DNA from: Coraliomargarita sp.
GTDB taxonomy: Bacteria; Verrucomicrobiota; Verrucomicrobiia; Opitutales; Coraliomargaritaceae
DNA length: 64,000 bases
Direction: 5' to 3'
NCBI GenBank assembly: GCA_965216325.1
Contig: OZ244160.1
Location: forward strand, 2,400,001-2,464,000
Within the stretch, counting starts at the first letter, position 1. The number at the start of each line of letters is the position of its first letter. Positions 1 through 64,000 of this stretch are shown one piece after another. A program made the position numbers and the translations under genes. Below the pieces are notes generated by a model. It ran no database searches. It was not told the DNA's origin and saw nothing but the letters and a program-made list of their open reading frames with translations.

Positions 1-3000
1 GGGCCGGTGATGGCTTGTGGACTTCGGAGTTAAACTGGAGCGGTAATGCGCTGCCTGCCAGCGGCGATACGATTGAGATCAGTAATGGTGACACGGTGGA
101 TATGCCTGCGGATGATTGGTCACTGGCAACAGGTGTGACGATCCATGTAACTGGTAACTCACAGATCGACAGTAGCATGGGTGCGGCGCGTTTGCACTCC
201 GGTATGGTCTTCAACTTTTCCGCAGGCAGTGGAATCGGTGGGCAGTGGATCCACTTCGAGAACTGCACATTCAACTTCGAAGATGGTGCGACGTTCACGC
301 CGGGAACCGTTCAGCACCGTTTCAACGCGACGTACGGAATTACCTTCTCCAGTACGGGCTTTACGACGCTGACGCCTGGTGAGTTGAAGGTCTGGGACAC
401 TGAAGATTGGTCGAATGTGACCTTCAATATCGAGCTGTCCGAGTATGATACGTCCAACGGATTGGTCGTCGAGTTGATCGATTTCGCGGGCCATGCGGAT
501 GTCTTCAACGGCAGTTTTAATCCCACGATCAATGTCGAGGCCGGTGACTCCGGGCTGACGGGCACGCTATCCTTCGATACTACGAACTCCAAGGTGATCT
601 ATACTTTTGATGGTGTCGTCATGCCGACGACCTACGAGATCACATTCATCAACGTGGATGACTCCGAAAGCACTGTGACGGTGAATGAGAATGAAGTGGC
701 AACACCACCTACAGGAGTGGATACCGCAGAACGAACCTTTACCAACTGGCCGACTGTTGTTCCGGCTACAGCAGATGCGACTTACACTGCGCTCTACACG
801 GTGAACCCAGCGGTCGCTGATGTTACCTGGGATGGCGGAGCAGGCGATGGACTTTGGACGTCGAATAACAACTGGAGTGGTGATGTAGCTCCTACAGACA
901 GTGACAGTGTATTTGTCGGGGCACCTGCCAGCGTGACTGGAGCAACGACTGATTTTGACAGCTTGGAGATTGGAGCTGGTGCGACTGTGCGTTTGGCGGA
1001 GTATTTTCCATACAGTCAAATCTTCGTCATTCATGGGGTTCTTGGTAGCGATAATCCATATACGGTGCTGCGTCCTTATTCATGCGACCTGAGTCTGTCG
1101 TCTTCCGGGAGTATTGGTGCCAATATTACTTGGATCGACCTTGGTTCGAATGCCCGTTTGCGCTTTGAAGATGGTGCCAGTTTTGCGTCGGCTGCGACAC
1201 TGCAACTCGGGGGTGCGACGACGTTTGACTTTGCCTTGTCCGAATCCGGATTTGAGACACTCGAGTTAGGAACTCTAGCAAATAACAATGGTGGCACTGT
1301 TGTTTGGGCCGACGTGACTTTCAATGTGGATGTGTCTGCCTACGATACCAGCAATGGTCTATCCATCGTGTTGATGGACTTTAATTCTCAAGGGGCGAAC
1401 TTCGACGGCAGCTTTGATCCTACGGTGAATATTATCGACGGTGGAACCGGGATTGGAGCGGTGCTAAGTTACAACGCGTCGACCTTTGAGTTGATCCTTA
1501 CGATTGATCCTGCGGGGAATGATAAGCCAGTCGCCTTGGACAAGTCCTATGAGTTCGATGGCAGCTCTGCGGTTGCAGTTGCGCTGACAGGCTCGGACAT
1601 CGACGGGGATACCTTGAGCTTCGAAGTGGTCAATGGGCCTGCGAACGGAGTGTTGTCAGGCACTCCACCCAATCTGACCTATGCTTTTAATGGGAGTAGC
1701 CCGGATCATGATTCGTTTACTTTCAGAGTGAATGACGGTGAGCTTGATTCCGATAATGTTGCGACGGCATCGATTGTATATACGCCGCATAGCACTCCGG
1801 AGCTTTGGGGCTGGTTGCAAACTCGTATCGAAAATGAGGATACATTAAACGCCGCTACGGTGACGACTTGGACAGAGCCGCATAGTGATGGATCGGGCGA
1901 TACGATTACGATTTCGCGTGTGACCTATGACTTGGGCGAGTTAGTTGGCACGCAGCATACCGCGACGCCGGTGATTGCGGCTTATTATGCGCGGCCTACC
2001 GGCGGCACGAATTTGCCCGGACTGTTGCAGAATCATGGTGGCGGCCAGCGTGCAGAGAGCGTGATTGCCAAATTCTGGGCGGAGCAGGGCTATGCTGCGA
2101 TTTGTATGAATTGGGGCGGGCTGAATCTGCAGGCTGCGAATCCCAATGAACCCGCGCCTGCTCAGGGGCAACTCCACCCAAATACCAATTGGGACGGTGT
2201 GGCTGGAGGTTTTTCACGTATTTCGACGGTGAATGAGCCGATTGCGAATCCGGTAACTGAGGCGATTTTCTGGGCTTCGGTCGACCCTGCGGTCTTCAGC
2301 GATGGTCAAACACTCTTTGATATTCCGCACCCTTTGAATAGTAGCTGGGTGCTCAATGGCTACGCGGCGCGTCGTGCGATTACTTTCCTACAAAGCCAGC
2401 CTGAGGTGAACGATGCCAAGATCGGTGTGCTCGGTTGGAGTATGGGTGGTCGCACAACGATGATGTCATCGACTGATCCGCGCATTACTGTGCTTGGACC
2501 GTCTGTTGGCGGCACGGGGTATTTGTTCGATGACTTCTGGGGGCTGCCGAATACGGCACGCAATGCATCCGGATGGCAAGATCGCGATCTGTTCGATCGC
2601 ACCGTCGATGATCAAAGTTACTGGCCGCATGTTTCGGCGCCGGTGCTGTTCTTGAATGCCTCGAATGATTTCAATGCACCGTTTGATTTGGCTACCAAGA
2701 CCTTGTCTATTCATGAAACTGAGTTAAATGACGTGTCGCCGACGAACATCTTGGTGGCCGATCCGCATTATAACCATCGTGTAACGGATCCGGCCTTGGC
2801 TGCACGCGTGGTGTGGATGCGTCATTATTTGCACGGAGACGTTCAGTATCCTGAGATTTCAGATGCAGAGCTAGCCTTGGTCACTGCAGATGGTGTTCCC
2901 TTGTTCAAAGTTTACCCGGATACGTCGACTTTGTATCCGATCGTGAGCGTCGACATTTATTATGGTTCGGATCGTGATTCACGGACGCGTTTCTGGCGGG

Positions 3001-4103
3001 ACGCAGGTGCGGTGGATAAAGGGACTCATTGGGAGGCCCCGTTGCCGATCTTTGATGCCGAAGAAATGCTGGTTGCGCATGCCGTCATTACCTATGATCT
3101 CGGTTTCAATCAAAACGTGCCGTTTGGCTTGCCAACCAATCTAATGACGGTCGCTTCGAAGGTGCATACTTACTACCCAACGGGAGTCGATAGCACTGGC
3201 TATACCTTCCCACAAGAGTTGGACACCGACGTTCATCAAATCCACTTGCACGATTCAGCAGCGCTGGTTGCGAATGGTCTTCGTGAAACGGCTGAAATCA
3301 GCGATGTGATTGATGATCCGTCCAGTAGTCGTGGCTTTAAAGACTGGTATATGATCAATGGTACGAATCCTGCGAATTGGCAGTTCTACACACGGAAGAT
3401 CAGTGATGTGTGCTATCAGGGTGGTGCGGGCGCGCAGTTGACTTTTGACCTGACTGCAGATGCTGCGAATACGCTTTGGATTAAGATCGTTGCAGATGGT
3501 TGGGATGAGAACGAATCGACTACGTATTATGCGTCGACCTCGGTGTCTGTTGGTTTGAATCAAATGAGTCTGTCGGTTTCGGATTTTAAGCGAGTCGACA
3601 ATACAGTGCTGAGTTCGTGGGAGCGTGCGAAGATTCTCGGGTTTGGCTCAGGGCAGGCGTTTAAGATCGATGCAACAAGCTGGTCGGGGACGATCCCTGA
3701 GTTCGCAGACATTGCATGGAGCGGTGGCGTTCGGACCCTGGAGGGGGGCGTATCCACCACATGGTTGGATAGCTATGGGCTACCGCGTAGTCATGATGCC
3801 TTGTTGCAAGATAGCGACAGTGATGGTCAGCGCAATGGTGACGAACATGAGGCTGGCACCAATCCGGTTGATTCCGGTTCCGTGTTTAAGGTCGAATCGT
3901 CAACTGTGGTCGGAGGTGATTTCCTGCTGAGATGGCAAGCGGTTGCGGGGAAGACCTATGCGGTGGACTATAAGGAAAATCTTATGGATGACGATTGGAC
4001 TGAGCTGGATTCAGGTATCAGTGGCATCGAACCCACGACACAGCTGGATATTGAGCTGGATTCAGAGCAAACGGCTTGTTTCTTCCGTGTGCGTGTGGAG
4101 TAG
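1..4103 (+). CDS. Large secreted multidomain alpha/beta-hydrolase (putative carbohydrate esterase), 5'-truncated by the window: two N-terminal beta-rich repeats, Ig/cadherin-like domain, esterase domain, putative carbohydrate-binding domain, verrucomicrobial C-terminal domain
   Basis: Frame is open upstream of nt 15 (AGDGLWTS matches the internal repeat GAGDGLWTSNNNWSG). Motifs HGGGQRA, nucleophile elbow GWSMGG, NDFN, PHYNHR; Ig-like DIDGDTLSF...DSFTFRVNDG; C-terminus DSDSDGQRNGDEHEAGTNP...FFRVRVE. Confidence 0.8.
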   Translation, partial: AGDGLWTSELNWSGNALPASGDTIEISNGDTVDMPADDWSLATGVTIHVTGNSQIDSSMGAARLHSGMVFNFSAGSGIGGQWIHFENCTFNFEDGATFTPGTVQHRFNATYGITFSSTGFTTLTPGELKVWDTEDWSNVTFNIELSEYDTSNGLVVELIDFAGHADVFNGSFNPTINVEAGDSGLTGTLSFDTTNSKVIYTFDGVVMPTTYEITFINVDDSESTVTVNENEVATPPTGVDTAERTFTNWPTVVPATADATYTALYTVNPAVADVTWDGGAGDGLWTSNNNWSGDVAPTDSDSVFVGAPASVTGATTDFDSLEIGAGATVRLAEYFPYSQIFVIHGVLGSDNPYTVLRPYSCDLSLSSSGSIGANITWIDLGSNARLRFEDGASFASAATLQLGGATTFDFALSESGFETLELGTLANNNGGTVVWADVTFNVDVSAYDTSNGLSIVLMDFNSQGANFDGSFDPTVNIIDGGTGIGAVLSYNASTFELILTIDPAGNDKPVALDKSYEFDGSSAVAVALTGSDIDGDTLSFEVVNGPANGVLSGTPPNLTYAFNGSSPDHDSFTFRVNDGELDSDNVATASIVYTPHSTPELWGWLQTRIENEDTLNAATVTTWTEPHSDGSGDTITISRVTYDLGELVGTQHTATPVIAAYYARPTGGTNLPGLLQNHGGGQRAESVIAKFWAEQGYAAICMNWGGLNLQAANPNEPAPAQGQLHPNTNWDGVAGGFSRISTVNEPIANPVTEAIFWASVDPAVFSDGQTLFDIPHPLNSSWVLNGYAARRAITFLQSQPEVNDAKIGVLGWSMGGRTTMMSSTDPRITVLGPSVGGTGYLFDDFWGLPNTARNASGWQDRDLFDRTVDDQSYWPHVSAPVLFLNASNDFNAPFDLATKTLSIHETELNDVSPTNILVADPHYNHRVTDPALAARVVWMRHYLHGDVQYPEISDAELALVTADGVPLFKVYPDTSTLYPIVSVDIYYGSDRDSRTRFWRDAGAVDKGTHWEAPLPIFDAEEMLVAHAVITYDLGFNQNVPFGLPTNLMTVASKVHTYYPTGVDSTGYTFPQELDTDVHQIHLHDSAALVANGLRETAEISDVIDDPSSSRGFKDWYMINGTNPANWQFYTRKISDVCYQGGAGAQLTFDLTADAANTLWIKIVADGWDENESTTYYASTSVSVGLNQMSLSVSDFKRVDNTVLSSWERAKILGFGSGQAFKIDATSWSGTIPEFADIAWSGGVRTLEGGVSTTWLDSYGLPRSHDALLQDSDSDGQRNGDEHEAGTNPVDSGSVFKVESSTVVGGDFLLRWQAVAGKTYAVDYKENLMDDDWTELDSGISGIEPTTQLDIELDSEQTACFFRVRVE

Positions 4104-4117
4104 GTGGTGTGGTTTAA

Positions 4118-4197
4118 GGTAGGGAGGTCTGCCTCAGACCTCCGTTGCGGCGTTGTCAGTGTTGTGGAGCGGAGGCATTGGGGCATGCCTCCCTACC
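4118..4197. repeat. REPIN (two inverted GTAG-type REPs), family A, copy 1
   Basis: GGTAG-GGAGGTCTG-CCT-CAGACCTCC ... GGAGGCAT-TGGGGC-ATGCCTCC-CTACC; flanks the RAYT gene. Confidence 0.9.
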
Positions 4198-4648
4198 TTT
4201 GAGGTTCCCATTGCCATTCCCAGTTTTCGGTATCCTTGCACAGACCTGCGCGTATCGGATTTTTGCGTATGTAGGTGGCTTTTTCGTCCCACGCATTCCG
4301 ACCACGTAAACGATGCTCGAAAAAGCCTTCTTGCCACTGAATCTTATGTTGTCGGGCGGTGAGGCGTTTCCAATTGGAGATCGATTGCTTCATCGAACTA
4401 AGCGGCTCGGGAAAACTCATAATCGCATGTAAATGATCCGGCATAAGCATCAGGAGATGCCCATACCAATCGCCTCGCTTATGCCCGAACTCAAATGAGT
4501 GTATTAACTTAGGTGCAATTGTTGGAAGTGTGAGCTGATCTGTGTGTCGTTGTTGGCAGCAAATGGTGAGAAAGAAACGTTCGTTCTCGGGGCGTATCCA
4601 ATTTGGCGTTTCATGGCGTAGCCATTTGCGACTCGGAAGCTCACTCAT
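4193..4648 (-). CDS. REP-associated tyrosine transposase (RAYT/TnpA-REP, HUH Y1 family)
   Basis: FFLTIC, MPDHLH (HUH), WQEGFFEHRLR and YIRKNP motifs; REPINs on both sides. Confidence 0.9.
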   Translation of the reverse strand: MSELPSRKWLRHETPNWIRPENERFFLTICCQQRHTDQLTLPTIAPKLIHSFEFGHKRGDWYGHLLMLMPDHLHAIMSFPEPLSSMKQSISNWKRLTARQHKIQWQEGFFEHRLRGRNAWDEKATYIRKNPIRAGLCKDTENWEWQWEPQR

Positions 4649-4695
4649 TACGAATAGCGTATTGATGCATTAGTATTCAGCAAATGCATTTTGCG

Positions 4696-4803
4696 GGTAG
4701 GGAGGTCTGCCCCAACTCGACCTGAGCTCGTCGCAGGTCAGACCTCCGGTGTACAGTGTTGTCAGTGTTGTTGAGCGGAGGCATGGTGGCATGCCTCCCT
4801 ACC
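4696..4803. repeat. REPIN family A, copy 2, with ~25-nt insertion in the left REP loop
   Basis: Same arms and GTTGTCAGTGTTGT spacer as copy 1; extra CAACTCGACCTGAGCTCGTCGCAGG at 4713-4737. Confidence 0.88.
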
Positions 4804-4812
4804 TCCTTGCGT

Positions 4813-5499
4813 TCAGTCTTCCTTCCTCTTGATGGGTAAGATGCCTGTTTTATAGGCTGTGGAAACGGCTGCGGGGGCATTGAGCACATTGAGTTTGTCG
4901 TAAACATGGCGGATGTGCGTCGAGACCGTGAAGAAGCTGATGCCCAGTTGCTCGGCGATTTCCTTCTTCACTAGGCCATCGCTGAGGAGCACGAGCACTT
5001 CCATCTCGCGGCTGGATAGAGTGGGCTGGTTGGCATCTTTAGTTGGAGCATTTTGTATCTGCTCCATGATGTATTTGGCCACCTTACTATCGAGGTGTGC
5101 ACCGCCATCGGCAACAGTATGAATGGCATCTTTGATTTGCTTTACGGTCGACGATTTCAGGAGGTAGCCTGTTGCTCCATTCTTAATCGCGGTGAGGACA
5201 TCGCTCTCTGCATCGGACTGGGTGATCACAATGATGGGTGTTTCGGGCAGGTATTCGCGAATCCACCGCATTGCTTCGAGGCCGGACATTTCGGGGAGAT
5301 TGAGATCCAGCAAAACGATATCGGGAGCGGCACCTTCAGACCCCTGTGCGGATTTCGGCTCCATCGCACGGAGTGCATGTTCGGCGGATCCAAAAATGCC
5401 GACGAGATTGATGTCGTCCTCAAACTCGAGGGCCATTTTGAGGACGTTGCGATACTCGGGATTATCTTCGACGACGATTACTTTGATGGGACTTGGCAT
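4813..5499 (-). CDS. NarL/FixJ-family response regulator (REC + LuxR HTH)
   Basis: VVEDN, DIVLLDLNLP, GYLLKS; LSSREMEVL...KEIAEQLGISFFTVSTHIRHVYDKL. Confidence 0.93.
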   Translation of the reverse strand: MPSPIKVIVVEDNPEYRNVLKMALEFEDDINLVGIFGSAEHALRAMEPKSAQGSEGAAPDIVLLDLNLPEMSGLEAMRWIREYLPETPIIVITQSDAESDVLTAIKNGATGYLLKSSTVKQIKDAIHTVADGGAHLDSKVAKYIMEQIQNAPTKDANQPTLSSREMEVLVLLSDGLVKKEIAEQLGISFFTVSTHIRHVYDKLNVLNAPAAVSTAYKTGILPIKRKED

Positions 5500-5502
5500 T
5501 GG

Positions 5503-7494
5503 CTAATGGGAGAGAAAAAAGAATCTACGGCGTTTTAAGTGCAGGCAGATTCGTGTGCCGCCTTCGGCCGGGTGGGTTAAGTGTATTTGGCCGCGCATAA
5601 TTTGAGCGCGGCGTTTCAATGAGGGGGGCATGTCTGCGTCTGCGGTGGCGGTATAGCCTTGCCCATTATCCTCAATGCAAAGCCGTATTTGCTGCGAGGT
5701 TGCAAGTAGCTCGACGCTGAATGCAGTTGCTCCGGAATGGCGACTAATGTTGGCCAAGCATTCTTTGTAGAAGAGGAAGAGGTCGTTACGGGTGCGTAGC
5801 TTGAGTTCCTGTAAGAAGGCCTCTCCCTCTATCTGGATGGTATAGTCCAGATCATGCATCATGCGTTTTGCGATTCGGTGCATGTCCTCGCGTAAGGTGC
5901 CCATGGGGTCGCGTGCGAGTTGTGAGTTGGCGCAATAGCGCACGGCGTCGCTAGTGCGCTCGGTGACTGTGCGCACTTCTGTGACGATGCGTTGCAGTTT
6001 GTCCTTTTCATCCACTGCATCGTGCGCGAGGTCACTCAGTAGGCCGATGGCATGAAGGTTGGCTCCTAACTCGTCGTGCAGGTCGGCGGCAAAGCGCTTG
6101 CGGATGCGGGCGATTTCGCGCATCGAGCGCATACGGCCGATGAGGTAAATAATGATGATGCCTGCTGCAAGCGTGGCAGCCAGGTAGACCATGAGACGGA
6201 GGTTGGCTTTTTGGCGAGCGTAGCCCTTGCTGATGGCCTCTAGAATCTGTGGGCGTTCAACGGCAAGCTCGTGGCGTTGAGCGAGCTGCTCCATCCAGAG
6301 GTTGAATGGCAAGATGTTGCCGTAGTAATTGCGTCCATCGGTGAGGGCTTCCAAGTTGTTACCGCTTCCTTTGAGTTCTGCTTCGATGTAAACTTCTTTA
6401 TCTAAGGCGACATTTTGGTTGCCGGATAGAACCTCGATTTCAGCTAGCCCAAGGATGCCCAATTGAGTGTCGCCCGTTTGGTAGGTGATGTCCGATTCGA
6501 GCACCGTGAATCTTAAATAGCGAAAGTGCCCTTCGGCGAATCGGAGCGGAAGGATCGGGCCGCTGTCGTAAATACTTTGGATCTGATAGTCGACCAGTAG
6601 TGTGGCATCTGAGAAATCGATCGTATTGGATCCTTCAATACGCAGATGTCTGGGCATCCCATAGTCATCCGGGTTGGTTTGGGGGATGCTGTCGCTTAGC
6701 TCGAGTCCATGCACGTTGATTTGGTTGATGAGTTGACTGCTCTCTAAATCAATTGTGAGGACGGGCTGCACGCCAACTTCGAAAAGGCAGACATATGGAA
6801 GGCTTTGCGCGCCTTTATAGTCGTCCATCAAGTAGGGGAGGAATCCGTCAACCAGATAGTCTTGATTATGGGCGACGTATTTGAACTCAGGGCCGGGGGA
6901 ACTCGACGATGCGGCGACGGATTGACCGAGCGCGAGATTGCGACCCGCGCCGATGAGCATGACTTCAGCCAGCTCAAACACGTAGACATTGTCCCATGCG
7001 CGAATGCCGAGCTCTGTGGCGACGATTCGCACCCAGGAAGCTTGCAGGTCTTTGGTGGGGATGACCAAAGGTGCGGTGCGTGGCAGCAGTTGATCCGCAG
7101 GGCTGAAGCTGGCGATGATTTGACCTTCGGCTGCCTCGCCTGTGCCTGCGATGATATGAAAGCTTTGTGGGAATGCATCGGCCTGAATGCCTTCCTGTGG
7201 ACTGCGGCGCAAAGTTGGGACTAGAACGACCTGATCGATTGCATGTTGCTGCTGCAGATCAATCTGAATCCATTCAGTGTTGTCTGGGCTGGTGTGTGAC
7301 TCGGAACGATAACCAATGGCCCCAGAATCACTGCGCATCGCTAGCGTGGGGAGTTGTGCTAACTCGGTATCGACTTCACTCAGGCGTGCCTCGAGCTTGG
7401 ATAGGCTCCAACGCTGATAGTCGACATCTCCATTGCTTTGCTGGAGAGCAAAGCTAAGGAGAGCAATCAGACTAAGGTGGCGCTTGAATGGCAT
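5503..7494 (-). CDS. Sensor histidine kinase (HisKA_3 type) with periplasmic discoidin/galactose-binding-like domains
   Basis: Signal peptide; EWIQIDL, ELAEV and LAEIEV discoidin-like motifs; one TM helix; H-box DLHDELGANL; N-box ECLANISRHS; EDNGQG. Confidence 0.88.
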   Translation of the reverse strand: MPFKRHLSLIALLSFALQQSNGDVDYQRWSLSKLEARLSEVDTELAQLPTLAMRSDSGAIGYRSESHTSPDNTEWIQIDLQQQHAIDQVVLVPTLRRSPQEGIQADAFPQSFHIIAGTGEAAEGQIIASFSPADQLLPRTAPLVIPTKDLQASWVRIVATELGIRAWDNVYVFELAEVMLIGAGRNLALGQSVAASSSSPGPEFKYVAHNQDYLVDGFLPYLMDDYKGAQSLPYVCLFEVGVQPVLTIDLESSQLINQINVHGLELSDSIPQTNPDDYGMPRHLRIEGSNTIDFSDATLLVDYQIQSIYDSGPILPLRFAEGHFRYLRFTVLESDITYQTGDTQLGILGLAEIEVLSGNQNVALDKEVYIEAELKGSGNNLEALTDGRNYYGNILPFNLWMEQLAQRHELAVERPQILEAISKGYARQKANLRLMVYLAATLAAGIIIIYLIGRMRSMREIARIRKRFAADLHDELGANLHAIGLLSDLAHDAVDEKDKLQRIVTEVRTVTERTSDAVRYCANSQLARDPMGTLREDMHRIAKRMMHDLDYTIQIEGEAFLQELKLRTRNDLFLFYKECLANISRHSGATAFSVELLATSQQIRLCIEDNGQGYTATADADMPPSLKRRAQIMRGQIHLTHPAEGGTRICLHLKRRRFFFLSH

Positions 7495-7545
7495 TCGTGT
7501 GAGTGGTCGAATATAGGGATAGGGGCTAGGAGCAGTCGAGATAAG

Positions 7546-7574
7546 AAAAAGGCCGCAGCCTTTCGGCTGCGGCC
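7546..7574 (-). terminator. Intrinsic terminator after PEP-CTERM gene
   Basis: GGCCGCAGCC-GAAA-GGCTGCGGCC followed by T5 on the minus strand. Confidence 0.8.
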
Positions 7575-7609
7575 CATCCCTATATTATATATCCCCTTAT
7601 AATGAAAAT

Positions 7610-8617
7610 TTAGCGACGGCGGCGCAGCATCACCGATCCGAGTGCAAGGAATCCACCGAGCAGAGCAAAGGAGGATGGCTCTGGAACGACGGTGATATTT
7701 TCGAGGGTGAGCACAGTGCCAAACCCATCTGCTGTGAACACGAAATTACCTGTTCCGTTGAGAACTTGAAGGTTTGCAAAGTCATCTTGATCCCAGCTGG
7801 AAAATTCTGTGTCAATCAATGTAATCGTGGTGCCGTTTGTGTTAACATCGTAATTCGCAACATCGACGTAGATGCTTTCGTTGAGAGCGGAGCCATCAAT
7901 ATTGTCGAATGAATTCGAGTTCAACACGCTAACACCGTCAGCATCTGCATTGAAGTTGAAGTTCAGATTACCAGTTCCGTTCATCGTGAAATTACCGAAG
8001 TCAAGTGACGCATCGGATCCGGTAATTGTGAAGTTGCTAGTGCCCCCACCTAGGAACCCTGTTTGAACTCTGACGCCGTTGCCGCCGCCATTATATTCAA
8101 CGCTGCCACCGGAGATATTGAATTCTGAATTACCACCCAGCTGGAAAAACGCCTGATTGCCTGAAGTTGTAGTCAACGTGCCGCTGCTAAGGTTTAATTT
8201 TGCAGATCCGGAACCAAATGCACCAAGATTATTTGCCCCAGACGTTTCATAGCGTCCGCCGTTGATGTTGAATGTGCCGGTTGCGTTGTCCGAGCCAGAG
8301 AGATTTGAACCAGCACTTGTTAATGTGCCACCAGAGAGGTTCAATGTGCCGCTCGATCCGGTGCCGACACCTATTGTCAGTGTGCCAGTTAGAGTGCTGT
8401 TTGCAGTGGTGGACGAATGTGTCACTACATCAGTCGTTCCTGCCTCACCAATTTCTACAGAAGCAGTCGGAGCAACATCCCAACCGGGGTTTCCTACATC
8501 ACTCCAGCTGCCTGTGCCGGAGTATCTGCTTACTTGCGCTTGCGCGATTGAACTAAAACCGACGAATCCTGCGAGTAGTGTAGACGCGGCAAGGAGTTTG
8601 CTAGGAGTATTTTGCAT
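7610..8617 (-). CDS. PEP-CTERM sorting domain protein, Gly/Ser/Thr-rich beta-repeat
   Basis: Signal peptide; C-terminus VPEPSSFALLGGFLALGSVMLRRRR. Confidence 0.92.
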   Translation of the reverse strand: MQNTPSKLLAASTLLAGFVGFSSIAQAQVSRYSGTGSWSDVGNPGWDVAPTASVEIGEAGTTDVVTHSSTTANSTLTGTLTIGVGTGSSGTLNLSGGTLTSAGSNLSGSDNATGTFNINGGRYETSGANNLGAFGSGSAKLNLSSGTLTTTSGNQAFFQLGGNSEFNISGGSVEYNGGGNGVRVQTGFLGGGTSNFTITGSDASLDFGNFTMNGTGNLNFNFNADADGVSVLNSNSFDNIDGSALNESIYVDVANYDVNTNGTTITLIDTEFSSWDQDDFANLQVLNGTGNFVFTADGFGTVLTLENITVVPEPSSFALLGGFLALGSVMLRRRR

Positions 8618-8720
8618 AATGTCTCGTATCTATGGGTTAGGAAGCCTTTTTGCTGGGGCAACTGAGTTGATGGGTAATTGATTTTGAGGCTGAGATTACA
8701 GGATGTGCTGTTTTTTGTCT

Positions 8721-8738
8721 ATCGCACGATTGTGCGAT
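8721..8738. promoter_or_regulatory. Palindromic operator box, copy 1
   Basis: ATCGCAC-GATT-GTGCGAT; 22 nt from TAATCT on the minus strand. Confidence 0.75.
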
Positions 8739-8765
8739 GGGTGTTTTTTTACATGTAAAGTCGCT

Positions 8766-9608
8766 TTAGAGACGTCGACGCCTCGACAAGGCTAGGCTGG
8801 CTGTTATGCCCGCGAAAATTAGAGCGTAAGTGTGTGGTTCAGGGATACCTACGGGAGCCCCTTTCTTACTTAAATTGGTGAGTGCAATCGCTGCTTGCCC
8901 CGAAACAGTGGTGTAGTGGTAGTCGATGTCGCCACTCCAACCTTCGCTGAGCTTAATCTCGCTAAAGCCGGTGCTTTGTGGTGGGTGTCGCAATTGTGTG
9001 AAGAGCACGAGGTCGGTGCCGTTTTCGAGCTGGTAGTGTTCCAAATCGACTTCGAGGCGGCCGCCACGAATAAAGGCCGAGTGGCTGACTTTGATGGGAC
9101 TGACTCCTGTTTGGTCGGCGATGAACTCGGTTGTGTGGTCCTGATTGTTGCCATTGTAGAATCCCGGGATAGCGACCTGTGCTCCTGCTTCTACAGTCAG
9201 GCGCATGGTGCCGCGACCTTCAGCAATCGTAAAGTTGCCTTGAGTTGCGAAGTCGAGCGTGCCGCCTTTGGCGACGATGAGGTGTCCGTTGTTGCTAATG
9301 CGCAGCACACCTTTGGAGTTGGCAGTGGAATCCATCCGTTGCCCATCGCCGATGATGAACGGTGCGTGCAGAGATGCATCGGTATGCTGGCCTGCTGGTT
9401 TGGATGGATCAGGCGCATGAAAACGGATTGAGTCGATACCGCTGCGTGGCGGGGTGTTATTGTTCCAGTTTTGGGCTTCTTCCCAGGATTGAGAGTAAGA
9501 GTGTGCGCCATTCCAGAGCGCAGTGCCGGCATGGGCCACAGAACAGAGGGTAGTCAATGCAAGTGTTGCTACCTTAAGTGAAGTAACATTGGAGAGGTGA
9601 CGATTCAT
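8766..9608 (-). CDS. PEP-CTERM sorting domain protein
   Basis: Signal peptide; C-terminus IPEPHTYALIFAGITASLALSRRRRL. Confidence 0.9.
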   Translation of the reverse strand: MNRHLSNVTSLKVATLALTTLCSVAHAGTALWNGAHSYSQSWEEAQNWNNNTPPRSGIDSIRFHAPDPSKPAGQHTDASLHAPFIIGDGQRMDSTANSKGVLRISNNGHLIVAKGGTLDFATQGNFTIAEGRGTMRLTVEAGAQVAIPGFYNGNNQDHTTEFIADQTGVSPIKVSHSAFIRGGRLEVDLEHYQLENGTDLVLFTQLRHPPQSTGFSEIKLSEGWSGDIDYHYTTVSGQAAIALTNLSKKGAPVGIPEPHTYALIFAGITASLALSRRRRL

Positions 9609-9714
9609 TGACAGAATGATAGCTGACAGGGAGGGGGTGTTTCAGTTCGTATCGGTAATACGGCTTCTATTGAGTTGTTATTTAAAGGTATAGCATGGCT
9701 CAAGTGGCTGGGAT

Positions 9715-9732
9715 ATCGCACATATGTGTGAT
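9715..9732. promoter_or_regulatory. Palindromic operator box, copy 2
   Basis: ATCGCAC-ATAT-GTGTGAT; 22 nt from TATACC (preceded by TGc) on the minus strand. Confidence 0.75.
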
Positions 9733-9853
9733 AACAGATGTATCAAATGGGGGATGCCGGAAATATCTGTGGATGATTTTGTGTAGTTGTCGGCGGATAA
9801 TCACGCAGATGGGCTGATGCTTATTTGTTGAGATCGGGAGTGTGTTGCGATCT

Positions 9854-9871
9854 ATCGCACATATGTGTGAT
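9854..9871. promoter_or_regulatory. Palindromic operator box, copy 3
   Basis: Identical to copy 2; 21 nt before TATGAT (9893-9898) on the plus strand. Confidence 0.75.
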
Positions 9872-10039
9872 GTGGCGATCTGTTCGGCCGTGTATGATCG
9901 TTCATCATTTCAATTGGGCCTATTAGTCGCGCCAGTCCGGATCGCGATCAATTGATCTAGGTCTAGTTTTCTCGAAAACGTCGCTTCGTTACTTGTCATC
10001 TGCTTACCCCTCTACTTTCTTTATTACTCCTGCTCCTCC

Positions 10040-13000
10040 ATGTCCTCTCCACTGATACCACGCCAACAAAACTCATCTGGAGGGTTTGCGCTTGTTCTTG
10101 CCCTGAGCCTGATGGCTTTTGTGCTGTTGCTGGTGCTTTCGATTAGCACCTTGGTGAGCGTGGAGTCCAAGTCGTCGTCGATGGTTTCGGCTCGCGCTGA
10201 AGCTGAGCAAGCCGCACTTGTGGGGCTACAGGTGGCGATTGGCGAATTGCAGAAGAGCGTCGGGCCGGATCAACGTGTAACCGCACGTGCAGACCGACTC
10301 CCTGCGCCGAATGCGAATCGTCAATATTATACCGGCGTGTGGGATAGCACGAATGGAGATTTCGTGCAGTGGCTAGCGAGTGCGGCGGATGCCAATGGCA
10401 TCCAAGATCCTACAGCGTTGAAGAATGAGGCAGATGTGAATGCGGCCTCGTTAGCTCCTGAGAGTATTGTTCTACACCGCTCGATTGATGGGACGGAGGA
10501 TGTCACTGCTGACAAGGTAGAGCTGGAGCCCTCGACGGCCTATGCCTATTGGGTTGCGGATGAGGGGGTAAAGGCGAAGGTGAATACCATCGCGGATGAA
10601 GACTATTATGCGATGGTGGCGGATGCGGACCCGACCGATCCCAAGTGGCTTTCTTCCATGGGGGCTGCGCCGACGGTTGGTGCTGAATTGATTCCGGAAC
10701 TGAATGCGGCCGTCGCTGCGAAACATATAGATCCAGCAATTCGTGAAAGCTTGAGGAAGTTACAAGCTGCCGATGATTTGAAGCTGCTTAATGTGGGTGC
10801 GGATGCACTTCGGCGATTGAAGCATGATATTACACACTATTCATACGGTCTATTAACGAATCCGGTGGATGGAGGCTTAAAGACGGACCTGTCGTTGGCC
10901 TTTGAACACGGGAATATGGATGCGGGGAATGTTTTCGTTGTTGAGGATTACACACATCCGGATGCTGGTTCCATCGATGTGCGTGGGCCGACGTGGTCGG
11001 TGTTTCAAGATCATTACAATCTCTATAAACAGATGTCGTTCAGTTCGGGTATTCCAAGCATCCAGACGACCGACCCTACATCGCATGGTGAGCTGACGGG
11101 AACTGGAGTCGGGAGCGATGCGGGCAATTTTTACGTGTTTCGTGGTGAGATCTTTTATCGTTTCTTAGATCCGAACGTTTACGAGGTTGCAGAGAATTTG
11201 AACAACGGCTCGTTTGATGGCTTTGAGTTGCCCCGGCCTGTTCTTGTGCAACGGCAACCAGTCTACCTTGGCCATATCATGGTAATCTCTATGTTCAATG
11301 ACGGTGGCATTCTTAAGACCGTGTTGAACCCGGTGGCGATCCTTTGGAACCCATATAATGTCCAGCTTGAGCTTGCCAGTGAGTCGAGGGTGAAAGTTCA
11401 GCCCTGTATCGCGGTTGAGTATCGATTCAATGGTGACACGGACCCATATAAGGGGCGTGCATCGGTTCCGATTATGCTACAGGAGCAACTTGGTGTGCGA
11501 CGCCCGGATCTTTATTTGACGATTCCAAGTGGTGATCAATTTGCTCCGGGGGAGTTGAAACTCTACTCTGCGGATGGTGTCGTGACGAGCCCTTTCGTTT
11601 CAACGACAACAACCTTTAATCCTGCTAGTGGGGTCTATTTGGATCGATGGTTGGATGCTTCCTTGATTGGTCGCAATGATATCCTGACGCTGAGCAATAC
11701 CGCGAATTATGTGCCTGATGGGCTTACGGTTCCGCCGGAAGTTACCTCAATCGACATTGCGATTTCTCCGTATCAGACGAATTTCAACGAGTCCTACTAC
11801 GAACTGCCAAGTTCACCAAATCACTATTATCAGAAGCTATACGCGTTTACCGGAGATATGGGGACCGGGCCGACTGGGCCACAAGGCACCTTCGATGTGA
11901 CGACAAGCGGCAAGGAGGGGTTGAGCTTTGTGTCGAGTCAACCGGTATCCGCGTTGGGGTCTCCGTATCCAATCGGTGTCTTCAATTGGACGACTGCGGC
12001 TGCGGATAACATCAACAATCATCTGTATGCTTCAGACCCGAACAAGGCGAGTGCAGTGGATATGTTTCTGGTGTCGAATCCGCGTGCACCGTTTTCCACC
12101 AGCGAGATTGGGACCTACTGGCACCAGCGTTCGAATGTTCATACAACACTGGAACCTTTGGCTTTTGCCGGAGGAATTACCGAGCTGGAGAATTTCTTTT
12201 TTAACTACGAACGCCCGCATTATGGAACTTCGTATAACACTGTTGGCAACGGGCAAAATCGTCCGATCGCTTGGGAGTTTCCTCTGGCACCACTGACATC
12301 GATTGCCCAGTTGCAGCATGTCTTCTTTAATGTCGATGGCTATGAGCCGTCATATGCAATTGGCAATTCATTCGCGTCTCCCTACCTGCGTAGAGATGAG
12401 TCGATTTCAACGGTTGGGCCGATCCAGTATTTAAACAATGGTGCAACATGGACCGGGTCTGCGGTTGATTTCTCATACCTTTTGAATGAGGCATTGTGGG
12501 ATGATTATTTCTTCTCGTCACTCTCGCCGACTTATGAGGACGGATCAGAGACTGAGGACATTGAAGAAGCGGTCGATGCCTTCTTGGATGGCAGCGGAAG
12601 GCTGAAGAATTCTCGCATGCATTTACATTTGCCTGCGACAACCGATGCCAATGGGCTTGCTGAGATATTGAAAGATCAGGACCCGGATAATGATCCAGAG
12701 AACGTCATTGCTGCTCACCTGATGGTCGAGGGTGCTTTTAATGTGAATTCGACCTCGGTTCCGTCCTGGAGAGCGTTTCTTGGCAGCGCGTATAACTTGC
12801 CTGCCGTTGGGATGGAACTCGAAGATGGCGGCGGAGAGTCTCTTGAGATTGAAACGAATACAGATGAGGCTGCCTTTTCCCGTTTCTCAATGCCGACCTT
12901 GGACAAAAGTCACCCGAGTGCTGCTACGATACAGAACAATCAGGGGAGTGGTTACCGGACATTGGACGCGGCTGAACTGGATGCGTTAGCTACTGAAGTC

Positions 13001-13525
13001 GTGGAGCAAGTTAAAGCGCGTGGCCCTTTCGTGTCGCTTTCTGACTTTATTAATCGAAAACTTTCGACTGGCGATGATGGCTTGGTGGGACCCTTGCAAC
13101 AGGCGATCAATGATGCGGGCTTAAACGATAACTATGAACTTGGATTGCCTGTTGATTATAGTGGTAGCTCGCCTTCATCGAGTCGGCGCCATGATGTTTT
13201 TCTCGATCCCGAAGCAGGCACGGGTAACTCATACGGCGCTGGTCCAGGGTATTTGCTCCAGGGAGACTTGTTGAATTCTTTGGGTTCCAGTATGACAGTG
13301 AAGTCGAATACCTTTACGATTCGAAGCTATGGGGAGTCGCGCAACCCTATTAGCGGTGCGAGTGCAGAGGTATATCTTGAGGCGACTGTGCAGCAGTTTC
13401 CTGATTTTGTCGATCGTAGTGAATCGGCGGATACAGAGCTGGCTGACTTGAGTCCGATAAACGAACGTTTTGGGCGACAGTTTAAAATTGTTCAAATACG
13501 CTACCTGAGTTCGGACGAAATATAG
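10040..13525 (+). CDS. Verru_Chthon cassette protein A-like large protein with PilX-like N-terminal segment
   Basis: GFALVLALSLMAFVLLLVLSI; ELQKSVGPDQRVTARA; AYWVADEGVKA; GAFNVNSTSV; RGPFVSLSDFINR; FTIRSYGE; FGRQFKIV. Confidence 0.75.
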   Translation: MSSPLIPRQQNSSGGFALVLALSLMAFVLLLVLSISTLVSVESKSSSMVSARAEAEQAALVGLQVAIGELQKSVGPDQRVTARADRLPAPNANRQYYTGVWDSTNGDFVQWLASAADANGIQDPTALKNEADVNAASLAPESIVLHRSIDGTEDVTADKVELEPSTAYAYWVADEGVKAKVNTIADEDYYAMVADADPTDPKWLSSMGAAPTVGAELIPELNAAVAAKHIDPAIRESLRKLQAADDLKLLNVGADALRRLKHDITHYSYGLLTNPVDGGLKTDLSLAFEHGNMDAGNVFVVEDYTHPDAGSIDVRGPTWSVFQDHYNLYKQMSFSSGIPSIQTTDPTSHGELTGTGVGSDAGNFYVFRGEIFYRFLDPNVYEVAENLNNGSFDGFELPRPVLVQRQPVYLGHIMVISMFNDGGILKTVLNPVAILWNPYNVQLELASESRVKVQPCIAVEYRFNGDTDPYKGRASVPIMLQEQLGVRRPDLYLTIPSGDQFAPGELKLYSADGVVTSPFVSTTTTFNPASGVYLDRWLDASLIGRNDILTLSNTANYVPDGLTVPPEVTSIDIAISPYQTNFNESYYELPSSPNHYYQKLYAFTGDMGTGPTGPQGTFDVTTSGKEGLSFVSSQPVSALGSPYPIGVFNWTTAAADNINNHLYASDPNKASAVDMFLVSNPRAPFSTSEIGTYWHQRSNVHTTLEPLAFAGGITELENFFFNYERPHYGTSYNTVGNGQNRPIAWEFPLAPLTSIAQLQHVFFNVDGYEPSYAIGNSFASPYLRRDESISTVGPIQYLNNGATWTGSAVDFSYLLNEALWDDYFFSSLSPTYEDGSETEDIEEAVDAFLDGSGRLKNSRMHLHLPATTDANGLAEILKDQDPDNDPENVIAAHLMVEGAFNVNSTSVPSWRAFLGSAYNLPAVGMELEDGGGESLEIETNTDEAAFSRFSMPTLDKSHPSAATIQNNQGSGYRTLDAAELDALATEVVEQVKARGPFVSLSDFINRKLSTGDDGLVGPLQQAINDAGLNDNYELGLPVDYSGSSPSSSRRHDVFLDPEAGTGNSYGAGPGYLLQGDLLNSLGSSMTVKSNTFTIRSYGESRNPISGASAEVYLEATVQQFPDFVDRSESADTELADLSPINERFGRQFKIVQIRYLSSDEI

Positions 13526-13547
13526 ACGGTATCCTCCCTTAGTAGTT

Positions 13548-14243
13548 ATGAGATTATTTCGATATATTGCTTGTTTGTTTGCTCTAGTGCACTCGGTGGC
13601 TGCACAGCCTGACGAGGAAGTCGTGCGTTTTGACTTTCGTTGTTTGGCAATGTCGAAGGATCTTCGATTGATGAAGCTTTATGTTGGTGCTCCTGAGGGG
13701 AGCGAGCGCCAGCAAGTCCGCTTGAATGATTTGTCCAAGACTGAAACTTACAGCTACTCAGGAGCACCACTCTTGTATTTCTACGATCAGGCTCAGGGGG
13801 GGGCTGTCGTTGCAAGCTACCGCCATAATCCTATGCATGAAGCCCCTTTGCTCATTTTCGTCCAGAATGCAGAGGGCGCGATGCCAGCTTTCAGCGTGCT
13901 TGGAATTGAGGATAGTTGGTCAAAGGTTGGGGCTGGTTCCAGCTTATTGGTCAACCTTGCGAGTAAACCGCTCTACTGGCAGTTCGGAGATCAACGCTTT
14001 GAAATTCCATCAAAAGATCAGCGCCTAATTTCAGGAACAAAAGATGCTAAAACACCTGTTGTTGCTCTAGAGGTGGATCAGAATGGAAATCCGTTTCGTG
14101 TATATCGTGGACAGTGGCTGAATATTGAGAATATGCGCCGCCTAATCTTTGTGCGGGACACAACAGATTGTGAAGTTGGTTCTGTGCGTGTAAAAGTGAT
14201 TGAAGACTTTTACGTTCCTAAGGCTGAGGCCGAGGAGGACTAG
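13548..14243 (+). CDS. Exported hypothetical protein
   Basis: 231-aa ORF with signal peptide, starting 22 nt after the upstream gene. Confidence 0.75.
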   Translation: MRLFRYIACLFALVHSVAAQPDEEVVRFDFRCLAMSKDLRLMKLYVGAPEGSERQQVRLNDLSKTETYSYSGAPLLYFYDQAQGGAVVASYRHNPMHEAPLLIFVQNAEGAMPAFSVLGIEDSWSKVGAGSSLLVNLASKPLYWQFGDQRFEIPSKDQRLISGTKDAKTPVVALEVDQNGNPFRVYRGQWLNIENMRRLIFVRDTTDCEVGSVRVKVIEDFYVPKAEAEED

Positions 14244-14256
14244 AGCATTGCAGAAA

Positions 14257-14337
14257 GGTAGGGAGGTCTGCCCTCAGACCTCTGATGCGGCGTTGTCAGT
14301 GTTGTCGAGCGGGGGCATGGGGGCATGCCTCCCTACC
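14257..14337. repeat. REPIN family A, copy 3
   Basis: GGTAGGGAGGTCTGCCCTCAGACCTC...GCATGCCTCCCTACC with the shared spacer; lies between convergent genes. Confidence 0.88.
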
Positions 14338-14409
14338 AATAAAAGTCACAGGGTAGTTGTCTGTTTCGGCGACAGATTACGAGGGCGAGCAATCGTTTGT
14401 TGAGTAAAA

Positions 14410-16911
14410 TTAATCAGTCCGGGAGGCGTCGAAGGCGATGGCATCCAGTGCGACTTGGTCGCCCTTGGTAGCGTCGACGCCGTTGACGCGGATACCGATC
14501 ACGATGCGCTCGAAGCCATCGGGAAGTTTAAAGGCTTCGGACTGGTAGGACTGCCACTCTGGATTATAGGTAGTCAAGGAGCCTGAGGCGATCAGGCTGC
14601 CTGTCTGCGGGAGTTCTTCAAGTGTGCCGAAGGCCCCGCCGTATGTAAGGCGATCATCGTTTGCTTCGGCTGTATAGCCCCAGACGGCCCATGAAATTTG
14701 GTTGGCTGGGCTGGCGTCGGCATCCTTGCTCTTGTATGCGAAACCGAAGGTGTAAGTGCCGGTGCTGGGAGCGGCGAGTGTTTGATAGAAGTTGGTGCCT
14801 TGCGTCATTCCTCCAGTGATGACGTAAGGTGGGCGTTGATCGTGTTCGACTAGGCGGAAGCGGTCACCGAAGAGCGGAATATACCAGAGATCCAGCTCAG
14901 AGCTTTGGACGGTGAACTCATCCCATTGAGCGGGTTGTTTCACGCCAGTTGAGAAATCGCCATTGCCGAGTAAGGCCGCGCTTGGACTTGTCTGTGCGGT
15001 AATTACGAGGTCGCCGGAGATGTTATCGAAGGAATGATCCCAGCCGTCAAAGGCCCAGCCATAGCCTGCTTGCACGATGGGTGCTTCGGCAGCTTTGCCC
15101 TCGGCAATGAGCTGTTCTAATGCACCTCCGCCCAGATGTTTTAGTGTGTCCGGAAGCACAAATTGGACGGTGCAGATTGTTTTATAGTTGGCAGTTATGC
15201 TGGCTGGCTCCGCGGGCATCCAGTAGAGCGTTGCTTCGGAGTCGGAGCTGTCGATGATTCCGGCAGAGCTTGTCCAGTTGTAGAACTTTTTGCCGTCTTT
15301 GTGCGTGGGGGCTTTGAGGGTTACGATGCTGCCACTGGCGTAAGCTGCAGTTCCATCAGCGTTGATGACCGTAAGCTGATGTTGCTCAGGCATCGGTGCT
15401 GTCACCGAGAGTATTGTCTCGCCTGCTGTTACCTGGTGTGAGATGCCATTAATGACCAAGTTAAAGGCTGCGTTGCTGGAGACGGTTACGGTGCCCGTTC
15501 CATCGTATAGGATGTCAGCAATGGTCTTGCCGAACTTGAAATTCTTCACGCCGTGGCGTTGCTGCTGGTGCAGGCGCCATTCGATGCGTTGTTGCTTTGC
15601 GTCAACGGTGTGGAAGCCGAGCACGTTTTCGATAAACATCGAGATCGGGCCAAGTGCGGACCAACCACAGAAGTCAGGGCGCACGATGTGGCCATTTCTG
15701 CGGACGACCGGATGGTCGCGACTGGGGCTGTAGCATTCCCAGATCGTGTTGGGCTCTACTGCATGGTAGGTGCGAAACATGTGAGCGAGTAGATTCTCCG
15801 CGGCTTCATCGGCTTCGGCGTGGTAGCCGTATCGCTCCAATGCCTTGGTGCCCATATAAGCGGTTGGCAGCCAAATGCCGCCACGCCAATAGTCGCCATC
15901 TCCACCGTGATAGTGAGGGTCGTTGCGGGCAATCGTGACCCAGGGGCGGATGCCGCCAAAGGTTTTCGGATCACTTAGGTGCTCGGCCATGCGTGCCGCT
16001 TGTTCGGGCGAGGCCATTTCGGCTAGTAGCGGCCAGTAGGAGGCGGGTGTCTTTACTTTGTGAAATTTGCTGCCGTCTTCGGAGATGTCGTAATAGAAGC
16101 CGTCTTCGTCATCCCAATAGTAGGTGTTGACCGTTTCTTTGAGCGCCTCGTATGTGGCTTTCCATTCGGTGGCGATCTCGGTTTCGCCGATACGCTCTGC
16201 CATCCGGTAAATCGCCAATGCCGAGAGCCCCTGTTGTGCGATCGCATCGATCCATAAGGCAGTTTGTGGGCGAGGCGTATTATCCATGCCACTGGAGCAA
16301 CCCGACCATTGAAAGCCGAGCTCTTTAGGCACAAGCGTCACTTCAGCGCTGGCCCCGTGTGTGGTGTGATGCTGCCAGCCGTATTCCAGATTGTTAAACC
16401 AATCGAAGTGGCGCTGGAGATATTGAGTTTCGGTTAAGAGTTGCCGTGCGTGCGCGTCGTCGCCGGTGAATAGGTAGTTGCCGTATTCAGCCCAGGCAAA
16501 GAGCGGGGGATTGTCTGGGTGTTGGATGCCGAGTGGGAAACTTCCGTCTTTAAATTGCTCTGCATGAAAGGCTTCGTAGAAGTTGTTCAGTGTCTCTACT
16601 CCGGGAAACTTTTCCGGGGAGTATTTACAGAATAAGACCATGAAGGCTGTATCCCAAATCCAAATACGACTCGAAGCAAAGGCCTCATCCATGTAGGGAC
16701 TTTGCGGTAAGCCTTCTTGAGTGGCTACGTGATCCCATGCCTGTTCCCAAGCGGTCCAGTAGAGGTCTACATAGCCGGGCTCTTTATCGAAAACAGGTTC
16801 TGGAACCCATTCTCGATTAAAGCGTTCTTTAACGGCGCTTTCCGCAGCCTGAGCGCCGATGCACAGGCTGGTTAGGGCCATGCAGCTAGCCAGAATTTGT
16901 GTGGTTTTCAT
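14410..16911 (-). CDS. Secreted (alpha/alpha)6 glycoside hydrolase (GH63/trehalase-like) with C-terminal repeat and putative carbohydrate-binding domains
   Basis: IWIWDTAF, SGMDNTPR, YWDDEDGFYYD, YWRGGIW, WECYSP, DFCGWS; GWAFDGW InlB-B-repeat-like segment; LLGNGDF. Confidence 0.8.
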   Translation of the reverse strand: MKTTQILASCMALTSLCIGAQAAESAVKERFNREWVPEPVFDKEPGYVDLYWTAWEQAWDHVATQEGLPQSPYMDEAFASSRIWIWDTAFMVLFCKYSPEKFPGVETLNNFYEAFHAEQFKDGSFPLGIQHPDNPPLFAWAEYGNYLFTGDDAHARQLLTETQYLQRHFDWFNNLEYGWQHHTTHGASAEVTLVPKELGFQWSGCSSGMDNTPRPQTALWIDAIAQQGLSALAIYRMAERIGETEIATEWKATYEALKETVNTYYWDDEDGFYYDISEDGSKFHKVKTPASYWPLLAEMASPEQAARMAEHLSDPKTFGGIRPWVTIARNDPHYHGGDGDYWRGGIWLPTAYMGTKALERYGYHAEADEAAENLLAHMFRTYHAVEPNTIWECYSPSRDHPVVRRNGHIVRPDFCGWSALGPISMFIENVLGFHTVDAKQQRIEWRLHQQQRHGVKNFKFGKTIADILYDGTGTVTVSSNAAFNLVINGISHQVTAGETILSVTAPMPEQHQLTVINADGTAAYASGSIVTLKAPTHKDGKKFYNWTSSAGIIDSSDSEATLYWMPAEPASITANYKTICTVQFVLPDTLKHLGGGALEQLIAEGKAAEAPIVQAGYGWAFDGWDHSFDNISGDLVITAQTSPSAALLGNGDFSTGVKQPAQWDEFTVQSSELDLWYIPLFGDRFRLVEHDQRPPYVITGGMTQGTNFYQTLAAPSTGTYTFGFAYKSKDADASPANQISWAVWGYTAEANDDRLTYGGAFGTLEELPQTGSLIASGSLTTYNPEWQSYQSEAFKLPDGFERIVIGIRVNGVDATKGDQVALDAIAFDASRTD

Positions 16912-16944
16912 CTTCAGAGTGTTCTGGAGGTTGTTAGGGGAGGC

Positions 16945-18975
16945 CTAGTTGGTCGCCTTTTTGACTCCATCGATCGTTTCTTCCAACTCGATCGAGACAT
17001 CGATCTGGTTGTTGAACTGCTGTTGATACTGGTCGGCCGTCAGTTCGAGGCCGCCTCCGTTCATGAGAATGGTTTGTGGATATTCGCCACCGAGCCACTG
17101 CAGTCTGCGCAGTTGTTGGCCGTTGCCGTGGTGTGCATTGCTGGTAAAGCTTTTTTGGGTGCCACCGACATTCACATCGAGCTTATGTGTGAAGATGAGG
17201 TGATCCAGAGTCTGCCAGTCGGTTGGTGTGCCGTTTTGGTTGTCTCTGGCTGGTTTTAAGTCGTCGATGCGAATTTCGACAGTTTGCCAGTCGGGGGAGG
17301 CTTCGATGGGCATGACGCAGTAGAACTCTCCGGACGGATACTCGCGCCCATACTTGGAATAGCTGTTGAAGGAGAATTCGAGGATCAGGTTTTCGCCGGC
17401 AGGATCCAACACATCGACTGCGAGTGTCGCACCAATTGGGCCGCGCCATTTCGGGTCACGAATCTTACGAGTGTTTAGTCGATTTTTTGAGTAGCGATAC
17501 CAGTCGGGGAGCCCGTCATTTTCAAAGCTCTCTTGAATCATTCGGGTCGTGACGTCGGTGACGGCAGGCTGTGCGGCTTGAACTTCAGGGATCTCAAACT
17601 TTTGCACGTTGGTGCTTAGGATGTAGCGATCCGCTGGATCTTTTCTCCACCAAGGGCCATGAAGGTTTAGGCCTTCGGGATGCTTGTAGTAAACGTTTGC
17701 CATCGCGAAGAACCCCAAATCGGTCGAGGTGATCGGTGCCGATGCAATGTAAAGATCACCCTGTTGTTTGACTTCGGCAGATCGGTTGAAGCGGAACTGT
17801 CCATTGGGATCCTGGGAGTAGAAGATTTCAACGCGGTCAATTTCCTGAGACGGATCCGGCTTGACGGTAATGACAGGGCCGATGGCGTTGCCCTTCAGAT
17901 CGACATGGATTTGTGGTGTTTGGGGAAGTTGATAGCTACCTTTGAGGTATTGCTCAAACATGAGCAGATCAACGAACTCGCTTTCCAGCGCATGGCGGTG
18001 ATTCATGTGCGGTGTAATGGAGAAGCGCACTGGTGTCTCGGCTGGAATGGCTGGCCAGTTGAAGGCCAAATTCGAGAGCAGGCCGTTGAAGTCATTTTGT
18101 GGGCCTTTATAGAGTATAGGGCAGGTGATGTATGGCAGCATCTTAGCATCGTCGATGAATTTTGCATAGAGTGGCTTGATCGCTTGAGGTCGGGCGGAGT
18201 TGCCCTTGCGCGCTTTGAGTGCTGCGGGTGCAGTGCCGGTGCCACCGCAAGAGGGCACGGCGACTTTCACGCGGTCATCTGTGCCAGCCAGCATCACGGA
18301 GAGCTTGCCGCCCATGGAGTGGCCGTGAACTCCGATCTTCTCAGGATCGACGAAGTCTAGCTGTTGCAAGAGAGTGATCGCGCGCTTGTTGGCGAGGTTG
18401 ATGAGAAACCAGTTGTTGTTACGCGGAGAGTCGAAGTCGTCGTAGGTGAGCTCGTCGGGCTCGGTGTTTGCAAACCAGCCATTGTGGTTTTGAGTTGCAT
18501 CGAGCGGTGCCCATTTGGTGCCAATTGTGCCTTCTCCGGGCTGGCCTGGTTCCTGATGTTCCATCAAGCGGCCGCCCCAGTTGGTTGCCAGCACCGCATA
18601 GCCGTTTTGTGCGATGCCGGAGGCATAGTCGGCCATGGCGCGCTGACCACCGCCGTGGATTTGCACGATGCCAGGTAGTTTGCCTTTGTATTCACTAGGG
18701 TGGGCGAGGTAGCCGCCCATGCGCACTTGTTCGCCCTTAAAGGTGCCCACGGCATAGGAAATCATCTGGATGGTGATGCCTTCGTGCTCATATTCGTGGA
18801 GCACTTCAATGTCGAGGGGGTCTTTGGAGGCATCAAAGCTTGCCCATAGTGCTGGAATGTCCGCGGGTATCGTCTCGGGGCTCATTGGTTGCAGGCTGTC
18901 CTTAGACTTGTCGGCAGCGATGGCCGAAATGCTGATGAACGCACCGAGTGTGCAGAATTTAAGTGATCGAATCAT
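16945..18975 (-). CDS. Secreted dienelactone-hydrolase-like alpha/beta hydrolase (paralog of the esterase domain of 1..4103)
   Basis: LPGIVQIHGGGQRA, GHSMGG, QNDFN, PHMNHR; start taken at ATG 18975 (signal peptide). Confidence 0.82.
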   Translation of the reverse strand: MIRSLKFCTLGAFISISAIAADKSKDSLQPMSPETIPADIPALWASFDASKDPLDIEVLHEYEHEGITIQMISYAVGTFKGEQVRMGGYLAHPSEYKGKLPGIVQIHGGGQRAMADYASGIAQNGYAVLATNWGGRLMEHQEPGQPGEGTIGTKWAPLDATQNHNGWFANTEPDELTYDDFDSPRNNNWFLINLANKRAITLLQQLDFVDPEKIGVHGHSMGGKLSVMLAGTDDRVKVAVPSCGGTGTAPAALKARKGNSARPQAIKPLYAKFIDDAKMLPYITCPILYKGPQNDFNGLLSNLAFNWPAIPAETPVRFSITPHMNHRHALESEFVDLLMFEQYLKGSYQLPQTPQIHVDLKGNAIGPVITVKPDPSQEIDRVEIFYSQDPNGQFRFNRSAEVKQQGDLYIASAPITSTDLGFFAMANVYYKHPEGLNLHGPWWRKDPADRYILSTNVQKFEIPEVQAAQPAVTDVTTRMIQESFENDGLPDWYRYSKNRLNTRKIRDPKWRGPIGATLAVDVLDPAGENLILEFSFNSYSKYGREYPSGEFYCVMPIEASPDWQTVEIRIDDLKPARDNQNGTPTDWQTLDHLIFTHKLDVNVGGTQKSFTSNAHHGNGQQLRRLQWLGGEYPQTILMNGGGLELTADQYQQQFNNQIDVSIELEETIDGVKKATN

Positions 18976-19056
18976 GATGTAAGTTTCTGGGGCGCGGTTT
19001 TTGGTCAATGCGCGTGGTAAAGAACCGATACTCTAGCAATAATCAATGGGTGTCGC

Positions 19057-19074
19057 ATCGCACAGACGTGCGAT
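19057..19074. promoter_or_regulatory. Palindromic operator box, copy 4 (divergent promoter)
   Basis: ATCGCAC-AGAC-GTGCGAT; 21 nt from TAGAGT (minus) and 21 nt from TATATT (plus). Confidence 0.78.
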
Positions 19075-19187
19075 GATCGTGAGCGGTTTTATGCCTATAT
19101 TGTGGAGTTTTTAAGACGGATGTTGAGGCGCTCATAAAAGCATGGAAGTTATCAACAGCGTGCTGTCACTTATTAAGACCCCATAGT

Positions 19188-21131
19188 ATGACAAAGAGTT
19201 GCCAAATATTCACTTTTTTAGGCTGTTTCTGGCTGGCAGCAGTGCTCCATGCGGATGTTGTTCTGCCGCGTATATTAAGCGATGACATGGTGCTTCAACG
19301 CGAACGTGAGGTGCCTCTCTGGGGATGGGCTAAGCCGGGTGAGTCAGTGACCGTGTCTTTTGCCGGTCAGCAAGTGAGCACCGTTGCGGATGATGGCGGG
19401 CGTTGGAAGCTATATCTGGAGCCGCTACAGGCCTCGAAGGAGCCTCAGGATTTGCTGATTCGGGCGAACAATACGATCACCCTGCGCAATGTGCTGGTGG
19501 GGGAGGTCTGGTTGGCTTCGGGACAGTCCAATATGGAGTGGACCTTTAATCAATGCGTCAAAGCTGATCAGGAATACGCCGCCACGCAGCGGGAGAATCC
19601 GTATATTCGGGTTTTTCATGTGAATCAGCATTTGAGTGCCGGGGTCCCGCTGGATGATACGGTTGGTTCGTGGCAGGAGTGCTCGGACTTTCTTGCACCA
19701 CCAATGCACAGTGTTTCGGCGGTGGGCTTCTTCTTTGCACTGAAGTTACAGCAAGAACTGGACGTTCCCGTTGCGATTTTGGATGCCAATTGGGGTGGAC
19801 AACGAATCGAATCGTTCATTCCCCGTGAAGCGTATGAGGCGCATGGGCTGCATTATCGAGTCCATGGTGGGGAGCAGACGCTGCCACGCTTGATTGCCGA
19901 CTTGGAGAATCTGTCGGGGCAGGTGGACGCTGCGATTACTGCCGCTGAGCAGGGGCGCCGTATTCCGGTGACGATTGCCGGCAACTTGCATGGCTCGGCA
20001 GATAATTTCATTTACAATGCGATGATCGCGCCGCTGGCTCCCTATGGCCTCAGAGGGGCGATCTGGTATCAGGGTGAATCGAATCGTGGTGCTCCGGACT
20101 ATTACCATAAGCTGCAAGCGCTTGCTTCGGGATGGTCTTCGGCTTTTGAGGTGGAGCATTTACCACTGTATCAGGTGCAAATCGCACCGTTCGAGTATGA
20201 CCGTAGTGGGAACCCAAATACAACCTTGGCTGACAGCATTTGGAAAGCCCAGTATCGTGCTGCAGCGACGATTCCAAGTGTTGGCTTGGTGCCCATTCAC
20301 GATACGCAAATTCCGGTGAACGACATACATCCGCCACATAAGCGTCCGGTGGGCGAGCGCCTCGCAAACCTTGCACTCAAAGAGCGATATGGTTTCGACA
20401 TTCCTGCGTCCGGCCCCGTGTTTCAACGTGCTCGCTTGCTGGATAGCACGACTATAGTTGTCGAGTTCAGCGGGGTCGACCAAGGTTTACGCACGCATGA
20501 TGGCAAGGCACCATCATGGTTTGAGCTTGCCGAGACTGGGCAGCAATTTGTCGCAGCCAATGCTCGTTTAGTGGATGATGCCGTTCATTTGCAGATTCCC
20601 GATGGGATGCAACCGACCCGTGTGCGCATGGGCTGGGATGACATTGCACTGCCGAACTTATGTGACGCGAATGGTTGGCCGGTCTTTGCTTTTCCTTCGC
20701 GGCGGATTGCCGGTGGGGCGACTCGAGCTGCGTATTTAAGTGACATTGAACCAGATTTTATCAGTCAAAGCCATGGTGAGCTCATGCTGGATCGCTCGGC
20801 TGGGCGGGCTCCACTCACTTTGAATGCTGAAGTTTATAAGAAGGGACTCGGTGCACACGCGAATAGTGAAGTCGAATATTGGCTTGGTGGCAGCTACACG
20901 CGTTTTACGACAACGATTGGTGTCGACGATGGATGTGGAGGGAGTGTTACATTCAAAGTTCTCTGTGATGGAGAAGTCCGTTTTGAAAGTCCTGTGATGA
21001 CGCGCGCAAGTGAGCCGCTGTCTCTAGAACTTCCACTTTCTGGTGTGGATCGACTGCAGTTGATTGTTCGCGATGGGGGCGATGGAATAGGCTGTGATCA
21101 CGCAAACTGGGCGAATGCAAAAGTGGAGTAG
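19188..21131 (+). CDS. Sialate O-acetylesterase-family (SGNH) esterase with C-terminal NPCBM domain
   Basis: DDMVLQRE, GEVWLASGQSNME, WYQGESN, DIHP; YLSD...KGLGAHANS...DHANWANA. Confidence 0.9.
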   Translation: MTKSCQIFTFLGCFWLAAVLHADVVLPRILSDDMVLQREREVPLWGWAKPGESVTVSFAGQQVSTVADDGGRWKLYLEPLQASKEPQDLLIRANNTITLRNVLVGEVWLASGQSNMEWTFNQCVKADQEYAATQRENPYIRVFHVNQHLSAGVPLDDTVGSWQECSDFLAPPMHSVSAVGFFFALKLQQELDVPVAILDANWGGQRIESFIPREAYEAHGLHYRVHGGEQTLPRLIADLENLSGQVDAAITAAEQGRRIPVTIAGNLHGSADNFIYNAMIAPLAPYGLRGAIWYQGESNRGAPDYYHKLQALASGWSSAFEVEHLPLYQVQIAPFEYDRSGNPNTTLADSIWKAQYRAAATIPSVGLVPIHDTQIPVNDIHPPHKRPVGERLANLALKERYGFDIPASGPVFQRARLLDSTTIVVEFSGVDQGLRTHDGKAPSWFELAETGQQFVAANARLVDDAVHLQIPDGMQPTRVRMGWDDIALPNLCDANGWPVFAFPSRRIAGGATRAAYLSDIEPDFISQSHGELMLDRSAGRAPLTLNAEVYKKGLGAHANSEVEYWLGGSYTRFTTTIGVDDGCGGSVTFKVLCDGEVRFESPVMTRASEPLSLELPLSGVDRLQLIVRDGGDGIGCDHANWANAKVE

Positions 21132-21133
21132 CC

Positions 21134-22045
21134 ATGGTGAGGAAGCCCTGTATTGTTGGAATTGTGTTCGCGATTAGCCTCATGCGTATCGACGGGGCAG
21201 AGCTGTCGCGGCCGATCATTCACTTGTGGCCGGAAGGCACTGCAGGTGTCGATGCCTCGGTCGCGGAGGAGATTGTTCCGCGCCACTTCGAGGTGGTTAA
21301 GAACATCCATAATCCGACTCTGACGGTCTTTCGGCCCGAGAAGCCCAATGGCACGGCAGTGGTGATTTGCCCCGGAGGTGCGTATTCGATCATTGCGACA
21401 GGGCTGGAGGGCTATCCGGTTGCGGAAAAACTTAATGAAGCTGGGGTTACGGCTTTTGTGCTCAAGTATCGCTTGCCCACAACAGAGGGTGCCGACTTTA
21501 AGCACCCGGTGCCGCTCTACGATGCCTTGCGGGCGATTCAGTGGGTGCGATACCATACTGTAGAGTATGAGCTTGAAGCTGATCGAATTGGCATCATGGG
21601 CTTTTCGGCCGGTGGGCATTTAGCTGCAAGTGTCGGGACTTTGTATTCAGAGTATAACTACGGAGAAGATGACATCTCAAAGGTCAGCTCCCGTCCTGAT
21701 TTCGTCTGTTTGGGCTATCCAGTGATTACTACTCGTGAGGGTGTTGCAAATGGCTGCATCTGGGCGCCATTGCCCGCAGAGCACTCCAATGAGCAATCGC
21801 AGGAATTGTCCTGCGAGCTGAATGTCAACGCGCAGACACCGCCGACTTTTCTGATGCATGCCAAGGACGACTCCGGAGTTTTGCCGGAGAACAGTGTGGT
21901 CCTGTATGAGGCCTTAAAACGGAACGGAGTCGTTACAGAGCTGAAGCTCTATGAGCAAGGTGGACATGGTTTCGGACTTGGGCGCCACGGCACAGACTCG
22001 ACTCAGTGGTTGGAGGACTTCCTGTATTGGCTACAGGAGCATTAG
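21134..22045 (+). CDS. Alpha/beta hydrolase (xylan/feruloyl esterase-like)
   Basis: VICPGGAY, LKYRLP, GFSAGGHLA, TPPTFLMHAKDD, GGHGFGL. Confidence 0.88.
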   Translation: MVRKPCIVGIVFAISLMRIDGAELSRPIIHLWPEGTAGVDASVAEEIVPRHFEVVKNIHNPTLTVFRPEKPNGTAVVICPGGAYSIIATGLEGYPVAEKLNEAGVTAFVLKYRLPTTEGADFKHPVPLYDALRAIQWVRYHTVEYELEADRIGIMGFSAGGHLAASVGTLYSEYNYGEDDISKVSSRPDFVCLGYPVITTREGVANGCIWAPLPAEHSNEQSQELSCELNVNAQTPPTFLMHAKDDSGVLPENSVVLYEALKRNGVVTELKLYEQGGHGFGLGRHGTDSTQWLEDFLYWLQEH

Positions 22046-22073
22046 ATTATTATTGAATCGGTATCTTAGAGCT

Positions 22074-23081
22074 ATGCGTATTGGAATTATAGGAACTGGT
22101 TGGATCGCAGAGAAGCATCTTGAATCTTTAACGGTGACCGAGGGGGCGGAGGTGGTCGCGGTGGCTGGCCGGAATCAGCAGCGTGCCGCTGAGTTGGCGG
22201 TTCCGCTTGGGGCCGCTGTTTATGAGGATTACCTGCCGATGTTGCAGAGGGAATCTTTGGACGCGGTTTTTATTCTGCTGCCTCCGCATCTACACGGAGA
22301 TGTGGAGCGTGCTTGCTCGGAGCATGTGGGGGCTGTGTTGGTGGAGAAGCCAATCACCACTTCGCTGGCGCAGGCGTGTGAGATCAACAGTTATTTCAAA
22401 GAGGCGGGCACAATTGTGTCGGTTGGTTATATGAACCGTTATCGTGATGCCGTTCAGGCGGCGCGGGCTGTTTTTTCAAATCCGGAGACACCTGGCGTGA
22501 TGGCGAACGGTTGGTGGATTACGCAGATGCCGCCGCCTAGCTGGTGGCGTTGTTTGGAGCAGTCCGGCGGCCAGTTTGTGGAGCAATGCACTCATTTGGT
22601 CGACTTGAGTCGTTATCTCTTTGGTGAGATCCAGGAAGTGAGTGCCTACAGTATGCGTGGATCCATGACCGAAGTGCCCGATTTTTCCGTGGATGATGGG
22701 ATGGCCGTGAATGTGCGCTTCGAGTCCGGCGCGCTGGGCTCCTTCTGCACGGGGTGCTTCCCTTTGGCCGGACATCCTGAGGAGCAGGGCGCTGGAATTA
22801 GCTTGAACCTTTCTTCGCGGAAGCAACGCGTGGTCTTTGAAGGCTCGAATTTTGAGGCCAAATTGTTCTCTGGAGCAAACGATGCTACCGAACTTCCGAT
22901 TGGGGCGGATCCCTTCCATCAGCAGACTCAGTCGTTCGTGAATGCTGTGCGTAATAAGGATACTCGGCAGATCCTATCCGACTATGAGGATGCCATGCGG
23001 ACTTTGGCAGTTACCTTGGCTGCGAACGAGTCGGCGCATGAGCGGGGTGGAGCGCCTGTTCGAGTTGAATCTATACTCTGA
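22074..23081 (+). CDS. Gfo/Idh/MocA-family oxidoreductase
   Basis: MRIGIIGTGWIA Rossmann fold, VEKP, VGYMNRY, SGGQFVEQCTH. Confidence 0.9.
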   Translation: MRIGIIGTGWIAEKHLESLTVTEGAEVVAVAGRNQQRAAELAVPLGAAVYEDYLPMLQRESLDAVFILLPPHLHGDVERACSEHVGAVLVEKPITTSLAQACEINSYFKEAGTIVSVGYMNRYRDAVQAARAVFSNPETPGVMANGWWITQMPPPSWWRCLEQSGGQFVEQCTHLVDLSRYLFGEIQEVSAYSMRGSMTEVPDFSVDDGMAVNVRFESGALGSFCTGCFPLAGHPEEQGAGISLNLSSRKQRVVFEGSNFEAKLFSGANDATELPIGADPFHQQTQSFVNAVRNKDTRQILSDYEDAMRTLAVTLAANESAHERGGAPVRVESIL

Positions 23082-23160
23082 ATTGCTCTCGTTATCAGGG
23101 CTGTCTCTTCTTCTCGCACAAGTCTTCAATGCTGACGGAGTTTTGTGTCGGATATCTGGG

Positions 23161-23178
23161 GTCGCACGTATGAGCGAT
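23161..23178. promoter_or_regulatory. Palindromic operator box, copy 5 (degenerate)
   Basis: GTCGCAC-GTAT-GAGCGAT; 22 nt before TATGGT (23201-23206). Confidence 0.6.
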
Positions 23179-23264
23179 GTTGCCCTTAGTTGGACTCCGC
23201 TATGGTATTGGTTTTTAAAGATGTGCTCTACAGATAACAACAGGGCTGCCGGACGATCTCATTT

Positions 23265-25451
23265 ATGACTATCAAAGACTATGAGCTGGGCTCGTTAACC
23301 GCGCGATTCCATACAGATGCTGAGACGCAGCTGACCTCGTTTGAGCTGTTGCCGACTGTGAAATTGGTGGATGTGGTTTCAAACCGAGAGACAATTGATG
23401 GCATTGAGCGCGAGGTATTGAATCCGAAGTGGCAGGATATGCCTGGGCTACAGCTTGGCTCCTGTGTTCAAGTTAAGTTGCGGGAAGATAATGGACCACG
23501 TGCCTTTGCGGCCGGACGCACTATGCGGGGGAGCTCGACCTCGCTTTCACTTCGGCTCGTGACCCAGCGAGTTTCGGAAAAGGAGAGCCTTAAACGTATC
23601 GAGACTGAGTTATTCTCTGAAGAGCATCAGGTCCGTGCGCTGTTTATAGTCGAATGGCTTTCGGGCACCGATTTTGTGACTGCGTGGACGGAGGTAACGA
23701 ATGTCGGAAAGGAGTCCTTTACGGTCGAGATGCTGTCAGCTTTCTCGTTGGACAATATTACGCCATTTCATCGGGGCGCTGCTCCTGAGCAACTCTACCT
23801 GCACCGGTTCCGTTCGAACTGGGCGCTTGAGGGACGCCATGAGCGTGTTTTATTGGAAGACTTGCACCTGGAGCGCTCGTGGGCTGGCTATAGTCTTGTT
23901 TCGGAGCGCTTCGGACAAGTCGGGTCTATGCCGGTGCGTGGCTTCTTTCCCTTTGCTGCGATGGAGGATCGTGAGGCGGACGTTCTATGGGGCGCGCAGC
24001 TCGCGGTCCCGGGCTCGTGGCAAATGGAGTGTTTCCGGAGTGCAGATAACGTGTCGCTCTCAGGTGGTTTGGCCGATCGTGAGTTTGGCCATTGGTGGAA
24101 GACCTTGGCTCCCGACGAGTCGTTTACGAGTCCACGGGCGACCTTGTCTGCTGTGGTGGGTGATATCGAGGATTTGTGTGATGTGATGTTGCAAGCCCAA
24201 GCGGCACAGTTCGAGCCGCTTGAGGAGGAAAGAAATCTCCCCATTATATTTAATGAGTGGTGTTCGACTTGGGGGAACCCGAATCATACGAATATCTTGA
24301 ATACCGTTGAAAGGTTGGCAGGAACGCCGACGCGTTACTTTGTGATTGATGATGGTTGGGCCGAGCGACCGGGCGACGAATTTCAGCAAAACGGTGATTG
24401 GAATCTGAATACAAAGGCATTTCCCGAAGGGCTCAAAGCGACGTGCAGTGCGATGCGCGAGCAGGGAATCATTCCGGGTATTTGGTTCGAGTTCGAAGTC
24501 TGTAATCCTGGAAGTCTGGCTTTTGAGCAGACAGCGCATCACTTGACGCGTGATGGTGCCATTGTGGAAATTGGTCCACGTCGTTTCTGGGACTTTCGTG
24601 ATCCGTGGGTTGTCGATTTTTTATCCGAGAAAGTCATTCAATTTTTGAAAGACAACGAGCTCGGCTACATGAAGGTCGATTACAATGAAACACTGGGGCT
24701 CGGGTGTGACGAATGGGGAGGACAGGCGCCGGGCTCGCCCGGAGAAGGCTTGCGCCAGCACTTGGAGGCTGTGCAGAGTTTCTTTAGAAAAATCCGGAGT
24801 GAGCTGCCGGAGCTGGTGATCGAGATTTGTTCATCCGGTGGGCATCGCCTTGATCCGTCCTTCCTCGCTCTCGGGGCGATGGGCTCGTTTTCAGATGCAC
24901 ATGAGACGATTGAAATTCCGATTATTGCTGCGAATTTGCAGCGACTGATCTTGCCGCGTCAAAGCCAAGTGTGGGCGGTGCTACAGCCGCAGGATTCCAT
25001 TGATCGTGTGCGTTTCTCGCTGGCGGCGACTTTCCTCGGGCGCATGTGTATTTCCGGGAATCTAGATGAGCTCAGCGCCGCAGTGCTCGATGAACTGAAG
25101 CTGGCTCAGGAGTTCTATACCGAGGCTGCGCCAATTATTGCGGAAGGTAAAAGCCGTTGTGTGCGTGAGCTGAGCAAGAGCTGGCGCACCCCCAAGGGCT
25201 GGCAGGCGGTGGTGCGCGAAGGCCGTGGCGCGGCGAAGGGGCAATGTCTTATCGTGTTGCACAGTTTTGCTGATGTGCCAGGCCGCATCGAAGTCCCGCT
25301 GCCCGAGGGGGCGTGGGCCTTGGGGAATGGCTTTAATTTTATAGATACTATCGAAGTGATGGATGGGCATCTAATACTGGAGTGCTGTCCTGAGTATTAT
25401 GGAGGCAGCATTGTTTTGAATTCGCAGGATCAACTGTCCAGCGTTGATTAG
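23265..25451 (+). CDS. Alpha-galactosidase-like glycoside hydrolase (GH36)
   Basis: PIIFNEW, YFVIDDGW, GDW...FPEGL, GIWFEFE, YMKVDYN, EICSSGG. Confidence 0.88.
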   Translation: MTIKDYELGSLTARFHTDAETQLTSFELLPTVKLVDVVSNRETIDGIEREVLNPKWQDMPGLQLGSCVQVKLREDNGPRAFAAGRTMRGSSTSLSLRLVTQRVSEKESLKRIETELFSEEHQVRALFIVEWLSGTDFVTAWTEVTNVGKESFTVEMLSAFSLDNITPFHRGAAPEQLYLHRFRSNWALEGRHERVLLEDLHLERSWAGYSLVSERFGQVGSMPVRGFFPFAAMEDREADVLWGAQLAVPGSWQMECFRSADNVSLSGGLADREFGHWWKTLAPDESFTSPRATLSAVVGDIEDLCDVMLQAQAAQFEPLEEERNLPIIFNEWCSTWGNPNHTNILNTVERLAGTPTRYFVIDDGWAERPGDEFQQNGDWNLNTKAFPEGLKATCSAMREQGIIPGIWFEFEVCNPGSLAFEQTAHHLTRDGAIVEIGPRRFWDFRDPWVVDFLSEKVIQFLKDNELGYMKVDYNETLGLGCDEWGGQAPGSPGEGLRQHLEAVQSFFRKIRSELPELVIEICSSGGHRLDPSFLALGAMGSFSDAHETIEIPIIAANLQRLILPRQSQVWAVLQPQDSIDRVRFSLAATFLGRMCISGNLDELSAAVLDELKLAQEFYTEAAPIIAEGKSRCVRELSKSWRTPKGWQAVVREGRGAAKGQCLIVLHSFADVPGRIEVPLPEGAWALGNGFNFIDTIEVMDGHLILECCPEYYGGSIVLNSQDQLSSVD

Positions 25452-25990
25452 TTGGTATCTGCCCATCTCTTGCCGGAAGAAGTGCTAAATTAGGGAAGGT
25501 TTTATATATGTCGGATCACAATAAACATGAACTCGGGCGCCCGCTCCGAAATAAGAAAAAGCGCAGCGCAATTTTTGTAGTTATTATAGCTAGTAACCCC
25601 ACGGGCCAACCAAAGCACGGCGATAGACGGCGTGCCAAGTTCTTTGAAAATTTAGCGCAATAAGCAGCTTCTGGGCTATGAACCAATAGACTTAAACGAG
25701 CATGCTCCTTGGTTCTAATGCCGAGCAGAGTGTGCTTCACTCAACGGCTCGGTATCATCGGCAAGTCTCATGTAATCTCGCTTGTGTAAAAGACATCTTC
25801 AAACTTCGCCTACGTTGAGCACATTCAAATGACTAGCCCTCCTCGTGCCACTTGTCCCTGTTGACCTCATCCGACGCTCTTGCATTTTTCAGCCTATGTG
25901 CGAACTAGACTACGGTATGAATGCGACTGCTCATGCTATGTATTGACAAGAATGAGTGGCAGATCAGTTTGAGGGGCAAGAGCTGAGTCC

Positions 25991-26572
25991 ATGAATGAAT
26001 ACAATTATCAACGCCAAGTGATCGCCTATCATGGTTGTGATCGTTCTGTTGTCGATAAGGTCTTGCTCAAAGGTTCGGCACTCGCTCCGAGCGAGAAAAA
26101 CTACGATTGGCTGGGGAAGGGAATTTACTTTTGGGAACATGGCCCTCAGCGAGCTTTTGATTGGGCAGTCCAGCGTCAGAAAATGGGTAAGATTTCTGAA
26201 CCAGCGGTCGTTGGCGCAATTATTCAGCTTGGGAATTGTTTCGATTTGTTGGATACTCGTTACACGGAAGCTTTGCAGCGGATGTGGCCATTTTTCGTTG
26301 AGGCAAGAGTTCCTGATGCCAAGAGCATCCCTGCAAACCGTTCGCCAAAACAAGAACCTGAAGTCGATAAATTGCTTCGTTATCGAGATTGTGCAGTCAT
26401 TAATTGGACACTTTCGCAACTTGAGGAAAGCGAGCCTGCGTATGATTCGGTCCGAGGCGTGTTCCAAGAGGACGAACCTGTATACGAAGGATCGGAAATT
26501 CGCTTGAAGTCCCATATTCAAATTGCGATCCGCAATCCTGCTTGCATCATTGGATATTTCAGACCATCTTGA
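25991..26572 (+). CDS. Putative ADP-ribosyltransferase-fold protein (H-Y-Q type, DUF3990/PARP-like)
   Basis: AYHGC, DWLGKGIYFWE, late-strand HIQIAIRN. Confidence 0.6.
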   Translation: MNEYNYQRQVIAYHGCDRSVVDKVLLKGSALAPSEKNYDWLGKGIYFWEHGPQRAFDWAVQRQKMGKISEPAVVGAIIQLGNCFDLLDTRYTEALQRMWPFFVEARVPDAKSIPANRSPKQEPEVDKLLRYRDCAVINWTLSQLEESEPAYDSVRGVFQEDEPVYEGSEIRLKSHIQIAIRNPACIIGYFRPS

Positions 26573-26578
26573 TTTTTA

Positions 26579-26764
26579 ATGAAGACCAGTAGCCCAGTTT
26601 TATCAGCAGATCCTCGTAAGTTGGTGGATCGCTTTGAACGCCGATTCAAGAGAATGAGCGCAAAAGAAAAGGCGCAGACTCTTGTGGATGCTGGAATTAT
26701 GACCCCGAAGCACCGAATCAAAGCTCCTTACCGTGAAGCTCTTGCCGGAGTGGGACAGCAATAA
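26579..26764 (+). CDS. Small basic hypothetical protein (possible antitoxin or partner)
   Basis: 61 aa, ATG 6 nt after the upstream stop; LVDAGIMTP...PY. Confidence 0.55.
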   Translation: MKTSSPVLSADPRKLVDRFERRFKRMSAKEKAQTLVDAGIMTPKHRIKAPYREALAGVGQQ

Positions 26765-27562
26765 TCCTCGCACTGAGTCACTAAGTCCCGAAATTTAGCC
26801 GAAAAGTTCGAAGAGAGATTCGTTTGGCGACCAGACTCGATAGAATCGGTTCGAAGACGGGTATGATCGGCACCCCACGGCCTTTGCTGCGCAAAGAACC
26901 GTGTTCTACACCTCGGGCGGTGTTTATATTTTCAGAGGGTATTGCCGTTCCGGTAATGTTGTAGGACGTGCCTCTCGCAGGGGGCGGAGTTTCCCAAAAA
27001 AACTCCCACCGTGTCGATCCCGCTGGCTTGGCAGGATACACTACTTGTCTTTTTTCATCACCCCAGAAACAAAGTAATGCCGATTCGTATTGCGAAAATC
27101 AATGCCAGCGCGGGCGTCTTCAATCCCGGTAATTCTACTGGATTAATCTGAGTGAGGTCGCAGTTGGAGGGACCGTAGGCGGAAAGAAGCTTCGACTTCC
27201 TCCTCAAAAAACGCGTATCATGAAATGCCCTGTAGATCGCAGCGAATGTGCTGTGAAGTTGGATTTTGTCGTGCCGGGGGAAACCGCCCGGTGTGCTCTG
27301 ATTCGACAAATGTGGAGCGTCGACAAGCAGACCCGTCAGGTTGTATTCATCCTCAATAGACCTGCTCCCCAAATGGCTGGCTATTATGTTCTGCCAATCA
27401 AAGAACCTTAGCCGAATGTAGAGTCAGGTATTTGAGATATCGGTAATGCCCTGATGGCCTTTGTGTTGAGTTGATTGCGGGGTATAGCTCTTTGTTTAAA
27501 AGCGCTAGGGAGGGGTGAATTTCCCATCTGAGTTAAGTTGCAGATGCTTCGTTGCTTCTGGT

Positions 27563-28060
27563 TTAGTAAAATATCAGTGCTAGGTAAAAGATGGCGACGA
27601 CGCAGACGCTCAGTCCGAACTTCAAGGCAAAGGCGAAGGCTCCACCAAGTAGGGTGCCGATACCGGCCTTGCTGCCGGATTTGATGTCGCGGCCGGCAAT
27701 GAGCTCGCCGATAACTGCGCCGAGAATCGGTCCGACGATCAGCCAGAACAGTTGAGGTGGAATAAACAGTGCGATGAATGCGCCGAGCAGAGCACCGACC
27801 GCGCCTTTCCAAGTCGCACCAAAGGTCTTGGCACCCCAGTAGCCGAACAGCAGGTCGCCGATCAGTCCAAAGGCGGTGATGCCTCCGGTCAGAGTCACGA
27901 TTTGCCAGCTCACTGAAGCATCGCCCATCCACAGCTTGTGCGTCAGCACGCCCAGCCAGACGATCACACTGCCTGGGATCACCGGCAAGAGCGCGGTCAC
28001 CAAGCCGATGAGGAAGATGAGGGCGATGACGCCGTGTGCGGTTAGGTCGAGCCAATTCAT
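27563..28060 (-). CDS. DUF456-family membrane protein
   Basis: LLPVIPG, GAKTFGAT..GAVGALLG, GPILGAVIGEL. Confidence 0.85.
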   Translation of the reverse strand: MNWLDLTAHGVIALIFLIGLVTALLPVIPGSVIVWLGVLTHKLWMGDASVSWQIVTLTGGITAFGLIGDLLFGYWGAKTFGATWKGAVGALLGAFIALFIPPQLFWLIVGPILGAVIGELIAGRDIKSGSKAGIGTLLGGAFAFALKFGLSVCVVAIFYLALIFY

Positions 28061-28400
28061 TGAATCCGGATGCTGTAAACGAGTTTTCCGATTTGGGAAA
28101 TTACTGAGGGTCTGTGCTTAGTCAGCGCCATTTGAAATGCGTTGCATCTAAAATGGCGGACGTTTTGGAAATCGGAAAACGCTTAGGCGACGTGCGTACT
28201 TTGCTGCATGTCAGCCCTGCAGTCACGTATCGCTATACGCGCCTTGGGGCTGCAATTGCAAAGCACACACCTCATTCCATTACAGCATCCGGATTCCTTA
28301 GCATCGGATCGAAGGCGAAAGGTTCCGTTTTGCCGATCATTAAAGAGTCGAATTTGCATTTGCCATTTTCGGCGCTCAACACATTTTCGCCTGCTTCGTT

Positions 28401-29918
<1,518 letters not shown>

Positions 29919-29942
29919 GGCTTAGTCAAGTGAAGTTTCACC

Positions 29943-29981
29943 AACGCCCGAATTCGGAAACGAGTTCGGGCGTTTTTTTTT
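29943..29981 (+). terminator. Intrinsic terminator of lysS
   Basis: AACGCCCGAATTCG-GAAA-CGAGTTCGGGCGTT followed by a T-tract. Confidence 0.85.
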
Positions 29982-29984
29982 GTG

Positions 29985-30098
29985 ACCACCTCGGTCGGCA
30001 AGCCGACCACTCCTCCTTGAAAAGGAGGAGAATTAACGAACAATAGAAAGCTCCTCCCCTGCGAAGGGGAGGTCACCTGCTTGTCAGGTGGGAGGGGT
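29985..30098. repeat. Composite palindromic element (two inverted hairpin-pair units)
   Basis: GGTCGGC-AA-GCCGACC, CTCCTCCTT-GAA-AAGGAGGAG, CTCCCCT..AGGGGAG, CACCTG..CAGGTG. Confidence 0.5.
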
Positions 30099-30499
30099 TA
30101 CCCTTCAAACGGATTAAACAGCGCAATGCCGGTGCCTTCGAAGTCGCGAGTGTTACGCGTAGCGAGAGGCAATCCATGTGCCCATGCAGTGGCAGCGATC
30201 AACATGTCGGCTTGCGAACGACTAATGCCGTCTGAGGCGAGTTGACCTCGAACTTCTGCCGCGCGCCGCGCGATTTTGGCATCCACATCCAGAACGATGC
30301 ACTTTGTCACGACGAAGGTGTCGAACCATTCAATGTGTTTGATCATGGAGCGCTGATAGAGACCAAAGAGGATTTCGTTGATCGTGATGACGCTTATGTG
30401 AACCATGTCTCGATCATGCAGCCATTCTCGAACGGCAGGGTTCGGGCGTTTACGCATTTCCTCGCTAATGACGTTCGAATCACAGAGCCAGTGTTCCAT
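30098..30499 (-). CDS. vapC: VapC-family PIN-domain toxin
   Basis: [35 protein letters not shown]. Confidence 0.92.
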
Positions 30500-30504
30500 A
30501 TCGC

Positions 30505-30777
30505 TTAGTCGAAGTCGGGGAGTGGGCGGTCGACACGAGGCGGCAACTCAAAATCGCCCGGTTCTTGCTTTTTGATCTCGTCTAGCTCGGCGAAAAGCTC
30601 GGCCATCGTCTTCTTGCGCTTCGACTGCTTGTATTCGAGGAATTGCTCGTATTCGTCCATGTCGATCAGCGCGGCGACTGGCTTCTTACGGTTATACAAG
30701 ACCTGTGGTTCGTCCACGCAGGAGCTTACGACTTCCGATAGCCGCGCCTTCGCTTCCGATATCTTCCACTCTTTCAT
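30505..30777 (-). CDS. Phd/YefM-family antitoxin
   Basis: WKISEAKARLSEVV...PVAALI; directly upstream of vapC. Confidence 0.9.
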   Translation of the reverse strand: MKEWKISEAKARLSEVVSSCVDEPQVLYNRKKPVAALIDMDEYEQFLEYKQSKRKKTMAELFAELDEIKKQEPGDFELPPRVDRPLPDFD

Positions 30778-30831
30778 GACTATAAAAAGTAGTCATTATG
30801 ACTATTTATACAAGTCATGAAAGAGTGGAAG
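30763..30831. promoter_or_regulatory. TA operator: two ATGACT-N9-AGTCAT palindromes inside a perfect 19-bp inverted repeat
   Basis: Palindromes at 30776-30796 and 30798-30818; inverted-repeat arms at 30763-30781 and 30813-30831. Confidence 0.7.
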
Positions 30832-30895
30832 TTGAGAATTCGTTTAAAAGATTGCATCTGCTTAAGTTATGGTGTGTCGTGATGGTATGGCGATG

Positions 30896-31153
30896 ATGAC
30901 ACACCGGACAACCTTTGCCTTGGACGAGGAGACCGCTCAGCGCCTGAAGCGACTCTCTGCGAAGTGGAACGTTTCGCAAGCGGAGGTAGTCCGGCGCTCA
31001 CTCAAGCAAGCCGAGACCGAGAGGGAGCCCGACAAGGATCCAGTTGAGATGCTCCGCCAGCTACACGAGCAGGGTGGTGGGCTGGTCGCTGAGGAGGCGG
31101 CGAGCTACCTGAGTGAGATGCGTGAGGATCGCAAACAATGGCGTCGGCAATGA
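30896..31153 (+). CDS. CopG/ribbon-helix-helix antitoxin
   Basis: RTTFALDEET..RLKRLS...SQAEVVRRSL; ATGA overlap with the PIN gene; exact start uncertain. Confidence 0.85.
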   Translation: MTHRTTFALDEETAQRLKRLSAKWNVSQAEVVRRSLKQAETEREPDKDPVEMLRQLHEQGGGLVAEEAASYLSEMREDRKQWRRQ

Positions 31154-31521
31154 TTTGTCTGGATACGAACTATTTGATTCTGGGCTTGGTTTCGGATTCA
31201 CGTGAAGCGCAGCAGCTCATCGAGTGGCATCGGATGGGTGAGGTGTTAGTTACTGCGATGCCGGCGTGGTATGAGTTTATCTGTGGCCCCGTTTCTGAGG
31301 TTGAAATTGAAATCATGCGGGCCTTTCTTGCTGAGATCATTCCCTTCGGTGAAACTCAGGCGGGCAAGGCGGCAGAGTTGTTTGCCGTATCTGGCCGTAA
31401 GCGAAGTATCAAGGTCGACGCGATGATTGCAGCAACTGCTGTTTGCGCGGGAGCGCATCTAGCGACCAACAATCGTCAGGACTTTGTCCTGTTCGAGGCG
31501 AGTGGTTTGCGGCTTGTCTGA
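31150..31521 (+). CDS. PIN-domain toxin (VapC-like)
   Basis: MICLDTNYLI, WYEF, VDAMIAATA, LATNNRQDF. Confidence 0.9.
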   Translation: MICLDTNYLILGLVSDSREAQQLIEWHRMGEVLVTAMPAWYEFICGPVSEVEIEIMRAFLAEIIPFGETQAGKAAELFAVSGRKRSIKVDAMIAATAVCAGAHLATNNRQDFVLFEASGLRLV

Positions 31522-31571
31522 TGTGAAAGGCCCCATTGACCCAAATGATTTATCGATCCATTGTTCATGAG

Positions 31572-32060
31572 ATGAGGAAATTCTTAAAGTTGGCAGCGAC
31601 TGTATTCTTATTGCTCACGTCAACATACGCAGAGATCGTGATTAATAATTTTCTCAGTTTTGAGGGCTTTGATGAAGGCCCGAAGGATTGGAACGTGTTG
31701 TATGTTTCGAGGCAGCGGCCGTTGTTTGCTACTGCTTCAAGTATCTACTTCCAACTGTATCTCGATCAGAAGGAAATTTTCGGTTATCATCGGGATGGAG
31801 AGAGTGAGTTAAGTTTTATCCAACCGAATGATCACTATCTTGTATCAACCTCATCGAAAGGTGGCGAGTTGGATACGATTGAAGTTAGGGGGAAAGAGGA
31901 AGGGCAGCTTGTTTATCGAGTTAAAGTCGAGGGGCGGAAAGTATCAGTTGTGTTCGCTCCTGAGGGCTATGTAGATCCGCTCAAAATGATGGATGTCAGC
32001 TGGGGACCATGGTCGGCTAGCGAGAATTTCGACTTGGGTAAAGCTGTATCGCAAGACTGA
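31572..32060 (+). CDS. Exported hypothetical protein
   Basis: Signal-peptide-like MRKFLKLAATVFLLLTSTYA; no recognised motif. Confidence 0.6.
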   Translation: MRKFLKLAATVFLLLTSTYAEIVINNFLSFEGFDEGPKDWNVLYVSRQRPLFATASSIYFQLYLDQKEIFGYHRDGESELSFIQPNDHYLVSTSSKGGELDTIEVRGKEEGQLVYRVKVEGRKVSVVFAPEGYVDPLKMMDVSWGPWSASENFDLGKAVSQD

Positions 32061-32131
32061 GTTGATACGGGGGGTGGTGGATCGGGCGGCGCATGCGTGC
32101 TGCTGGACGGGAGTCCGGCGATCCCGGGCAC

Positions 32132-32164
32132 AAAAAAAGCGCCCCTCGACTAGCTCGGGGCGCT
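32132..32164 (-). terminator. Intrinsic terminator of pnp
   Basis: AGCGCCCC-N11-GGGGCGCT plus T-tract on the minus strand. Confidence 0.8.
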
Positions 32165-32191
32165 TGAAGAATTTGCTTTGGCTGCAACCGA

Positions 32192-34363
<2,172 letters not shown>

Positions 34364-34474
34364 ACGTTTTTATGGTTTCTTTGTCATTCAACGGCAGTTC
34401 AGGGATCGGACCTTACTTATGCCGCCCGCAGCTCAAATCGGTTGAGCTGCTCCGGAAAGTGGTGGGGGGGGATT

Positions 34475-34573
34475 TCTTAATCTTACTCTTAATCCTAATC
34501 GTAATCTCTGCGCTGAGACGGAGTGGCTAGGGCTCTGTGGATTAAGATTAAGAGTAGGATTATGATTAAGATT
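34475..34573. repeat. Inverted pair of degenerate hexamer tandem arrays (TAATCT / AGATTA)
   Basis: TCTTAATCTTACTCTTAATCCTAATCGTAATCTC ... GATTAAGATTAAGAGTAGGATTATGATTAAGATT. Confidence 0.8.
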
Positions 34574-34581
34574 TTTAAAAC

Positions 34582-34617
34582 AAAATGCCGGACCCCGTAT
34601 TAAACAAGGTCCGGCAT
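34582..34617 (-). terminator. Probable intrinsic terminator of rpsO
   Basis: ATGCCGGACC...GGTCCGGCAT followed by TTT on the minus strand. Confidence 0.6.
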
Positions 34618-34632
34618 GTTTGGTTTCGAAAT

Positions 34633-34920
<288 letters not shown>

Positions 34921-34940
34921 TGTATTGATTTATGTGATCA

Positions 34941-35054
<114 letters not shown>

Positions 35055-35137
35055 TAGCGCTTGAAGGGCGTGAACATGGCGTTTCGAGCACTTGGATCAA
35101 GCAAAAAGTGACGTTCTGTGAGGCTGGGATTTTGGGG

Positions 35138-35199
35138 GTAGCACAGGCATCTTGCCTGTGTGAATTGTCTGGTGGACTCAGGCGGGACGCCTGAGCTAC
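35138..35199. repeat. GTAG-type REPIN, family B
   Basis: GTAG-CACAGGCA-TCT-TGCCTGTG ... CTCAGGCG-GGA-CGCCTGAG-CTAC. Confidence 0.8.
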
Positions 35200-35296
35200 G
35201 AAAGTTTGGCCTGAAACCGCCTACGGTTGGACAGGCTCACGTCAAGAAAGACGGGACCCGCCGTCGCGCTTGGCTATGGCGGACAGGCCCCAAGCT

Positions 35297-38200
35297 CTAC
35301 AGCTCTACCAGTGTGGGGACATCGGTGAAGAGCAGCTTCAGTTCGATCTGTGCCTCTGGCAGATCGAGGATACATGCCAAGGCTTTGCGGTAGAGTTCGA
35401 GTTGGGATCGGTGGCGCTCGGTGGCGACTTCCAGTGTCGTGTTGCCTGCAATGCGGTCGGTTTTGAAGTCGATGATCTCTGCACGTTCGATGTGGCCGTC
35501 TGCTGCTGAGTGAAGCTGTACGCGGTCGAAGGTGCCGTTAATGAACTGGTCGCCGTCAACGACGCTGAAGTTTCGTTCACGCCAGACGACGGATGGTGCT
35601 GCTGGCTTAGTGAAGAGGTCCTCAATACTCTTAGAAAGGAAACACTTTGTTAGTGTGTTCTTGATTTCTGGTGCTGCGGGTGGCAACGACTTTTCGACAG
35701 GCTCACGTCGGGACGGAGCGTTGCCCTCCATTGTTAGCCATTCGATCTGCTCGAAGGCGGCGTGCACCGCGGAGCCGTATTCACTGGCCTGTTCATCTAG
35801 GTCGAAGAGCTTGCCTGCGTTGAGTTGACTGGATTTCTGGCCCGATGGGCGGGCAAGCGTCAGGCGCGGATGCGCGGGGGGGAAGTTGCTTGGTGCTTGT
35901 TGTTTGTCGTATGTTACAAGCGGTTGTTCAGGTTTCGAGAAGCTTTCGTAGAACTTCGAGTCGCCGGTGGACCAAAGCACTGGGTAGGTCTGCTGCTCGA
36001 AGAGGACCTGATCGTCTGCATCTTTGCCGAGGCGCTCCTTCAGGTAGTGAACGGTGCTGCCTTGGCTGGCGCGGCTGAGGTCGCTGATCATGTAGAGCCC
36101 GCGCTTGGCTCGGGTCATGGCAACGTAGAGAGTGCAGAGGTTGCCGAAGCCGTGCTGGCTTTCGCTCTGTGCGTGTAGCTTGCTCAGCTCGGGGTCGGCG
36201 AGCATCAGCTCCTTCTTGATGGGTTCAAGGATCCATTCGGCTTTGCCGGCAGCGTCGAGCAGTGCGTTGATCTGGCGGTCGCTGCGGACGGTTTTGTCTT
36301 CGTTGACCAAAATTACGACGTCATACTCCAAGCCTTTGGATTTGTGGATGGTTTCGATGATGACGGCATCACCGGGGGTGCATTCGCCGCTGGTGCTCTT
36401 TTTGAGAAAGTCGATGAGTGCGTCGCTGTCGCGGTTTTCCTCGCTGTCGAAGCTACGGGCTTTTTCGATGAGCCGTTCGAGGCGCTGGCGGTGGCGTTGA
36501 TCTTGACCGGGTAGGTGGCTGATTATTTGCTCGGCAGCCCAACGTACGGAGTGCTCGTGGCTTTCGTTGAGCAGTTTGCCGCGCAGTTCTTGGGCGGCCT
36601 GAACGAGAGAGGCTCCGTTGGTGGAGACGTCGATTAGGCGTAGGTGGCCTTCGGCGAGTTGATCGCCCGGGTGTGCGGCAAGGCGCAGCATGGAGAGCAG
36701 GGCGGCACCGGCAGCGTTGTCGGTCGCGGGCTGGACCGCAGAGCCCGTGTGGATTGGGAGTGAGCTGTTCTCGCGGAGGAAATCGGCGACCTCGTTGGCA
36801 TCGCTATTTTTGCGCACGAGCACACCGACGCTCATGCCGCGCTCGATGGGGTTGAGCTCGGTGAGGATGTTGAGAATGTGTTCGTTGCGGGTGGGGCTGT
36901 CGTCCTTTTGGGCTTCGATCCAGCAGGCGAAACCGCTCTGCTTTTCGTTGGGCTTGGCTGCTGAATGGACTTGCCAGGCTTGTTGCCAGCGTGCCGCGGC
37001 GTCGACTGAGAAGCATTCTTCGATCAACTGTGGATCGTCGAAGACTTCGTTGACTGCATCGAGGATTGCAGGGGCGGAGCGCCAAGAAACCGAGAGCGGG
37101 TGGCGCTCGATGTTGGAGTAGTGAGCTTGAATCTCGTGGAAGAGGCGGTCGTCACTATTGCGCCAGAGATAGAGGCACTGCTTGGTATCGCCGACGTAGA
37201 AAAGGGAGCGCTCGCCCGATGAATCTTGCAGAATTTCGTCGATCAGGTTCTGCACGACTTCCCATTGGGGGCGGCTGGTGTCTTGGAATTCGTCGAACAG
37301 CCAGTGGTCGTATTGACCATCCAAGCGGAAGTCCATCAACTCGCGCAACTCTGAGTCTGAATGTGTGCGCATCGGCGAGCCAGCGGAGTCGGGGGCCAGC
37401 AGGTGTGTGAGGTCGGCAAAAGCGAGGCGCCCGGGACGGCGCACGATGCGATCGTAGTTGTTGTGGTAGGCCTCGAGAATGCGGTGAACGCCTTGGGTGT
37501 TTTGCAAGGCGCGGTGCAGGTGGTGCCAGATGATCGCTCTTAGGCAGTCGGCCAGTGCCGTGCAGGCGGGCCCGCTGAGTTGAGCTTGGTTGTTTTTTCC
37601 ACGCCCACATTGAAGCACAGTGCTGCCGGCGAGAATTTCGTCGGCTTGGCTCAAGGCGCGGTTGAGCAAGGTGTTGGGCTTCTCCTCGCTGCCATACAGG
37701 CGCACTTTGTCGGCGGTGGTATTGAAGTCGGTCAGTTGGGATTTACTCAGGTCCGCGGGGAGAGCTGCGAGCAAATTGTCGGCGAGCAGATCCCAGTCTG
37801 GTGCGCCCGCGGTTTTCCAAGGACAGCCCGTGGGCCAAATTTGATCGGGTTGTCCCCAGCGCACTTTGTTGGGAGCTGCAAGGTAGAGTGCGTAGAGACT
37901 GTCGATGAATTTGGCGACGATTTGCTCGACGCTGCGTTGCTCCTGTCCGTAAGTGGCTTGCTTGAAGGCATGCCAGAACTCGCTGAGCTCGGCGTTGAGT
38001 TCGCCGGGGTGGTGCACGATGCGGTCGCGCACTTCGTTGCGCACGCGAGGCTCGCTGCTTTCATCGAGCAGGTTGAGGTTGCCGGACAGGCCTAGCTCGA
38101 GCGCAAAGGAAGAGACGACGCGAAAGAAGAAGCTGTCCAGCGTCTGCAGGTTGAGCTGGTGCATACGTCCAATGAGCAGGGCGAGCAGGTCGCGGTAGCG

Positions 38201-38449
38201 GGCAGAGTCAGCCTCAATCGATAGCGTAGTCGATAGGTCGGCGGCCGTGTCGGCATCGCTGGCGGCGGCACAGAGCTTCTCGATGATCTTGTGGAAGAAC
38301 TCGCCCGCAGCAGTGCGCGTGAAGGTCAGGGCAATGATACGCTCAGGTTGCTCGGTCAGGTGGAGCAGGTAGATGAAGCGATTGGTGAGCTGATAGGTCT
38401 TCCCCGAGCCAGCGGAGGCGGAAATCGCGATGTGTTGGAGAGCGTTCAA
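35297..38449 (-). CDS. UvrD/AddA(RecB)-type ATP-dependent helicase-nuclease
   Basis: ASAGSGKT, LTFTRTAAGE, DEFQDTS, VGDTKQCLY, TIHKSKGLEY, LYVAMTRAK; C-terminal PD-(D/E)xK nuclease GTFDRV...IIDFKTD...QLELY. Confidence 0.92.
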   Translation of the reverse strand: MNALQHIAISASAGSGKTYQLTNRFIYLLHLTEQPERIIALTFTRTAAGEFFHKIIEKLCAAASDADTAADLSTTLSIEADSARYRDLLALLIGRMHQLNLQTLDSFFFRVVSSFALELGLSGNLNLLDESSEPRVRNEVRDRIVHHPGELNAELSEFWHAFKQATYGQEQRSVEQIVAKFIDSLYALYLAAPNKVRWGQPDQIWPTGCPWKTAGAPDWDLLADNLLAALPADLSKSQLTDFNTTADKVRLYGSEEKPNTLLNRALSQADEILAGSTVLQCGRGKNNQAQLSGPACTALADCLRAIIWHHLHRALQNTQGVHRILEAYHNNYDRIVRRPGRLAFADLTHLLAPDSAGSPMRTHSDSELRELMDFRLDGQYDHWLFDEFQDTSRPQWEVVQNLIDEILQDSSGERSLFYVGDTKQCLYLWRNSDDRLFHEIQAHYSNIERHPLSVSWRSAPAILDAVNEVFDDPQLIEECFSVDAAARWQQAWQVHSAAKPNEKQSGFACWIEAQKDDSPTRNEHILNILTELNPIERGMSVGVLVRKNSDANEVADFLRENSSLPIHTGSAVQPATDNAAGAALLSMLRLAAHPGDQLAEGHLRLIDVSTNGASLVQAAQELRGKLLNESHEHSVRWAAEQIISHLPGQDQRHRQRLERLIEKARSFDSEENRDSDALIDFLKKSTSGECTPGDAVIIETIHKSKGLEYDVVILVNEDKTVRSDRQINALLDAAGKAEWILEPIKKELMLADPELSKLHAQSESQHGFGNLCTLYVAMTRAKRGLYMISDLSRASQGSTVHYLKERLGKDADDQVLFEQQTYPVLWSTGDSKFYESFSKPEQPLVTYDKQQAPSNFPPAHPRLTLARPSGQKSSQLNAGKLFDLDEQASEYGSAVHAAFEQIEWLTMEGNAPSRREPVEKSLPPAAPEIKNTLTKCFLSKSIEDLFTKPAAPSVVWRERNFSVVDGDQFINGTFDRVQLHSAADGHIERAEIIDFKTDRIAGNTTLEVATERHRSQLELYRKALACILDLPEAQIELKLLFTDVPTLVEL
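35681..35731 (-). repeat. Family-C REP inserted in frame in the helicase gene, with nested 24-nt insert
   Basis: Matches 53358-53384 exactly apart from the 24-nt insertion; encodes MEGNAPSRREPVEKSLP. Confidence 0.8.
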
Positions 38450-38523
38450 TACAGTATGTTCTTATCGAAGCATTACGTGACAAATGTGTTCTTTATTCAA
38501 GGCACGGTTTGTTGTGCGGACAC

Positions 38524-38556
38524 AAAAAATGCACCCGCCGTATGGCCGGGTGCATT
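38524..38556 (-). terminator. Intrinsic terminator of trxA
   Basis: AATGCACCCG...CGGGTGCATT plus T-tract on the minus strand. Confidence 0.75.
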
Positions 38557-38578
38557 GAAAAGTTAAGCGGCTGGCTGC

Positions 38579-38896
38579 TTACGCGAGTTTCGCCTTGAGG
38601 TCGTCCTTAGATGCAAGACCAACGATGGTGTCCGCAACGGCGCCATCCTTGAAGACGAGGATGGTCGGGATTGCACGGATTTCGAACTTACCAGCGATTT
38701 CGCTGTTGTTGTCGACGTTGACCTTGCAGATCTTTACGCTGTCACCCATCTCAGAGGCAAGCTCTTCGAGGATCGGAGCGATCGCTTTACATGGGCCACA
38801 CCATGGTGCCCAGAAGTCGACAACGACGGGAACTGTAGTGTCGCTGATGACGGATTCAAAGTTGCTGCTATCGAGATCGGTGATGAGATCAGACAT
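38579..38896 (-). CDS. trxA: Thioredoxin
   Basis: DFWAPWCGPCK, IRAIPT. Confidence 0.97.
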   Translation of the reverse strand: MSDLITDLDSSNFESVISDTTVPVVVDFWAPWCGPCKAIAPILEELASEMGDSVKICKVNVDNNSEIAGKFEIRAIPTILVFKDGAVADTIVGLASKDDLKAKLA

Positions 38897-38919
38897 TTTA
38901 TGGATGGTTTGGATGGTTG

Positions 38920-39570
38920 TTATAGAAAATCTTTGATATCTAAGTAGATGAGTGCCGCGAAGGCGATGGCTGCTGCGGCAGCTAAGGCATCGACGACGAG
39001 GCCTGGAATGCCCACTTTCTTCTCGCTTGGGGCCGGAGCTGGAACTGGAGCGGGTGCTGGAGTTGGCTTGGCTGCGGTTGCGGCTGGACGAACTGCGGCC
39101 GGAGTCACCGGTTGGGTTGCGGCTGGAAACGCTGGTGTCGTCGCAGGTTTGGCTGTCGGGGCAGCCGGAGATGCTGGTTTTGTAACTGGCCTTACAGGTG
39201 CTGCAGGCTGCGCAACTGGCTTGGATGGCGCGGCTGGACTTGCTGGAGCCGCTGGTTTAGCGACTGGTGTGGCTGGAGTTGCCGGTGTCTGTGGCGCTGC
39301 GGGCTTAGCGGGTGAGGCAGGAGCCGCAGGGGTTGTAGGACGCGCTGTAGGAGTCGCAGGGCGAGCCGTTGCGGGCTTCACAGGCATCGTGCGTGGACGT
39401 GCAACTGGAGTTGGCTCGTCCGGCTTAATACGTGCGTGCTTCTCCTTCTTTAAAATCTTTTCAGCTTCGGCTTTGGCTTCGGCAGCTTCTTCTGGAGTTG
39501 GAATGTTTGCTTGTTCTGGAGAGACTTCGTCACTGCCTTCCAGAAAGGGGTTCTTGGGGTCTTCGCTCAT
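38920..39570 (-). CDS. Pro/Ala-rich protein with C-terminal membrane anchor
   Basis: Low-complexity PA/PT/KP repeats and a hydrophobic tail; co-oriented with its neighbours. Confidence 0.7.
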   Translation of the reverse strand: MSEDPKNPFLEGSDEVSPEQANIPTPEEAAEAKAEAEKILKKEKHARIKPDEPTPVARPRTMPVKPATARPATPTARPTTPAAPASPAKPAAPQTPATPATPVAKPAAPASPAAPSKPVAQPAAPVRPVTKPASPAAPTAKPATTPAFPAATQPVTPAAVRPAATAAKPTPAPAPVPAPAPSEKKVGIPGLVVDALAAAAAIAFAALIYLDIKDFL

Positions 39571-39627
39571 GAGGTGTGTAAACTAGAATGGTGTGTGTGC
39601 CTGTCAAGTGCCTGTCGGGCGGTTTGC

Positions 39628-39870
39628 CTAGGATGGGGTGCTTTCACTGATGATGTCAGTGAGTTCTTTCTTTTCGACGTTATCGAGGGTCTTGCCGCGC
39701 CGGTCGAGGGTTTCAAATGTTTTGACTAAGGTTTCGGTCATGCGGCCGTGTGTCTCGTCTGAGCCGCCAACAATCGCAAAGCGTTCGGCGCGGGTGACCC
39801 GCTTATGGCCGTCCTTATTGTCGAGGCCAATGCCGAATAGGTGGGCTTGCTTGTTGCTGGGATTGCTCAT
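39628..39870 (-). CDS. Small hypothetical protein
   Basis: 80 aa, GIGLDNKDGHKRVTR...GGSDETH; co-oriented after scpA. Confidence 0.75.
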   Translation of the reverse strand: MSNPSNKQAHLFGIGLDNKDGHKRVTRAERFAIVGGSDETHGRMTETLVKTFETLDRRGKTLDNVEKKELTDIISESTPS

Positions 39871-39903
39871 GGAAATTGTTCGTTAGATGCAAAGACCTTG
39901 GAT

Positions 39904-40653
39904 TTATTCCTCAGTTCCTTTGCAGCGAATGTCGGCAAACGCCTGATCCTGTTGAATCCTGATTTTGCCCAGACGGGTCAATTCCAAAACAGCGAGGAAG
40001 GTGGCCACGATGGTTGTCAGTGTCGTCGTGGACTCGAAGAGTTCTGAGAATAAGAAGCTCTTACGGTCTTTCACTTGCAGAAGAACGTGCTCCATGCGGT
40101 CGGCGACCGTAACCTGCTCGGCACTGATCTCGCCTTCGGTGATACGCTCGGCGAGGCGACGCAGCACTTGGTTGAAGGTGTTCCAAAGGTCGATTCGGTC
40201 GACAGGCTTGAGTGGGCGCTCGACTGCTTCCAGTGCTTCCTTGGGGCCGATTCGCGGAATGAGGTCGTTGGTGCTGAGGATCAGTTTCTCGATTTCGGAG
40301 GAAGCCTCTTTAAACTTCTTATACTCGAGCAGCTGTTGCACGAGCTCCCAGCGTGGGTCGATATCTTCTTCTTCAACGTCTTCGTTGGTGCCCTGATCCT
40401 TCTTGGGGAGCAGCATGCGGCTCTTGATATACATGAGCGTGGCGGCCATGACGAAGAACTCGCCGGCAATCTCGAGGTCGAGCTTCTCCATCGAACTGAG
40501 CGTTTCGATGTATTGCTTGGTGACCTTCTCGATGGGGATGTTGTAGATATCGACTTCGTTACGGCGAATCAAGTAGAGCAATAGGTCGAGCGGGCCCTCA
40601 AAGGCCGGAAGCCGGATGGCAAAGTCGTTGCTCGGAACCAGTGCTTCTTCCAT
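39904..40653 (-). CDS. scpA: Segregation and condensation protein A
   Basis: FEGPLDLLLYLI, EFFVMAATLMYIKSRMLLP, TFLAVLEL. Confidence 0.95.
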   Translation of the reverse strand: MEEALVPSNDFAIRLPAFEGPLDLLLYLIRRNEVDIYNIPIEKVTKQYIETLSSMEKLDLEIAGEFFVMAATLMYIKSRMLLPKKDQGTNEDVEEEDIDPRWELVQQLLEYKKFKEASSEIEKLILSTNDLIPRIGPKEALEAVERPLKPVDRIDLWNTFNQVLRRLAERITEGEISAEQVTVADRMEHVLLQVKDRKSFLFSELFESTTTLTTIVATFLAVLELTRLGKIRIQQDQAFADIRCKGTEE

Positions 40654-40662
40654 CGTGAACGC

Positions 40663-42834
40663 TTAGAGGGTAAAGGCGCGCAGGGCGATGTTGAACTCGA
40701 CGTCGCTCTCACGTTCGGCTTTGTCGCGGAAGGTGATTTCGTAAATGAGCTCCCATGTTCCGGTGAGTCGGGTGCGGAGCCCAACACTTGCGCTGAGAAT
40801 GTCGCCACCCTCCGCGTCGAAACGGCAGTCGGTGAGCAAAGTGTAGCGCTCGTTGAGGCGATAAATAAAGTCTACCCGATATTGGTCGATCTCCTTGTTG
40901 AGCATGTCGGTGGACAGGCCAATCTCCCAAATTTCACCACTTTGAATCGTGGTTCGTGTGCGCAATTCTTCCAGAGTCAGCGTCTCGGTGTGAAGACGGC
41001 TCGCCATGTCGAACTTTAGCCATGGAGCTGGTGTCAGAATGAATTCAATCCATGTGGCATTGAAGGTATCCTGTTCTTCGGTCGCATCGTCGAAGCGGGT
41101 GCCTTTTTCGAACAAGACATCCTGATAGAAGTTCAATGCCGCCAGTCTGCGTGAGCCGTAGCCATTGTTGCTGGATTTGGTTTGAAAGAGATTCTCCAGG
41201 CCAAGGCGAACGAAGTTCTGCTGCTCGATGGCGTCGGTGTTGCGCAGGTCGCTTAGGTCGAGCAGTGGGCGGTTTAGGTCGAAGGCGTCACGATCGATGG
41301 TTGCGATTTCGCCTTCGGAATCGGGGTCGGTGTAGTAGCGATAGCGAACGACCGGGCGTACGATGTGGCGGAGGCCGTCAATGTCCCAAGTGCGGTTGAA
41401 GGTCGGGTAGACGGCGTGCATGCGGGCTTCGAGATCGAAACCAAACTCGTAGATGTCGCGGGTGTAGGAGTCGCCGTCAAGTGTCGGAGGCGGGTTGTTA
41501 CCGGCGGTGATATTAAATTCCTGATTCTCGTAATGTGTCAGACGTGCGCCTGCGAGTGGTGTAAAGGTCAGCCAATCGGTAAAGGGGATCGGGCGTTCGA
41601 GTCGATAGCTGGCGTCGATGCGATCGGTTTCACTCTCGTCTCCAATTTCGCCGATTGTTGGCGATTCTTCCAAGTCGCTGTAGTCTTCGCTGAGGCGTGC
41701 ATAGCTAACCGAGCCACGATGGTAGGCTCCGGTGTTGAAAATCGGAATCGGTAGAATATCCAAGCTGACTTCAGGGAGGCGTTCTTGTGTGAATTCGAAG
41801 TCGTTGGGGTTGAAGCGTCCGAAGGCCGAAACGAAGTAATTGTCGCCGGCATAGACGCCTTCGACAAAATTATCCGGGCGACGGTTGTCTGAATAGATGT
41901 CGTCGCGGAAATCGCGGGTGACCTCGGAGTCAGACCAATAACTGGTTGAGGCCGTCAGTGTGATACGCTCACCAATGTGGTGTTTGTGACGCCATTCGAC
42001 GAAGCCACGGTCGGAGTCAATTTCGCGGCGGTAGACATCGACACCGAGGTCATCGCCATTGTCGTTGATGTAGCCTGTGTTTAGCGCTCCAGTAAGGCTT
42101 TGGTTCTCATCGTTGTAGCGATACTGAACGGTAGGGCCCGCGAGCACGCCGCGATCCGTGTAGAGATCCAGATTCATCCCTGCGCGCAGCCATGGCTGGA
42201 TGGGGAAGAGGGTCGTTGTTTGCAAGTAAGCGCCTAGTTCATCGTCATAACCTGCGTTCACCTCTACGAAATACGGTGGTTGATCGACGTGGTGGGTGTA
42301 TTTCGGCAGGTAGAAAACTGGATAGTTGCCGACGCGAAAAGTCGTCTGTTCCAGAGTTACGGTGTCGGCTTGGTTGTCGAAACTCGCGGTTTGTGCAGTC
42401 GCACTTAGGGTGTAGGGGCCTGGGTCGCCATAATAGAAGGTCGCGCCGTCGACTTCGGCATTGCCCTTGTCGCCGCCAGCGGAGACGCCTGAGACATAGA
42501 AGGGCCATTCGCCGGTGCGGAGTATATCTGCGGAGAAGATGTTGTTCTCCGTGTCATAACTCATTTGGTCGGCAATTAGACGGCGGCCTTCACGGTTGAT
42601 CTCCACATTGCCGACTGCATCCGCGAGTGCATACTCTTGGTAGTAGGCGATTTGATCTGCCTGAACACGCACACCTTTATAATCCAGACGTGCATCACCG
42701 CGAGCGACCAGACGTTGAGCGGCTTCGTCAAACTCGATGGGTTCAATCGAACTGAGTTCGGGCAGGGCAGCAGAGAGCGTCAGCGAGAGCTGAGCACTTG
42801 AAATAAGAAAAATAGACCGGGCGTAAGGAAGCAC
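40663..42834 (-). CDS. lptD: LPS-assembly protein LptD-like outer-membrane beta-barrel
   Basis: OstA-like N-domain (GDARLDY, QADQIAY, PVFYLP), ERLPEV, LRHIVRP, amphipathic beta strands. Confidence 0.75.
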   Translation of the reverse strand: MLPYARSIFLISSAQLSLTLSAALPELSSIEPIEFDEAAQRLVARGDARLDYKGVRVQADQIAYYQEYALADAVGNVEINREGRRLIADQMSYDTENNIFSADILRTGEWPFYVSGVSAGGDKGNAEVDGATFYYGDPGPYTLSATAQTASFDNQADTVTLEQTTFRVGNYPVFYLPKYTHHVDQPPYFVEVNAGYDDELGAYLQTTTLFPIQPWLRAGMNLDLYTDRGVLAGPTVQYRYNDENQSLTGALNTGYINDNGDDLGVDVYRREIDSDRGFVEWRHKHHIGERITLTASTSYWSDSEVTRDFRDDIYSDNRRPDNFVEGVYAGDNYFVSAFGRFNPNDFEFTQERLPEVSLDILPIPIFNTGAYHRGSVSYARLSEDYSDLEESPTIGEIGDESETDRIDASYRLERPIPFTDWLTFTPLAGARLTHYENQEFNITAGNNPPPTLDGDSYTRDIYEFGFDLEARMHAVYPTFNRTWDIDGLRHIVRPVVRYRYYTDPDSEGEIATIDRDAFDLNRPLLDLSDLRNTDAIEQQNFVRLGLENLFQTKSSNNGYGSRRLAALNFYQDVLFEKGTRFDDATEEQDTFNATWIEFILTPAPWLKFDMASRLHTETLTLEELRTRTTIQSGEIWEIGLSTDMLNKEIDQYRVDFIYRLNERYTLLTDCRFDAEGGDILSASVGLRTRLTGTWELIYEITFRDKAERESDVEFNIALRAFTL

Positions 42835-42986
42835 GGGGGGGGACTATGGGCAGCCGAATTTCGCTGGACAAGTTTTTTATCCCTGATCGGTGGCATTTGG
42901 AATTCTTCAGGCCTCTATGAGATTAATTTCTAGGCTAAGATGGTTAGAAACTTGCAAGCTTGTGCTCAGCCGTTTTGCTGGGGCGC

Positions 42987-45200
<2,214 letters not shown>

Positions 45201-45210
45201 GACTTATTTA

Positions 45211-45290
45211 TGGAGGGCAACGCTCTGTCGTTGCCATGACGTGTTGAAGGCTCTTGCTCTGTGGTGGAAATGACGGAGCATTTCCCTCCA
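45211..45290. repeat. REPIN family C (TGGA-type)
   Basis: TGGAGGGCAACGCTCTGTCGTTGCC ... GGAAATGACGGAGCATTTCCCTCCA. Confidence 0.8.
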
Positions 45291-45303
45291 CTTCATTAAT
45301 TGC

Positions 45304-45335
45304 AAAAAGACCTCCCTGGTTTAGGGAGGTCTTTT
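45304..45335. terminator. Bidirectional terminator between glgB and nrfA
   Basis: AAAAAGACCTCCCT-GGTTT-AGGGAGGTCTTTT. Confidence 0.8.
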
Positions 45336-45357
45336 CGTTTAGATTGATCGGCAGCGT

Positions 45358-46800
<1,443 letters not shown>

Positions 46801-46818
46801 GATAGAGCCCGGGTTAGG

Positions 46819-47367
46819 TTATTTTGATAAAGCAGTTAAAGGTTCGTATTTGCCCATACCGACGCGCTCGCCGTGTCCGACGGTACGGTGGCAATGCACG
46901 CAGTTCATGTCGTCCGCGTCAGCCGTCGTGCCGGAGATCATCTCGTGCACGAAGTCTTCGTGGCAATCGATGCAGTTTTGCTGGAGGATCTTGGCGGCTT
47001 TATCGCGTATCGCGATGGGTTCAGGGAAGTCTTGAAAGGTAAAGCCCTTGGAGTGCAGGTAGCCGTTTTCCGCTTTGGCGATGTATTTGCCAATAAAGTC
47101 GTGCGGTAGGTGGCAATCGACACAGGTCGCCGCCGCGTGGTGGCTGGCTTTTTGCCAGGAGTCGAATTGTGGCTGCATGATGTGGCAATTCACGCAGGCT
47201 TGAGGGTCCTTGCTAAAGTAGGAGAGGCCTTCCCCGTATTGGAAGGTGTATGTGCCTAGCCCCAGAAGTGTGCCAGCTGCAATAGCCAACAGGAAGCCAG
47301 CCAAAGACATGCTTAGCCAACCTTTTTTTCGCTTCTGATGCCTCGTGATTTGAGGCTGTGTGTCCAT
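46819..47367 (-). CDS. nrfH: Cytochrome c nitrite reductase small subunit NrfH
   Basis: TM helix, [16 protein letters not shown], four CxxCH motifs. Confidence 0.95.
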
Positions 47368-47504
47368 CGTTAGCAAACCATAGCTACGAATTGCATTTGG
47401 TCAACTATTATAAAAATACGAAATGGTATTTAATTGGCAGTGTGAGCTATCTGATCAGCTAGTGGAAGCTACGTTCGGTTGCGATGGCAGATCCTGCTCC
47501 GAGA

Positions 47505-49031
47505 CTATTGAAAATGGGAGATGGTCTCGACCACGAAGTGGTCGAGGCTCGACTGTGGCGACTCGAAGGCGATGTCCATCTCAAGCTCGTTTAGTGTCTT
47601 GGAGGTGAGTGGGCCGATGCTGCCGTAGGCCGGTTGAGTTGCCTCATCTTCAAGAGCCAGCGCATCTTGTTGGTCGACAAAGGATTTCACCGTTGAAGAG
47701 CTGGTGAATAGCACGGCATCCGCACCTTCTTTGCGGAAGCGCTCGGCGGCAGGTTCTTTGCTCAGGTCTGTCTTAGAGGTCTTATACAGTGGCAGTGTGT
47801 CGACGATGGCACGGCCTTCGTCTTCGAGGCGTTTGACCAAAGTCTGGCGGTTCTGATTGCCGGTGACGATGAGCATTTTGACACTTTCTACGCCTTCGTC
47901 TTCGATGAACTTGGTGGCGAGGGCGTCGGCGTTGGCCTTTGGTGGGATCAGGTCCACCTTTAGGTGATGCTTTTCAATCTCGCGGGCGGTCGCTGCGCCA
48001 ACCGCTGCAATGCGCATGGGGCCGAGGCAACGAATGTCCGGGTAGGCCTTGTAGAACAGGTCGAAGAAGGTCTTCACGCCATTGGCGCTGGTGAAAACGA
48101 TCCATTCGTAAACAGCCATCTCCGCGAATACTTCAGTCAGTGTGTTTGGGTCATAGTGTGGCTCCACTTTGATGAAGGGGAGTTCGAGCACTTCAGCGCC
48201 TTGGGCTTCGAGCATTTCGGTGAGCTGGCCGGCTTGCTCGCGAGCGCGTGTGACCACGACTCGCTTACCAAACAGTGGCCGACCTTCGAACCATTCGGTT
48301 TTGGTGCGTTGCGCAACCACTTGGCCGATGATGATCATTGCTGGTGTGCCGATGCCTGCAGCTTCGATGTCGCTGACGATACTATCGACGGTGCCGTAAA
48401 CGGAACGCTGACGGTTGAGTGTGGCCCATTGGATCACGCCGACAGGCGTGTCGCCGGACATGCCGCCGTCTTTGAGTTCACCCAAGATGCGGGGCAGTTG
48501 GCCGAGGCTCATGTAGAGGCAGAGTGTGCCGTTGGTGGAACCGTGCTTCTTGAAGTCGATGCTCAGCGTATGCTTTTCGGGGTTTTCGTGTCCGGTCAGA
48601 AAAGTGATCGACGAGCTGTATTCGCGGTGGGAGAGAGGAATACCGGCGTAGGATGCGGCTGCCAGTGCAGCGGTCACGCCGGGCACGATCTCGAATGGGA
48701 TCTTGTCGGCCTGAAGTTCGTCCATTTCTTCACCGCCGCGGCCGAAGACAAAGGGATCGCCGCCCTTGAGGCGAACGACTTGTAGGCCCTTGTGCGCGCG
48801 ATCGACCAGAATCTCTTCGATCTCATCCTGTGGCAGCGAGTGTAGGCCGGAGCGTTTGCCGACGTAGATCTTTTCCGCATCCGAGCGCGCCCAGTCGAGC
48901 AGCTTCGGGTTGGCCAAGTAATCATAGACGATCACATCGGCAGTTTCGATGAGTTGGCGCGCACGCACGGTGACTAAGCCGGGATCGCCCGGGCCTGCGC
49001 CAATGAGATAAACTTTTCCTGTTGTTTCCAT
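47505..49031 (-). CDS. cobA: Uroporphyrinogen-III C-methyltransferase / synthase fusion (CobA-HemD)
   Basis: [54 protein letters not shown]; start ATG 49031. Confidence 0.95.
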
Positions 49032-49035
49032 GTTT

Positions 49036-49106
49036 GTAGGGGCGTGCCTTGGCACGCCCGTCAAGTGTTGCGGGTGCTGGGCGGGCGCGTCAAGTCGCGC
49101 CCCTAC
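49036..49106. repeat. GTAG-type REPIN, family D, filling the hemC-cobA gap
   Basis: GTAG-GGGCGTGCC-TT-GGCACGCCC ... GGGCGCG-TCAAGT-CGCGCCC-CTAC. Confidence 0.85.
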
Positions 49107-49960
49107 AAGTTGAGATCGCCAAGGATCGCGGACAGCACGCCGTCGATCTCTAGGATAGTCTCGATTTCGAATTCGTAAGTCGTGTGGCCGACTTCCGGAT
49201 GGTAAATATAAAACGTGTTGCCGTCGTAGTGTGCGCCAACGGGTGTTTGGCAACCGCCGCCGAGGCGGTGTAGGAACTCGCGCTCAAGAGTGACCGCACG
49301 CTTGGTTTGCTCGCAGAAGAGATCTTGGTAGGTCTCTAAGTCCTTCTCGCGGCATTGGATGGCGATGGCGGCTTGGCCGGGAGCGGGCACCATCTCTGCA
49401 ATTGGAAGCTCGACGAATTCAAGGCCTTCGTAGCTGCTTATGTCTAGGCGGTCGAGTCCGGCTGCGGCGAGTAGGGTGGCTTCGGCTTCGTGATCTTCAG
49501 CGATCTTGCGCAGGCGTGTTCCGACGTTGCCGCGCAGTGTGGTCCATTCCGCCTCGTCGTTGGTCAGCGCGAGCTGGGCGCGGCGGCGCGGGCTGCTGGT
49601 CGCAATTTGTTTTGGATACTCAGACTCGCACCGGTGCACGAGCACGTCGTTGGCGCGGGCGCGTGGTAAATAGCCTGCGATGCACAGATCCTCGTGGAAG
49701 GTCGTGGGCATGTCCTTAGCGCTGTGCACTGCGAGAACTGCCTTGTCGGCGAGGAGGGCTTCTTCCAGCTCCTTGGTAAAGAGGCCAATGCCGCCACGCT
49801 TTTCCAGTGACCAGCTTAGGCGCTCGTCCACTTTGGTCGAGAGGCGTAGCTCCTCGAATGTGGAGTGTGGGAGCTTTTCAGTCAGCCATGCGCGGACCAT
49901 CTCGGTCTGCTTGAGGGCGAGTGGGCTCTTGCGTGTGGCGATTAGGATTGGATCGGACAT
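49103..49960 (-). CDS. hemC: Hydroxymethylbilane synthase (porphobilinogen deaminase)
   Basis: ATRKSPLALKQ, GLFTKELE, AVHSAKDMP, TSSPRRRAQ, RGNVGTRL, GGGCQTP; start ATG 49960. Confidence 0.95.
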   Translation of the reverse strand: MSDPILIATRKSPLALKQTEMVRAWLTEKLPHSTFEELRLSTKVDERLSWSLEKRGGIGLFTKELEEALLADKAVLAVHSAKDMPTTFHEDLCIAGYLPRARANDVLVHRCESEYPKQIATSSPRRRAQLALTNDEAEWTTLRGNVGTRLRKIAEDHEAEATLLAAAGLDRLDISSYEGLEFVELPIAEMVPAPGQAAIAIQCREKDLETYQDLFCEQTKRAVTLEREFLHRLGGGCQTPVGAHYDGNTFYIYHPEVGHTTYEFEIETILEIDGVLSAILGDLNL

Positions 49961-49999
49961 GAACGTTGAACATTCAACGTCGAACTTCGAACGTCGAAT
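49961..49999. repeat. Degenerate heptamer tandem array abutting the hemC start
   Basis: AACGTTG AACATTC AACGTCG AACTTCG AACGTCG AAT. Confidence 0.75.
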
Positions 50000-50010
50000 C
50001 AAAAGTGTGT

Positions 50011-50111
50011 GGTCGGGACGCTTGCCCTCAGGCGTCCGTTTGCCAAGAGTTGAAGATTCCTTTGGCGGACGCTTGCACCCAAGCGCATAATAAAGGGCAA
50101 ACGCCCCTACC
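50011..50111. repeat. Degenerate GTAG-type REPIN
   Basis: GGTCG-GGACGCTTG-CCCT-CAGGCGTCC ... GGACGCTTG...CAAACGCCC-CTACC. Confidence 0.6.
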
Positions 50112-50117
50112 GTAACT

Positions 50118-50153
50118 AAAAAGCGGTCGAAGGAATTAACCAACGACCGCTTT
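50118..50153 (-). terminator. Probable terminator of ilvC
   Basis: AAAGCGGTCG...CGACCGCTTT with A/T tracts. Confidence 0.6.
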
Positions 50154-50177
50154 GAAAAGCTAGATGAAAAAGGCGGC

Positions 50178-51206
<1,029 letters not shown>

Positions 51207-51271
51207 TGTTCTGTGTATCTTTGCGGAGCTGGGCTCCTTTTTTGTTTATATGGAAGTGTGGGAGGCTTCGA

Positions 51272-51748
51272 CTACTGGCCACGCTTGAGCGCGAGGCCGC
51301 CGGAGCGAGCCATCTCAACGATGCCGTGTGGCTCGATGAGGCTAAGGAAGCCTTTAACCTTGTTTGCGTTACCGGTCATTTCGATGTTCACCGTAGTCGG
51401 GGACACGTCGATGATACGGGCACGGAAAATATCGCAGATCTGCATGATCTCGGAGCGCTTCTCGGGGGCGGCGTTGACCTTGAGCATGACCAGTTCACGC
51501 TCAGTTGCGGAGCCTTTTGAGAATTCAGTCACTTCCAGCACGTTGATGAGCTTGTTGACTTGCTTGATTGCTTGATCGAGCGAGTCGCTATCACCTTTGA
51601 TGCAGACGGTAATGCGGGAGAAACGATCATCCGGCATTGGGCCCACATTCAAGCTTTCGATGTTAAATCCTCGGCCGCTGAACATACCAGCGATACGAGC
51701 GAGGACACCGAACTTGTTTTCGACGAGAATGGAAATGATGTGGCGCAT
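51272..51748 (-). CDS. ilvN: Acetolactate synthase small (regulatory) subunit
   Basis: ILVENKFGVLARIAGMFSGRGFNIESL (ACT domain), ERELVMLKV. Confidence 0.96.
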   Translation of the reverse strand: MRHIISILVENKFGVLARIAGMFSGRGFNIESLNVGPMPDDRFSRITVCIKGDSDSLDQAIKQVNKLINVLEVTEFSKGSATERELVMLKVNAAPEKRSEIMQICDIFRARIIDVSPTTVNIEMTGNANKVKGFLSLIEPHGIVEMARSGGLALKRGQ

Positions 51749-51793
51749 AATAAAAAGGGCCCAATTTGGATGGACCCGTGATTTTTTTCGAAA

Positions 51794-51870
51794 TGGTAGA
51801 CGGTGAGGGATTCGAACCCACGACCCCCTCGGTGTAAACGAGGTGCTCTAACCAGCTGAGCTAACCGTCC
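51794..51870 (-). tRNA. tRNA-Val(TAC)
   Basis: GGACGGTTAGCTCAGCTGGTTAGAGCA-CCTCG-TTTACAC-CGAGG...GGTTCGAATCC...CCA; 77 nt. Confidence 0.97.
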
Positions 51871-51957
51871 GTTTCGGAAAGACGTGTAAAATGCTGTGCG
51901 CCTTTGTTGAATCAAGCCAAATTTTCACGAATTTTGATTTTCTTGAAAATTGGGTGA

Positions 51958-52343
<386 letters not shown>

Positions 52344-52509
52344 ATTCCAAAGGAGGTGGAAGAAATTACATCGTGTGCTGTTTGCAAGCTTTGACTTTAG
52401 TGGTTCCTAATTCTGGCGCTCATAGGAGGCCGCCACTGTGCCACCATTATATGAGGTGCTTTGATGCTTTGTTCTCGACCGTTGAGTGGCTGAACGTATC
52501 ACTTTGCCT

Positions 52510-53295
52510 ATGTCTGCCACGGTATTTACAATTGCGAATCAAAAGGGCGGTGTCGGTAAGACGACGACTGCGATTAATCTCAGCTATGCGCTCGCTGAAC
52601 AGGGGGTGCGCACTGTGCTTGTGGATCTCGATCCGCAGGCAAATGCAACCAGTGGCCTTGGACTCGAAAAACTAGAAGGCGGTAGTCTTTATGGACCTCT
52701 ACTCGGCGAGGGCTCCGCGCTCGATAAGGTGCAACCCGTCGGTGCGAATGCGAATCTGTTCGTGATCCCTTCGGAAGTCGACATGGCTGCGATTGAGATC
52801 GAGTTAGTGCAGAAGGAGAACTATCTTGTGCAGCTACGCGAAGTGCTGGCTCCGCTGCGTGAGTCGGGTGACTACGATGCTGTAATTCTCGACTGCCCGC
52901 CTGCGCTGGGGATGCTGTCGATGAATAGCTTGGCGGCTGCTGACTACCTGCTGATAGCGCTGCAGTGTGAGTATCTGGCAATGGAGGGGCTTGGTCAAAT
53001 TCTCAAGGTCCTCGATACGCTGCGTGATGCGGGTGTGAATGACGGTCTGGAACTCGGTGGTATTTTAATGACGATGTTCGACCAACGTAACAATCTTGCC
53101 CACCAAGTTGTGGGCGAGGTGCGCAATCACTTCGATGATATGGTCTTTCGCAGCATGATTCCACGTTCGATCCGCTTGAGTGAAGCACCTAGTTTCGGCC
53201 AATCCATTTTCGAATACGATGGCAATAGCAAGGGTGCCAATGCTTACCGCTACTTTGCCGACGAAGTGATCGAGCGCTTTAGTCTTGGTAAGTAG
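52510..53295 (+). CDS. parA: ParA/Soj-family ATPase
   Basis: NQKGGVGKTTT, DLDPQANAT, DCPPALG, QCEYLAMEG, RLSEAPSFG. Confidence 0.92.
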   Translation: MSATVFTIANQKGGVGKTTTAINLSYALAEQGVRTVLVDLDPQANATSGLGLEKLEGGSLYGPLLGEGSALDKVQPVGANANLFVIPSEVDMAAIEIELVQKENYLVQLREVLAPLRESGDYDAVILDCPPALGMLSMNSLAAADYLLIALQCEYLAMEGLGQILKVLDTLRDAGVNDGLELGGILMTMFDQRNNLAHQVVGEVRNHFDDMVFRSMIPRSIRLSEAPSFGQSIFEYDGNSKGANAYRYFADEVIERFSLGK

Positions 53296-53313
53296 AATTT
53301 TCGCGCTCAGCGC

Positions 53314-53383
53314 TGGAGGGCAATGCTCCGTCATTGCCGCCTCATATAACACTTCAATGGCAACGACGGAGCGTTGCCCTCCA
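53314..53383. repeat. REPIN family C (TGGA-type)
   Basis: TGGAGGGCAATGCTCCGTCATTGCC ... GGCAACGACGGAGCGTTGCCCTCCA. Confidence 0.85.
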
Positions 53384-53394
53384 TTTTCTTTCAG

Positions 53395-54321
53395 ATGACG
53401 GAGCCCGCTCCAGCCGACAATCTTCCAGAGCTAGATGCCTTTTGTGCTCACCTCACGTTGGAGCGCCGTGTCTCGGAATACACGGTGCGCAACTATCGTC
53501 ATGCGGTGGAGAACTTCGTTGCTTGTATGGAAGAGCAGGGCAAGTGGCGAGGTGAGTTCGGCGCAGTGCGTTCGCTGGAGGTTCGTTCCTTTCTGATCGA
53601 TCAAGGACGCCGTGTCTCACGCCGCACGCTGCATAACCATGTATCGGGTTTGCGGGCCTTTTATCGCTATCTGAGGCAACAAGGACAGGTGGAGAACAAT
53701 CCATTCACTGGAGTGGCGCTGCCGAAACTGGATAAGCCACTGCCGAAGTTCTTAACTGAAGGGCAAATGCAGGCCTTGTTGAATGCGCCCACTAAGCTGT
53801 GGAAAGAGGGCAAGCTTGGAGAGTTTGAAGCCTTCCGGGATAGTTTGATTCTGGAATTGCTCTACGGGGGCGGACTGCGTGTGAGCGAACTGTGTGCCCT
53901 AAATCATGGTCAGATTGATCTGGGGCAAGGAATTGCGCGGGTGCTGGGCAAGGGCCAGAAGGAGAGGCTGTGTCCCTTAGGGCCAGTTGCCGTCCAATGC
54001 TTGAAAACTTTCGTGGAGCGCTTCGACTTGAGCGCCGATCTCAGTTCTCCAGTGATTTCGCAGAGCAATGGTCGGCGCATGGAGCCGCGCCAGATCCAAA
54101 AGCTACTCAAAGTGCACCTAGCCGCGGCCGAGTTGCCGCTCGATATGACTCCGCATAAGTTGCGCCACTCCTTTGCGACGCACATGCTGGACAACGGTGC
54201 GGATTTGCGAGCAGTGCAGGAACTTCTCGGACACGCGAATCTCTCCACCACTCAGATCTATACCCACGTTTCAATCGCACGTCTGAAGGAGGCGCACAAG
54301 CAAGCCCACCCGAGAGCATAG
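53395..54321 (+). CDS. xerC: Tyrosine recombinase XerC-like
   Basis: SEYTVRNY, LPKFL, GLRVSEL, GKGQKER, TPHKLRHSFATHMLDNGADLRAVQELLGHANLSTTQIYTH. Confidence 0.9.
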   Translation: MTEPAPADNLPELDAFCAHLTLERRVSEYTVRNYRHAVENFVACMEEQGKWRGEFGAVRSLEVRSFLIDQGRRVSRRTLHNHVSGLRAFYRYLRQQGQVENNPFTGVALPKLDKPLPKFLTEGQMQALLNAPTKLWKEGKLGEFEAFRDSLILELLYGGGLRVSELCALNHGQIDLGQGIARVLGKGQKERLCPLGPVAVQCLKTFVERFDLSADLSSPVISQSNGRRMEPRQIQKLLKVHLAAAELPLDMTPHKLRHSFATHMLDNGADLRAVQELLGHANLSTTQIYTHVSIARLKEAHKQAHPRA

Positions 54322-54324
54322 CGT

Positions 54325-54870
54325 ATGCAGAATTCGAATACATATCAGCGGGCTGTTGAGCTAGCAAAGTCCGCATCTATTGGACTCGGGCGAGTGGAAT
54401 TTTTAATGAACCGTCCTGCAGAGGGCGAGCATGTGCCGGTGGATGCGCTGTATCTGGATGTGGTGCATGGGATACAAGGGGATCGCTGGGAGCGCACTGC
54501 ATGGCTGAAAACGGATACGGGTGCTCCAGATCCACGTGTTCAAGTGAGTCTGACGAATACCAGTGTGATTCGATGTTTTACGGGTGAGGCCTTAGAGTCG
54601 CAGTATCTTTGCGGTGATAATTGCTACGTGAACTTGAATTTGACGGAGGCTGTGTTGCCTGTCGGTAGTCGCTTACAAATCGGAAATGCAGTGATCGAAG
54701 TTAGTGATGTCGAAAACGATGCCTGTGGGAAGTTCGCGCAGCGCTTTGGTGTGGATGCTTTGAAGTGGGTGCGTCGGCCGGAGCACCTCTCCTTGCGCCT
54801 TCGAGGGATCTTTTGTCGTATCGAGCAGTCCGGTTGGGTTCGAGTGGGAGATCACATAAAGTTGTGCTGA
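54325..54870 (+). CDS. MOSC-domain protein
   Basis: GIQGDRW, GDNCYV, LPVGSRLQIG, ACGKFAQRFG, LRGIFCRI..GWVRVGD. Confidence 0.8.
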   Translation: MQNSNTYQRAVELAKSASIGLGRVEFLMNRPAEGEHVPVDALYLDVVHGIQGDRWERTAWLKTDTGAPDPRVQVSLTNTSVIRCFTGEALESQYLCGDNCYVNLNLTEAVLPVGSRLQIGNAVIEVSDVENDACGKFAQRFGVDALKWVRRPEHLSLRLRGIFCRIEQSGWVRVGDHIKLC

Positions 54871-54995
54871 TCTGTGGTATGTGTTGTGCGGTTTCTGTGG
54901 GGAGATTTTTTTGCAGGGCTAGGGTGTTTCACTTATTATTTGGTTGCGCCTGCAGGCTATCCTACTTGAGTCCGTGACATTATGAAGACTGTTTG

Positions 54996-55685
54996 CTATC
55001 TCTTCGTTGTCATTTTTTCAGTATTGCTTCTGCGTCTGGAAGCGGTGATCTCACCGAGGTAGGCACAGATCGCCCATGCAGTCACTTTCCCAACTCCGGT
55101 GACGCTCTGGATGATTTGGGATTGTTCACGCAGTTCTTCGTTGGACTGGATGCTTTGCTCTATGCGCTCTTCGAGTGCTTTGAGCTGTTCTTCAATGAAG
55201 GCGATCATCTTTTCGATCTCCGGCTCAAGCAGAGGTTCGGCCTTCTGTAGGCGTGTCTTCTCTCTTGTGAGCATCTCGGTGAGCTGGCTGCGCCGATCCA
55301 TGAGTGTTCCCAGTTCCTGACGACAGGGATCGTTTGGTCGCGTTGGTTCGGGCTGTCGCTGCTGAGCGTAGCGTAGAAGCATCTTCGCGTCGAGCGGATC
55401 GGTTTTGGCCTTGATCCCTTCGCTGCGGGCAAAGTCTCTGACTCTGGCAGGATTGAGAAGGGTGTAGGGAAGGTTCCGCTCTTGTAGCAAGGCAAGTAAA
55501 GGACGTTCATAGCCTCCGGTTGCTTCACAGACAAGGATCGTGCCTTCGAGCTGTTTGCTGAGTATCGAAAGGAGCTGTTGAAGCCCCTTCTGTTTATAGG
55601 GCAAAGCGCAGGCGTAATCGGGTGCTTGCACTTGCAGGCTGTCTTTTGCAATATCGACAGCGATGTAACTTTTGTGCTTGGTCAT
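54996..55685 (-). pseudogene. C-terminally truncated IS110-family recombinase
   Basis: DEDD residues in AVDIAK, VCEATGGYE and KTDPLDA; coiled coil; SVTGVGKVTA..LGEI, then IS110-like sequence stops before the conserved SG serine. Confidence 0.9.
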
Positions 55686-55993
55686 GGTTTGTATCGGTCT
55701 TGTAGAGATGAACTCACCGCCCTTGGACAGAGGTTCCGTCAACTGTTTGATATAAAACCAGAAGGCTTCCGAGGATCACTGCTCGCTAGTGAACTCGCCG
55801 CAAGGCAGTTCGAGACGGGGTTTGATCTCATCGGAAACCGTCCCGAGGCGGCGGCCACCGCTTCGGGACTACCTGGCACCTCCGACACTGCACCGTGACG
55901 AAGGCTTTTTCGAGCCCTTGCTCCGACGAGTTCTATAGACCCATTCTCGCAAGGGCTCAAAAAGCTGATTTATCATCGCGGGAAACCTACAAG
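55050..55993 (-). mobile_element. IS110 (IS621-like) element remnant: left end plus partial recombinase
   Basis: Left boundary inferred at the CT core 55993-55992 (CTTGTAG); right end is missing, so the lower boundary is approximate. Confidence 0.7.
55683..55975 (-). ncRNA. Putative IS110 bridge RNA
   Basis: Two 5' hairpins, then target-binding-like and donor-binding-like internal loops whose guides match the element's own junction. Confidence 0.7.
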
Positions 55994-56037
55994 ACTGGGT
56001 GTGCTGATAAAGGCCAAACCTCAGTCAAAACGGTGTT

Positions 56038-56111
56038 AGCTACAAAAAACACCATAAAGGTGTCGCTACGGTATCACGCAGCTTAGCTGTGCTTTTGTGT
56101 CTTTTTGTGGC
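56038..56111. repeat. Degenerate inverted repeat AGCTACAAAAAACAC / GTGTCTTTTTGTGGC
   Basis: Imperfect inverted arms downstream of ccsA. Confidence 0.4.
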
Positions 56112-56117
56112 GATCAA

Positions 56118-58043
56118 CTACGCGTCCGGCGTCGGTTCGACGTTCTGAGCAGCCACCAAGACACGCTTACGTTCGTTGTGATGCTTGGACTTGCCGAACG
56201 GGCTGCGCCAGATGCTATACGGTAGATTCGCAAGTAAAATAAAGATCACTTGGCTGCCGACGAAGATCATCAGCCACATAAAGCCGCTATCGGTGAAACC
56301 ATAACTGTGGAGGCCGACACCGAGTAGGTTGGTGCCAAACCAAGACCAGGCCGTGACAATGTTACCGCAGATCGCCAGACTCATCAGACCTCGCTCCTTG
56401 AGCACGCCGCCCCAGCGTGCGTGCAGGAAGATTGCGGTCATCAGCACGATCATGAGTGCGCCATTTTCCTTCGGATCCCAGCCCCAGAAGCGCCCCCAGC
56501 TTTGGTCGCCCCAGATGCCACCAAGGATGGTGCCGACCAGACTGAACAAGGCAGCGAAGCAGGTGATGCCGTAAACCATTGACCCAACTGCTCTGGCGTT
56601 CTCTTTGCTAAACTTGCTCGAGAGTAGGCCTAGGAGCACAAAGATGATTGCCAATGCCCCGGCGAAGAACATCGCCGAGTAGCCGAAGGTGATCACGGTC
56701 ACGTGGGTCGCGAGCCAGAAATTCGAGTCGAGCACCGCACGCATCATTTCTAGTGTGTCGCCACTCATGGATAGATGGTGTGCGATGATGAGGGTGCAGA
56801 AACCCACCAGTGAAGCCATGCCCGCACCGATGCCGTTCTTGAAGAAGGTTTCCAGAATGATGCCGAGGAGCACCGAGCCCCAGCCAACGAAGACCGCCGA
56901 GGAATAGAGGTTGGTGACGAAGACGCCGTAGCGATCCTGAATATACATGCGCGAGATCAGCGCGAAGGTATGTAGCAAGAAACTGGATACAAGGATGACG
57001 AGGGCGGCCTTGCTCAATTCCTGAGGCCAGCGCAGCCATGAGATGCAGACGATAAAAAATACCAAGACGTAGAGCTGCATAGTCAACGAGTAGAGTTGCA
57101 TGCCGTTGATGGTGTATTCGAAATGTACGCGGTCTACGGACTCCGGGAACTCGGCTTTGAAGCGCTCGCGCATTTCGCTCACAGTTTGGTTGAACATCTC
57201 GGCATCGCCGTTGCGGTAGGCCATGGTTAGCGATGCGTAATTCATCACGTAGGGGCTCATGCCCTTGCCCTGCATCGCATCGAGTAGCTCAAGGCCGACG
57301 TTCTTCCAGTCGGCCATGTGGTCCGCGGGCGGAACGGGTGGGATCACACGTAGGTGTGCGGTGCTGGAAAGACGCATGTAGTCTTCGCCAAAGTCGATAA
57401 AGGCGCGCAGCAGTTCGGCATCGTAGTCTTCGCCGGTTTGTTGCTTACGCAGTGCATCCAGTCCAGGGCCGATCATGCCAGTGTAGGTCGCATATTCGTC
57501 GACCAGCTTATCGAGGCGCGCGCCATCACCGATTGGGTGTAGCGAGTGCATGACACGGTTGTAAAGGTTGAGGCCGTTGTAGAGTTTGGCGAGCTGCTGC
57601 TCATAGGGCTGGCGCTGTTTTGGCTCGGGATTGATCTTCTCGAACAAGCTCTGGATCTCCGCGAAGTGTGGGCTGAGATCATTGAAGGAGTAGTGGCGTT
57701 GGCCCTCCTGTGCGAGGCCTTCGATGCCCAAGTCATCTGGAAACTCGATTTTGAATACGCGGTAGGTGTCGGCCAGTTCCGGCTTGAAGCTCAGATCCAT
57801 GAACCACTCCAGTGGTGAGAGCGTCACGCCCTCGGGGGTCTTGACCTTCTGTTGCTTGGCGAGCACCAGCAGGGTGTTGCGTGCAATCGCATCGATCGGT
57901 TTGATGCGTCCGCCCTCTTGCACCGACAATTCGCCAAAGGCATCGATGTCGAATTCGGTCTCGTTGGTCGATGGACGGAAGTGGCGCCCAAGCACCATCA
58001 GAACGAGCAAGGCGATAACACTGTAGATAATCGTCTTTTTCAT
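56118..58043 (-). CDS. ccsA: System II cytochrome c biogenesis protein CcsA/ResC (long form)
   Basis: VTNLYSS, NFWLATHV, WWD domain GGIWGDQSWGRFWGWDPKEN, GLHSYG. Confidence 0.9.
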   Translation of the reverse strand: MKKTIIYSVIALLVLMVLGRHFRPSTNETEFDIDAFGELSVQEGGRIKPIDAIARNTLLVLAKQQKVKTPEGVTLSPLEWFMDLSFKPELADTYRVFKIEFPDDLGIEGLAQEGQRHYSFNDLSPHFAEIQSLFEKINPEPKQRQPYEQQLAKLYNGLNLYNRVMHSLHPIGDGARLDKLVDEYATYTGMIGPGLDALRKQQTGEDYDAELLRAFIDFGEDYMRLSSTAHLRVIPPVPPADHMADWKNVGLELLDAMQGKGMSPYVMNYASLTMAYRNGDAEMFNQTVSEMRERFKAEFPESVDRVHFEYTINGMQLYSLTMQLYVLVFFIVCISWLRWPQELSKAALVILVSSFLLHTFALISRMYIQDRYGVFVTNLYSSAVFVGWGSVLLGIILETFFKNGIGAGMASLVGFCTLIIAHHLSMSGDTLEMMRAVLDSNFWLATHVTVITFGYSAMFFAGALAIIFVLLGLLSSKFSKENARAVGSMVYGITCFAALFSLVGTILGGIWGDQSWGRFWGWDPKENGALMIVLMTAIFLHARWGGVLKERGLMSLAICGNIVTAWSWFGTNLLGVGLHSYGFTDSGFMWLMIFVGSQVIFILLANLPYSIWRSPFGKSKHHNERKRVLVAAQNVEPTPDA

Positions 58044-58045
58044 GA

Positions 58046-59188
58046 CTAGCGACGGCGCTTGCCGAGGAATTTAACAAAGTGGAAGAGGAACTGGTAAGTC
58101 ATGCCGAAGCCCATCAATGCGACACTAATGTAAGGCAGGATCCAACCCGGGTTACGCACGACTTGCAGGATCGTGGTGAGTTCGTCTTGCGAGAACGAAG
58201 CTTGGTAGAAGGTGAGTCCCGCGTAGCGCAGCGGGTGATTCATATAGATGAGTGCCTTCTGTGAAGTCTCTGAATCGTGCGGGTGCACAATGACTTCACT
58301 GGAGAAGTTAAAGGGGATCTCAGTGCCCGGATACTTGTCGTGCTTGAAGTCGATTAGCTCGATATCGAATGGCTTGTAGTGCCGCTTAAAGCGAAGCGCG
58401 AATTCCCAGGACTGTTCACCGACGCTGACGATCTGTGGCGGGAAGCGATCGTCGATAATGTTGGAGACCAGCCAGACCCCGAGGCTGCCGTCGGGGCCGA
58501 GCACTTCGACATAGGCGGTCGCTGCATTGACGCTCTTGTCCGAGTAGTCGACCGGTGCAGGTGTTACCGAGGCATTCATGCGCAGCGCAAAGCCTTGGGT
58601 TGCGGGATTCTTAAAGGCTTCCGTTTCTTGGCCGAGAAGTGCGTTCGGGTAGTAAGTCACTGTGCGGATGCTCAGTGGGGTGTCGGGCACCTTCAGTTCT
58701 TTGCCTGGCTTGAGGAGTTCGACCGGAATACTGTGCACCGTGTCGTGTTCCGCGTGGCTGCGATCGATGAAGACCAGCTCGTTGTCGCGGTAGCTTTGAG
58801 AGTAGTTGATGCGCGTGCCCTCATCGATGTTCATGTTGCTCTCGACTGAGAGGATGTCGGTCATCAGCTCGCTCACCAGCAAGGTGATGAAACCAATGTG
58901 CACGAAATAGATACCCGCTTTGGCCACGCTGGGCTTAAAGCGGACGATAAAGGCGGAGCAGAGGTTGATCATCAACAGCCCGCCCAGTGTGTAGCCACCG
59001 GGGAAGTAGGGGATCTTGAGACCACCCACTTCAGCATAAATGAAGAAGCTCTCGAAATAGAGCTTTTGCGTGAGCCAAATGCCGGTTTTGACCTGCGCGA
59101 GCGTGCCGATGAAAATCAGCACCATCGAAAATGCCAATAGCCACACAGTGATGTGTAGCGAAGAAAGGCGCTTGAGCAGTGGTTTCAT
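58046..59188 (-). CDS. ResB/Ccs1-like cytochrome c biogenesis protein
   Basis: FIGTLAQ, GIYFVHIG, NFSSEV, MNHPLRYAGLTFYQAS, VVRNPG. Confidence 0.85.
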   Translation of the reverse strand: MKPLLKRLSSLHITVWLLAFSMVLIFIGTLAQVKTGIWLTQKLYFESFFIYAEVGGLKIPYFPGGYTLGGLLMINLCSAFIVRFKPSVAKAGIYFVHIGFITLLVSELMTDILSVESNMNIDEGTRINYSQSYRDNELVFIDRSHAEHDTVHSIPVELLKPGKELKVPDTPLSIRTVTYYPNALLGQETEAFKNPATQGFALRMNASVTPAPVDYSDKSVNAATAYVEVLGPDGSLGVWLVSNIIDDRFPPQIVSVGEQSWEFALRFKRHYKPFDIELIDFKHDKYPGTEIPFNFSSEVIVHPHDSETSQKALIYMNHPLRYAGLTFYQASFSQDELTTILQVVRNPGWILPYISVALMGFGMTYQFLFHFVKFLGKRRR

Positions 59189-59197
59189 GAATAAGGG

Positions 59198-59848
59198 CTA
59201 GTGGTGGCTGTCTTCAATCGCCACTGAATCGAGGAAGACCTTAAAGGCGGCTTCCTGTTCCGTAATCGTTGCGGCTGGGCCAGTCATTTTGAAGAACCAG
59301 GTGTCGCCGTGAAAGGGGAGAATGCCGCCGAGGATGCTGCGCTCTGGACCCGGCAAGCTGACGTAGAGGCCGCCGTGGCCGGAAATGTTGGCCGGCGCGG
59401 TGACCTCTGGGAGTTGCGCTTCGGTGATGGCGTCCATGCCGATTTGCCCAGCCCAGCGATTGATGTTGGCCAATAGCCCGCCGACATCGCCCGGAAAGGT
59501 GAGCGCAGTGATCTCGGTGGTGCCATGCTCGTCTTCGACACGGAGGTTGGCCTTACGCATGCCGGTGGCTCCCGCGTCGGTCCAGCCTTCGGGGATGCTG
59601 TAAGTCAGGCCAGGAGCCGCTGCAGCCGCCTCTGCCATGCCCGGTAGCATTTGCATGTTACCCGCAGCTGACCCGGAGCCCGCAATCGGGGGATGGTCCG
59701 CTGGCATCTGCGTTGCCTTGGTGACCTGCTCTTCCTTGGGAATCGTATAGGTCACGGGCTCAGCTTTCTCACAGGCTGCAAAGAGGACTGCGCTCGCGCC
59801 GAGAGCGGCACGGAGGCAGTTGGAATACAAGACGGTGTGTCGTTTCAT
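59198..59848 (-). CDS. Hypothetical lipoprotein in the cytochrome c maturation operon
   Basis: Lipobox LFAAC; MPADHPPI; GGLLANINRWAGQIG; TWFFKMTG. Confidence 0.75.
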   Translation of the reverse strand: MKRHTVLYSNCLRAALGASAVLFAACEKAEPVTYTIPKEEQVTKATQMPADHPPIAGSGSAAGNMQMLPGMAEAAAAAPGLTYSIPEGWTDAGATGMRKANLRVEDEHGTTEITALTFPGDVGGLLANINRWAGQIGMDAITEAQLPEVTAPANISGHGGLYVSLPGPERSILGGILPFHGDTWFFKMTGPAATITEQEAAFKVFLDSVAIEDSHH

Positions 59849-59914
59849 GGTAGGACGAAAAATTGGCTGTTTAGCACGTATCAGGCCGATTGCCCAAAAC
59901 ATACATTCAGCGCA

Positions 59915-61024
<1,110 letters not shown>

Positions 61025-61154
61025 AAGAAAATGGAGTTGCGGGGCGCGGGTGCAATGTTAAACCGAGGCCTTGCAACGCTAAACGAGATACCCTAGGTTG
61101 ACTTTCTATGGGCAGCCATTTTAACACTGGCTGAACCTAACGAACCGCTAGCAC

Positions 61155-62303
61155 GTGAATACGACTGAAGAAGTAAATATCGAGGGCTCCAGAATCCTTG
61201 TCGTCGACGACGATGAAATCATTCGCAAGCTCTTGCGTCGTGTCCTCGAGCGCAGCGGGTTTGTGGTCGATGAGGCCGCATCGGGCGAACAGGCGATTGA
61301 CTGTATCGAAGCCAATGCGCCGGATCTGATCCTGCTTGATGTCGTGATGGACGGTATCGACGGCTTTATCACCTGCCGCAAAGTCAAATCGATGGACGGC
61401 ATGGATGCGGTGCCGATTATATTCGTAACTGGGCGCTCGGATACCAGTTCGATCGTAGAGGGCTTGGATGCCGGTGGCAGTGACTATATCACCAAGCCGA
61501 TCAATCGCCACGAGTCACTGGCGCGGATCCGCAATCACCTGAAGATGCGCAAGCTGATGGCCCTGCAGCGCAATTTCATCACAGGCCTACGCAAGGCAAA
61601 CCTCGCGAAGAACCGGATTATCGGTGTCGCCTCGCACGATTTGCGCAATCCGCTCTCGTCGATCCGTGGATTGTCCGAGTTCTTAGAACACGCCGGGCCG
61701 CTGAATGCGGAGCAGCAGGAGATCGCTAAGACAATACAGTTGGCATCCGATTCGATGTTGCACCTGGTCGATGAGCTACTGGATCTCTCCGTGATCGAGA
61801 GTTGCGAGGAACGCTCGGAGCTACAGCCCTGCCAGATCTTCGATATCGTCAGCTCCTCACTGAATATTTATCAATACGCGGCCAACAAAAAGGACATCAG
61901 GCTAGAGCTCGATGACCGCGGCATGCCGGACTTGCTCTTGCTGGATAAGATGCAGTTTCGTCGCTTGATGGACAATCTACTCAGCAATGCGGTGAAGTAT
62001 TCGCCGCTTGGTTCTTTTGTAAAAGTGGTTTGTGTAACTGAGGGAGCCCGCTTGAGCATTGTTGTTGAAGATGAGGGCCCCGGCATTCCTGAAGAGGAGA
62101 TGCACAAGCTCTTTACTGACTTTGGTAAGACCTCCGTGCAGCCGACTGGCGACGAGACCAGCACGGGGCTCGGTTTGTCGATTTGTAAGAAGATCGCCGA
62201 TGCGCACTTTGGTGAGATTTCGGTCGAGAATCGAAGCGACCGCTCCGGTGCGCGCTTTACGCTGGCACTCGATGTCGAGCGACTCGCGGTTTACACGAAG
62301 TAA
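61155..62303 (+). CDS. Hybrid response regulator / histidine kinase (REC-HisKA-HATPase)
   Basis: ILVVDDD, LLDVVM, DYITKP; ASHDLRNPL; NLLSNAVKYS; DEGPGI; GLGLSI. Confidence 0.93.
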   Translation: MNTTEEVNIEGSRILVVDDDEIIRKLLRRVLERSGFVVDEAASGEQAIDCIEANAPDLILLDVVMDGIDGFITCRKVKSMDGMDAVPIIFVTGRSDTSSIVEGLDAGGSDYITKPINRHESLARIRNHLKMRKLMALQRNFITGLRKANLAKNRIIGVASHDLRNPLSSIRGLSEFLEHAGPLNAEQQEIAKTIQLASDSMLHLVDELLDLSVIESCEERSELQPCQIFDIVSSSLNIYQYAANKKDIRLELDDRGMPDLLLLDKMQFRRLMDNLLSNAVKYSPLGSFVKVVCVTEGARLSIVVEDEGPGIPEEEMHKLFTDFGKTSVQPTGDETSTGLGLSICKKIADAHFGEISVENRSDRSGARFTLALDVERLAVYTK

Positions 62304-62465
62304 GCAAAGTAGAAGCGGCCGCTTGCCCTGAGTTTATCGAAGGGCACGATGCCGTGATCAGTATTGGCTATCGGGAGCGGCGTTCTGCAAGCAGAAGCCC
62401 TACGGCTTAATCCGCGTCCTTAAATGAGTGACATCCTCATAAGATGCCGCTTCTACTTTCTGAAA

Positions 62466-63920
62466 ATGAGTCAGCCTACCCAGAACAAAACTGCCCACGC
62501 GAACGCGCTGCGCGCACTCAAACGCAAACTCCCCGGTCGTGTTTCCACACAACAGGACGACTTGTTTCGAGTTTCTCTGGATAATCTACGCCTGTCCTTT
62601 CTTCCCGAAGCCGTGGTCACTGCACACGAGCCGGCTGATGTCGGTGCGATGCTCAAGATCGCAAATAAGTATGGGGTGCCGGTCACCGCCCGTGGCGCAG
62701 GTTCCTCGGCGACGGGTTCGGCAGTGCCATTGTTTGGCGGCTGGGTGATTGATCTGTCCAAACTTACGTCGATTCAGATCGATCCCGTTGCACGTATGGC
62801 AACGGTGGGTGCAGGAGTGGTCACTGCGAACTTACAGGCCAAGGTCGAAGCGAAGGGGCTGTTCTTTCCACCCGATCCCTCGTCGAAGAAATACTCTACA
62901 ATCGGTGGCAACATTGCTTGTAACGCGGGTGGTATGCGCTGTGTGAAATACGGCGTAACGCGTGACTATGTGCTGGGCCTCGAAGGCTTCCTCGCGGATG
63001 GCAGCCCGGTCAAGTGGGGCCTGCCGCTGAAGAAATATGTGTCCGGCTTGAATTTGAAAGACCTGTGGATCGGCTCGGAAGGCACACTGGGGATCGTCAC
63101 TTCGGCGAATCTGCGCCTCATCGCCAAACCGGAAAAGCGCTGGACGGGCATGTTCGCGTTTAAGAATGAGAACGCTGCGCTGAAGGCCGTGGTCGGCTTG
63201 CTGAAGTCTGGCCTCGAACCCTCCATTTTAGAATTTCTCGACCGCCAGTCAGTTACCTGTGCGGAATCCTACACTGGCAAAGAGATCTTCCCCGGCTACT
63301 CGAGCTCCGCGATTCTTTTGATCGAAGTCGATGGCACACCGGCGGAAGTGCGCACTCAACGCAAGGAGCTCCTGAGCTTTATGGACGAGCGTGCAATCGC
63401 GCACCGCGAAGCGCGCACCGATGAGCAGGCCGAGAAACTCTGGCAGGTGCGTCGCACTTGTTCGCAGTCGATGTTCTCGATTGCCGATACCAAGCTGAAC
63501 GAAGACGTCGTGGTGCCGATCCAGAAGCAGGCCGAGCTTATGCGCTACACCTTGCAGTTGAAGAAGGAAGTCGGGCTGGCGACGCCGACCTTCGGCCACG
63601 CGGGTGATGGCAACTTACACGTGCATATCATGTATAACCGTGCGAATAAGGCAGAAGCCAAACGCGCCAAGGCGGGCATTACCAAGCTGATGCAAAAAGT
63701 GGTCGATCTCGGTGGTGTTATCACCGGTGAGCACGGCATTGGGCTTGCCAAGATTCCGTTCATGCAGATGCAGCACAATAAGGCGGAGATCGCGGCCATG
63801 AGGGCCGTCAAAGCCGCGCTGGACCCGAAGGGCATTTTGAATCCCGGCAAAATCTTTGACGACTTCGAAGTCTGGGACCACGAGCCCGTCAAAGTTGAAC
63901 TCCCTTGGGACCACCGCTAA
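62466..63920 (+). CDS. FAD-linked oxidoreductase, GlcD/D-lactate dehydrogenase family
   Basis: VTARGAGS, PPDPSS, STIGGNIACNAGG, GSEGTLG, FGHAGDGNLH, GEHGIG, LNPGK. Confidence 0.92.
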   Translation: MSQPTQNKTAHANALRALKRKLPGRVSTQQDDLFRVSLDNLRLSFLPEAVVTAHEPADVGAMLKIANKYGVPVTARGAGSSATGSAVPLFGGWVIDLSKLTSIQIDPVARMATVGAGVVTANLQAKVEAKGLFFPPDPSSKKYSTIGGNIACNAGGMRCVKYGVTRDYVLGLEGFLADGSPVKWGLPLKKYVSGLNLKDLWIGSEGTLGIVTSANLRLIAKPEKRWTGMFAFKNENAALKAVVGLLKSGLEPSILEFLDRQSVTCAESYTGKEIFPGYSSSAILLIEVDGTPAEVRTQRKELLSFMDERAIAHREARTDEQAEKLWQVRRTCSQSMFSIADTKLNEDVVVPIQKQAELMRYTLQLKKEVGLATPTFGHAGDGNLHVHIMYNRANKAEAKRAKAGITKLMQKVVDLGGVITGEHGIGLAKIPFMQMQHNKAEIAAMRAVKAALDPKGILNPGKIFDDFEVWDHEPVKVELPWDHR

Positions 63921-63935
63921 GCCGTAGGCTGAGCC

Positions 63936-64000
63936 CTCTTAATCGTAATCCTGCTCCTAATCTTAATCTCACCTGCGAGTCCTTGAATGAATAAGGATTA
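63936..64000. repeat. Hexamer tandem array (same family as 34475-34573), cut by the window end
   Basis: CTCTTAATCGTAATCCTGCTCCTAATCTTAATCTC ... GGATTA. Confidence 0.7.

Follow-up and report, generated by a model that had tools for sequence, protein, structure and literature searches.

In the stretch of DNA analysed here (64,000 nucleotides, hereafter the window), the segment 55993-55044 on the minus strand is very probably the remnant of an IS110-family insertion sequence of about 1250 bp and of the IS621 type, and it is likely an inert relic. What remains is the left two-thirds of an IS621-like element in which the bridge RNA gene is intact and the catalytic end of the recombinase is deleted. 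The left non-coding end (55993-55686, minus strand) consists of the CT core, three 5′ hairpins, a target-binding and then a donor-binding stem-loop and leads to the ATG of the recombinase, with 311 nt from the core to the ATG (Table 1). Thus defined, the locus is a mobile-element remnant of a well-understood type with nothing mechanistically new.

Table 1. Coordinates of the element remnant and its surroundings in the window.
Feature	Position	Strand	Remarks
Terminator-like hairpin	56048..56064	minus	behind the cytochrome c assembly gene and ahead of the target repeat
Left half of target	55994..56039	minus	5′ part of a ~150-nt intergenic repeat; ends ACCCAGT (56000-55994)
Flank plus core ACCCAGT-CT	56000-55992	minus
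CT core dinucleotide, left element boundary	55992..55993	minus	homologous copies lose identity exactly there
-10-like hexamer TAGGTT	55984..55989	minus	putative function
5′ hairpin A	55904..55965	minus	17-bp lower stem; apical part nearly invariant in sequence
Small 5′ hairpin B1	55880..55903	minus	double-sided changes in 5/5 pairs; 92% of cells paired
5′ hairpin B2	55840..55869	minus	double-sided changes in 13/13 pairs
Target-binding stem-loop	55765..55838	minus	inner stem 55811-55791; covariation (helices 6-8) and covariance-model match
Left target guide plus core ACCCCGT-CT, ACCCCGTCT	55821-55813	minus
Right target guide TAGCGAG	55788-55782	minus
Target-loop handshake dinucleotide CA	55781-55780	minus	complementary to donor positions 6-7 (TG)
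Donor-binding stem-loop	55686..55759	minus	inner stem 55736-55710; covariation (helices 9-10) and covariance-model match
Left donor guide ACAGTTG	55746-55740	minus
Right donor guide CTCTACAAG	55707-55699	minus
Donor-loop handshake dinucleotide AC	55698-55697	minus
Recombinase start ATG	55685-55683	minus
Truncated recombinase gene	55044..55685	minus	DEDD RuvC-like domain, coiled coil and first ~25 Tnp residues kept
Deletion junction, 10-bp microhomology TGAGATCACC	55044..55053	minus	encodes conserved GEIT; native in sister genome G001

The preliminary description of the locus had set the element boundary at the CT dinucleotide. This was borne out by nine copies of a homologous element in OY829953.1, which diverge exactly between ...CT and TGTAGG on the left and directly after ...ACAATTG-CT on the right. 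All 15 aligned left ends start with CTTGTAGG, and the boundary between CT and TGTAGG is found in the window and in 14 homologs. At each junction of the OY829953.1 copies the CT core is present once, inverted repeats are absent, and these two nucleotides are all that both flanks have in common, which excludes a target-site duplication as an artefactual source of the flank matches described below. Elements of the relatives measure 1210-1371 bp from core to core, plus one of 1553 bp; in the window copy the right boundary and the right flank are deleted. A DNA search of the genome recovered the locus alone and no second copy of the element. Moreover, a near-identical full-length copy was absent from a collection of genome contigs (at most 55%), from one of metagenome contigs (at most 54%) and from the search for relatives, in which the best match was L003 at about 68%. 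Because such a copy was not found, the element's own right end and its natural sites are not directly readable. A degenerate search with the donor-loop pattern returned the locus and one unrelated match, and the backwards control likewise returned one match.

The folding of the left end is supported by 15 homologous left ends that could be aligned over their entire length. In a model of 73 pairs in ten helices, 91.4% of the cells were paired, compared with 36.5-48.3% in a control in which the 3′ partners were slid by 1-3 columns. Compensatory changes occurred in 43 of the 73 pairs, and none of 500 shuffles reached the observed values. RNAalifold proposed 65 pairs for the same alignment, 39 of them with a compensatory change. 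Folded as a single sequence, the RNA of the window reached -133.7 kcal/mol (z = -5.47), and equally stable structures were found in 0 of 100 shuffles. A covariance model trained on the 14 homologs, with the window left out, matched 55686-55838 with 136.4 bits (E = 4e-33), and this match was the sole one in the window and in the 3.06-Mb genome. A search of 54500-56600 against Rfam release 15 (E <= 10) returned no bridge-RNA match. Since a curated match is absent, membership among the bridge RNAs rests on our own model together with published features. Two plus-strand matches from Rfam, to the SR6 antitoxin (E = 0.35) and to snoZ247 (E = 5.3), were taken as chance because they are far below the gathering scores and lie inside the recombinase gene.

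Covariation in the 15 homologs backed most of the structure proposed earlier, namely hairpin A (55965-55904), in whose main stem 9 of the 17 pairs were altered on both sides, as well as both units of stem, internal loop and stem with their inner stems. A second proposed hairpin, B (55885-55831), held for its core (55869-55840), but its outer pairs found no covariation support; the bases concerned take part in the hairpin 55903-55880 and in the base of the target stem, where 55838-55832 pair with 55771-55765. The preliminary description had also counted one extra 5′ hairpin relative to IS621. The extension is real, but three hairpins precede the target loop, whereas the IS110 bridge-RNA consensus is described with one 5′ stem-loop (PMC11208160), and therefore two hairpins are extra. 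The minimum free energy fold also paired GCCAGG with the beginning of the donor stem, but this helix lies outside the conserved structure and was discarded. In a weaker variant of the improbable domestication reading discussed below, the clade-specific 5′ extension of 130 nt, which comprises hairpin A with its invariant apex and hairpin B1, would be a functional extra domain of these bridge RNAs.

The internal loops hold guides that fit both the insertion site and the element ends. As had been observed before, the left target guide with its core agrees with the flank and core of its own locus at 8 of 9 positions; the flank has A for C at the one difference and also lacks one C of the other repeat copies. 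In the donor loop CTACAAG (55705-55699) is, in line with the earlier reading, the exact reverse complement of the element start CTTGTAG (55993-55987) at all seven positions. Each of the window's two handshake dinucleotides shows complementarity to the partner duplex, in keeping with the published description of IS621 (PMC11208158). The donor had been predicted as ACAGTTG-CT-TGTAG. Indeed, an exact copy of the left donor guide, followed by CT, was located 1210-1553 nt downstream of the left end in 13 of 14 homologs. Each of these 13 sites follows conserved right-end sequence, which is missing from the window copy, and in the homologs the left donor guide equals the final 7 nt of the right end. 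Among the OY829953.1 elements, complementarity between the right donor guide and the left end is broken by a single mismatch.

The preliminary description had made its reading depend on covariation between guides and flanks across homologs, and strong covariation was observed on both sides. When the register was allowed to slide, the left guide matched its own flank at a mean of 8.0/9 positions and non-cognate flanks at 4.63/9 (24 distinct elements), while the right guide reached 5.87/7 with its own flank and 4.16/7 with non-cognate ones (23 elements). The same score was applied identically to the controls, and 0 of 20000 shuffles reached the observed sum on either side. With the registers held fixed, the left guides of 13 elements matched at 85 of 91 positions and the right guides of 12 elements at 42 of 60, and neither sum was reached by any of 100000 shuffles. 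A fixed-register parse of the metagenome loci was dropped, since loop lengths vary by one base and left guides were mis-registered. The counts come from 40 parsed loci with 26 distinct loop pairs, because 106 of the 162 loci examined were without the left-end motif CTTGTA[GA]G and a further 16 resisted parsing. Agreement of the right guide with the right flank was poor in several single-copy homologs (1-3 of 5 positions; 1 in L013 and 2 in L014, L033 and L036).

These data bear on the view that the folded region is a mere 5′ leader controlling translation of the recombinase and that the guide matches are coincidental. The 3′ strand of the last stem, the outer stem of the donor-binding unit, adjoins the recombinase ATG, and therefore the structure could also occlude translation initiation. 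However, the loops change with the flanks of the insertion site while the stems are kept, and a pure leader is contradicted because it would not track DNA outside the element. We give this explanation next to no probability and regard the region as a bridge RNA gene.

The element lies in a short intergenic repeat that follows a cytochrome c assembly gene. The sequence 55994-56039 matches repeat copies in G001:C17, G002:C27 and G002:C15 at 84-88%, and five uninterrupted copies align with it, two of which are located in the window's own genome and match the left guide at 7/7 and 6/7 positions. These two copies lie near genome positions 2959393 and 1232136. The target deduced previously from the guides, ACCCCGT-CT-CGCTA, was met again in uninterrupted repeats, which read ACCCCGT-CT-CGCTC in the sister genome G001 and ACCCGGT-CT-CGCTT in G002. 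Other uninterrupted repeats read ACCCCGT-CC-CGCCT, ACCCCGT-CT-CACTT and ACCCCGG-CT-CGCCT. A comparison of the five repeat copies with Rfam gave nothing relevant.

The recombinase had been described as a truncated IS110 protein. Accordingly, Pfam assigned PF01548 only (2.3e-22; 79.9 bits against a cut-off of 29), and PF02371, the C-terminal Tnp domain, was absent from the window ORF. The ORF aligns with residues 8-219 of the 328-residue IS621 chain 8wt6_A (E = 1.5e-27), and this alignment ends before S241, the catalytic serine of IS621. The D, E, D and D of VDIAKD, CEATGGY and KTDPLDAK align with the IS621 motifs, so that the DEDD positions are conserved. Because PF02371 and the part with the catalytic serine are missing, the window copy is a remnant and not a functional member of the family. 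Homology to the relatives of 308-310 aa stops at residue 216-218 and tblastn ends at 55032; with three full-length relatives as queries, no homology beyond this point was found in the whole window. The open frame continues through unrelated sequence to a stop at 54998-54996. A search of the window for the right end ACAGTTGCT with at most one mismatch gave 12 matches against 13.1 expected, none of them near the locus.

At the junction point the homologs encode GE(I/V)T. Similarity between the contig G001:C12 and the window is confined to 55053 down to 53400 (97% identity). Upstream of TGAGATCACC, the bases of G001 bear no relation to the element, and a search for them in the window's genome gave no match. 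The deletion scenario is based on one sister assembly (G001, 80% complete) and on synteny with G002; the cytochrome c assembly locus of G001 was not recovered.

The truncation also affects the presumed promoter. Thirteen homologs have a right end, and in all of them but L027 its TTGCNT is located 17 nt upstream of TAGGTT across the junction. The -10-like hexamer following the core, as stated in the preliminary description, is present in the window, but it is now without a partner because the putative -35 element was in the lost right end. No sigma-70-like promoter was predicted in situ within 55600-56250. Among sequencing runs compared with the stretch, none of the RNA runs contained it: four metatranscriptomes shared 4-6% of the sampled words, and four runs labelled with the organism shared none. 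Of four data sets aligned to the locus, X5 and X6 are contigs that cover it and are probably DNA of the source organism, while X9 and X12 gave no match. Besides, the hairpin at 56048-56064 would limit read-through into the bridge RNA.

Based on our results we agree that the bridge RNA is orphaned, since the catalytic domain and the right end are missing and three other IS110-family ORFs of the genome gave BLASTP values of E >= 0.11. That a different recombinase of the IS110 family in this genome still uses the RNA in trans would be conceivable, as ten other ORFs match PF01548 above the cut-off and bridge RNAs are described to work in trans from a separate promoter (PMC11208160). However, the best value among the three ORFs compared was E = 0.11, and none of the ten was retrieved with the window recombinase as query at E <= 0.001. 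Moreover, the specified donor requires a right end that is now absent from the genome, only one DNA copy of the element and one match of the RNA model were found there, and the presumed native promoter is lost. Use in trans is therefore extremely improbable.

On the model of IS621, an intact element would excise as a circle, which would bring the -35 box of the right end together with the -10-like TAGGTT of the left end. This joined promoter would transcribe the left end of about 290 nt into the bridge RNA. In the first loop ACCCCGT-CT and TAGCGAG would each bind one strand of the target ACCCCGT-CT-CGCTA, and in the second loop ACAGTTG and CTACAAG would pair with the joined ends of the element, ACAGTTG-CT-TGTAG. 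A tetramer of the DEDD/serine recombinase would then exchange strands at the CT core. The present copy would first have inserted into the intergenic repeat and would later have suffered a deletion that joined the recombinase gene to native DNA at the shared 10-bp microhomology. This event would have cost the element its last ~92 codons, including the Tnp domain with the catalytic serine, and its right end with the putative -35 box. The target repeat would have lost its right half, and at least one neighbouring gene would have gone as well. In this picture transcription, the ends of the RNA, binding of the recombinase and the order of insertion and deletion are inferred, whereas the data show the anatomy, the homology, the covariation of the structure and of guides with flanks, the truncation and the lack of a partner.

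The copy is most likely a recent, inert relic without an active recombinase, its presumed native promoter or a second recombination site. Its state of preservation could also suggest an exapted remnant, in which the truncated protein, with its RuvC-like domain and coiled coil but no catalytic serine, would join the bridge RNA in a catalytically dead complex that is guided to the repeat copies, or in which the RNA alone would act as a regulator. The RNA departs from the other 14 sequences at 0 of the 111 columns conserved among them, the frame is open across all 215 homologous codons, and the genome holds the two further repeat copies that match the left guide. According to a preprint, IS110 transposases are linked to RNA-guided proteins of the Nop5 type (10.1101/2024.06.21.599552). 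However, the remnant is a single copy in a single genome, the last 14 codons of the frame are unrelated, and an in situ promoter is not predicted while a terminator-like hairpin is located upstream. Moreover, the sister genome G001, which is 97% identical alongside, keeps the undeleted native sequence at the junction, and therefore the deletion is very recent and the intactness needs no selection. An intact RNA and a stop-free frame are compatible with a recent event, and also with retention by selection. We consider exaptation very unlikely, and the same low probability applies to the idea that a complex of the relic represents an early stage of domestication like that proposed from IS110 to the Nop5-type guide-RNA proteins.

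The locus leaves the understanding of how IS110 elements work unchanged. Nevertheless, the published rules for the IS621 bridge RNA hold base for base in an uncharacterised and compact (~1250-bp) clade of Verrucomicrobiota, and the target could be read from a single decayed copy and was then recovered as an empty site in a sister genome. The clade provides 26 distinct natural pairs of target loop and donor loop with known flanks, a small resource for the engineering of bridge recombinases, and its bridge RNAs carry a longer, unstudied 5′ region. Annotation of the genome should describe the locus as a truncated element of the IS110 family that carries a bridge RNA gene, and should record the adjacent deletion.

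The closest full-length relative is L003 (G013:C19, a contig of 1269 bases) with about 67% identity, which encodes 310 aa with PF01548 and PF02371 (190-272) and has a donor-binding loop nearly identical to that of the window. L003 and the multi-copy elements of Opitutales (OY829953.1, CBDANS01 and OZ252288.1) have the window's left end CTTGTAGG as well as its hairpins and its arrangement of loops, and their recombinases are 41-67% identical to it over the retained part. Unlike the window copy, these elements are complete, with a length of about 1250 bp and a right end of the form ...TTGCNT...ACA(G/A)TTG-CT. Their target guides differ from those of the window and specify ACCTCCC-CT-GCACT in L003 and TCATCGT-CT-TCGTC in OY829953.1, and thus target loops were reprogrammed naturally within the clade.

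The donor of IS621 reads ACAGTAT-CT-TGTAT. IS621 is an IS110-family element of Escherichia coli with a bridge RNA of 177 nt (Durrant et al. 2024, PMC11208160; Hiraizumi et al. 2024, PMC11208158), for which catalytic roles of the DEDD residues as well as AT at donor positions 6-7 and T at position 10 have been described (PMC11208158). The recombinase of the locus is homologous to that of IS621 (PDB 8wt6). According to the published accounts of IS621, the two systems are also alike in the position of the RNA gene, which lies within the left end and precedes the recombinase gene, and in the order of the 5′ stem-loop(s) and the target- and donor-binding stem-loops with internal loops. In these accounts, as at the locus, the left guide of each loop reads in the sense of the left half-site followed by CT, the right guide is the complement of CT and the right half-site, the core is CT, and handshake dinucleotides come after the right guides. 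Likewise, IS621 is described as inserting into a repeated intergenic element and as tolerating a natural target that departs from the left guide at one position. The spacing between the putative -35 element of the right end and the -10-like hexamer of the left end, as judged from the bases alone, would agree with the IS621 description.

Differences were found in the 5′ region, where the locus has three hairpins within its 311-nt left end and the IS110 consensus is described with one, and in the length of the recombinase, which is 308-310 aa in the relatives versus 328 residues in the 8wt6 chain. The target ACCCCGT-CT-CGCTA also differs from the ATCGGGC-CT-AC reported as encoded by IS621. Furthermore, the host of the locus is a verrucomicrobium (Opitutales), and its copy is truncated and almost certainly inactive. 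Elements of the IS1111 group combine DEDD plus serine recombinases with an RNA-guided choice of the target. Their seekRNA, associated with Siddiquee et al. in 2024, is reportedly a guide RNA located downstream of the recombinase gene. The locus resembles the IS1111 group in the DEDD plus serine type of its recombinase and in the guidance of target choice by RNA, whereas its RNA is located upstream, as in the IS110 group.

All strings and coordinates quoted in the preliminary description were correct when the minus strand was read again, and the layout of the locus is given in the table. The frame from the recombinase ATG encodes only the N-terminal IS110 domain (PF01548, 2.3e-22) and aligned with the IS621 transposase chain (PDB 8wt6) over residues 8-219 (E = 1.5e-27). 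Alignment to three full-length relatives (308-310 aa) stops at their residue 216-218, corresponding to window position 55032; the best of them, L003, is 67% identical (tblastn) and carries both PF01548 and PF02371 (residues 190-272). Homology is thus lost before the point equivalent to S241, described as the essential catalytic serine of IS621 (PMC11208158), and 14 unrelated codons follow. Accordingly, the recombinase is truncated, as had been proposed, and about 300 bp of the element, comprising the Tnp domain and the right end, are absent.

Features of the IS110-related locus and its surroundings
Feature	Position	Strand	Remark
Cytochrome c assembly gene (PF01578)	end at 56118	minus	Pfam
Terminator-like hairpin	56064-56048	minus	3' of the cytochrome c assembly gene
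Short intergenic repeat, ~45 nt	between terminator-like hairpin and element	minus	
Left junction ACCCAGT-CT-TGTAGGTTT	starts 56000	minus	
Recombinase ATG	55685	minus	311 nt further on
Stop of the truncated frame	54998-54996	minus	
Native DNA, ~170 nt	54871-55043		putative deletion junction to MOSC-domain gene; 97% to sister genome G001; no further element sequence

Homologs comprised 80 loci from a protein-guided scan of species-representative genomes and 80 more from metagenomes. Nine copies in the Opitutales genome OY829953.1 are identical on the left up to ...CT/TGTAGGTTACC and on the right up to ...CATGACACAATTG-CT/, and the sequences beyond both ends are unrelated to each other. Because identity stops there, the element ends at the CT core, where the boundary had been predicted, and is about 1250 bp long. 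All 15 aligned non-redundant left ends, that of the window included, start with CTTGTAGG. In two of the nine copies (L018, L026) the stretch from hairpin A to the target-binding stem-loop has small insertions or rearrangements, with unchanged guide loops. The homologous element L036 (CBDDEL010000017.1, 2184-3738) has a core-to-core length of 1553 bp compared to 1210-1371 bp in the others, about 300 bp extra. Sister genome G001 holds a related element (C189; L006, L009, L097) that is 76% identical in the DNA of the left end; its recombinase match is in two pieces that overlap and lie in different frames, suggesting that this copy is frameshifted.

For the 15 left ends RNAalifold predicted 65 pairs, and compensatory changes were present in 39. 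Our own 73-pair model comprises three 5' hairpins, a target-loop unit and a donor-loop unit, each unit with outer and inner stems. It was 91.4% paired, compared to 36.5-48.3% when the 3' partners were slid by 1-3 columns; both-sided changes occurred in 43 pairs, and none of 500 shuffles reached any observed measure. At the 111 conserved columns the window never deviates, whereas the other 14 left ends deviate at 1-15. Built from 14 homologs without the window and confined to the two units that bear the guides, a covariance model matched 55686-55838 (minus strand) end to end (136.4 bits, E = 4e-33), its only match in the window and the 3.06-Mb genome. An Rfam search of the locus gave no match.

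The guides covary with the flanks across homologs, as expected for a bridge RNA. In OY829953.1 the 5' side of the first internal loop is TCATCGT-CT and the 3' side GACGAAG; at the nine insertion sites the sequence is TCATCG(C/T)-CT (one TCTTCGT-CT) to the left of the element and CT-TCGTC (one CT-TTGTA) to the right. In a fixed register the left guide matched its own flank at 85 of 91 positions (13 elements; non-cognate pairs, 2.44 of 7) and the right guide at 42 of 60 (12 elements; non-cognate pairs, 1.58 of 5), sums reached by none of 100000 shuffles. For a sliding register, with controls scored by the same rule, 162 loci were considered, of which 106 lacked the left-end motif, 16 were unparsable and 40 were parsed into 26 distinct loop pairs. 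Mean matches were 8.0 of 9 on the left (controls 4.63; 24 elements) and 5.87 of 7 on the right (controls 4.16; 23 elements), with 0 of 20000 shuffles as high; several single-copy elements matched their right flank poorly, at 1-3 of 5. Regarding the donor, 13 of 14 homologs have the 7-nt left guide plus CT a second time, at a distance of 1210-1553 nt downstream from the left end and each time preceded by conserved right-end sequence, and the invariant left end is the complement of the right donor guide. The dinucleotides after the window's right guides, CA and AC, are complementary to positions 6-7 of donor (TG) and target (GT), in agreement with the handshake guides described for IS621.

The left flank in the window belongs to a repeat present in sister genomes and at two further places in its own genome. 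Uninterrupted copies read ACCCCGT-CT-CGCTC in G001, ACCCGGT-CT-CGCTT and ACCCCGT-CC-CGCCT in the second sister genome, G002, and ACCCCGT-CT-CACTT and ACCCCGG-CT-CGCCT in the own genome. The target predicted from the guides is ACCCCGT-CT-CGCTA. Since the right half-site is gone from the window, these copies independently support the right target guide. The repeat is about 150 nt long, intergenic and unannotated, with G+C-rich hairpins (window part 56039-55994), and had no Rfam match. Three copies lie in the window's genome (the window; L116, contig C1 near 2959393; L117, near 1232136), and more in the sister genomes (L111-L113).

Over 55053-53400 G001 and the window are 97% identical, and above 55053 they are unrelated; a search of the window's genome for the 1.5 kb that lie upstream of the shared segment in G001 found no match. 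Ten bases, TGAGATCACC (55053-55044), are common to the recombinase gene (conserved GEIT) and the native G001 sequence, and in G002 the two neighbouring genes are the same, with an opposite-strand ORF of about 290 codons between them. The simplest reading of these comparisons, made with one genome that is incomplete and one that is more distant, is a microhomology-mediated deletion, in which the 3' end of the element would have been lost together with the right repeat half and at least one gene. A 56-nt contig (depth 9) of run X6, another sample under the same organism label, has the 30 bases of window 55068-55097 followed by 26 unlike letters; its source may be a different IS110 gene in which the same helix-hairpin-helix motif occurs, or a variant arrangement.

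When the ends are joined, a right-end TTGCNT lies 17 nt upstream of TAGGTT in 12 of 13 homologs having a right end (exception L027), a spacing that would fit the junction promoter reported for IS621. The window copy, without its right end, has no TTGCNT part, and promoter prediction at the locus found none in situ. According to a 2026 paper (PMC13626964), IS621 copies that are integrated express their bridge RNA only weakly. The bridge RNA is orphaned, as had been suspected: the genome holds one copy of the element and ten other IS110-family ORFs (PF01548 above cut-off), none retrieved with the window recombinase as query and three showing no significant similarity when compared with it. Examples of these ORFs on C1 are 904288-904716, 1109440-1109868 and 2769593-2770018 (loci L102-L110); nine share a PF01548 score of 31.1 bits and a 377-codon open frame, the two of these nine that were compared with each other start identically, and the tenth differs (389 codons, 41.5 bits). 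The relic is most probably inactive, and that it has been domesticated for some role seems very improbable.

Observation and interpretation in the preliminary description are both correct, and the locus represents, in truncated form, a kind of element that is known and well characterised. Unlike IS621, the element has a longer 5' region with three hairpins, a smaller recombinase (308-310 aa in full-length relatives) and its own target; these three differences are variations within the family.
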